A stretch of DNA of 33,440 bases from Tidjanibacter sp. Its GTDB lineage: Bacteria > Bacteroidota > Bacteroidia > Bacteroidales > Rikenellaceae. A program made the translations under genes and the position numbers. The notes under the pieces are model-generated. The model had not been told where the DNA came from and did not search any database. It saw only the letters and a program-made list of their open reading frames with translations. The stretch's first letter is position 1. Each line of letters begins with the position of its first letter. Shown here one piece after another: positions 1 to 33,440 of this stretch. Where the stretch lies: the NCBI GenBank assembly GCA_017630115.1, contig JAGBVY010000104.1, positions 1 to 33,440 of the forward strand, written 5' to 3'.

Positions 1-30
1 CCCTAATCTCCCTAAATTCCCTAACCTCCC
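1..30. repeat. 9-bp tandem repeat (CCCTAAnnn)x3+CCC, possibly truncated by the window edge
   Basis: ccctaatct ccctaaatt ccctaacct ccc; same unit type as 6883-6918 and 20088-20112. Confidence 0.8.
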
Positions 31-56
31 CTTCAATCCTCAACTCGGGCGGGGCG

Positions 57-112
57 CACAAAAAACCACCTCCGCAGATTACCGAGCGTAACAGCGGAGG
101 TGGCTTTTTGTG
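57..112 (-). terminator. Intrinsic terminator downstream of frr
   Basis: Stem cacaaaaaaccacctccgc / gcggaggtggctttttgtg; T-tract follows the stem on the minus strand, about 40 bp after the frr stop. Confidence 0.7.
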
Positions 113-154
113 GGGTGTGGCGACCCGATAGTCGCACCAGAGGCTTGGGGGAGA

Positions 155-718
155 TTATACGGTCATAATCTCTTTCTCCTTAGCGGCGATAAGGTCTTCG
201 AGCTTCTTGGTGTAGCGGTCGATGAGTTTCTGAGCGTCGCTCTCGCCATCCTTAGCCACATCCTCGGGCATACCATCTTTCTGAGCCTTCTTGAAGGCCT
301 CCACAGCGTCGCGGCGTGCGTTACGCAAGCTCACCTTGGCAGTCTCGGCGTAGCCGCGCACCTGCTTAACAAGCTCCTTACGGCGCTCCTCGGTGAGGGC
401 GGGGATGGTAAGGCGGATGTGCTCGCCATTGTTGGAGGGGGTAAGACCAATGTTGCTCACCAAAATAGCCTTCTCAATAGGGCCAATCATATTTTTCTCC
501 CAAGGCTGGATGAGGATGGTCTTAGCGTCGGGTACATTGACACTTGCAACCTGCTCAATGGGGGTGGCTGTGCCGTAGTACTCAACCATAATACCCCTCA
601 GAACGTGCTGGCTTGCTTTGCCGGCGCGAACACTCAAAAGGGCCTCTTCGAGGTGGTGGATGGCTTTGGTCATCTTCTCCTCGGCCATTTCCAGAATCAA
701 TACGCTGTCTTCGTTCAT
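155..718 (-). CDS. frr: Ribosome recycling factor
   Basis: 187 aa; [48 protein letters not shown]; downstream of pyrH. Confidence 0.97.
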
Positions 719-741
719 AGTTTTCTCTTAGTTTTATTTTG

Positions 742-1251
742 TTAGTTTAACATCTTTTCTGCCTTGTCGATAATCTCTCCGAGGGCCGTCTTGGAGTAGG
801 CGCTGCTGTGGTGGACAACAACACCATCGGGCCCAACGAGTATGTTGCGCGGTATCTCCTGCTCGGCAAAGAGCTCGTAGGTGCTACGCTCGGGGTCCAC
901 CGCCGAGAGGTAGTCGTAGCCCTTCTTGCGGAGCCACGCCACTACGGTAGCGCTATTCTCTTCCCTTGCGATGGGCAGGAAGACAAACCCGCTATGCTCT
1001 CTTAGGGCTGCAAACTCCTCGTTGGAGGCCAATCGCTTAAATTCCTTGCGACACGAAGGACACCAACTGGCCCACAGGCATATCCACACCACCTTGCCCT
1101 CTAAACTCTCCGAGCTAAGGCGCTCACCGCCTGTCATCTCCACCTCGAAGGCGGGCATCCTATCACCCTCCCGAACCCTTGCATAAGGGTCTTGTGCCGC
1201 CGCTGTGAGCGACACCACAAGGGCAGATATGAGCGTGAGCCAAAGGCGCAT
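742..1251 (-). CDS. Exported TlpA/ResA-like thioredoxin-fold disulfide oxidoreductase
   Basis: Signal peptide (TAAA-Q), LWASWCPSC CxxC motif, IPRNILVGPDG cis-Pro loop. Confidence 0.88.
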   Translation of the reverse strand: MRLWLTLISALVVSLTAAAQDPYARVREGDRMPAFEVEMTGGERLSSESLEGKVVWICLWASWCPSCRKEFKRLASNEEFAALREHSGFVFLPIAREENSATVVAWLRKKGYDYLSAVDPERSTYELFAEQEIPRNILVGPDGVVVHHSSAYSKTALGEIIDKAEKMLN

Positions 1252-1271
1252 AGGGCGGGGCGGAGGCGGGA

Positions 1272-1979
1272 TTAGTTGTGTACGAGCGTGCCGTTCTGCT
1301 CGCCGTCGAGTACCTTTTGGAGGTTGCCCTCGGTGTCCATATCAAAGACGATGATGGGCAGGCGGTTCTCCTTGCAGAGCGTGAAGGCCGTCAGGTCCAT
1401 AATTTTCAGTCCTCGACCATACACCTCGTCGAAGGTGATCTCGTCGAACTTGGTTGCAGTGGGGTCCTTCTCGGGGTCGGCCGTATAGACGCCATCCACG
1501 CGAGTGCCTTTGAGCAATACCTCGGCCTCAATCTCAATACCACGCAGAGCTGAGGCGCTGTCGGTCGAGAAGTAGGGGTTGGAGGTGCCACCACCAATGA
1601 TAACCACATAGCCTGCTTCGAGATACTCCACAGCCTTGGCCTTCGAGAAGTACTCGCCAATAGGCTCCATACGGATGGAGGTGAGTACTTTTGTCTTGAC
1701 GCCCAGACTTTCGAGGTGGCTGTGCAGGGCCAGCGAGTTGATGATTGTGGCGAGCATACCCATCTGGTCGCCCTTTACGCGGTCGAAACCACGACCCACA
1801 CCTTGCACTCCGCGGAAGATGTTGCCACCGCCAATGACTATACCAATCTGAACACCGCTCTCTACGGCCTTCTTGATTTGCTGTGCGTAGCTGTCGAGCA
1901 CTTCGGTTGCGAGTCCACGACCACTCTCTCCTGCCAGCGATTCGCCGCTGAGTTTGAGGAGTATTCTTTTGTATTTCAT
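1272..1979 (-). CDS. pyrH: UMP kinase
   Basis: KRILLKLSGESL, GGGNIFRG, GDQMGMLAT, NPYFSTDSA, DGVYTADP. Confidence 0.98.
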   Translation of the reverse strand: MKYKRILLKLSGESLAGESGRGLATEVLDSYAQQIKKAVESGVQIGIVIGGGNIFRGVQGVGRGFDRVKGDQMGMLATIINSLALHSHLESLGVKTKVLTSIRMEPIGEYFSKAKAVEYLEAGYVVIIGGGTSNPYFSTDSASALRGIEIEAEVLLKGTRVDGVYTADPEKDPTATKFDEITFDEVYGRGLKIMDLTAFTLCKENRLPIIVFDMDTEGNLQKVLDGEQNGTLVHN

Positions 1980-2097
1980 AACTTTTGGGTTTGTTGTTGT
2001 CTTGTCGAAAAGTAGTGGGGCACTCTACATACCCCTTTATCGGTTACGAATATACAACTTTTTTTGCATTTTTGCCCTATCTTCCGTATTTTCTTGG

Positions 2098-2105
2098 TAT
2101 ATTTG
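2098..2105 (+). promoter_or_regulatory. Bacteroidota sigma-A -7 element for dxs
   Basis: TATATTTG matches TAnnTTTG, about 20 bp before the likely TTG start at 2127. Confidence 0.55.
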
Positions 2106-2126
2106 CACTTTAAGCATAAGGAAGAT

Positions 2127-4004
2127 TTGGAAAATAAAGAATATAAATATCTCGAAAAGGTCAATTCCCCAAGCGACCTTAAAACGCTCGAAGTGTCGCA
2201 GCTGGCAGACTATTGTGCCGAGCTGAGGGACTATATAGTGCGCTCGTGTGCCGTCAATCCGGGCCACCTCTCGTCGAGTCTTGGCGCGGTGGAGATTGCT
2301 GTTGCCATACACTATGTCTTCGATTTTCCCGACGATGCCGTTGTCTGGGATGTCGGCCACCAAGCCTACGCCCATAAGATTATCACCGGTCGCCGCGAGG
2401 AGTTCCTCTCTCAGCGCAAGTCGGGCAGCATTGCCGGCTTCCCTCGTATGGAGGAGGGAGATTCGTTTGGTGCGGGCCATTCGTCGGTGTCGATTTCGGC
2501 CGCCTATGGTTTGGCCGAGGCCGCCAAGATGTCGGGTAGGCAGAGGGGTGTTGTGGCGGTCATTGGCGACGGCGCAATGACGGGCGGTTTGGCCTTTGAG
2601 GGACTCAACAATGCCGGTGCGTCTAATACCAATCTGATAGTTGTGCTCAACGACAACCGCCAGAGTATCGACACCAACGTGGGAGCACTGCGCAAGCACC
2701 TGCTGCGCATAACCTCCTCGCGCAAATACAATAGGCTCAAACGTCGTGTTTGGGGTGGGCTCCACTTTGTGCCTCGCCTGAGGGCCTTGTTGCAACACGC
2801 TGCCCACACCGTCAAGCGTGGCTTGTTGCGTCAGAGCAACCTCTTTGAGAGTCTTAACTTTCGCTACTTCGGCCCTACCAATGGCCACGATGTGGTGGGC
2901 TTGGTGCGTACCTTGCGTTCGCTCCAATCAATCGAAGGACCTAAGCTACTGCACGTTATGACCCTCAAAGGCAAGGGTTATGCCCCTGCCGAGAAGGGCG
3001 ACCCTGCGGTGTGGCATTCGCCCGGTAGGTTTGATGTTGCCACAGGCGAGCGTGAGCCTTCAAAGGGTGGTGTGGCCAAATATCAATATGTCTTTGGCAG
3101 GGCTCTCTTGGAGCTTGCCGAGGCCGACGAGAGAGTTGTGGGTGTAACGGCTGCAATGGCCACAGGCACGTCGATGAACATCTTGCAGGGGGCTATGCCC
3201 GAGCGAGTCTTCGATGTGGGTATTGCTGAGGGCCACGCTGTGACCTTCTCGGCGGGATTGGCTGCGGGAGGCCGAGTGCCCTTCTGCGCTATATATTCCT
3301 CGTTTATGCAACGAGCCTACGACAACCTCATCCACGATGTGGCTCTCCAAAATCTCCACGTTGTCTTCTGCCTCGATAGGGCAGGTTTGGTGGGCGAGGA
3401 TGGTGCTACCCACCACGGAGAGTTCGATGTGGCCTACCTTAGACCCATACCCAACCTGACTATTGCCGCTCCTCGCAACGAGCAGGAGCTCAGAGATATG
3501 ATGTTCACCGCCAGTCGTGGCAGTGGGCCTTTTGTTATCCGCTATCCTCGTGGTGGTGCTGCGGGCGTGGCTGAGGGGCCAATGAAGGAACTTTCGGTGG
3601 GCAAGGCCGAGCTGCTGCGCGAGGGCGAGGATGTGGCCCTGCTGACCCTCGGACATACGGCTCTGGCCGGCTCTGCGGCTGCCGAGATGGCTGCCGAGCA
3701 GGGTGTGTCGGTCTGTCATATAGATTTGCGCTGGGCCAAACCGCTCGATGAGGATATGCTCCGAATGGTGGCCAAGAAGTTCGACCGCATTGTGACCGTT
3801 GAGGATGGTGTGCTTAATGGCGGTGTTGGTAGCGCAGTTGTGGAGTGGATGAGCGATAACGGCTTTGCACCCCACATTGTGCGCCTCGGCATTGGCGACG
3901 AGTTTGTGTCGCACGGCACTGTGGGCCAACTCAAACGCCACTGCGGCTACGACGCCGAGGGCATCCTGAACGCCATAGTCAAACTGACAACTGATAATCA
4001 ATAA
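2127..4004 (+). CDS. dxs: 1-deoxy-D-xylulose-5-phosphate synthase (start probably TTG 2127 rather than 2064)
   Basis: GHLSSSLG, WDVGHQAYAHKI, GDGAMTGG..FEGLNNAG, DVGIAEGHAV, DRAGLVGEDGATH, IRYPRG. Confidence 0.97.
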   Translation: MENKEYKYLEKVNSPSDLKTLEVSQLADYCAELRDYIVRSCAVNPGHLSSSLGAVEIAVAIHYVFDFPDDAVVWDVGHQAYAHKIITGRREEFLSQRKSGSIAGFPRMEEGDSFGAGHSSVSISAAYGLAEAAKMSGRQRGVVAVIGDGAMTGGLAFEGLNNAGASNTNLIVVLNDNRQSIDTNVGALRKHLLRITSSRKYNRLKRRVWGGLHFVPRLRALLQHAAHTVKRGLLRQSNLFESLNFRYFGPTNGHDVVGLVRTLRSLQSIEGPKLLHVMTLKGKGYAPAEKGDPAVWHSPGRFDVATGEREPSKGGVAKYQYVFGRALLELAEADERVVGVTAAMATGTSMNILQGAMPERVFDVGIAEGHAVTFSAGLAAGGRVPFCAIYSSFMQRAYDNLIHDVALQNLHVVFCLDRAGLVGEDGATHHGEFDVAYLRPIPNLTIAAPRNEQELRDMMFTASRGSGPFVIRYPRGGAAGVAEGPMKELSVGKAELLREGEDVALLTLGHTALAGSAAAEMAAEQGVSVCHIDLRWAKPLDEDMLRMVAKKFDRIVTVEDGVLNGGVGSAVVEWMSDNGFAPHIVRLGIGDEFVSHGTVGQLKRHCGYDAEGILNAIVKLTTDNQ

Positions 4005-4010
4005 TTCAAA

Positions 4011-5456
4011 ATGAAACGTTTGTTTGTGTTGTTTCTCGCCATAGGGGTTTCCGTTGGTGCGCTCTTTGCCCAGAAAGGCTCTCTTGTGGCGGGTAGTGGC
4101 GAGAGGAAAATTGTGACCACCGGTATGGGTGTCACCCCCGAAGCGGCGGTTAAGGATGCCTTGCGCTCGGCTGTGGAGATGGTTGTGGGTGCGGTGGTAA
4201 ACTCCGAGACCCGCATTGCCAACGACGAGATTATCAGCGACGAGATTCTGACCCTCTCGCACGGCTTTGTGCGTAAGTATGAGAAGGTTGCCGAGTCGGC
4301 CAACGGAGCCGACGGCTACACAGTAACTGTGGCTGCCATTGTTACCGAAAAACATATTGCCGACAAATTGCAGGCTAAGGGAGTAACGGTGAACTACAAC
4401 ACCAGTGCTCTGTTTGCCCAGTATAAGGAGTGGGATCGCTTGGCCGAGGCAGAGAAAACTATGGCCGAGAAACTCTTTGGTTTGGAGGCAATCAAGCAAA
4501 AGAGGTGCAACGTCTATGACTACCAGATGACTGTGGATGAGCCCATTAGGGAGAATGGCAAATATAAAATCAAGGTCTTCCGAACAGCGACCAAAAACGC
4601 CAACTGGGAGGTTGAGTACCAAAATATGCTCGCCACGCTCGACGAGATTTGCTACGAGAAGACGGTGCTCGATTATGTTCCACGCAATAAACACCCCTAT
4701 ATGGAGTCGGTGGGTAATGGTGCTTACGGCTCGGGCCTCTATATGCAGACCTGCATTTCGGGCTACGACAAGCAGGGAGAGCCTATCTACTCCCAAAGGG
4801 AGGTGGTGTTGGAGCGTGTCAGATGCGAGTCCCCCTTTACGGCCATAAGCCAAAATTATAGGCGCGACAATGGCTTCCTCAGGTATCAGGATAGCCGAAG
4901 GATGAAAGACCAAAGTGCCGACTTTCAGGCTCGCTACAAGCAGATGGACTACAAGCTCACCCCACAAGACCGCAGCCGACTGAACAACCCCTACTTGCCC
5001 GATGTGGTTTTCGACATCTTCCAAAAGAGTTTCACCCCCTATGTATATGTTGTCTTTGAGGATGCCGACGGCGACTACGACCACTACGACCGCATAACCA
5101 TCTACAAGTTTACCCACCCCGACACTTCGTGCATAATCCACCTCTATGCCTCGTGGCTGTTTAGCGAGATGCACCACAATGTGCGCTTTGGCTACCCCAA
5201 TGGTGTTGGCTCGCCAATGTGGGCCAATGTGATTTACAACTGCACAGGTGGATTCCAGAGCGGAGCTTTCAACGACTACGGCTCGGGCTACAACCTCCAA
5301 CAAGGTTTCTACTTCAATAAGCCCAACCACAAATGGGTGAGGTTTAGTAAGAGTTGGACTTTCAGCGAGGAGGATTTTAGCAGGCTGCAAGAGATAACCG
5401 TCATCCCCACCAGCGACACCCGCAAGGTGGAGGAGGAGTATAAATACCATTTTTAA
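4011..5456 (+). CDS. Secreted hypothetical protein with an N-terminal LPP20/FlgT-N-like domain and an unrecognised C-terminal region
   Basis: 481 aa; signal peptide (ALFA-Q); TTGMG.TPEAAVKDALRSAVEMVVGAVVNSET..DEIL..S.GFVRKYE..YTVTV pattern; domain call is by eye. Confidence 0.6.
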   Translation: MKRLFVLFLAIGVSVGALFAQKGSLVAGSGERKIVTTGMGVTPEAAVKDALRSAVEMVVGAVVNSETRIANDEIISDEILTLSHGFVRKYEKVAESANGADGYTVTVAAIVTEKHIADKLQAKGVTVNYNTSALFAQYKEWDRLAEAEKTMAEKLFGLEAIKQKRCNVYDYQMTVDEPIRENGKYKIKVFRTATKNANWEVEYQNMLATLDEICYEKTVLDYVPRNKHPYMESVGNGAYGSGLYMQTCISGYDKQGEPIYSQREVVLERVRCESPFTAISQNYRRDNGFLRYQDSRRMKDQSADFQARYKQMDYKLTPQDRSRLNNPYLPDVVFDIFQKSFTPYVYVVFEDADGDYDHYDRITIYKFTHPDTSCIIHLYASWLFSEMHHNVRFGYPNGVGSPMWANVIYNCTGGFQSGAFNDYGSGYNLQQGFYFNKPNHKWVRFSKSWTFSEEDFSRLQEITVIPTSDTRKVEEEYKYHF

Positions 5457-5691
5457 CGTGAGCTAATGCGAATTTAGCGCAATGTAAATTATTGATTCTC
5501 TGCAACCGCTGTTGTGCGCAAATCGCAATACTCACATTAAGGGCTTTTGCAAAGCCCCTTTAATACTTACATTCCTCCCTAAATCCCTCCTTTGGGAAAG
5601 GTGGGACTTGGTCAAAGAGCCTCAGTAAGGCTCTTTGATAAGCGGAAGTTTCGGAATTTCAACTTGTTGAAATTTGCGAAACTCACGTTAA
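5453..5691. mobile_element. Putative MITE-like non-autonomous element (239 bp)
   Basis: Perfect terminal inverted repeat TTAACGTGAG (5453-5462) / CTCACGTTAA (5682-5691) with an imperfect extension; four internal hairpins; no ORF. Confidence 0.55.
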
Positions 5692-5783
5692 TTTTAGGTA
5701 GAAGAGTAGATGACGAGCCAGCGTGCGTTGCGCTCAGAAAAATTCCCCAAAACGATTAAAACCACACACCAAACACCCAAACT

Positions 5784-6737
5784 ATGAATCACGATGTTTT
5801 CATAAGCTATTCGAGCAAACGCTCGGAAGTGGCCAATGAGATATGCGACCTATTGGAGCGTAGTGGCTTGAAGTGTTGGATAGCCCCTCGTGATATTGTG
5901 GGCAACAACTACGACGACCTCATAGACGAGGCTATTGTTGGTTGCAAGTTGTTTGTCTTTGTGTTCTCGCAGGAGTCTTCCGTATCGACGTGGTGCAAGG
6001 CCGAACTAAACCTTGCTTTTTCGGAGAACAAGGCGATTTTGCCCTATCGCATAGACAATACGCCCCTGAGAGGTGGTTTTAGGTTGAAATTGCAAATGAG
6101 TCATTGGCTTGATGCCAGTTTGGACTATCGCTCGGAGTTTCCCAAACTTATCCAGATGGCAACCCAGATAGTTGGTGTCCCCACACCACAGCCAGCTCCC
6201 AAACCTCAGCCAAAGCCTCAGCCCAAGCCACAACCTACGGCTAAGACCTATAAGGTGGGCGACTACTACGACGACGGCACTAAGAGGGGTGTTGTCTTTG
6301 AGGTAACGTCCGACGGAAAGCACGGCAAGATTGTAAGCCTCGAACAAGCCGAAAAGCAATGGGCAATAGGGGCAGTTTGTGGTGATAAGACATACGCAAC
6401 CTCAATGACGGATGGCAAGGCTAATATGCAAAAGATAATGGCAATTAGAGGTTGGAGAGAAAAGTATCCTGCTTTTGCTTGGTGTGCCGATTTGGGCGAG
6501 GGATGGTATCTGCCCATACAAGAAGAGTTAAAGACCATAGGCAAAGCACGAGATCAAATCGACGCAACGCTCTCCGCCAATGGCTGCACGAAACTAAAAC
6601 GTTTTGATGATTATTGGTCTTCCTCTGAGAAAAGCACTCATGACTTTTGCGCGTGGTATGTCCGTATGTACAGTGGCAACACCTACTACGACTATAAGTA
6701 CAACCGCGGCTATGTGCGCGCCGTGTCCGCTTTTTAA
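5784..6737 (+). CDS. TIR-domain protein with a (PKPQ)n linker and a C-terminal DUF1566/Lcl_C-like (CLec-fold) domain; candidate DGR target
   Basis: N-terminus DVFISYSS..CWIAPRDI..STWCKAEL (TIR_2-like, putative catalytic Glu); C-terminus YKVGDYY..GWYLP..EEL..YWSSSE..AWYV..YVRAV; no signal peptide. Confidence 0.88.
   Translation: MNHDVFISYSSKRSEVANEICDLLERSGLKCWIAPRDIVGNNYDDLIDEAIVGCKLFVFVFSQESSVSTWCKAELNLAFSENKAILPYRIDNTPLRGGFRLKLQMSHWLDASLDYRSEFPKLIQMATQIVGVPTPQPAPKPQPKPQPKPQPTAKTYKVGDYYDDGTKRGVVFEVTSDGKHGKIVSLEQAEKQWAIGAVCGDKTYATSMTDGKANMQKIMAIRGWREKYPAFAWCADLGEGWYLPIQEELKTIGKARDQIDATLSANGCTKLKRFDDYWSSSEKSTHDFCAWYVRMYSGNTYYDYKYNRGYVRAVSAF
6186..6236 (+). repeat. Coding 12-bp repeat giving the Pro/Gln/Lys linker (PQPAPKPQPKPQPKPQP)
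   Basis: cccaaacctcag ccaaagcctcag cccaagccacaa, degenerate at third codon positions. Confidence 0.75.
6600..6737 (+). other. Putative DGR variable repeat (VR) with a GC-rich 3' end
   Basis: Dense NNC/NNT codons (TAC TAC GAC TAT AAG TAC AAC CGC GGC TAT) between A-free constant codons; only 1 of the last 45 sense codons ends in A; template repeat not seen. Confidence 0.6.
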
Positions 6738-6769
6738 GATTTAGGCTTGGAGCGCAAGCGAATTTTTAT

Positions 6770-6808
6770 GTCAAAGCCCCGCAACGATTGCGGGGCTTTG
6801 GCGTTTTT
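6770..6808 (+). terminator. Perfect 13-bp hairpin after the TIR gene (terminator and/or DGR target-recognition hairpin)
   Basis: CAAAGCCCCGCAA-CGA-TTGCGGGGCTTTG (6772-6800) followed by GCGTTTTT. Confidence 0.7.
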
Positions 6809-6918
6809 AAGGGTTTTAAGGGCCTTAGGGGCTCTAAGGAGTTTAAGGCCTATAAGGCTTATAGGGCTTATAGGGCTTATACCTAAGCTCCCTAAATTCT
6901 CTAAATTCCCTAAGCTCT
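6808..6918. repeat. Head-to-head 9-bp tandem arrays: (TARGGnnnn)x8 then (CTAAnyTcy)x4
   Basis: taagggttt taagggcct taggggctc taaggagtt taaggccta taaggctta tagggctta tagggctta / ctaagctcc ctaaattct ctaaattcc ctaagctct. Confidence 0.85.
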
Positions 6919-6919
6919 C

Positions 6920-7483
6920 TTATTCCTCAATTTCCAATTCTCCATTCTCACTTTTCAACCCTTCCTCGGTCGGCTCCTCGGCAGGTGGAGTGGGTGGGGT
7001 GGTGAAGGTGGAGGCGGGGATCTCGGTGGTGACAATAAATGCCTTGGGGAAGTGAATCCTCACCTTCGAAAGCAACATTATGGCCTCCTCCTGAGTAAGG
7101 CAGTCGCCACAAGTGACCAAAAAATAGGGATTCTCGTAGCTGAGGTAGTGGCTGATGTTGTAGTGCTCATTGAGCAGTGCAATGGCGGCCTCGGCATCGG
7201 TGCGGGCTGTTTGGTTGTGGCTGGCAAAGATGCGAATGCGGTAGCCCTGATAGCTCTCGCGGGGCGAGGTCTGCTCGTTGAATTTGTCTATGGCCATCTG
7301 GGCGCTGTGGTTGATGACGGTCTTGCACTGAGCGCTATCGGTCTTGGAGGTGTGGGCCTCGAAGAGTTGGGTTAGGTTGCCAAAAAGTTCACGCCCCCTC
7401 TCCACCAAACCGTTCTCCTGAGCTTGGAGCGAGAGGCCACCCCAAAGGAGGGTGCAAATAAGTATGAAAAGGTCTTTTCTCAC
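6920..7483 (-). CDS. Exported SPOR-domain-like protein
   Basis: Signal peptide (LQA-Q); GYRIRIF..AR..AE..YLSYENPYFLVTCGDCLTQEEA..AFIV resembles Bacteroidota SPOR proteins. Confidence 0.7.
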   Translation of the reverse strand: MRKDLFILICTLLWGGLSLQAQENGLVERGRELFGNLTQLFEAHTSKTDSAQCKTVINHSAQMAIDKFNEQTSPRESYQGYRIRIFASHNQTARTDAEAAIALLNEHYNISHYLSYENPYFLVTCGDCLTQEEAIMLLSKVRIHFPKAFIVTTEIPASTFTTPPTPPAEEPTEEGLKSENGELEIEE

Positions 7484-7495
7484 TGTCGTAATCGA

Positions 7496-7987
7496 TTAGA
7501 TATAGTCGGACACATTGCCAAAGATACTAATAAATTTGGAAAGAGGCACATCCCTGCGCTCAAAACGCTTATTGAAGAGCCACACCTTGCCCTCACCGTA
7601 GCCCGAGATGGTCACCTCGTTGGGCGAGGAGGTGAGTGCGCCGAGCGCTCGGAGAGCCATAAGAGGCGAGGAGAAACGGAATCCCACATCGAGGGTTACG
7701 GTGGTGGTCGATTTGCGAGGCAACACAACGGGATTTTTGATATAGACCTCGCCAATAGGCTCACCTTTGGCGTAGGCAGCAAGCTCGCCTCCCACCACGG
7801 TTACTTTGAAGAGCGAGGTATTCTCAATAGTCATCTCCACCTTAGCCCCTTCGCTGAGGTTGAAGCCCACGACCTTGGCTCCGTGGAATTTGAAGCTGTC
7901 GCGCGAGATGAGGTTGCAACCACTCAGAGCGGCCATAGTCACAAAGGCTACCGTGAGCGAAATGAATCGTTTGAGGGTCTGTTTCAT
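7496..7987 (-). CDS. LEA_2/WHy-like lipoprotein
   Basis: Lipobox LSG-C; beta-rich body with VEMTIEN..GEV..PVVLP.KS...V.L. Confidence 0.6.
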   Translation of the reverse strand: MKQTLKRFISLTVAFVTMAALSGCNLISRDSFKFHGAKVVGFNLSEGAKVEMTIENTSLFKVTVVGGELAAYAKGEPIGEVYIKNPVVLPRKSTTTVTLDVGFRFSSPLMALRALGALTSSPNEVTISGYGEGKVWLFNKRFERRDVPLSKFISIFGNVSDYI

Positions 7988-8006
7988 TTGGTGCTATATG
8001 GTTGGT

Positions 8007-9251
8007 TTATTGATATTTGAGCGTCTGGTCGGGCTTAATGCGCGACGTTATGGTGACGGGTATGGCCAGCAATATGGCTATTATCAGAGGGGTGGCCACA
8101 TTGAGCAGTAGCCACCAACCCCACTCAAAGGCCACAGGCACTGCGGAGATGAGGTAGGCTTCGGGGTCGAGCCCAATAATGCCGGTGTGGTGCTGAATCA
8201 GTAGCAGCGCCCCCGCCAAGAGGTTGCCCCAAAGTTGTCCCACGAGTATGACTCTCAGGCTGCACCACAGAAAGACCTTTTGTATCTGGCCGCCACGCAT
8301 ACCTAAGGCTCGGAGCGTGCCAATCATACGGATGCGCTCGAAGATGATAATCAGCAGAGCCGTAATCATATTCAATAGCGCCACAACTATCATTATGACC
8401 ACAATAACCACGCCGTTGATGTCGTGGGTGGCGAGCCAGTCGAAAATCTGAGGGTAGCGCCCTCTGAGGTCGGAGGTGCGCCATAGGGCATCGTCGCCTG
8501 CAAGGTAGGCCTCGGCCCTGACGTTGCCTGCCAAGTGGGCCATATTGTCGAGCTCATCGGCCATAATCGTGTAGCCTGAGTACATATCCTCCTCCCAGCC
8601 GTTGATGCGTTGGATGTTGCGTATGTCCGTCAGGGCCAACCCCAACTCCATACTGGTAAGCCCCGTAGAGTAGATGCCCGACACCTTGTAGCTGTCGCGC
8701 CTTATGGGGCTCTCTGCCGACGAAAAGAGATACTCAATCTTGTCGCCCACCATCACTTCGAGCTGGTCGGCAAGGCTCTTGGATATGAGAACATCCTTCT
8801 TGCGCTCGGCCCCTCCGATGCGTGGTAGCGAGCCCGCAATGAGCTTGGAGGCAAAGTAGAGAGAGTCGTAGCCTTGGCCAACGCCCCGGAGGTAGGCACC
8901 CTGCATAGCTGTCGTAGAACGCACAATGCCCGAATGGGAGGCATAGGGCGCTATGGAGGCGAAGTGCTCCATCTGGGCTACTGCCTGCTCGAAGTCGATA
9001 TTGCGCCTGAGGGGTGTGCCGGCGAGGTCGTAGTAGGAGCCCGACGGCTCAACCTTGATGTGGCCATCGAGTCCTGTAAGCTCCCTGCCGAGCGCCTCCT
9101 TGAAACCACCAATGACCGCTATGGCCACCACCATAACTGCCATAGATATGGCCACCGAGATGCGAGCAATGCCAATCATAGCACCGCTACGCTTCTCGCC
9201 CGAGGAGGAAATCCTGCGAGCCAAAAACAACTCCACCCGCTCTTTTGCCAT
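8007..9251 (-). CDS. LolC/LolE-type (FtsX-family) ABC transporter permease
   Basis: LFLARR, one N-terminal TM segment, large periplasmic loop, VSGIYSTG, ERIRMIGTLRALG, C-terminal TM segments. Confidence 0.9.
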   Translation of the reverse strand: MAKERVELFLARRISSSGEKRSGAMIGIARISVAISMAVMVVAIAVIGGFKEALGRELTGLDGHIKVEPSGSYYDLAGTPLRRNIDFEQAVAQMEHFASIAPYASHSGIVRSTTAMQGAYLRGVGQGYDSLYFASKLIAGSLPRIGGAERKKDVLISKSLADQLEVMVGDKIEYLFSSAESPIRRDSYKVSGIYSTGLTSMELGLALTDIRNIQRINGWEEDMYSGYTIMADELDNMAHLAGNVRAEAYLAGDDALWRTSDLRGRYPQIFDWLATHDINGVVIVVIMIVVALLNMITALLIIIFERIRMIGTLRALGMRGGQIQKVFLWCSLRVILVGQLWGNLLAGALLLIQHHTGIIGLDPEAYLISAVPVAFEWGWWLLLNVATPLIIAILLAIPVTITSRIKPDQTLKYQ

Positions 9252-9337
9252 AAAAATATAGTCCGATGGCTCAAAAGTACGAAAAAATTGGTATATTTAC
9301 ATCACAAACCAACCATCAATCAACAAATAAGGATAAT

Positions 9338-10105
9338 ATGACAACGAAGAAGGTAGTATTGATTACGGGCGCAACCTCTGGCATTGGCGAGGCTACCGCA
9401 CGAGCTTTCGCTGAGGAGGGCTACAAACTTATCATCACAGGCCGTCGCAGCGAACGTCTGGCGGCACTCAAATCCTCCCTCCAAGAACAATTTGGAGCCG
9501 AGGTCTACTTGGCCTCGTTCGACGTGAGAGATAAGGCTATGTGCGATGCAGCCTTGGAGGCTCTGCCCGAGGATTTTGCCGACATCGACATCTTGGTCAA
9601 TAACGCAGGCTTGGCAGCCGGTTTGGAGCATATCAACGAGGGTGAGGTGAGCGACTGGAATGCAATGATCGACACCAACGTCAAAGGCCTCCTCTACATA
9701 ACTCGCGCCGTGTCGAACCGTATGATTGCTCGCGGCAAGGGTGGTCACATCATCAACCTCGGCTCAACGGCAGGCACTCAGGTCTATGAGAATGGCAACG
9801 TCTATTGTGCCACCAAGCACGCCGTACACGCTCTGAGCCACGGTATGCGTATCGACCTGCTGCGCCACCGCATCCGCGTAACGGAGATTCGTCCCGGTAT
9901 GGTTGAGACCGAGTTTTCGGTGGTCCGTTTCCACGGCGACAAAGAGCGTGCCGACGGTGTCTATCGTGGTCTGAAACCTCTGACGGGTGACGATGTTGCC
10001 GAAGCTATTGTGTGGGCAGCAATGCAACCCGACCACGTCAATATCAGTGAGATTGTCCTCACCCCCACAGCTCAGGCCGACTCCTACTACAAATTCGTTG
10101 AGTAA
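9338..10105 (+). CDS. SDR-family NAD(P)-dependent oxidoreductase, YdfG-like (start probably 9338)
   Basis: TGATSGIG, LVNNAG, YCATK catalytic YxxxK, PGMVETEFS. Confidence 0.92.
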   Translation: MTTKKVVLITGATSGIGEATARAFAEEGYKLIITGRRSERLAALKSSLQEQFGAEVYLASFDVRDKAMCDAALEALPEDFADIDILVNNAGLAAGLEHINEGEVSDWNAMIDTNVKGLLYITRAVSNRMIARGKGGHIINLGSTAGTQVYENGNVYCATKHAVHALSHGMRIDLLRHRIRVTEIRPGMVETEFSVVRFHGDKERADGVYRGLKPLTGDDVAEAIVWAAMQPDHVNISEIVLTPTAQADSYYKFVE

Positions 10106-10186
10106 TAATTTGCCCCATCTCGACGTTTCTGTATAGTAGAAACATTTTCGCGCAAACCAACAATTGGAACAACAAAACAGTTAGCA

Positions 10187-10864
10187 ATGTCAAGTAACTT
10201 TCTGCTGATTATCATCATTGGAGTTGTGGGTCTTATAGTGCAAGCACGCCTACAATCCGTATTTAAGAAGTACTCACAAGTGGCCTTCCCCGGAGGTTTT
10301 ACGGGTAAAGATGTGGCCGAGCGTATGTTGCGTGCCCACGGCATCGCCGACGTGCAGGTTGTCAGCACACGCGGCCACCTGACCGACCACTACAATCCCG
10401 CCACACGCACAGTCAATCTGAGCGAGAGCGTCTATAATAGCGCCTCGATTGCAGCGGCTGCTGTGGCTGCCCACGAGTGTGGCCACGCCGTGCAACACGC
10501 CTATGGCTACGGCCCCTTGCGTCTGCGCTCGGCACTTGTGCCGGTGATTCAGTTCTCATCGATGTTCTCGACTTGGGTCATTATCTTGGGTTTGGTGCTT
10601 CTGAGTAGCGTCCCTGCCGTGTTCTGGGTGGGTATTGCAATGATTGCCGCTTCGGCCCTCTTCTCAATAGTGACCCTGCCTGTGGAGTACAACGCCTCGG
10701 CTCGTGCTCTGGCGTGGCTCGAAGGTAGCAGGGTGCTTCCCCCCGAGCAGATGGATGGTGCAAGGGAGTCGCTCCGTTGGGCGGCCCGCACCTACCTTGT
10801 TGCGGCTCTGAGCGCTATTGCCACGCTGCTCTACTACATAGGCATTGCCAGAGGCGACGACTAA
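10187..10864 (+). CDS. Membrane zinc metallopeptidase (YugP / Zn_peptidase_2-like)
   Basis: LTDHYNP, AAHECGHAVQ (HExxH), TLPVEYNASARA, AARTY. Confidence 0.92.
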   Translation: MSSNFLLIIIIGVVGLIVQARLQSVFKKYSQVAFPGGFTGKDVAERMLRAHGIADVQVVSTRGHLTDHYNPATRTVNLSESVYNSASIAAAAVAAHECGHAVQHAYGYGPLRLRSALVPVIQFSSMFSTWVIILGLVLLSSVPAVFWVGIAMIAASALFSIVTLPVEYNASARALAWLEGSRVLPPEQMDGARESLRWAARTYLVAALSAIATLLYYIGIARGDD

Positions 10865-10921
10865 TAGCTCTTCGCCCCCTCCGAACGCCAAACTTTTTGC
10901 CCTCAAAAACACAACTCAACG

Positions 10922-11515
10922 ATGAACCTTGTTTCGATAGACCATAGTGCTATGTTGGCGCTCAACTTCGATGGCGGTCTTGTCTTGGATCGCCTGATGT
11001 GGCTTGCATCCGAGAAACTTACTTGGGCGCCCCTCTACCTCTTTATGTTGTGGTATCTGTGGCGACATTGGGGTTGGCGCTATATGCTCATTATGCTTGT
11101 GGCAGTGGTTGTTGGTGTGGCCCTGAGCGACCAGATTTGCAACTACTTCAAGGAGACCTATCAAGTTTTGCGCCCCAATCGCGTTGAGGGCATAAAGGAG
11201 TACCTCCACTTGGTGTGGGACCCCATCAAGGGTGAGCATTGCATCTTTGGCCGCTATGGTACAATCTCGGCCCACGCCGCCACAACAATGTCTATTTACC
11301 TGATTCTAGGAGTTGGTGGAGTGGGAAGGATTAAGGGCTATTGGCTCTGGATGTCGTTGTGGGTAGTGCTTGTGGGCTACTCGCGCATCTACTTGGGCGT
11401 ACACTTCCCCTCGCAGATACTTTTTGGCTGGGCGCTGGGTGCTCTGGTAGGAGGATTTGTGAGTTGGTTGCTTCGCCGTCTACCGCAAACAAATAAAACT
11501 CGGGTATCTTTTTGA
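10922..11515 (+). CDS. PAP2-family membrane phosphatase
   Basis: K......RP, SAHA, YSRIYLGVHFPSQI; several TM segments. Confidence 0.88.
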   Translation: MNLVSIDHSAMLALNFDGGLVLDRLMWLASEKLTWAPLYLFMLWYLWRHWGWRYMLIMLVAVVVGVALSDQICNYFKETYQVLRPNRVEGIKEYLHLVWDPIKGEHCIFGRYGTISAHAATTMSIYLILGVGGVGRIKGYWLWMSLWVVLVGYSRIYLGVHFPSQILFGWALGALVGGFVSWLLRRLPQTNKTRVSF

Positions 11516-11583
11516 TACCCGAGTTTTATTTGTGGTCTAACGTCTAAGGTCTAACGTCAAACGACCTAAGTCAAAACAATTTT
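11489..11583 (+). repeat. Dispersed module copy 1: 20-bp perfect hairpin + (GTCTAAC)-type array + GACCTAAGTCAAAA tail
   Basis: acaaataaaactcgggtatc-ttttt-gatacccgagttttatttgt then ggtctaacgtctaaggtctaacgtcaaacgacctaagtcaaaa; probably also a bidirectional terminator between convergent genes. Confidence 0.85.
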
Positions 11584-11658
11584 AATCCTCCTTGCAGAGT
11601 CTTTTAATTGCTCTTGCTCGGCATAGTCCGCAAGCGGCCTCTGCTCTCGCTTACTCGC

Positions 11659-11685
11659 AATTTTGAATTTTGAATTTTGAATTCT
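11659..11685. repeat. Heptamer array (AATTTTG)x3+
   Basis: aattttgaattttgaattttgaattct directly after the yidD stop; related degenerate array in reverse orientation at 28826-28858. Confidence 0.7.
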
Positions 11686-11949
11686 CTAAGGTACTGGGTC
11701 GTAGCCGCTGCCGCCCCAAGGGTGACATCTTAGAATGCGGCGTAGGGCGAGCCAGCCCCCTTTGAAAGGGCCATATTTGCGGATGGCTTCGAGTGCATAT
11801 TGCGAGCAGGTGGGGGTGAATCGGCAACTGGGCGTGGGTTTGAGTGGCGAGATGCAGATTTGATAGAATCGTATGAGCGCCACAAAGGGTGCGCTGAGCA
11901 GCCACCTACAAGCGGCTACCAACCTTTTCCACAATTGCCCTAACTGCAT
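11686..11949 (-). CDS. yidD: Membrane protein insertion efficiency factor
   Basis: [27 protein letters not shown]...[17 protein letters not shown]. Confidence 0.96.
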
Positions 11950-12298
11950 TGTCGATGATTTTATAGTCGAGAATCTCTTTGGTGCTGTAAATCAGACCTA
12001 TATCTATGTGCAGACCCTTCGCTTGGGCCTTTTCGATGAGGTTGTGTTTGCAGAGTCGGTAGGCCTCGCGCGTGCGTCGTTTTAGTAGGTTGCGTCCCAC
12101 TGCACGTTTGACATTGCGCTTGGGGACAACAATGAGCACCGACACCGAGGCTTGGTCTTGGTCGAGGGCGGGGCGCTTCTTGACAATATAGCGGTAGGGA
12201 TGGGCAAAGCTGCTCTTGCTGCCGACAAAAAGCCCATTGGCGGCTTTACCACAAAGTCGCTCGGCCTTGCAAAAAGTATGTCTTACTACGCCTTCCAC
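11906..12298 (-). CDS. rnpA: Ribonuclease P protein component (start probably GTG 12298)
   Basis: [32 protein letters not shown]; upstream of yidD. Confidence 0.92.
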
Positions 12299-12350
12299 CT
12301 CTCTGTTTCGTTTGGGTTGTCTATTTGGGTTGCGGGGGTCAAATGTGGCC

Positions 12351-12388
12351 AAAAAAGTTGCGGGGTAACCATTAGTCACCCCGCAAAC
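12351..12388 (-). terminator. Hairpin + U-tract between hemD-like gene and rnpA
   Basis: Minus strand: ttgcggggtgac-taatg-gttaccccgcaa-ctttttt. Confidence 0.6.
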
Positions 12389-12394
12389 TCTTCC

Positions 12395-13288
12395 CTATTT
12401 TTTGGTTTTCTTATCGTTGGTCGCAGGGGTTGTGCCCTCAGCAGGCTTGCGCTTTGCTCTGGTGCGCTTTACGGGTTTGGCCTCCTGTGCCTTGATGAAG
12501 TTCTCGGCTTTGTGGCTGTGGCTAAACTCAATAGGCTCAATCTTCTCGCCCTTTTCGGAAGCCTCCACAAGCAGTTCAACAGCCCTGACAATGTTGGGGA
12601 TGCCGGGTGCGGGAGCTTTGGAGTAGATTTTCAGACCAGCCTCGACAGCGGCCTTGGCGGTGTTCTCGCCCAAGACAGCAATCATAGGAATGTTCTCGGT
12701 GCCAAACTGCGACACGAGCGAGGCAATCTCGTTGGGGCTGTAAAATACCAACAGGTCGTAGTCGCTCAGTTTCAGGCCACTAAGGTCGGTGCTGACGGTG
12801 TGGGCGAAGATGAGGCTGTGGAAGTTGACTTTGAGCCTTTCGAGGGTCTGAGGAATCTCGGGATTGTGGGGCTCGGCCAGCGCGAGGATAAACTTCTCCT
12901 CCTTGTGTTTGAGGATAAGCTCCATAAAGCTATCGAACTTGCTGTCGGCAAAGTGGATTTTGCGTTTGCGATAGACGATGTACTTTTGCAAGTAGAGGGC
13001 CACAGCCTCGTTGATGCAGAAGTATTTCATCGTTTCGGGTACGTTCACACGAGCCTCTTCGCAGATGCGGAAGAAGTTGTCGATAGTGGTTCTGCTGGTG
13101 AAAATTACCGCCGAAAAATCGAGAATTTCGGTGCGTTGGCTACGAAATTCTTTGAGCGATACACCCTCAATACGCATAAAGGGCTTGAAAGTGAGGTTGA
13201 GTTCGTTGTTCTGTGCAACCTCGTAAAATGGTGACTTTTCAATAACCGCAGGTTGGGGCTGCGAAATAAGTACGTTCTTAATTTTCAA
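12395..13288 (-). CDS. hemD: Uroporphyrinogen-III synthase-like protein, Bacteroidota type (start probably TTG 13288)
   Basis: KIKNVLISQPQP..KSP, AVIFTSR, YFCINEAVALYLQKYIVYRKRKI, LVFYSP. Confidence 0.85.
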   Translation of the reverse strand: MKIKNVLISQPQPAVIEKSPFYEVAQNNELNLTFKPFMRIEGVSLKEFRSQRTEILDFSAVIFTSRTTIDNFFRICEEARVNVPETMKYFCINEAVALYLQKYIVYRKRKIHFADSKFDSFMELILKHKEEKFILALAEPHNPEIPQTLERLKVNFHSLIFAHTVSTDLSGLKLSDYDLLVFYSPNEIASLVSQFGTENIPMIAVLGENTAKAAVEAGLKIYSKAPAPGIPNIVRAVELLVEASEKGEKIEPIEFSHSHKAENFIKAQEAKPVKRTRAKRKPAEGTTPATNDKKTKK

Positions 13289-13313
13289 TGCTTTGAGTTT
13301 TTTTGGTTCGACA

Positions 13314-14135
13314 TTAAGTGGTACCAATCCTCACCGCAAGGGTGACAACAATACCAATGGGAATCAAAACGACGGTGCAAAGGTACAAAAACCAAAGTAA
13401 AATAGAAATTTTTTGTTCAATAAAGAAAATTAAACTTTTCATTGCAAAAATAACAAGGCCCAGCGCGGCCACCACAACAGCCGCACCGCCAAACCACACA
13501 GCACTGCTTCCCATATTGACCACAAAGAAGAGTGCCAAGGGGGTAGCAACCAACGCCACCAGCGCCATTGTCGTATCGGCCACTATATTAACTCCTTGCG
13601 CCAAGTCGGGGCGACGCACCAAAGAGCATATTCCACTCGTGAGGCTTCGCTGTATCGACCCCAGCGCCAGAGCCACCACAACAAACATCGGCCCAATCCA
13701 GAGTGAGTCGAGCATCGAGTGGCTTTCGGGTAGGGCAAAATCCATCACCCTGATGGCCACCGTAGCCCAGAGCGCTATTCCCAGCGCCACCGAGCTCCTC
13801 ACGGCCCTAATATAGAGATAACTCAATTCATCCGCAACTCTTATGCCAATATGTCCTCCGAGGATGATTTTCACCATCTGGCCAAAATAACCTCCGTAGG
13901 CGTAGAGCACAAAAAGGTAGCCCACAAAAATCGCCACCAACATAAGGCCTACAACCCAGTTGTCGGTCAGTCTGAATAGTTCCGCGCTCTGCCTTGCACC
14001 CTGTTCCACAAGTGTGGCTTTGGGGCCAAGTAGCTCTTCCAAGCCCACACGCAGGCTATCAGCAGCGGCAAGGGGCGAGTGGCCCGAAGTGAGGGTGTCG
14101 AGCACGGGGGGCTGTATGGTGGGCTCTAATGGCAT
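13314..14135 (-). CDS. DUF4271-like multi-TM membrane protein
   Basis: Multiple TM helices, C-terminal FLYLC motif, position directly upstream of hemD as in other Bacteroidales. Confidence 0.7.
   Translation of the reverse strand: MPLEPTIQPPVLDTLTSGHSPLAAADSLRVGLEELLGPKATLVEQGARQSAELFRLTDNWVVGLMLVAIFVGYLFVLYAYGGYFGQMVKIILGGHIGIRVADELSYLYIRAVRSSVALGIALWATVAIRVMDFALPESHSMLDSLWIGPMFVVVALALGSIQRSLTSGICSLVRRPDLAQGVNIVADTTMALVALVATPLALFFVVNMGSSAVWFGGAAVVVAALGLVIFAMKSLIFFIEQKISILLWFLYLCTVVLIPIGIVVTLAVRIGTT
13378..13385 (-). promoter_or_regulatory. Internal -7 promoter element for hemD within the DUF4271 3' end
   Basis: TACCTTTG on the minus strand in an AT-rich stretch about 90 bp upstream of the hemD start. 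Confidence 0.45.
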
Positions 14136-14165
14136 AGGAGTGTGGCTCTATAAGTTTGTGGCTAA

Positions 14166-15335
14166 TTAACTCTTTCTTACCGAGATACGGATGTTTGTAC
14201 CTTTGCCCATCTCGCTCTCGGTGACAGCGATGTGGCCTTTATGGTACTCCTCTATTATGCGCTTGCTCAGCGAGAGGCCCAAACCCCAACCTCGGGTCTT
14301 GGTTGTAAATCCCGGCTCAAAAATCTTCTTCCAGTTCGATTTGGCAATGCCCTTGCCCGTGTCGCGCACGTCGATGTAGGCCCACTCGTCGTCTTGGCTC
14401 ACAACAACGTCTATTGTACCGACGCCTTGGAGCGCATCGAGCGCATTTTTTAGGAGGTTCTCCACCACCCACTCAAACAGAGCGGCATTCATCTGCACCA
14501 TCACAGGGGCAATGGCAAGGCCGTTGTAGTTGAGTGTCACTTTGCGAGGTATGCGTGTGCGGAAGTAGAGTACGCAGTCGCCCACCACTTCACCCAGATT
14601 GGTTGTGTTGAGCGAGGTTTCCGAGCCTATTTTGCCAAATCTGTCAGCCACCTTTACCAGACGTTTGAGGTCTTTGCTCATCTCCTCCACAGCTGCGGGG
14701 TCAATGCCTTGCGAGCGCAGATATTCGAGCCAACCCATAAGCGACGAGATGGGTGTGCCGAGTTGGTGGGCGGTCTCCTTGGCCAAGCCTATCCACACCC
14801 TATTCTGCTCGTCCTGCTTGGAGGTGCGGAACGTCAGGAAGGCGAAAAATACAAATATGGCCACCACGGCTAGTTGTACATAGGGGAAGAGGATGAGCCA
14901 ATCGAGCAGTGCCGAGTTGCCATAGAAGAGTATGTAGCGTGAGCCTCGTGGGGTGCTAATCTCTATGGGGTCGTTCTGCCTCGACAGCTTCATAATCAGC
15001 TTCATACGTCGTTCGGGGTGGTTGAGGATGTGCTCGGGTACCAAGTGGGACTTCTCCACACGTCCGTTTTCGTCGAGCAGGACAAAGGGTATGTTCTGAT
15101 TGTGAACGACTTGGAAGATTATGGGGTCGTTGTGGGTACTCTCGCCCATACGTTCCATTGCGTAGGACCAGAGCGCCATTTCGTTCATCTCTTTGAGTTG
15201 CAACATACGCGACATACGCGTAGTAAAGAGTAGCGACAGCGAGCCGATTATCACCGCAATGCTGATAACCAGTAGCCTCTTTCGGTAGGGGACCCCCTTA
15301 ACTCTTTGCCATATTTTGTCGAGTAGTGCGCTCAT
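14166..15335 (-). CDS. Membrane sensor histidine kinase
   Basis: Two TM segments; ETAHQLGTP (H-box), ENLLKNALDA (N), DTGKGI (G1), IFEPGFTTK (F), GWGLGL (G2). Confidence 0.95.
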   Translation of the reverse strand: MSALLDKIWQRVKGVPYRKRLLVISIAVIIGSLSLLFTTRMSRMLQLKEMNEMALWSYAMERMGESTHNDPIIFQVVHNQNIPFVLLDENGRVEKSHLVPEHILNHPERRMKLIMKLSRQNDPIEISTPRGSRYILFYGNSALLDWLILFPYVQLAVVAIFVFFAFLTFRTSKQDEQNRVWIGLAKETAHQLGTPISSLMGWLEYLRSQGIDPAAVEEMSKDLKRLVKVADRFGKIGSETSLNTTNLGEVVGDCVLYFRTRIPRKVTLNYNGLAIAPVMVQMNAALFEWVVENLLKNALDALQGVGTIDVVVSQDDEWAYIDVRDTGKGIAKSNWKKIFEPGFTTKTRGWGLGLSLSKRIIEEYHKGHIAVTESEMGKGTNIRISVRKS

Positions 15336-15365
15336 AGGAATTCAAAAACGATTGCTTGCTTGGCT

Positions 15366-17057
15366 TTATTGTTTGGCCGTGTCTTGTTCGGAGAGTATTC
15401 TTGCATACTCCTCGGGGTTGGAGAGTATTGAGATAGCTTCCTTCAATTCGCCATCGTCTTTCAGGTAGTGGACAATGCCGCCTGCGGTGTAGCAGTAGCG
15501 ACGCACAATCTCGTTCTCGATTATCTCCCTCATCTCGCGCTCGTAGAGTCGCAGGTTGTCTTCGCTGTTGTTGTTGAGGTTCTTCTCAATCAGGGCAATC
15601 TGCTCGTCCATATTCTCCTTCCAACGCTGCTGTTCGGCGGCCTTCTTAAACTCTTTCCAGAGAGTGTTTGCGTAGCTTTCCCACAGCACCTCTTTGTCGC
15701 TCATCCACTCTATAAACTCCTCGTAGTCGGCCTCGGTGAAGTGGTATGTTTCGGGTGCGACGTTGCCTTCGAGTCGGTCGTAGTGGAGGGCGCAGAAGTG
15801 GTTGAGGAAGTCATCCACAAAGCCCTGAGCATAGACCACCGCAGCAAACGAACTCACATACTCAGGCTCCAACTTCCTATCGGGCATAACACCGCCACCG
15901 TCGTAAACCCTACGGCCATTGCGAGTCTTAAACTCCGAGATGAGCGAGTCGGGGATAGTGTTGTAGCTGCCGTCGTCGTTGTGGGCGGCATAGTCGATGG
16001 CCTGAATACACCTTCCGCTGGGTAGGTAGTACTTCGAAGTGGTGAGCTTGGCGTAGGCCCCATAGCCGAGCTGGAATGTGCTCTGCACCAATCCCTTGCC
16101 ATAGGTGCGCTGGCCCACCACAACAGCTCTGTCGTGGTCTTGGAGTGCGCCCGCAACAATCTCGGCTGCCGAGGCCGAGGAGCCGCTTGTCAGCACCACC
16201 AGTGGTATGTCGGCAGCTATGGGTTTGCTCTCGGTTTTGTATGTCTTATTCTCGGCGTGCGATTTGGAAGAACGGGTGCTCACAACCTCGCTGCCTGCGG
16301 GCAGAAACAGAGCGAGTGTCTTGACCGCCTCCTGCAATACGCCGCCACCATTGCTACGGTAGTCGATGATGAGCGAGGTCATTCCCTCGGCCACCAGTTC
16401 CTCGTAGGCTCTCAGCAGGTCGTTGCTGCAACCTACCGTAAATTCGTTGTGGTCGATGTAGCCCACACCCTCGGCCACCATACCGTGGTAGCGCACGCCG
16501 GGGATGGAGATAATCTCTCGTGTAATCTTCACCTTCTGAGGCTCCCCCGTTGGGAACTTACCCACCTCCAAGGTGAGTGTTGTGCCCGGGTCGCCTTTTA
16601 GCTTACTGCTGACCTGATCTGAGGTCATACCCTTGGCATCCTTGCCGTCTATTTTTAGAATCTTGTCGCCCGGACGTATGCCCGCCCTGTCGGCAGGCGA
16701 CCCTTCGTAGGGGAGCGAAAATTCCACCCACTCGCCTCTTTGGCGAATCATCGAGCCCAAGCCACCATATTTGCCGGTGGTCATCACGTCGAACTCCTCC
16801 ATACTCTCGGGCGAGAGATATACCGAGTAGGGGTCGAGAATCTTGGTCATACCCTCAGCTGCGGCCTTCATAATCTTGTCGCTCTCGATGTCGTCCACAT
16901 AAAAGAGGTTGATGTTACGCATCATATTGACCAGCACCTCCACACTCTGGCCCAAGCGGAATGTGCTATCCTTAGCGGCTGCAACGAGTAGTATGCACCC
17001 CGCAAGGGCCACCACCGCCACCACACTTTTTACTCTGTTTCTCAACTTCATAGCCAT
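15366..17057 (-). CDS. S41-family C-terminal processing protease with PDZ domain
   Basis: LDPYSVY, GKYGGLG, GSPADRAG, IDYRSNGGG, SASAAEIVAGALQD, TYGKGLVQ. Confidence 0.95.
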   Translation of the reverse strand: MAMKLRNRVKSVVAVVALAGCILLVAAAKDSTFRLGQSVEVLVNMMRNINLFYVDDIESDKIMKAAAEGMTKILDPYSVYLSPESMEEFDVMTTGKYGGLGSMIRQRGEWVEFSLPYEGSPADRAGIRPGDKILKIDGKDAKGMTSDQVSSKLKGDPGTTLTLEVGKFPTGEPQKVKITREIISIPGVRYHGMVAEGVGYIDHNEFTVGCSNDLLRAYEELVAEGMTSLIIDYRSNGGGVLQEAVKTLALFLPAGSEVVSTRSSKSHAENKTYKTESKPIAADIPLVVLTSGSSASAAEIVAGALQDHDRAVVVGQRTYGKGLVQSTFQLGYGAYAKLTTSKYYLPSGRCIQAIDYAAHNDDGSYNTIPDSLISEFKTRNGRRVYDGGGVMPDRKLEPEYVSSFAAVVYAQGFVDDFLNHFCALHYDRLEGNVAPETYHFTEADYEEFIEWMSDKEVLWESYANTLWKEFKKAAEQQRWKENMDEQIALIEKNLNNNSEDNLRLYEREMREIIENEIVRRYCYTAGGIVHYLKDDGELKEAISILSNPEEYARILSEQDTAKQ

Positions 17058-17072
17058 TCTTCCGTTTGAGGA

Positions 17073-17543
17073 TTATTCCTTTTTCGACAGCTCGCCGCAG
17101 ATGCGAAAGCGTGCTTGCTCGGCCTCGCGCCTAACGCCACTAATGGCTATAAGGTTGGCTCCCGCCTTCTCTACCACCACCTTGTCGTCGCCACCCAAGT
17201 AGCGCAGACGTTTCAGAGGGCTGGTAGCCCTAAATACCACCCTCTCGGCACTACGCCCCTCGGCCTTATAGCCACACCTGAGCATAGCTCGATGTATGTC
17301 GGGCAACGAGCTTTCGTAATCGCCCTCAATGGTGTAGGATGTGAAACCGTAGGCAGGATAGGTGGCCGAAATGGCTACCACCGCTACCAACAATACAAAC
17401 CCTCTGCCACCAATCAAATCGGCGGGCGCAATGGCCAATGTTCCCGTAAGGTGCATCGCAACAAACAACACACCAACGATAAGCACCAATTTTACAAAGT
17501 GGCGCAAAACTTTTCCTATATAGTCGTTATTCATAGTTATCAC
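17073..17543 (-). CDS. Hypothetical membrane protein (2 N-terminal TM segments)
   Basis: 156-aa ORF filling the operon gap, overlapping the ispH stop; start may be 17534. Confidence 0.7.
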   Translation of the reverse strand: MITMNNDYIGKVLRHFVKLVLIVGVLFVAMHLTGTLAIAPADLIGGRGFVLLVAVVAISATYPAYGFTSYTIEGDYESSLPDIHRAMLRCGYKAEGRSAERVVFRATSPLKRLRYLGGDDKVVVEKAGANLIAISGVRREAEQARFRICGELSKKE

Positions 17544-18418
17544 AACGTTTTCGTTAGTTCCAAAATTGTATCTCTGACCTGCTCCATAAGCCAGTGGGGT
17601 GTGGAGGTTGCTCCGCAGATACCCACATTTTCTACCCCCTCAAACATCTCGGCTCGCAACTCCTCGGGCGACTCAATCTTTATGCTGTGGGGGTTGGCGT
17701 TGTGGCAGGTCTCAAAGAGCACCTTGCCGTTGGAACTCTTTGCACCACAAACAAATACCACCATATCACACTCCGATGCAAAGGCCCTGAGGTGTTCCTC
17801 GCGACCTGCCACCTGTCGGCAGATGGTATCTCTGACTACGACACTCTCAGGATTGGTAGAGCGACTCAGCACCTCATCTCTTACTTGTGAAAAGAGAGCA
17901 AGGCTCTGGGTGGTCTGCGATAGCAGAAATATGGGGTGGTTGAAATCAATCTCGTCGAGGTCGGAGAGTTTTTCGACAACAATAGCCCTGTTGTCAATCT
18001 GACCGTTGAGGCCCACAACTTCGGCGTGGCCCTTCTTGCCCAAAATCAACACCCTGCCTCCAACCTCGCTCATCTGGCGGTCGGCCTCGATGGTGAGTTT
18101 TTGGAGCTTGGCCACAACGGGGCAGGTGGCGTCGGCATAGCCGAGGGCGCACTCTTCAAGCCTATGGTAGGTGCTCTTAGGCTCGCCGTGGGCGCGAATG
18201 AGGACTTTGGTGTTGCTGCTGGGGGCTATGTTGGCCAGTTCGGCGTGGGATATGGTCCTTACGCCCAGCCTTTCGAGGCGTGCCACTTCGAGGTCGTTGT
18301 GGACAATGTCGCCCAACGAATAGACCGAGCACCCCTCGGCCACAAGTTCCTCGGCTTTCGATATGGCGCTCACCACACCATAGCAGAATCCCGACTTGGT
18401 ATCTATCGTAACTTTCAT
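17540..18418 (-). CDS. ispH: 4-hydroxy-3-methylbut-2-enyl diphosphate reductase
   Basis: GFCYGV, IVHN, IRAHG, DATCPVV, HAEV, SQTT, DTICRQV, SSNG, GATSTP. Confidence 0.97.
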   Translation of the reverse strand: MKVTIDTKSGFCYGVVSAISKAEELVAEGCSVYSLGDIVHNDLEVARLERLGVRTISHAELANIAPSSNTKVLIRAHGEPKSTYHRLEECALGYADATCPVVAKLQKLTIEADRQMSEVGGRVLILGKKGHAEVVGLNGQIDNRAIVVEKLSDLDEIDFNHPIFLLSQTTQSLALFSQVRDEVLSRSTNPESVVVRDTICRQVAGREEHLRAFASECDMVVFVCGAKSSNGKVLFETCHNANPHSIKIESPEELRAEMFEGVENVGICGATSTPHWLMEQVRDTILELTKTL

Positions 18419-18445
18419 AAGTAGCCAATTGTTCCAATTTGAGCC

Positions 18446-19162
18446 CTATGCACCCAAAACCTCGCGGAGCCTCTCCTGAAACCACTCCAACTCCTCTTCG
18501 AGGGTCATACCACCATTGTCAAGCACTATGGCGTCGTCGGCCTTACGCAAGGGGCTGATAGTGCGGGTTTGGTCGAGGTGGTCGCGTTGGCGGATGTTCT
18601 CCACAATCTCCTCTCGGCACACCTCCTCGCCTTTGGCAAGCAGTTCTTTGTAGCGACGCTCGGCCCTCACTTCGGGGTCGGCGGTCATAAAAATCTTCAT
18701 CTCGGCATTGGGGAATACCACCGTGCCGATGTCGCGGCCATCCATAACCACACCCTTGTCGCGGCCCATCTCCTGTTGTAGGGCCACCAGACGAGCCCTC
18801 ACCTCGCCAATGGCGCTGACCGCGCTGACGAGGTTGCTGACGGTGATGGTGCGAATCTTGCCCTCAACCCACTCGTCGTTGATGTAGATGTCGCTCGCAC
18901 CCCTCTCGGGATTGAAGCGGAAGGATATGTGGATGTTGTCCAGTTCGCCCACCAAGCGCTCCTCGTTGAGGATACCCCTCTCAACACAGTCGTGCTCAAT
19001 GGCGTAGAGGGTTACGGCACGATACATTGCGCCCGTGTCGATGAAGATGTAGCCCATATGTGCAGCCACCATCTTCGCGAAGGTACTCTTGCCACACGAC
19101 GAGAATCCATCGACGGCAATAACAATTTTTTTATTTGGTCTTGAATAGCTTGCTAAATTCAT
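18446..19162 (-). CDS. cmk: Cytidylate kinase
   Basis: IAVDGFSSCGKST, IDTGAMYRAV, VMDGRDIGTVVFP, RDHLD. Confidence 0.97.
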   Translation of the reverse strand: MNLASYSRPNKKIVIAVDGFSSCGKSTFAKMVAAHMGYIFIDTGAMYRAVTLYAIEHDCVERGILNEERLVGELDNIHISFRFNPERGASDIYINDEWVEGKIRTITVSNLVSAVSAIGEVRARLVALQQEMGRDKGVVMDGRDIGTVVFPNAEMKIFMTADPEVRAERRYKELLAKGEEVCREEIVENIRQRDHLDQTRTISPLRKADDAIVLDNGGMTLEEELEWFQERLREVLGA

Positions 19163-19820
19163 TGAAGTGTATGTCTATTTGTAGATCGGAAATCATCGAA
19201 ATCAGTAGCGACACGCCAATCAGGGTGATGACAATGCCGGAAATGCGGTTTATCCAGAGCAGGTGGCGTGGGCGGAAGTACTTGCGAATCATTTTCAGCA
19301 GCGACGAGAGTCCTATCCACCAGCCTGCACATCCGGTGAAGATGCCCAAAATCATTGAGGCATTGGCAAATGCGTTCTCGTCAGTGTCGTAGAATCCCAT
19401 CGACTTTACGGTGGCAATCAAGGCTATGTGTACCAAGATGTAGGCTGGATTGGCAAAGCTCAATAGGAAGCCCGAGGCGTAGTCCTTCCAGTTGAGGTGG
19501 TCGCCTTGCGCCTTGTTGCGTCGGAGCTGCATATCGGGCTTCTTCAAGAATATGTTCACACCAAAGGCTGCAATGCAGATGCCCGCAATGCACTTTATGA
19601 GCAACATATTACTCTCAATAAATCCCGTCACAAACGAGAGCGAGAAGAAAGCAATAGAGGCGTAGAAGGTGTCGCTGGTGGCGATACCCAAGCCTGTGGA
19701 AATACCCGAGAACCACCCCTTGCTCACATTGCGCTGGATGGTTAGTATGGCGGTTGGTCCGGGTGGCATAGAGGCCATACAGCCTACCATAACTCCGCCT
19801 ATGAAAGTCATCAACCACAT
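19131..19820 (-). CDS. LysE/RhtB-family transporter
   Basis: PPGP..IL, G...GLG...D..Y, GFLLSFANP, WINRISG; multiple TM segments. Confidence 0.88.
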   Translation of the reverse strand: MWLMTFIGGVMVGCMASMPPGPTAILTIQRNVSKGWFSGISTGLGIATSDTFYASIAFFSLSFVTGFIESNMLLIKCIAGICIAAFGVNIFLKKPDMQLRRNKAQGDHLNWKDYASGFLLSFANPAYILVHIALIATVKSMGFYDTDENAFANASMILGIFTGCAGWWIGLSSLLKMIRKYFRPRHLLWINRISGIVITLIGVSLLISMISDLQIDIHFNEFSKLFKTK

Positions 19821-19890
19821 AATTTATTTTGTCTAATGTCTAACATCGAGTGTGCCTTGTTGCGTTACGCTTGCTTCGGAAGTCCTCCTG

Positions 19891-19939
19891 CCGCCTACCG
19901 TCAACCGCCTACCGTCAACCGTCAACCGTCAACCGTCTG
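19891..19939. repeat. Heptamer array (CCGTCAA/CCGCCTA)x7
   Basis: ccgccta ccgtcaa ccgccta ccgtcaa ccgtcaa ccgtcaa ccgtctg. Confidence 0.9.
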
Positions 19940-19946
19940 CTGACTG

Positions 19947-20112
19947 CTGGGAGGACTGGGAGTACTGAGAGTACTGAGAGTACTGGAAATAACCCAGAGA
20001 ACCCAGTAAGCCCAGTAAACCCAGTAAGCCCAGTAAACCCAGTAAACCCAGTAAGCCCAGCAACTTGGGCCTTATAGGCCTTATACGCCCTAAGTTCCCT
20101 AATATCCCTAAC
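19947..20112. repeat. Compound 9-bp arrays: (CTGRGAGTA)-like x5, (CCCAGTAAR)-like x8, then GGCCTTATA/CCCTAA units
   Basis: Read directly from the sequence; the first two arrays are inverted relative to each other (TACTGGG vs CCCAGTA). Confidence 0.9.
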
Positions 20113-20158
20113 AATTCTCAATTTTCACCTCTCGGCTTGACGCATAGTTTTCCATTTA

Positions 20159-20166
20159 CAAAGATA
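20159..20166 (-). promoter_or_regulatory. Candidate -7 element for the lysE-cmk-ispH-S41 run
   Basis: TATCTTTG on the minus strand; a divergent TATTTTTG at 20263-20270 (+) probably serves lnt. Confidence 0.5.
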
Positions 20167-20362
20167 GTGTTTTTGGGGCAATAAATAGACTCTCATAGCA
20201 GGAAAAATGGGCGGGGATGAAAAATTATTTATCCGATTGGAGTAATATCCCACCAAAAAGGTTATTTTTGTAAAAAATAAAGGCTTTTGTTTGTCTGTTT
20301 CATCCCCGAGGCAGAAATATCCTTTGGGGTGGGGCAGCCGAACGACCAACAAATAGGCAACA

Positions 20363-21985
20363 ATGAGAATTACTCTAAAAAGATACCAACGCCTTCTATT
20401 GGCTCTATTGAGCATCGTTTTGCTCAGTTTGGGATGGCTGCGTGTAAGTGGCCTAACGCTCTTTGTGGCACTCGTGCCGCTACTACTCATATCGGCCTCC
20501 TACGACTCATCGCGTCGCCATTGGTGGGCTATGGCGGGGTGGACTTCGCTGGTTATGGGTGGGTGGTGTGTGGCCACTTGTTGGTGGATTTACTACGCTG
20601 CGGCTGTCGGTATTGTGGCCGCTACTATTGTGCAGATTCTGCTCTTTGGTGGTGTGCTGATGATCTACCACCACTTCTCCAAGCGCGCACGCCCCATACA
20701 CGCCTACACTACCCTCATTGCGGGTTGGCTCTGGGCCGAACACCTCTACCTCCACGGCGAGATTTCGTTCCCTTGGCTAGTCTTGGGCAACGGCTTTGCA
20801 GGCGACGTGTGGGCGGTGCAGTGGTATGAGCTGACGGGCGCACTGGGTGGCTCACTCTGGGTGTTGATTGTCAATGTATTGCTCTTTGAGGCGTTGGTTG
20901 GTGGCAAGCCTCGAAGGAGGGGTTATGTTGTAGCCTCTCTGGTGGCTTTGGTCCTTCCCATTGTGGCTTCGCTCATTATAGGTGCAACCTATGCCGAGCC
21001 CGAAGGTGCTCCGAAGGCAAAGGTGACTGTTGTGCAGCCCAACTTCGACCCCTACACCGAAAAATACACCACCCCCACAGCTCGACAGCTTGCCATACTC
21101 ACCTCACTCATCGGCACCGCCCCCTCGGATGTGGACTTCATTGTTTTGCCCGAGACGGTTATTGGCGATAGTGGCGACGCTATTTGGGAGGATAGGCACC
21201 TAGCGAGTGGCTCGGTGGCTCAACTGGAACGATATAGGGCACAACGCTTCCCCGAGGCGCAGATTGTTGTGGGGGCAATGACCTATCACCGCTATCCCGA
21301 CCCGGCCAAGGCCAGCCCAACGGCTCGCAGGAGTGGCTCGCTCTGCTACGACCGCTACAATGCCGCATTGGCCCTCGATGGCGACTCAACTCTCAAAGTG
21401 AGCCACAAGTCGCGCCTTGTGGTGGGAGTGGAGAAGATGCCCTATATGAACTTGCTCAAACCGCTCGAAAAACTGATTGTCGATATGGGCGGCACAACGG
21501 GTCAGCTTGGTACGGACAAGTATCGTCGCACCTTCTACCTACGCAATTCGCGTTTCCCCTATGGGGTGTCGGTGGCAGCCCCAATATGCTATGAGTCGGT
21601 CTATGGTGACCACTTTGGCGCTTTTGCGACCGACGGAGCCGAGATTATGATGGTCATCACCAACGACGGGTGGTGGCACGATACGGAGGGTTACCGTCAG
21701 CACTTCTCCTACTCACGCCTGAGGGCTATTGAGAGTCGTCGTTGGGTGTGTCGTGCGGCCAACACCGGCATTAGTGGATTCATCTCGCCCACGGGAGAGG
21801 TGGTGCAGAGGCTCGGTTGGGACAAGCGAGGCTCGCTCACCCAGAGCGTGACCCCCTTGCGTGAGCCCACTTTCTACGCCAAGGCAGGCGACTATATTGG
21901 TCGCCTCGGCACATACCTATTCATACTCTCGTTGCTCTACTATGTGAGCTACCGCATACGTCGTCGCAACCACCTTGTAAACTGA
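20363..21985 (+). CDS. lnt: Apolipoprotein N-acyltransferase
   Basis: N-terminal TM bundle, FPWLVLG, VVQPN, LPET (Glu), HKSRLVVGVE (Lys), ICYES (Cys), TNDGWW, RAANTGIS. Confidence 0.95.
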   Translation: MRITLKRYQRLLLALLSIVLLSLGWLRVSGLTLFVALVPLLLISASYDSSRRHWWAMAGWTSLVMGGWCVATCWWIYYAAAVGIVAATIVQILLFGGVLMIYHHFSKRARPIHAYTTLIAGWLWAEHLYLHGEISFPWLVLGNGFAGDVWAVQWYELTGALGGSLWVLIVNVLLFEALVGGKPRRRGYVVASLVALVLPIVASLIIGATYAEPEGAPKAKVTVVQPNFDPYTEKYTTPTARQLAILTSLIGTAPSDVDFIVLPETVIGDSGDAIWEDRHLASGSVAQLERYRAQRFPEAQIVVGAMTYHRYPDPAKASPTARRSGSLCYDRYNAALALDGDSTLKVSHKSRLVVGVEKMPYMNLLKPLEKLIVDMGGTTGQLGTDKYRRTFYLRNSRFPYGVSVAAPICYESVYGDHFGAFATDGAEIMMVITNDGWWHDTEGYRQHFSYSRLRAIESRRWVCRAANTGISGFISPTGEVVQRLGWDKRGSLTQSVTPLREPTFYAKAGDYIGRLGTYLFILSLLYYVSYRIRRRNHLVN

Positions 21986-22037
21986 TAATCAGGCCTATTG
22001 TGGGCCGTCAAACCAATAAATACACCTCTCCAAAGAA

Positions 22038-23333
22038 ATGAACTACACACAGACAACCCAATTCTTATTCAACTCCTTTCCCTCCTACCAACACGTTGGC
22101 CCGGGTGCCTACAAGGAGGGACTGCAAAACATAACCGAGATGTGTCGCCGTCTGGACAACCCCCAGCGCAACTACTTCACCATCCACGTTGCCGGCACCA
22201 ATGGTAAGGGGTCGGTGTCGCACATCCTCGCCTCGATTTTGCAGCAGGCGGGCTACTGTGTGGGTCTTTTTACTTCGCCCCACTTGGTTGATTTTCGTGA
22301 GCGTATCAGGGTCAATGGCAAGTCCATAAGCGAGAGGGATGTTGTTGCCTTTGTGCGTAAGCACCGTGAGGAGATGGTGTCGCTTGGGCTCTCATTCTTC
22401 GAGATGACCACAGCTATGGCTTTCGACTACTTCTCCGAGCAAGATGTTGAGGTGGCGGTGATTGAGACAGGGCTCGGTGGTAGGCTCGATTCGACTAATA
22501 TCATCACCCCCATACTCTCGGTCATCACCAACATCGGACTCGAACATACAGCAATGCTTGGCTCTACCCTGCGAGAGATTGCCTTCGAGAAGGCTGGTAT
22601 CATCAAGCGCGATGTGCCTGTTGTGGTGGGTGAGAGTCAGGAGGAGAGTGATGAGGTCTTTGATGGCGTGGCTGCCGAGCGAGGTGCCCACCTCGTCTAT
22701 GCCGATAGGGAGTGGGAGGTGGTCGATACGGAGCCCTCAGCCCAGAGTGTGCGCTACCACATCCAGCGTCCTCGTGACGGCCGCACCCAGATACTCGATT
22801 TGGACCTTATGGGTAGCTATCAGCGCAAAAATATCCTCACAGTTCGCACCGCGGTGAGCCTACTGCGCCACCGTACACCTCTGAATATCTCCACCCGCGC
22901 TTTGGTGGAGGGTGTGCGCTCGGTGGTGGAGAGCACGGGTCTTATGGGTCGTTGGCAGAGGTTGGGTCAGTCGCCTGCGGTCTATTGCGATACGGGTCAT
23001 AACGCCCACGGACTCAGGGAGGTGGTGGCTCAGATTGAGGCTCAGAAGTACAACAGGCTTTTTATGGTTGTGGGTATGGTCAACGACAAAGATTTCGATG
23101 CGGTCATCCCTCTTATGCCCCACCAGGCATACTATATATTTACAGCACCCTCGGTGGCACGCGCCTTGCCTGCATCACAGTTGGCCGAGAAATTTGTAAG
23201 CGAGGGCTACGAGGGCGAGGTGGTCGAGGGAGTGCACGAGGCCTACCGCCGAGCAATTGAACTTGCCGGCCCAGAGGACTTTATCTTTGTTGGAGGCAGC
23301 AGCTTTGTAGTGGCTGACCTACTAAGCGAGTAG
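22038..23333 (+). CDS. folC: Folylpolyglutamate/dihydrofolate synthase
   Basis: HVAGTNGKGS, FTSPHL..FRERI, ETGLGGRLDSTN, EKAGIIK, DTGHN. Confidence 0.96.
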   Translation: MNYTQTTQFLFNSFPSYQHVGPGAYKEGLQNITEMCRRLDNPQRNYFTIHVAGTNGKGSVSHILASILQQAGYCVGLFTSPHLVDFRERIRVNGKSISERDVVAFVRKHREEMVSLGLSFFEMTTAMAFDYFSEQDVEVAVIETGLGGRLDSTNIITPILSVITNIGLEHTAMLGSTLREIAFEKAGIIKRDVPVVVGESQEESDEVFDGVAAERGAHLVYADREWEVVDTEPSAQSVRYHIQRPRDGRTQILDLDLMGSYQRKNILTVRTAVSLLRHRTPLNISTRALVEGVRSVVESTGLMGRWQRLGQSPAVYCDTGHNAHGLREVVAQIEAQKYNRLFMVVGMVNDKDFDAVIPLMPHQAYYIFTAPSVARALPASQLAEKFVSEGYEGEVVEGVHEAYRRAIELAGPEDFIFVGGSSFVVADLLSE

Positions 23334-23348
23334 TTAGAATTGAAAATT

Positions 23349-23466
23349 AAAAGCGCGGGTATTAAATTTAATGCCCGCGCTTTTTGGTCTAACGTCTAAC
23401 GTCTAACGTCAAACGACCTAAGTCAAAATAATTTCAATTTGAAATCGGGTATTAAAAAAGATACCC
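23349..23466 (+). repeat. Dispersed module copy 2: hairpin + (GTCTAAC)x3 + GTCAAACGACCTAAGTCAAAA, followed by a second degenerate GGGTAT..ATACCC hairpin
   Basis: aaaagcgcgggtattaaatttaatgcccgcgctttt tg gtctaacgtctaacgtctaacgtcaaacgacctaagtcaaaa; lies between convergent genes. Confidence 0.85.
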
Positions 23467-23516
23467 TCGCTATTGATTGTTGGGGTGTGTTGTTGGGTTG
23501 CACTAAGATATGCTTC

Positions 23517-24227
23517 CTACGAGAAGCGACGGAAGCGCAATCCCAACACACCCCAAAATGCCTCTCCAAATATGGAGCCGCTCATTTTCGATGTGCCTAA
23601 GGTGCGGTCGCGGAAGATTATGGAGACCTCCTTGATGTTGAAACCCAACTTCCAAGCCGTATATTTCATCTCAATCTGGAATCCGTAGCCCTTCATACGC
23701 ACACGACTGAGGTCGATGGTACGCAACACCTCGGCACGGTAGGCTACAAAACCGGCCGTGGCGTCCCTCACCGGCATACGGGTGATGCAACCCACATAGC
23801 GCGAGGCGCAGAACGACAAGAGCAGACGGCGCATCGGCCAATTGACCACATTGACTCCGCTCACATAGCGTGAGCCGATGGCTACATCGGCCCCCTGCTC
23901 CAACTCGGCTGTAAGTCGCACGAGGTCGTCGGGGTCGTGGGAGAAGTCGCAATCCATCTCATATACAGCCTCGTAGCCCCTATCCAAGGCCCAGCGGAAG
24001 CCTGCAATATAGGCTGTGCCGAGGCCTAGTTTACCCTCGCGTTCGAGCAGAAATAGGCGCTCGGGGTGGGCCTCAATGAGCCTCTTGACTATTGTCGCAG
24101 TGCCATCGGGTGAGCCGTCATCGACAATCAGTATGGAGTAGTCACCGACGAGCGAGAGAACCTTCTCGACCATAGCTTCGATGTTCTCACGTTCGTTGTA
24201 GGTTGGTATGATTATCAGTTTACGCAT
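23517..24227 (-). CDS. Polyprenol monophosphomannose synthase-like GT2 (DPM1/Ppm1-like; start probably 24227)
   Basis: IIPTYNERENI, VDDGSPDGT, KLGLGTAYI.GF, EMDCDFSHDP, GSRY, GYGFQIE. Confidence 0.92.
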   Translation of the reverse strand: MRKLIIIPTYNERENIEAMVEKVLSLVGDYSILIVDDGSPDGTATIVKRLIEAHPERLFLLEREGKLGLGTAYIAGFRWALDRGYEAVYEMDCDFSHDPDDLVRLTAELEQGADVAIGSRYVSGVNVVNWPMRRLLLSFCASRYVGCITRMPVRDATAGFVAYRAEVLRTIDLSRVRMKGYGFQIEMKYTAWKLGFNIKEVSIIFRDRTLGTSKMSGSIFGEAFWGVLGLRFRRFS

Positions 24228-24285
24228 TTGTTTCGGTAGGATTTTGCACAAAAATAGTTATTTTTGCCGAAAAGAATCACACATC

Positions 24286-25839
24286 GTGCCCAAAACACTA
24301 AATTTAACTCTTTCGCCCAAGCAAGCTGCCTCCACCGAAGGGTGGCTTTCGATTGCGGTCCGCACTCTCGGCATACGCCGCGAGCAGGTGGCTCTGGCCC
24401 GAGTGGTAAGGCGCTCGGTGGATGCCCGCCACCAAACTCCCAAAGTGTTGCTTACGGTAGAGATTTTTGTCGATGGCGACACTCTGCCCGAGGAGATTCA
24501 TTTCGACTACCCCGATGTAAACGGCAAGACGGAGGTAATTATTGTTGGCTCCGGCCCGGCAGGATTGTTTTGTGCCCTGAGGCTCATTGAGCTCGGCCTG
24601 AGGCCCATACTGCTCGAAAGGGGTCGCAAGGTGGACGATAGGCGCAGAGATATTGCCCAGATTCATCGTGGTGCAGGTGTCGATAGCGAGTCGAACTATG
24701 CCTTTGGTGAGGGTGGCGCAGGTACATTCTCCGACGGCAAGCTCTTCACTCGTTCCAAAAAGCGTGGCGACTACAACCGTGCACTCCAAACCCTCGTTTT
24801 CCACGGCGCTTCGCCTGAGATTCTCTACGAGGCCCACCCCCATATTGGTACCGACTGCCTGCCGAAAATTATTGAGCAGGTGCGCCAGACCATACTTCGT
24901 GCGGGGGGTCAGATATACTTCGACTCAAAGGTGACCGACATTGAGATTCGCAACCAGAGGGCTGTGGGTGTGTGGCTTGGCGATAGGCTTGTAGAGGGAG
25001 CCGCTGTGGTGCTCGCTACGGGTCACTCGGCCGACGACATCTACGAGATGCTCCACGCCAAGGGTGTGCTTTTGGAGGCTAAGTCGTGGGCTATGGGTGT
25101 GAGGGTAGAGCACCCTCAGTCGCTCATCGACCGCATACAGTACCATTCGGAGGATATGAGGGAGTGGCTGCCCGCAGCATCCTATACCCTCACTTCGCAG
25201 GTGGCCGGCAGGGGAGTCTATTCGTTCTGTATGTGTCCAGGCGGAGTGATTGTTCCGGCAATGACCGACTACCGCGAATGTGTTGTAAATGGTATGAGTG
25301 CTTCGGCACGCTCTTCGCGTTGGGCCAATGCAGGCATTGTTACGGAGGTTAGGCCCGAGGATTTCCCCCACCTCCACGAGGAGTGGGGTGTGTTGGCGGG
25401 TTTGAAATACCGTCAGCAACTCGAACGTCACGCCGCCGAGATTGTTGGTGGCGAAGGTACAGCCCCCGCACAGCGTCTGGCCGACTTTGTGGCCGGCAGG
25501 GTGTCGATAGACCTCCCACGCACGAGCTATCTGCCTCGGGCTGTGGCGCGACGTGGCGAGGAGTGGTTGCCCGACTATATGGCTCACGCACTCCGAGGCG
25601 GTTTTAGTCAATGGGGCGCTCGTATGAGGGGCTTTGTGACCAATCAGGCTCAAATCATAGGTCTTGAATCGCGCACCTCTACCCCTGTTCGTATTCCTCG
25701 CGATAAGGATACTTTTGAACACCCCACCGTAAGCCACCTCTACCCAACGGGCGAGGGAGCTGGCTATGCAGGAGGTATCATCTCGGCAGCCTTGGATGGC
25801 ACTCGTGTGGCTGAAATGGTAGCCGCAAAGATTAAGTAG
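24286..25839 (+). CDS. FAD-dependent oxidoreductase, uncharacterised family (start probably GTG 24286)
   Basis: IVGSGPAGLF, FGEGGAGTFSDGKL, HIGTD, FCMCPGG, GEGAGYAGGI.SAA.DG; TATTTTTG promoter element at 24259-24266. Confidence 0.9.
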   Translation: MPKTLNLTLSPKQAASTEGWLSIAVRTLGIRREQVALARVVRRSVDARHQTPKVLLTVEIFVDGDTLPEEIHFDYPDVNGKTEVIIVGSGPAGLFCALRLIELGLRPILLERGRKVDDRRRDIAQIHRGAGVDSESNYAFGEGGAGTFSDGKLFTRSKKRGDYNRALQTLVFHGASPEILYEAHPHIGTDCLPKIIEQVRQTILRAGGQIYFDSKVTDIEIRNQRAVGVWLGDRLVEGAAVVLATGHSADDIYEMLHAKGVLLEAKSWAMGVRVEHPQSLIDRIQYHSEDMREWLPAASYTLTSQVAGRGVYSFCMCPGGVIVPAMTDYRECVVNGMSASARSSRWANAGIVTEVRPEDFPHLHEEWGVLAGLKYRQQLERHAAEIVGGEGTAPAQRLADFVAGRVSIDLPRTSYLPRAVARRGEEWLPDYMAHALRGGFSQWGARMRGFVTNQAQIIGLESRTSTPVRIPRDKDTFEHPTVSHLYPTGEGAGYAGGIISAALDGTRVAEMVAAKIK

Positions 25840-25862
25840 GGGATAAGTTCGGTTATTTTTCG

Positions 25863-25870
25863 TATATTTG
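25863..25870 (+). promoter_or_regulatory. -7 element for the glycosyltransferase-Stealth pair
   Basis: TATATTTG about 40 bp upstream of ATG 25910. Confidence 0.55.
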
Positions 25871-25909
25871 TAGTAGCATTAACCACAACCACATTATTTT
25901 TTAGCCACA

Positions 25910-26743
25910 ATGAAACGAATCTGTGCCCTCACAATGGTACGCAACGACGAATTCTACCTACGCAAGTGGGTGGAGTACTATGGTCGTGAACTGGGGCGCG
26001 AAAATCTATATGTCTATTTCGATGGCACCGACCAGAGTGTACCCTCGTGGTGTGAGGGTGTGAATGTGACTGTGTGCGAGAAGGTGGTGGGCAAGGTAGC
26101 CCGAGCCGACAAAGGACGCATAGAGTTTCTCTCGGGCGTGGCGGCAGGGCTGTTTGAGAAGTACGACCTTGTAATTGGCACCGATGCCGACGAGATATTG
26201 GTTGTTGACCCTGCTCTGGGAGTGTCGCTGAGAGAGTTCCTCAGCAGACAACCTATAAGTAGCTCGCTCTCTGGATTGGGTGTGGATGTGGGACAAAACA
26301 CCCGATTGGAAGGGCCAATCAGAGAGGATGCCCCCTTCCTTTCACAACGTCACTATGGTCGCCTTTCGAGCCGCTACACCAAAGCCAATGTGCTTGCCCG
26401 TCCGCTCCGTTGGGGGTCGGGCTTCCACCGTGTTAAGGGTCACAATTTCCACATTACCAAAGGGTTGTATTTGTTCCATTTTGGCTACTTCGACTTGGGT
26501 CGCATCGAGGCCCGCTTTGCCGACCCTTCGCGTAGGGCCGATGGGTGGACCAAACATCTGGCCAAACGTTCTAAGACCATACGCCTCTGTTCGTCGCGCA
26601 AGGCCCACAAGTGGGAGTGTAGCGTGAGGCTGGCCCGTTGGGTGCAGACCCTCTTCCGTCCCCCTTATGCTCTGAACAAACCCTCTATGTTGGAGCAGGT
26701 GGTTATTGTAGAGATTCCCGAAAGATTCCACAACATTGTTTAG
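25910..26743 (+). CDS. Glycosyltransferase family 2-like protein
   Basis: TMVRNDEFYL.KWVEYYG, FDGTD, TDADE (DxD), WGSGFH, LFHFG. Confidence 0.8.
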   Translation: MKRICALTMVRNDEFYLRKWVEYYGRELGRENLYVYFDGTDQSVPSWCEGVNVTVCEKVVGKVARADKGRIEFLSGVAAGLFEKYDLVIGTDADEILVVDPALGVSLREFLSRQPISSSLSGLGVDVGQNTRLEGPIREDAPFLSQRHYGRLSSRYTKANVLARPLRWGSGFHRVKGHNFHITKGLYLFHFGYFDLGRIEARFADPSRRADGWTKHLAKRSKTIRLCSSRKAHKWECSVRLARWVQTLFRPPYALNKPSMLEQVVIVEIPERFHNIV

Positions 26744-26750
26744 ATAGGCT

Positions 26751-27731
26751 ATGCATACCCAAGAAGTTGTAGATGTAGTATTCACTTGGGTCGATGGAGC
26801 CGACCCCGCCCACCGCGCCAAACGTATGGCTCGCGGAGGTGGCGGAGGTGTGACCTTAAAGGAGGATGTGGGAGGCGAGTGTCGCTACTCCTCCACGGGT
26901 GAACTATTCTATGCTGTGGGGTCAATACTACGCTTTGCTCCTTGGGTGAGGAAGATACACATTGTCACCGACAATCAAGACCCCCATATCGACCAGTGGG
27001 CAAGACGCCACTTCCCCAATAGTACCACCGAGATTGCTATTGTGGACCACAAGGAGATTTTCAGAGGCTACGAGCAATACCTTCCCACCTTCAACTCTAT
27101 AAGTATTGAGTCGATGCTTTGGCGCATACCCGATTTGGCCGAGTGCCACCTCTACTTCAACGACGATATGTTTCTCACGCGCGAGGTTGAGCCTTCGCTG
27201 TGGTTTCAGGGCGAGAAGACCTATATCTATGCCAAACGTTTCAGCACCCTTGCCGGTAGGCTCTTGCGCTGGCTCAAACCCAAGCGCGGAGGCCACAAGC
27301 CATTTGGTTATAAGGATGCTATGGTCAATGCCGCCCGACTGCTTGGCTCGGGTCACTTTTGGCTCTTCCCCCACGCACCCCAACCCCTGCGTCGCAGTTG
27401 GTATGAGCGGTTTTTCGCCACCCACGCCGAGGTGTTGGAGCAGAATATACGCCATCCTTTCCGCGACCATAGCCAGTGGAGCTACGTTTCGCTCTTTATG
27501 ATTGAGGGTCAGAAGGAGGGTGTGGTGCAGGTGCGCCCAAGCGATGGTATGGCACTCTTCTTGAAACCTTCGGCTCGCAAGAAGAGCGGATATATGGAAC
27601 GCAAACTCTCCGAGGCCTACCACAACCCCTGCCTGCGCTTCGGCTGCATCAACTCCCTCGGTGAAGCCTCGCCAGAGGAGCAGAGGATGTTTCACGAGTG
27701 GGCCGGCAGGCTCATAGGAGTGAAAGAGTAG
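26751..27731 (+). CDS. Stealth-family hexose-1-phosphoryl transferase
   Basis: CR1 DVVFTWVDG.DP; CR2 EL.Y...S...FAPWVR.IHIVTD.Q.P..VDH.EIF...LPTFNS..IE...RIP.L.E...YFNDD.F; H.P.P; CIN. Confidence 0.92.
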   Translation: MHTQEVVDVVFTWVDGADPAHRAKRMARGGGGGVTLKEDVGGECRYSSTGELFYAVGSILRFAPWVRKIHIVTDNQDPHIDQWARRHFPNSTTEIAIVDHKEIFRGYEQYLPTFNSISIESMLWRIPDLAECHLYFNDDMFLTREVEPSLWFQGEKTYIYAKRFSTLAGRLLRWLKPKRGGHKPFGYKDAMVNAARLLGSGHFWLFPHAPQPLRRSWYERFFATHAEVLEQNIRHPFRDHSQWSYVSLFMIEGQKEGVVQVRPSDGMALFLKPSARKKSGYMERKLSEAYHNPCLRFGCINSLGEASPEEQRMFHEWAGRLIGVKE

Positions 27732-27778
27732 GTGGGGCGAAGGTTTCTGACCCCTCGCCACCCCCCCCCAAAAAAAAA

Positions 27779-27819
27779 GACTTAGGACATTTAGACTTTC
27801 GACGTTAGACGTTAGACCC
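27779..27819 (-). repeat. Degenerate inverted copy of the (GTCTAAC)n-CCTAAGTC tail
   Basis: Reverse complement reads ggtctaacgtctaacgtcgaaagtctaaatgtcctaagtc. Confidence 0.75.
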
Positions 27820-27835
27820 CAAAATAAATAGCACA

Positions 27836-28459
27836 ATGCAACCCGAAATTATAGCCAAATACTTCTCTCTCGACTCGGAGCAGCAGAGCAAAATGGATGC
27901 TCTGGGCGAACTGTATGCGGAGTGGAATGCCAAGATAAATGTTGTTTCGCGCAAGGATATAGACGAGCTCTATGTGCGCCACGTTCTCCACTCGCTCTCA
28001 ATAGCTAAGGTGTGCCAGTTTGAGGCGGGGGCAAAGGTGTGCGACATTGGTTGTGGTGGCGGATTCCCCACCATCCCCTTGGCTATTATGTTCCCCGAGG
28101 TGGAGTTTACGGCTGTGGACTCCATTGGTAAGAAGATTAAGGTTGTCAGCGAGGTGGCCACAGCTCTTGGGCTGCGGAATGTCACCCCCGTAAATGCCCG
28201 CATTGAGGCCGTCAAGGGGGAGTTTGACTATGTTGTAAGTCGAGCTGTTACCGATCTGAAAACCCTCAAAGGATGGGCACTGCCCAAACTCCGCGTCGGT
28301 CAGAAGGGGTCGCGACCCAATGGTATGCTTGTTCTGAAAGGTGGCGAATTGGCCGAGGAGATTGCCGACGCGCGCCTCAGGTGCGACATCTACCGTATCA
28401 GCGACTGGTTTGAGGAGGAGTTTTTCCTCACCAAGCAGGTGATATACACAAAGCGTTAG
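27836..28459 (+). CDS. rsmG: 16S rRNA m7G527 methyltransferase
   Basis: WNAKINV.SRKD, HVLHSL, DIGCGGGFP.IPLAI, DSIGKK, VSRAV, LKGG. Confidence 0.96.
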   Translation: MQPEIIAKYFSLDSEQQSKMDALGELYAEWNAKINVVSRKDIDELYVRHVLHSLSIAKVCQFEAGAKVCDIGCGGGFPTIPLAIMFPEVEFTAVDSIGKKIKVVSEVATALGLRNVTPVNARIEAVKGEFDYVVSRAVTDLKTLKGWALPKLRVGQKGSRPNGMLVLKGGELAEEIADARLRCDIYRISDWFEEEFFLTKQVIYTKR

Positions 28460-28504
28460 GCTGCGCCTCTTGCACCCTGCCAACCATTTTGCCCCGAGGT
28501 AAGG

Positions 28505-28551
28505 GCACAACAAAAAAACCACATCGCGTCCGATGTGGTTTTTGTTTGTGC
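28505..28551. terminator. Bidirectional terminator between convergent rsmG and rpmH
   Basis: aaaaaccacatcg-cgtc-cgatgtggttttt with A and T tracts on either side. Confidence 0.8.
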
Positions 28552-28610
28552 CATTCGAGCGGGTGACCTTGTCACCATCGTGGCATCGAATCAACTCTTA
28601 GTCCTCTCGA

Positions 28611-28766
28611 CTATTTGTTGCGAAGCTCGTCCGAAACGGTGAGTTTCTTACGACCTTTGGCGCGGCGAGCAGCCAACACCTTGCGACCGTTGACAGTAGC
28701 CATACGAGCGCGGAAGCCGTGTTTGTTGATTCTTTTCCTCTTTGAAGGTTGATAAGTCCTTTTCAT
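28611..28766 (-). CDS. rpmH: 50S ribosomal protein L34 (51 aa; absent from the ORF track)
   Basis: Manual translation [51 protein letters not shown]. Confidence 0.98.
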
Positions 28767-28811
28767 AGCGCTATTTATATTTGTTTATCAGTTTTCGTGA
28801 TTTTCGGACTG

Positions 28812-28819
28812 CAAAGGTA
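28812..28819 (-). promoter_or_regulatory. -7 element of the rpmH promoter
   Basis: TACCTTTG on the minus strand; a divergent TATATTTG at 28902-28909 (+) probably serves ORF 29010. Confidence 0.6.
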
Positions 28820-29009
28820 ATCAATAAATTCAAAATTCAAAACTCAAACTCCAAAATTGCGCTTTTTTATAGCAATTTATACAAATTTCCGTATTATTAT
28901 ATATATTTGTAGTGTCGCACTTGGGGGTGGCGGGCGGTGGAGCGCTGTGGCCGAAAACCCATTTGGGCGACGCGCAATTTAAGCACAAACCCACCTCACA
29001 CCAACACCA

Positions 29010-29888
29010 ATGAAGAAACTAACCCTACTCTTAGCCCTCATCCTCACAACACTCGCACTCGCTGCCCAAGGCTTCAAGCGCAGCACCCTCACTGAGCCTA
29101 CCATTGCCTACCAATGGTATATGGCCGAGTTCAACTCCAATGCCCCCAAGGCCATTGGCGAGGGTGTGCCCCTCTTTGTGCCTGAGGGAGTTAGTCAGGT
29201 AGAGGTGCAGAAGTGGGCCGTTGTGAGCTACTTTGGCGAGGCTGTGAAGGGGTCGGTTGAGCCTACCCTTGTCATCGACGCTCGTTACGACGCCGAGGGC
29301 CGCCTTGTGAGCACCGAGGTGCAAGGCTCGGGCGAGCGTATGGTTGTAAAGTATAGCCCTGAGGGCGGTATTGTCCGCTGTGGCCTCTACAATGTGGCCG
29401 ATGGTAGCACTATAAAAGATATGACCCCCTTCTTCACTCGCACCAAGTCGATGGGCGAGGCTATGCAGGGTCACGACAAGGAGAACGAAACTTACTACTT
29501 CGACTACTCTGGACGTGGCGATAGGTGTAAGTTTGTGGGCACAGGCCCCAAGCAGGACGACTACAACATCGACTTTCTGCTCACCCGCAAGAGTGCATCG
29601 ACGCTTGGCTTCTCGCTCAGGTGTTTGGTGGTGTCGAAGGGCAGTCTGGTGATGAAATATGGCCTGTTCGGTTGGCGCAAAATTATGAAGATGCGCGGTG
29701 TGGAGAAGGCACAAAAGTGCTTCACCTACTACTGCGAAAGCCCCGAGAATTGCGATATGACGTCGCCCAATAGCTCGCGCAATATGACCCTCAATGAGGC
29801 CGGCTTCCCCTCTACCCGTAGCGCTGAGAGCCTCTTTGCCGACGGGTGGCAAAACGACGACTATTTCATTGAGTATGTCTTAAAATAG
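29010..29888 (+). CDS. Secreted hypothetical protein
   Basis: 292 aa, clear signal peptide (ALA-AQ), own promoter motif, no family recognised. Confidence 0.75.
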   Translation: MKKLTLLLALILTTLALAAQGFKRSTLTEPTIAYQWYMAEFNSNAPKAIGEGVPLFVPEGVSQVEVQKWAVVSYFGEAVKGSVEPTLVIDARYDAEGRLVSTEVQGSGERMVVKYSPEGGIVRCGLYNVADGSTIKDMTPFFTRTKSMGEAMQGHDKENETYYFDYSGRGDRCKFVGTGPKQDDYNIDFLLTRKSASTLGFSLRCLVVSKGSLVMKYGLFGWRKIMKMRGVEKAQKCFTYYCESPENCDMTSPNSSRNMTLNEAGFPSTRSAESLFADGWQNDDYFIEYVLK

Positions 29889-29931
29889 AATAACTCACAC
29901 AACAGATTAACCATATAAAACACTGATTATT

Positions 29932-30084
29932 ATGACTGTTTGGCAAGTAATTTTAGCAATCATCTTTCCCCCTTTGGCCGTAATCAATAGGGGGTGCGGC
30001 TCGTTTCTTATCACACTTTTGCTTACTGCTGCGGGTTGGGTGCCCGGGGTGATTGCGGCGTTGGTCATACTCAACAAATCTTAG
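29932..30084 (+). CDS. YqaE/Pmp3-family small membrane protein (50 aa; absent from the ORF track)
   Basis: Manual translation MTVWQVILAIIFPPLAVINRGCGSFLITLLLTAAGWVPGVIAALVILNKS*; hallmark motifs AI..PPLAV and LLT..GW.PG.I.A. Confidence 0.92.
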   Translation: MTVWQVILAIIFPPLAVINRGCGSFLITLLLTAAGWVPGVIAALVILNKS

Positions 30085-30085
30085 G

Positions 30086-30149
30086 CAAAAAAACTCGGGT
30101 ATTAAAAGATACCCGAGTTTTTTTGGTCTAACGTCTAACGTCTAACGAC
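30086..30149 (+). repeat. Dispersed module copy 3: 17-bp hairpin + (GTCTAAC)x3
   Basis: caaaaaaactcgggtat-taaaag-atacccgagtttttttg gtctaacgtctaacgtctaacgac; lies between convergent genes, probably a terminator. Confidence 0.85.
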
Positions 30150-30155
30150 TCTCAA

Positions 30156-31178
30156 CTATCGGCCAAATTCGCCGCAGATGGATTTTTTCAGTAGTTTGGC
30201 TCGGCGCGAGGGGGTCTGCTCCATCGCCAAGACATACATCATCTTCGTGACGGCGGCCTCGGTGGTCATATCGTGGCCACTGATAACGCCCACCTTTTGG
30301 AGTGCCACACCAGTCTCGTAGATGTCCATATTGACCTCACCATTGCTACACTGGGTGACATTGACAATGCTCACGCCACGTCGTATAGCCTCCCTGAGTG
30401 CGCCAATAAACCACTCTTTTGTAGGGGCGTTGCCTGCGCCGTAGGTTTCGAGCACAACGCCCTTCACTCCGCTACTGAGCATTGAGCGGAAGATGCTCTC
30501 GGTGAGGCCGGGGAAAATCTTGATGATAGCCACATCCCTCTCCAAAGCGGTGCTAATACTGAAAGGTGCGCCAGTCTTGGGACGGTAGATGTAGGGTTCG
30601 TTGTACTGGATGCTCACGCCCACCTCTGCAAGAGGGGGGTAGTTGTTCGACGCAAAGGCGCTCAACTCCTCGGCACTCTGCTTGGTGGTGCGGTTGCCTC
30701 TGAAAAGACGATTCTGGAAGTAGAGGCTCACACCCGGCACACGAGGACGCCCCTTTGAGTCCTTGGCCGAGGCAAACTCAATGGCCGTAACGAGGTTTTC
30801 TCTGCCGTCGGTGCGAAGCACGCCGATAGGAATCTGGCTACCCGTAAATACCACAGGCTTGGCCAAGTTGTGGAGCATAAAACTCAGTGCGCTTGCACTA
30901 TACGACATCGTGTCGGTGCCGTGCAGCACAACAAAGCCGTCGAACTTGTTGTAGTTGGCCTCAATCTGCTCGGCCAATCGTATCCACAATTCGGGTGAGG
31001 CGTTCGACGAGTCGATAGGCTCAAAGGGGAGCACCTCGATGTTTACCTCTTGGCGACGCAACGAGGGTATCTCCTCGTGGATGTGGGTGAAGTCGAAGGG
31101 TACGAGTGCGCCACTCTCGGGGTCGGTGTGCATACCGATGGTGCCGCCTGTGTAAATGAGCAATACGGAACTTTTCAT
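30156..31178 (-). CDS. ansA: L-asparaginase type I (cytoplasmic)
   Basis: IYTGGTIGM, IDSS, HGTDTM, TGSQ.P, RGNR..K, YGAGN, DMTTEAA..K. Confidence 0.94.
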   Translation of the reverse strand: MKSSVLLIYTGGTIGMHTDPESGALVPFDFTHIHEEIPSLRRQEVNIEVLPFEPIDSSNASPELWIRLAEQIEANYNKFDGFVVLHGTDTMSYSASALSFMLHNLAKPVVFTGSQIPIGVLRTDGRENLVTAIEFASAKDSKGRPRVPGVSLYFQNRLFRGNRTTKQSAEELSAFASNNYPPLAEVGVSIQYNEPYIYRPKTGAPFSISTALERDVAIIKIFPGLTESIFRSMLSSGVKGVVLETYGAGNAPTKEWFIGALREAIRRGVSIVNVTQCSNGEVNMDIYETGVALQKVGVISGHDMTTEAAVTKMMYVLAMEQTPSRRAKLLKKSICGEFGR

Positions 31179-31224
31179 ATCTCGGGGTAGTGTTAGTTTT
31201 TTAGGCCAAATGGTTTGTATGTGA

Positions 31225-32049
31225 TTAGTTTAGTCCGAAGAGTTGGCGGGCATTGTTGGTTGTGACCTCGGCCACCTCCTCAGGGCTACACCCTTTCAGT
31301 AGGGCAATCTGCTCACAAATATACACCAAATTTTTGGGTTCGTTGCGTTTGCCCCTAAAAGGTACGGGCGAAAGGTAGGGAGAGTCGGTCTCCACAACCA
31401 TTGCCGAGAGCGGAATCTGGGGTATGCTCTCCAACAGGGGGCTCTTCTTGTAGGTCGAAACTCCGCCTATGCCGACCAGAAAACCGCCAAGTTGGGCTAT
31501 TCGCTCGTAGGTGTCGGCACTCTCGCCAAAGGCGTGGAGTATGCCTCGGGCCTTGCCCTTATACTCCTCCAATATGGCAAGCATCTCTGCCCACGCCGAG
31601 CGAGTGTGGACAACGAGCGGAAGGTTGTAGTCAATCGCGAGCTCCACCTGACGGCGGAAACACTCCTCCTGCTCGGCCCTGAAATCGCTACTCCAATAGA
31701 GGTCTAAGCCCACCTCGCCCACGCCATAGAAGCGCTCCACAGGTCGTTCGGCCGAGCCAACGGGGGCATCGCACCCTCCGCCATTGCAGTTGGCCAGCAA
31801 CCTCTCCACCTCGGCCAACTCTTCGCGCCAATGGGGGTTGTCGTTTACAGATGTGGGGTGCAGACCAATGAGCGAGTAGCAGTCGTGGCGCTGGCGCGTG
31901 AGGGCAAACTGTGCTTGGTTGGTCTGGCTATCTATGGCAGGGAAGATGAAGGCCTCCACGCCCGCCTCGTGGGCACGCTCGAAGACTTCGCCTCTGTCGA
32001 GGTCGAACTCCTCGCCATAGATGTGGGTATGTGTGTCTATCAATCTCAT
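31225..32049 (-). CDS. tatD: TatD-family hydrolase
   Basis: IDTHTH, GLHP, GEVGLD, VHTR, LH.F, VETDSPYL.P.P.RGKRNEP. Confidence 0.93.
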   Translation of the reverse strand: MRLIDTHTHIYGEEFDLDRGEVFERAHEAGVEAFIFPAIDSQTNQAQFALTRQRHDCYSLIGLHPTSVNDNPHWREELAEVERLLANCNGGGCDAPVGSAERPVERFYGVGEVGLDLYWSSDFRAEQEECFRRQVELAIDYNLPLVVHTRSAWAEMLAILEEYKGKARGILHAFGESADTYERIAQLGGFLVGIGGVSTYKKSPLLESIPQIPLSAMVVETDSPYLSPVPFRGKRNEPKNLVYICEQIALLKGCSPEEVAEVTTNNARQLFGLN

Positions 32050-32073
32050 TGTCTGTATGATTTGTTGAGTGGG

Positions 32074-33192
32074 CTACAATAGTCGCTCACATTTGCGCCC
32101 GGGCAGTACCCTGACGGCGTCGCACAACTCCAACCCCGTAAGCAGAGCCACCACCTTGGCAGGGGCAAAGCCTGTGCGGGCCACCAGCACCTCATACTCA
32201 GCCACCTCGCCCACACTCATAGCCTCCAAAAGCGCCCTCTCGTCGGGTTGGATGTTGAGCGTCTCGGTGGGATGGGTGGTGGGTGCAAGGGTACTCTCCT
32301 CGTTGTGGCTCACATCCCAGCCCAACTCGTAGATGATGTCGCCACCCGAGCATACCATCGAGGCTTTATTTTGTTTGATGAGTAGGTTGGAGCCGAAAGA
32401 GTTTTTGTCGAAGGCGCGCGCAGGCACAGCCATAAGTATGCGTCCGTAGCTCAGGGCACACTCGGCAGTTATGAGCGAGCCTCCCTCGTAGGGCGACTCC
32501 ACAACCACCGTACCCGAGGCAAGGCCGGCAATGATGCGGTTGCGTGCGGGGTAGAACTTGCCAGTATTTTTGTGCTGCGACGACACCTCGGTCACTATCG
32601 CTCCTCCCTCGGCTATGATGCGCTCGGCAAGCGAGGCGTTGGCCGCAGGAGTCACCTCGGGCAGGGCACTGGCAATCACTGCCACCGTTGTTGCCCCCAC
32701 TTCGAGGGCCGCACGATGGGCGCTTTCGTCGTTGCCAAAGGCAAGACCGCTGACTATGGAGATGTCGGCAACCTTGTCGTGGAGCTGCTCAATGAGCCTC
32801 TGCCCCACCTGCTGGCCGTAGTTGGTTATGGTACGAGTTCCCACAAAAGCCACCGATGGTTTCATAAGTGCCGCAAGGTTGCCCTGCACAAAGAGAACGT
32901 GCGGACGGTCGGCACACTCCCTCAGTAGGGGCGGATAGACGGAGTCGGTGGCAGCTATGGCATAGATGTGGTGCTTCTGACAATAGTTGAGTTCCTTCTC
33001 GGCGGCCCCAAAGCCCACGCGGGCGCGGATGTCGCCAATGACGCTCTGACGCACAATGCCCCCTTGGGTGCGTAGCTGCTCCTCGGAGGAGGCGAAGATA
33101 GCCTCAGCCGACCCGAATGTGTCTATTAGGTGGGCAATGGTTTTGTTGCCCAGTGCGGGGGTGTAGAGCAGTGCGAGGTCGGCGAGTGTCAT
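32074..33192 (-). CDS. dprA: DNA-processing protein DprA
   Basis: YPPLL.EC.D.P..LF..G, VGTR..T.YG, VSGLA.G.D...H, RNRIIAGL, GGSLITA; C-terminal winged-helix-like tail. Confidence 0.95.
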   Translation of the reverse strand: MTLADLALLYTPALGNKTIAHLIDTFGSAEAIFASSEEQLRTQGGIVRQSVIGDIRARVGFGAAEKELNYCQKHHIYAIAATDSVYPPLLRECADRPHVLFVQGNLAALMKPSVAFVGTRTITNYGQQVGQRLIEQLHDKVADISIVSGLAFGNDESAHRAALEVGATTVAVIASALPEVTPAANASLAERIIAEGGAIVTEVSSQHKNTGKFYPARNRIIAGLASGTVVVESPYEGGSLITAECALSYGRILMAVPARAFDKNSFGSNLLIKQNKASMVCSGGDIIYELGWDVSHNEESTLAPTTHPTETLNIQPDERALLEAMSVGEVAEYEVLVARTGFAPAKVVALLTGLELCDAVRVLPGRKCERLL

Positions 33193-33255
33193 AGTCGCAG
33201 GAGGGGTGAAAAGTCTTTGTAAATATCAAAATCAGAGGTAAAATTACACAAAAAA

Positions 33256-33286
33256 TTTGGAGTTTGCGAGAAAATAGTTACTTTTG
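33256..33286 (+). promoter_or_regulatory. Bacteroidota sigma-A promoter for tRNA-Cys
   Basis: TTTG (33256-33259), 19-bp spacer, TACTTTTG (33279-33286). Confidence 0.7.
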
Positions 33287-33359
33287 TGCTCCGAAAGCAA
33301 CCCACTTGGCGACGGTTTTTGAACTGTTTTGGGTGTAAGTTGCTGGAAGATAAATAGTT

Positions 33360-33430
33360 GGTGCGATGGCCGAGTGGCTAGGCAAAGGTCTGCAAAACCT
33401 TCTACAGCGGTTCGATTCCGCTTCGCACCT
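33360..33430 (+). tRNA. tRNA-Cys(GCA)
   Basis: Acceptor stem GGTGCGA/TCGCACC, anticodon arm AAGGT-CTGCAAA-ACCTT (GCA at 33392-33394), T-arm GCGG-TTCGATT-CCGC, discriminator U; CCA not encoded. Confidence 0.97.
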
Positions 33431-33440
33431 CAAAAACAAG

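Follow-up and report, generated by a model that had tools for sequence, protein, structure and literature searches.

Introduction

Targets in which a TIR or kinase domain is fused to a C-type-lectin-fold (CLec) domain, and their diversification in trans, have been described for cellular DGRs (PMC10907252, PMC7517822), and the TIR + CLec design is thus already published. In clade 5, exemplified by Thiohalocapsa PB-PSB1, a CLec variable region (VR) is joined to a TIR, kinase or protease domain, the targets occur in cytoplasmic and transmembrane forms, remote loci are diversified in trans, and a role as immune sensors has been proposed; these DGRs are cellular and belong to multicellular hosts with STAND/MoxR systems (PMC10907252). 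Cyanobacterial DGRs are likewise chromosomal, and dispersed Ser/Thr kinase or TIR paralogues with a common VR are found in the same genome as the DGR (PMC7517822). For phage DGRs, remote targets were not expected, with one possible exception, and the DGRs with remote targets were all non-phage but one (Wu 2018, PMC5758913), and the survey method of PMC8144416, by its own account, misses remote targets. The main text of the Bacteroides DGR preprint 10.1101/2024.11.15.621889 contains none of the words "remote," "in trans," "Alistipes," and "TIR," while its supplements may bear on the question; in the literature outside subscription papers, we found no report of a phage DGR rewriting host genes. 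Here, we describe a host TIR-lectin fusion, the last 30 codons of which match the template (TR) of a Mu-like Rikenellaceae prophage and have likely been rewritten in trans when such a prophage was resident.

Results

The window, i.e., the whole analyzed stretch of 33,440 nucleotides, belongs to a genome of Tidjanibacter sp. (G000; assembly completeness 85.84%), and sites are labeled below by genome (Gnnn), contig (Cn), locus (Lnnn), and protein (Pnnnn). In the protein encoded by the query gene (Table 1), the Pfam matches above the cut-off were TIR_2 (aa 5-112, E 1.3e-20) and Lcl_C (aa 230-314, E 3.1e-10), and neither a signal peptide nor a TM segment was found in its 317 residues. The AlphaFold2 model (113-sequence alignment, mean pLDDT 91.9) is composed of two domains and a disordered linker; its top Foldseek match was the C-terminal domain of Legionella Lcl (E 2e-7), followed by SARM1 and other TIRs. 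The TIR domain and the CLec/DUF1566-like C-terminus claimed in a preliminary description of this DNA are hence borne out by both profile and structure, and the glutamate of its WCxxE motif (WCKAE) is Glu74, which lines up with that of metazoan TIR-STING 6wt6. The feature had been drawn from 5784 to 6808; the start stands, but the ORF stops at 6737, and the end takes in a downstream hairpin. Also, the poverty in A-ending codons was reproduced, with 1/45 at the end of the gene against 14/45 just before and 57/272 in the first 272 (last 45 vs first 272, binomial p 3e-4).

Table 1. Features of the query gene and its downstream region (positions in the window)
Feature	Position	Strand	Basis
TIR-linker-Lcl_C (CLec) gene, 317 aa	5784..6737	+	ORF; Pfam; AlphaFold2
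TIR domain, aa 1-130	5784..6173	+	Pfam TIR_2; Foldseek SARM1/AbTir TIR
Conserved Glu74 codon in TIR domain	6003-6005	+	Glu in 28/28 TIR targets
Disordered Pro/Lys/Gln-rich linker	6183..6239	+	pLDDT < 50 at aa 134-149
Lcl_C / DUF1566 C-type-lectin-fold domain	6243..6734	+	Pfam Lcl_C; Foldseek 8q4e E 2e-7
VR homologous to Mu-like prophage TR; 13 template AAC/AAT codons	6642..6734	+	14/31 A vs 1/35 non-A differences
GC-rich VR 3' end, IMH-like	6714..6734	+	VR ends GCT TTT, TR ends GAA TTT
Non-coding TTAGGCTT motif 3' of stop; candidate cis homing element	6741..6748	+	Conservation
Small hairpin, 5-nt loop	6745-6759	+	Sequence
DNA hairpin, 15 pairs, 3-nt loop; possible terminator and/or homing cruciform	6770..6802	+	Sequence

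The neighbors of the query gene are dxs, an unassigned 481-aa gene, SPOR, LEA_2, and FtsX, which is a housekeeping setting. Among 30 loci of the genus, the query gene stands beside the SPOR gene only in G000 and G023, and dxs abuts the SPOR gene in five other loci within the flank available. Imperfect repeats (TTTAAGGG and ATAGGGCTT runs, inverted repeats) were noticed at 6805-6920 and 5520-5660 of the window; repeats of this type recur at many intergenic sites of G000 and border several target genes.

As the preliminary description had said of RT, Avd, and template repeat, the window contains no RT or TR that we could find, and no TR was found elsewhere in G000. In this genome (85.84% complete), there was no RVT_1 match by Pfam and no match to two DGR RT proteins, and the comparison with 73 prophage proteins returned only an S24/repressor-like match, beyond which, and beyond the VRs themselves, G000 showed no prophage remnant or spacer-like match. 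A non-coding copy near a DGR RT, proposed as a check, was thus not found in G000 but was found elsewhere, in Avd-TR-RT cassettes of prophages. G000 has four TIR-Lcl_C genes, three of which have a common VR end and flank; the fourth (G000:C96) was rejected as a VR target for its misfit to the template (14/35 non-A differences). As donors, the DGRs of the genus members G007 and G022 and those of G241, G267, and G378 were rejected for their different templates, and those of G011 and G004, which also belong to the genus, for having no BLAST match to the query VR. Three further TIR proteins of G000 have coiled-coil tails and no CLec domain (G000:C96:5231-6265, C122:21877, and C34:361-1347) and are possible partners.

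The matching template was found in prophages. Sixteen VRs of the genus were aligned without gaps; in their NNC/NNT codons, the first two bases vary and the third hardly does, and a search pattern derived from this alignment matched one viral contig, six genome records, and one metagenome contig; four of the six genome records are Alistipes or Rikenellaceae, and one record duplicates the contig of the viral match. The two of the six that are outside Rikenellaceae, L062 and L064, are left out of the template analysis, and the TR of G071, truncated by the contig start and unlike all others in its 5' part, is excluded from TR comparisons. All copies of the template in Rikenellaceae lie in a target-Avd-TR-RT cassette amid tail and baseplate genes. 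PHROGs assigned RT, Avd, transposase, transposition protein, terminase, tail sheath, and tape measure to the carrier, which is therefore a Mu-like transposable phage; G243 contains a whole integrated copy of it. The template that had been predicted from the query codons is present letter for letter in the prophage TR G339:C9, and the differences of the query from this TR, counted over 66 nt upstream of the searched motif (6648-6713), are concentrated at template adenines (Table 1), which agrees with the proposal of a remote DGR target. A paralogue (G000:C131) fits another TR allele, G074:C26 (16/31 A and 0/35 non-A differences). What the preliminary description did not foresee is a phage-borne DGR absent from G000.

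The Mu-like phage has, furthermore, a second CLec gene with a VR, located between its repressor and transposase genes (L071 = G071:C42, L074, L190, L192, and L194); it thus sits in the early operon and is probably non-structural. The RVT_1 match of L038 (G031:C4) resembles a eukaryotic retrotransposon gag-protease fragment and is probably contamination.

At its 3' end, the VR differs from the TR as given in Table 1, and this was seen in 7/7 TRs; judged from the sequence, the GC-rich end may act as an IMH. An exact TTAGGCTT motif follows 77/103 terminal host sites, and the motif or a near match to it follows 10/11 phage targets; its conservation suggests a cis homing element. A hairpin or cruciform of DGR targets is described 4-34 bp after the VR with a 4-nt GRNA loop (PMC3240598), whereas neither loop of the query hairpins is GRNA. 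The remote VR that had been proposed stands, but its YWSSSE codons are upstream of the TR homology, which starts at ~6642 of the window in the phage TRs found. The 14 codons before the VR (6600-6641) are highly divergent among orthologues and paralogues, indels included, which points either to a longer template than those found or to imprecise junctions on the 5' side.

The 21-nt VR end was hit in 51/401 genomes of the family and its reversed control in none. With five matches left out, the site set includes at least 125 sites in at least 54 genomes or contigs, namely, 7 TRs, 11 phage-type targets, and at least 107 host-type sites in at least 47 genomes; other genes ending in the same VR, as anticipated, thus do exist. 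The frame stops immediately after the VR at 103 host-type sites and has it internally at 4, and the phage-type frames read on for 1-7 codons. A genome has up to 13 host-type sites (G231), mostly in housekeeping neighborhoods; a prophage protein was matched at 1/104 host-type loci (repressor-like) vs 10/11 phage-type loci (flanks of 0.3-2 kb), and no host-type end was found in viral contigs. Among 113 proteins, at least 101 have Lcl_C, at least 29 TIR_2, at least 20 Pkinase, and at least 19 PEGA; this set includes phage targets, and many of its proteins lack the 5' end, so that the counts are lower bounds. A wider homologue search gave 1641 proteins at E <= 1e-30.

When all 107 host sites, those out of register among them, were compared with a single fixed TR and the searched motif was left out of the count, 1719/3317 adenines and 634/3745 other bases differed, with Fisher p < 0.01 at 83/107 sites, although these figures are descriptive as kin are not independent. 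At the 81 in-register sites, the third base of template AAC/AAT codons was unchanged in 962/1007 cases, and the template Lys codon was almost invariant (base 1 kept in 81/81). The substitution pattern of the host VRs resembles that of the phage's own VRs, and 26/107 host sites are decayed or out of register. We also noticed PEGA-type proteins with two tandem CLec domains bearing one VR each (L140, L157, and L177), the internal VR having neither stop nor downstream motif, and two orphan VR fragments, i.e., a deletion remnant (L054, G007:C24) and a VR lacking any CLec frame upstream (L045, G015:C12). At its end, the TR of another DGR (L093, G265:C23) resembles the 3' terminus of a host gene (L050, G012:C29), a sequence likeness hinting that other DGR families may write host genes too.

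Evidence on rewriting in trans comes from G243, in which a chromosomal lipoprotein-CLec gene adjoins secDF on a different contig from the prophage. This gene differs from the resident prophage TR at 17/32 A and 0/34 non-A, vs 6-12 non-A differences from five other TRs; by this alignment, it carries the private, divergent template allele of its resident prophage. G071 has the prophage and four chromosomal TIR-Lcl_C genes, with a TR match in the 3' part only. These are the only 2/47 host-target genomes with a matching TR; the cognate TR, RT, and Avd are all in the same genome in G243, partly in G071, and none of them was found in G000. In four prophage-DGR genomes (G072/G240, G073/G339, G074, and G162), no host-type site with the motif was found. 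The sparse overlap fits an episodic supply and also incomplete assemblies.

The query orthologue G023:C31 differs from the query at 5/129 aa in the TIR but at 11/22 aa in the VR, where 17/31 template A vs 3/35 other bases differ, and its VR fits a different TR allele. With nearly equal TIRs, divergent VRs, and different TR alleles, at least one of the query and G023:C31 was therefore overwritten after their split. Variation among relatives is thus biased to template adenines, as predicted, and rewriting was also seen in 8/17 protein clusters (multi-member 90% clusters, a collection without the query); the other nine, among them that of paralogue C50, show little or no change. In 39 in-register pairs (identical members counted each, the A. 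communis cluster and out-of-register pairs dropped), 193/507 template-Asn, 15/624 VR scaffold, and 352/13241 other positions differ. In three clusters, every difference falls within the last 45 residues (0/477, 0/270, and 0/271 elsewhere), with changes at 11/13, 12/13, and 11/13 template-Asn positions, respectively. In two cluster members, the difference is confined to the 3' portion of the VR, as would be expected from polar homing. Also, the TR 3' end occurs within host gene G069:C9 and 8 nt of the TR 5' flank within host gene G026:C1, each a single site.

In three gut runs (X1-X3; contigs only, paralogues mixed), no variant of the query VR was found; X1 had one identical copy, and the 3' half of the query had no listed cover in X2 and X3. 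The small-share runs X4-X20 are not counted as evidence. Alistipes communis, a cultured species, has a frozen copy in the form of a decayed TIR-Lcl target (P0095/P0156 cluster; L110 = G181:C1); 13/15 listed members have the same C-terminus, and the other two are truncated or shifted.

Discussion

Taken together, host receptors are quite probably rewritten in trans by a phage DGR, and the best reading is that rewriting comes in bursts, when a prophage is resident. Phage Avd, RT, and TR RNA would give an adenine-mutagenized cDNA able to home to whichever chromosomal sites share the IMH-like end; upon loss of the phage, the allele would freeze, likely the present state of the query, and selection would keep the fold and the effector.

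The TIR Glu is kept in all TIR targets (Table 1), and the 19 kinase targets, which were recognized by the catalytic loop HxDxKPxN, have that loop; with the catalytic residues and the template Lys codon kept, the proteins are therefore under selection. A membrane segment lies between the effector and CLec in 6/28 TIR and 10/19 kinase proteins, and TIR-TM-CLec(VR) proteins with Toll-like topology are found at L056 (G000:C131), L039, L078, L119, L187, and L145. The query would sense a cytoplasmic ligand. In defense TIRs, NAD+ cleavage depends on assembly, and by this analogy, the most likely mechanism is ligand-driven clustering, in which binding to the CLec tip would cluster the TIR domains and trigger NAD+ cleavage or nucleotide signaling. 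Whether the TIR-lectin gene serves antiphage defense is, by analogy, close to an even bet, leaning slightly against.

Alternatively, and with a smaller though appreciable chance, the phage DGR hits host genes, but the proteins adjust signaling or binding at the surface, or else the hits are collateral and tolerated. Such a role would suit the 53/100 classified host targets that have no TIR or kinase (PEGA, BACON, LRR, protease, and signal peptides), the many frozen or decayed copies such as that of Alistipes communis, and the paralogues of the same scaffold with no VR. Nonetheless, catalytic residues and frames are kept, and so is the non-coding motif across two genera, while the insertion is patchy and lineage-specific (2/30 loci), which is typical of defense genes. 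TIR, kinase, and protease are the effector set diversified by cellular DGRs in proposed conflict systems (PMC10907252, PMC7517822).

As to the source of the mutator, it is improbable that the host genes are rewritten by a DGR of the cell or of an ICE that is missing from the assemblies and that the phage merely has its template in common with it. While all genomes are drafts, from which mobile elements often remain unbinned, and 7/14 aa differ between G000 and G023 in the 14 codons upstream of the VR, which could mean a longer template, every Rikenellaceae template copy found sits among phage genes, four host-target genomes of 98-100% completeness (G231, G003, G069, and G031) have no match to the phage RT, the other DGRs in G007, G241, G267, and G378 have non-matching templates, and the G243 host gene tracks the private allele of its prophage. 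Very improbable, finally, is DNA recombination with phage targets or paralogues that refreshes host VRs with no retrohoming into host genes: the 21-nt end and the downstream motif are common to host and phage targets, and the end was therefore probably first captured from a phage target, but at 26 variable sites the identity is 0.340 for pairs within a genome, 0.341 for pairs from different genomes, and 0.361 for host against phage, where the column frequencies predict 0.350, there is no identical pair among 78 VRs, host VRs match resident phage VRs at 2-12/26 sites (G071 and G243), host genes have their own stop while phage targets read on, and the two host genes G069:C9 and G026:C1 contain TR-only sequence. 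Conversion from paralogues was rejected, and conversion from phage VRs is not supported.

With retrohoming by the phage DGR as the preferred reading, we tentatively propose that Rikenellaceae have a chromosomal repertoire of lectin receptors (TIR, kinase, and protease; some of a Toll-like TIR-TM-ectodomain build) with a phage homing signal, which lysogeny would re-roll and curing would fix, i.e., an infection-switched anticipatory immunity with a borrowed mutator, on the same template as the phage's two variable proteins. A phage DGR with host targets overturns the stated expectation of no remote cellular targets and exposes a gap in DGR surveys that depend on adjacent RT and VR, a limit stated in PMC8144416. 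Also, diversified TIR/kinase receptors are extended from multicellular bacteria to common gut Bacteroidales, and the idea of DGR-based bacterial immunity becomes testable with a two-domain protein, natural allele pairs that differ in the VR alone, such as P0026/P0170 and P0179/P0180, and a prophage as the on/off switch.

Among known systems, Thoeris ThsB, TIR-SAVED, and other defense TIRs have the same TIR fold with the conserved glutamate. PADLOC, however, gave only weak generic TIR/kinase matches (E 4e-8 to 3e-4), no ThsA effector was found among the genes next to the query, and, unlike Thoeris and TIR-SAVED, the sensor of the query is a VR-bearing CLec with no SAVED or cyclase partner nearby. 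With the known phage DGRs, represented by Bordetella BPP-1 Mtd and the Bacteroides hankyphage, the common features are a target-Avd-TR-RT cassette in the tail region, a second target in the same prophage, and a transposable temperate phage of Bacteroidales, but the known targets of such DGRs stay inside the phage. The CLec domain of the cyanobacterial kinase/caspase/TIR-CLec targets, which resemble the present ones in being dispersed paralogues but have a chromosomal DGR in the same genome, is presumably of the FGE type rather than Lcl_C. The DGRs of Treponema denticola TvpA and Legionella LdtA also have multiple remote targets with an Lcl_C/DUF1566-type CLec, but these DGRs are cellular, and the targets are surface lipoproteins (via PMC5758913); the maximum reported is 7 remote targets vs 13 sites in G231. 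The likeness to clade 5 lies in cytoplasmic and transmembrane effector-CLec proteins and in remote loci diversified in trans. The RT is, however, placed among Mu-like phage genes and not in a multicellular host, and no STAND NTPase or MoxR/vWA ternary partner is found among the query neighbors; unlike clade 5, a transposable phage carries the only DGR found to match, a gut Bacteroidales serves as the host, and each target is a two-domain gene standing alone. The query thus works like a clade 5 sensor target but is not a member, since its mutator is viral and transient.
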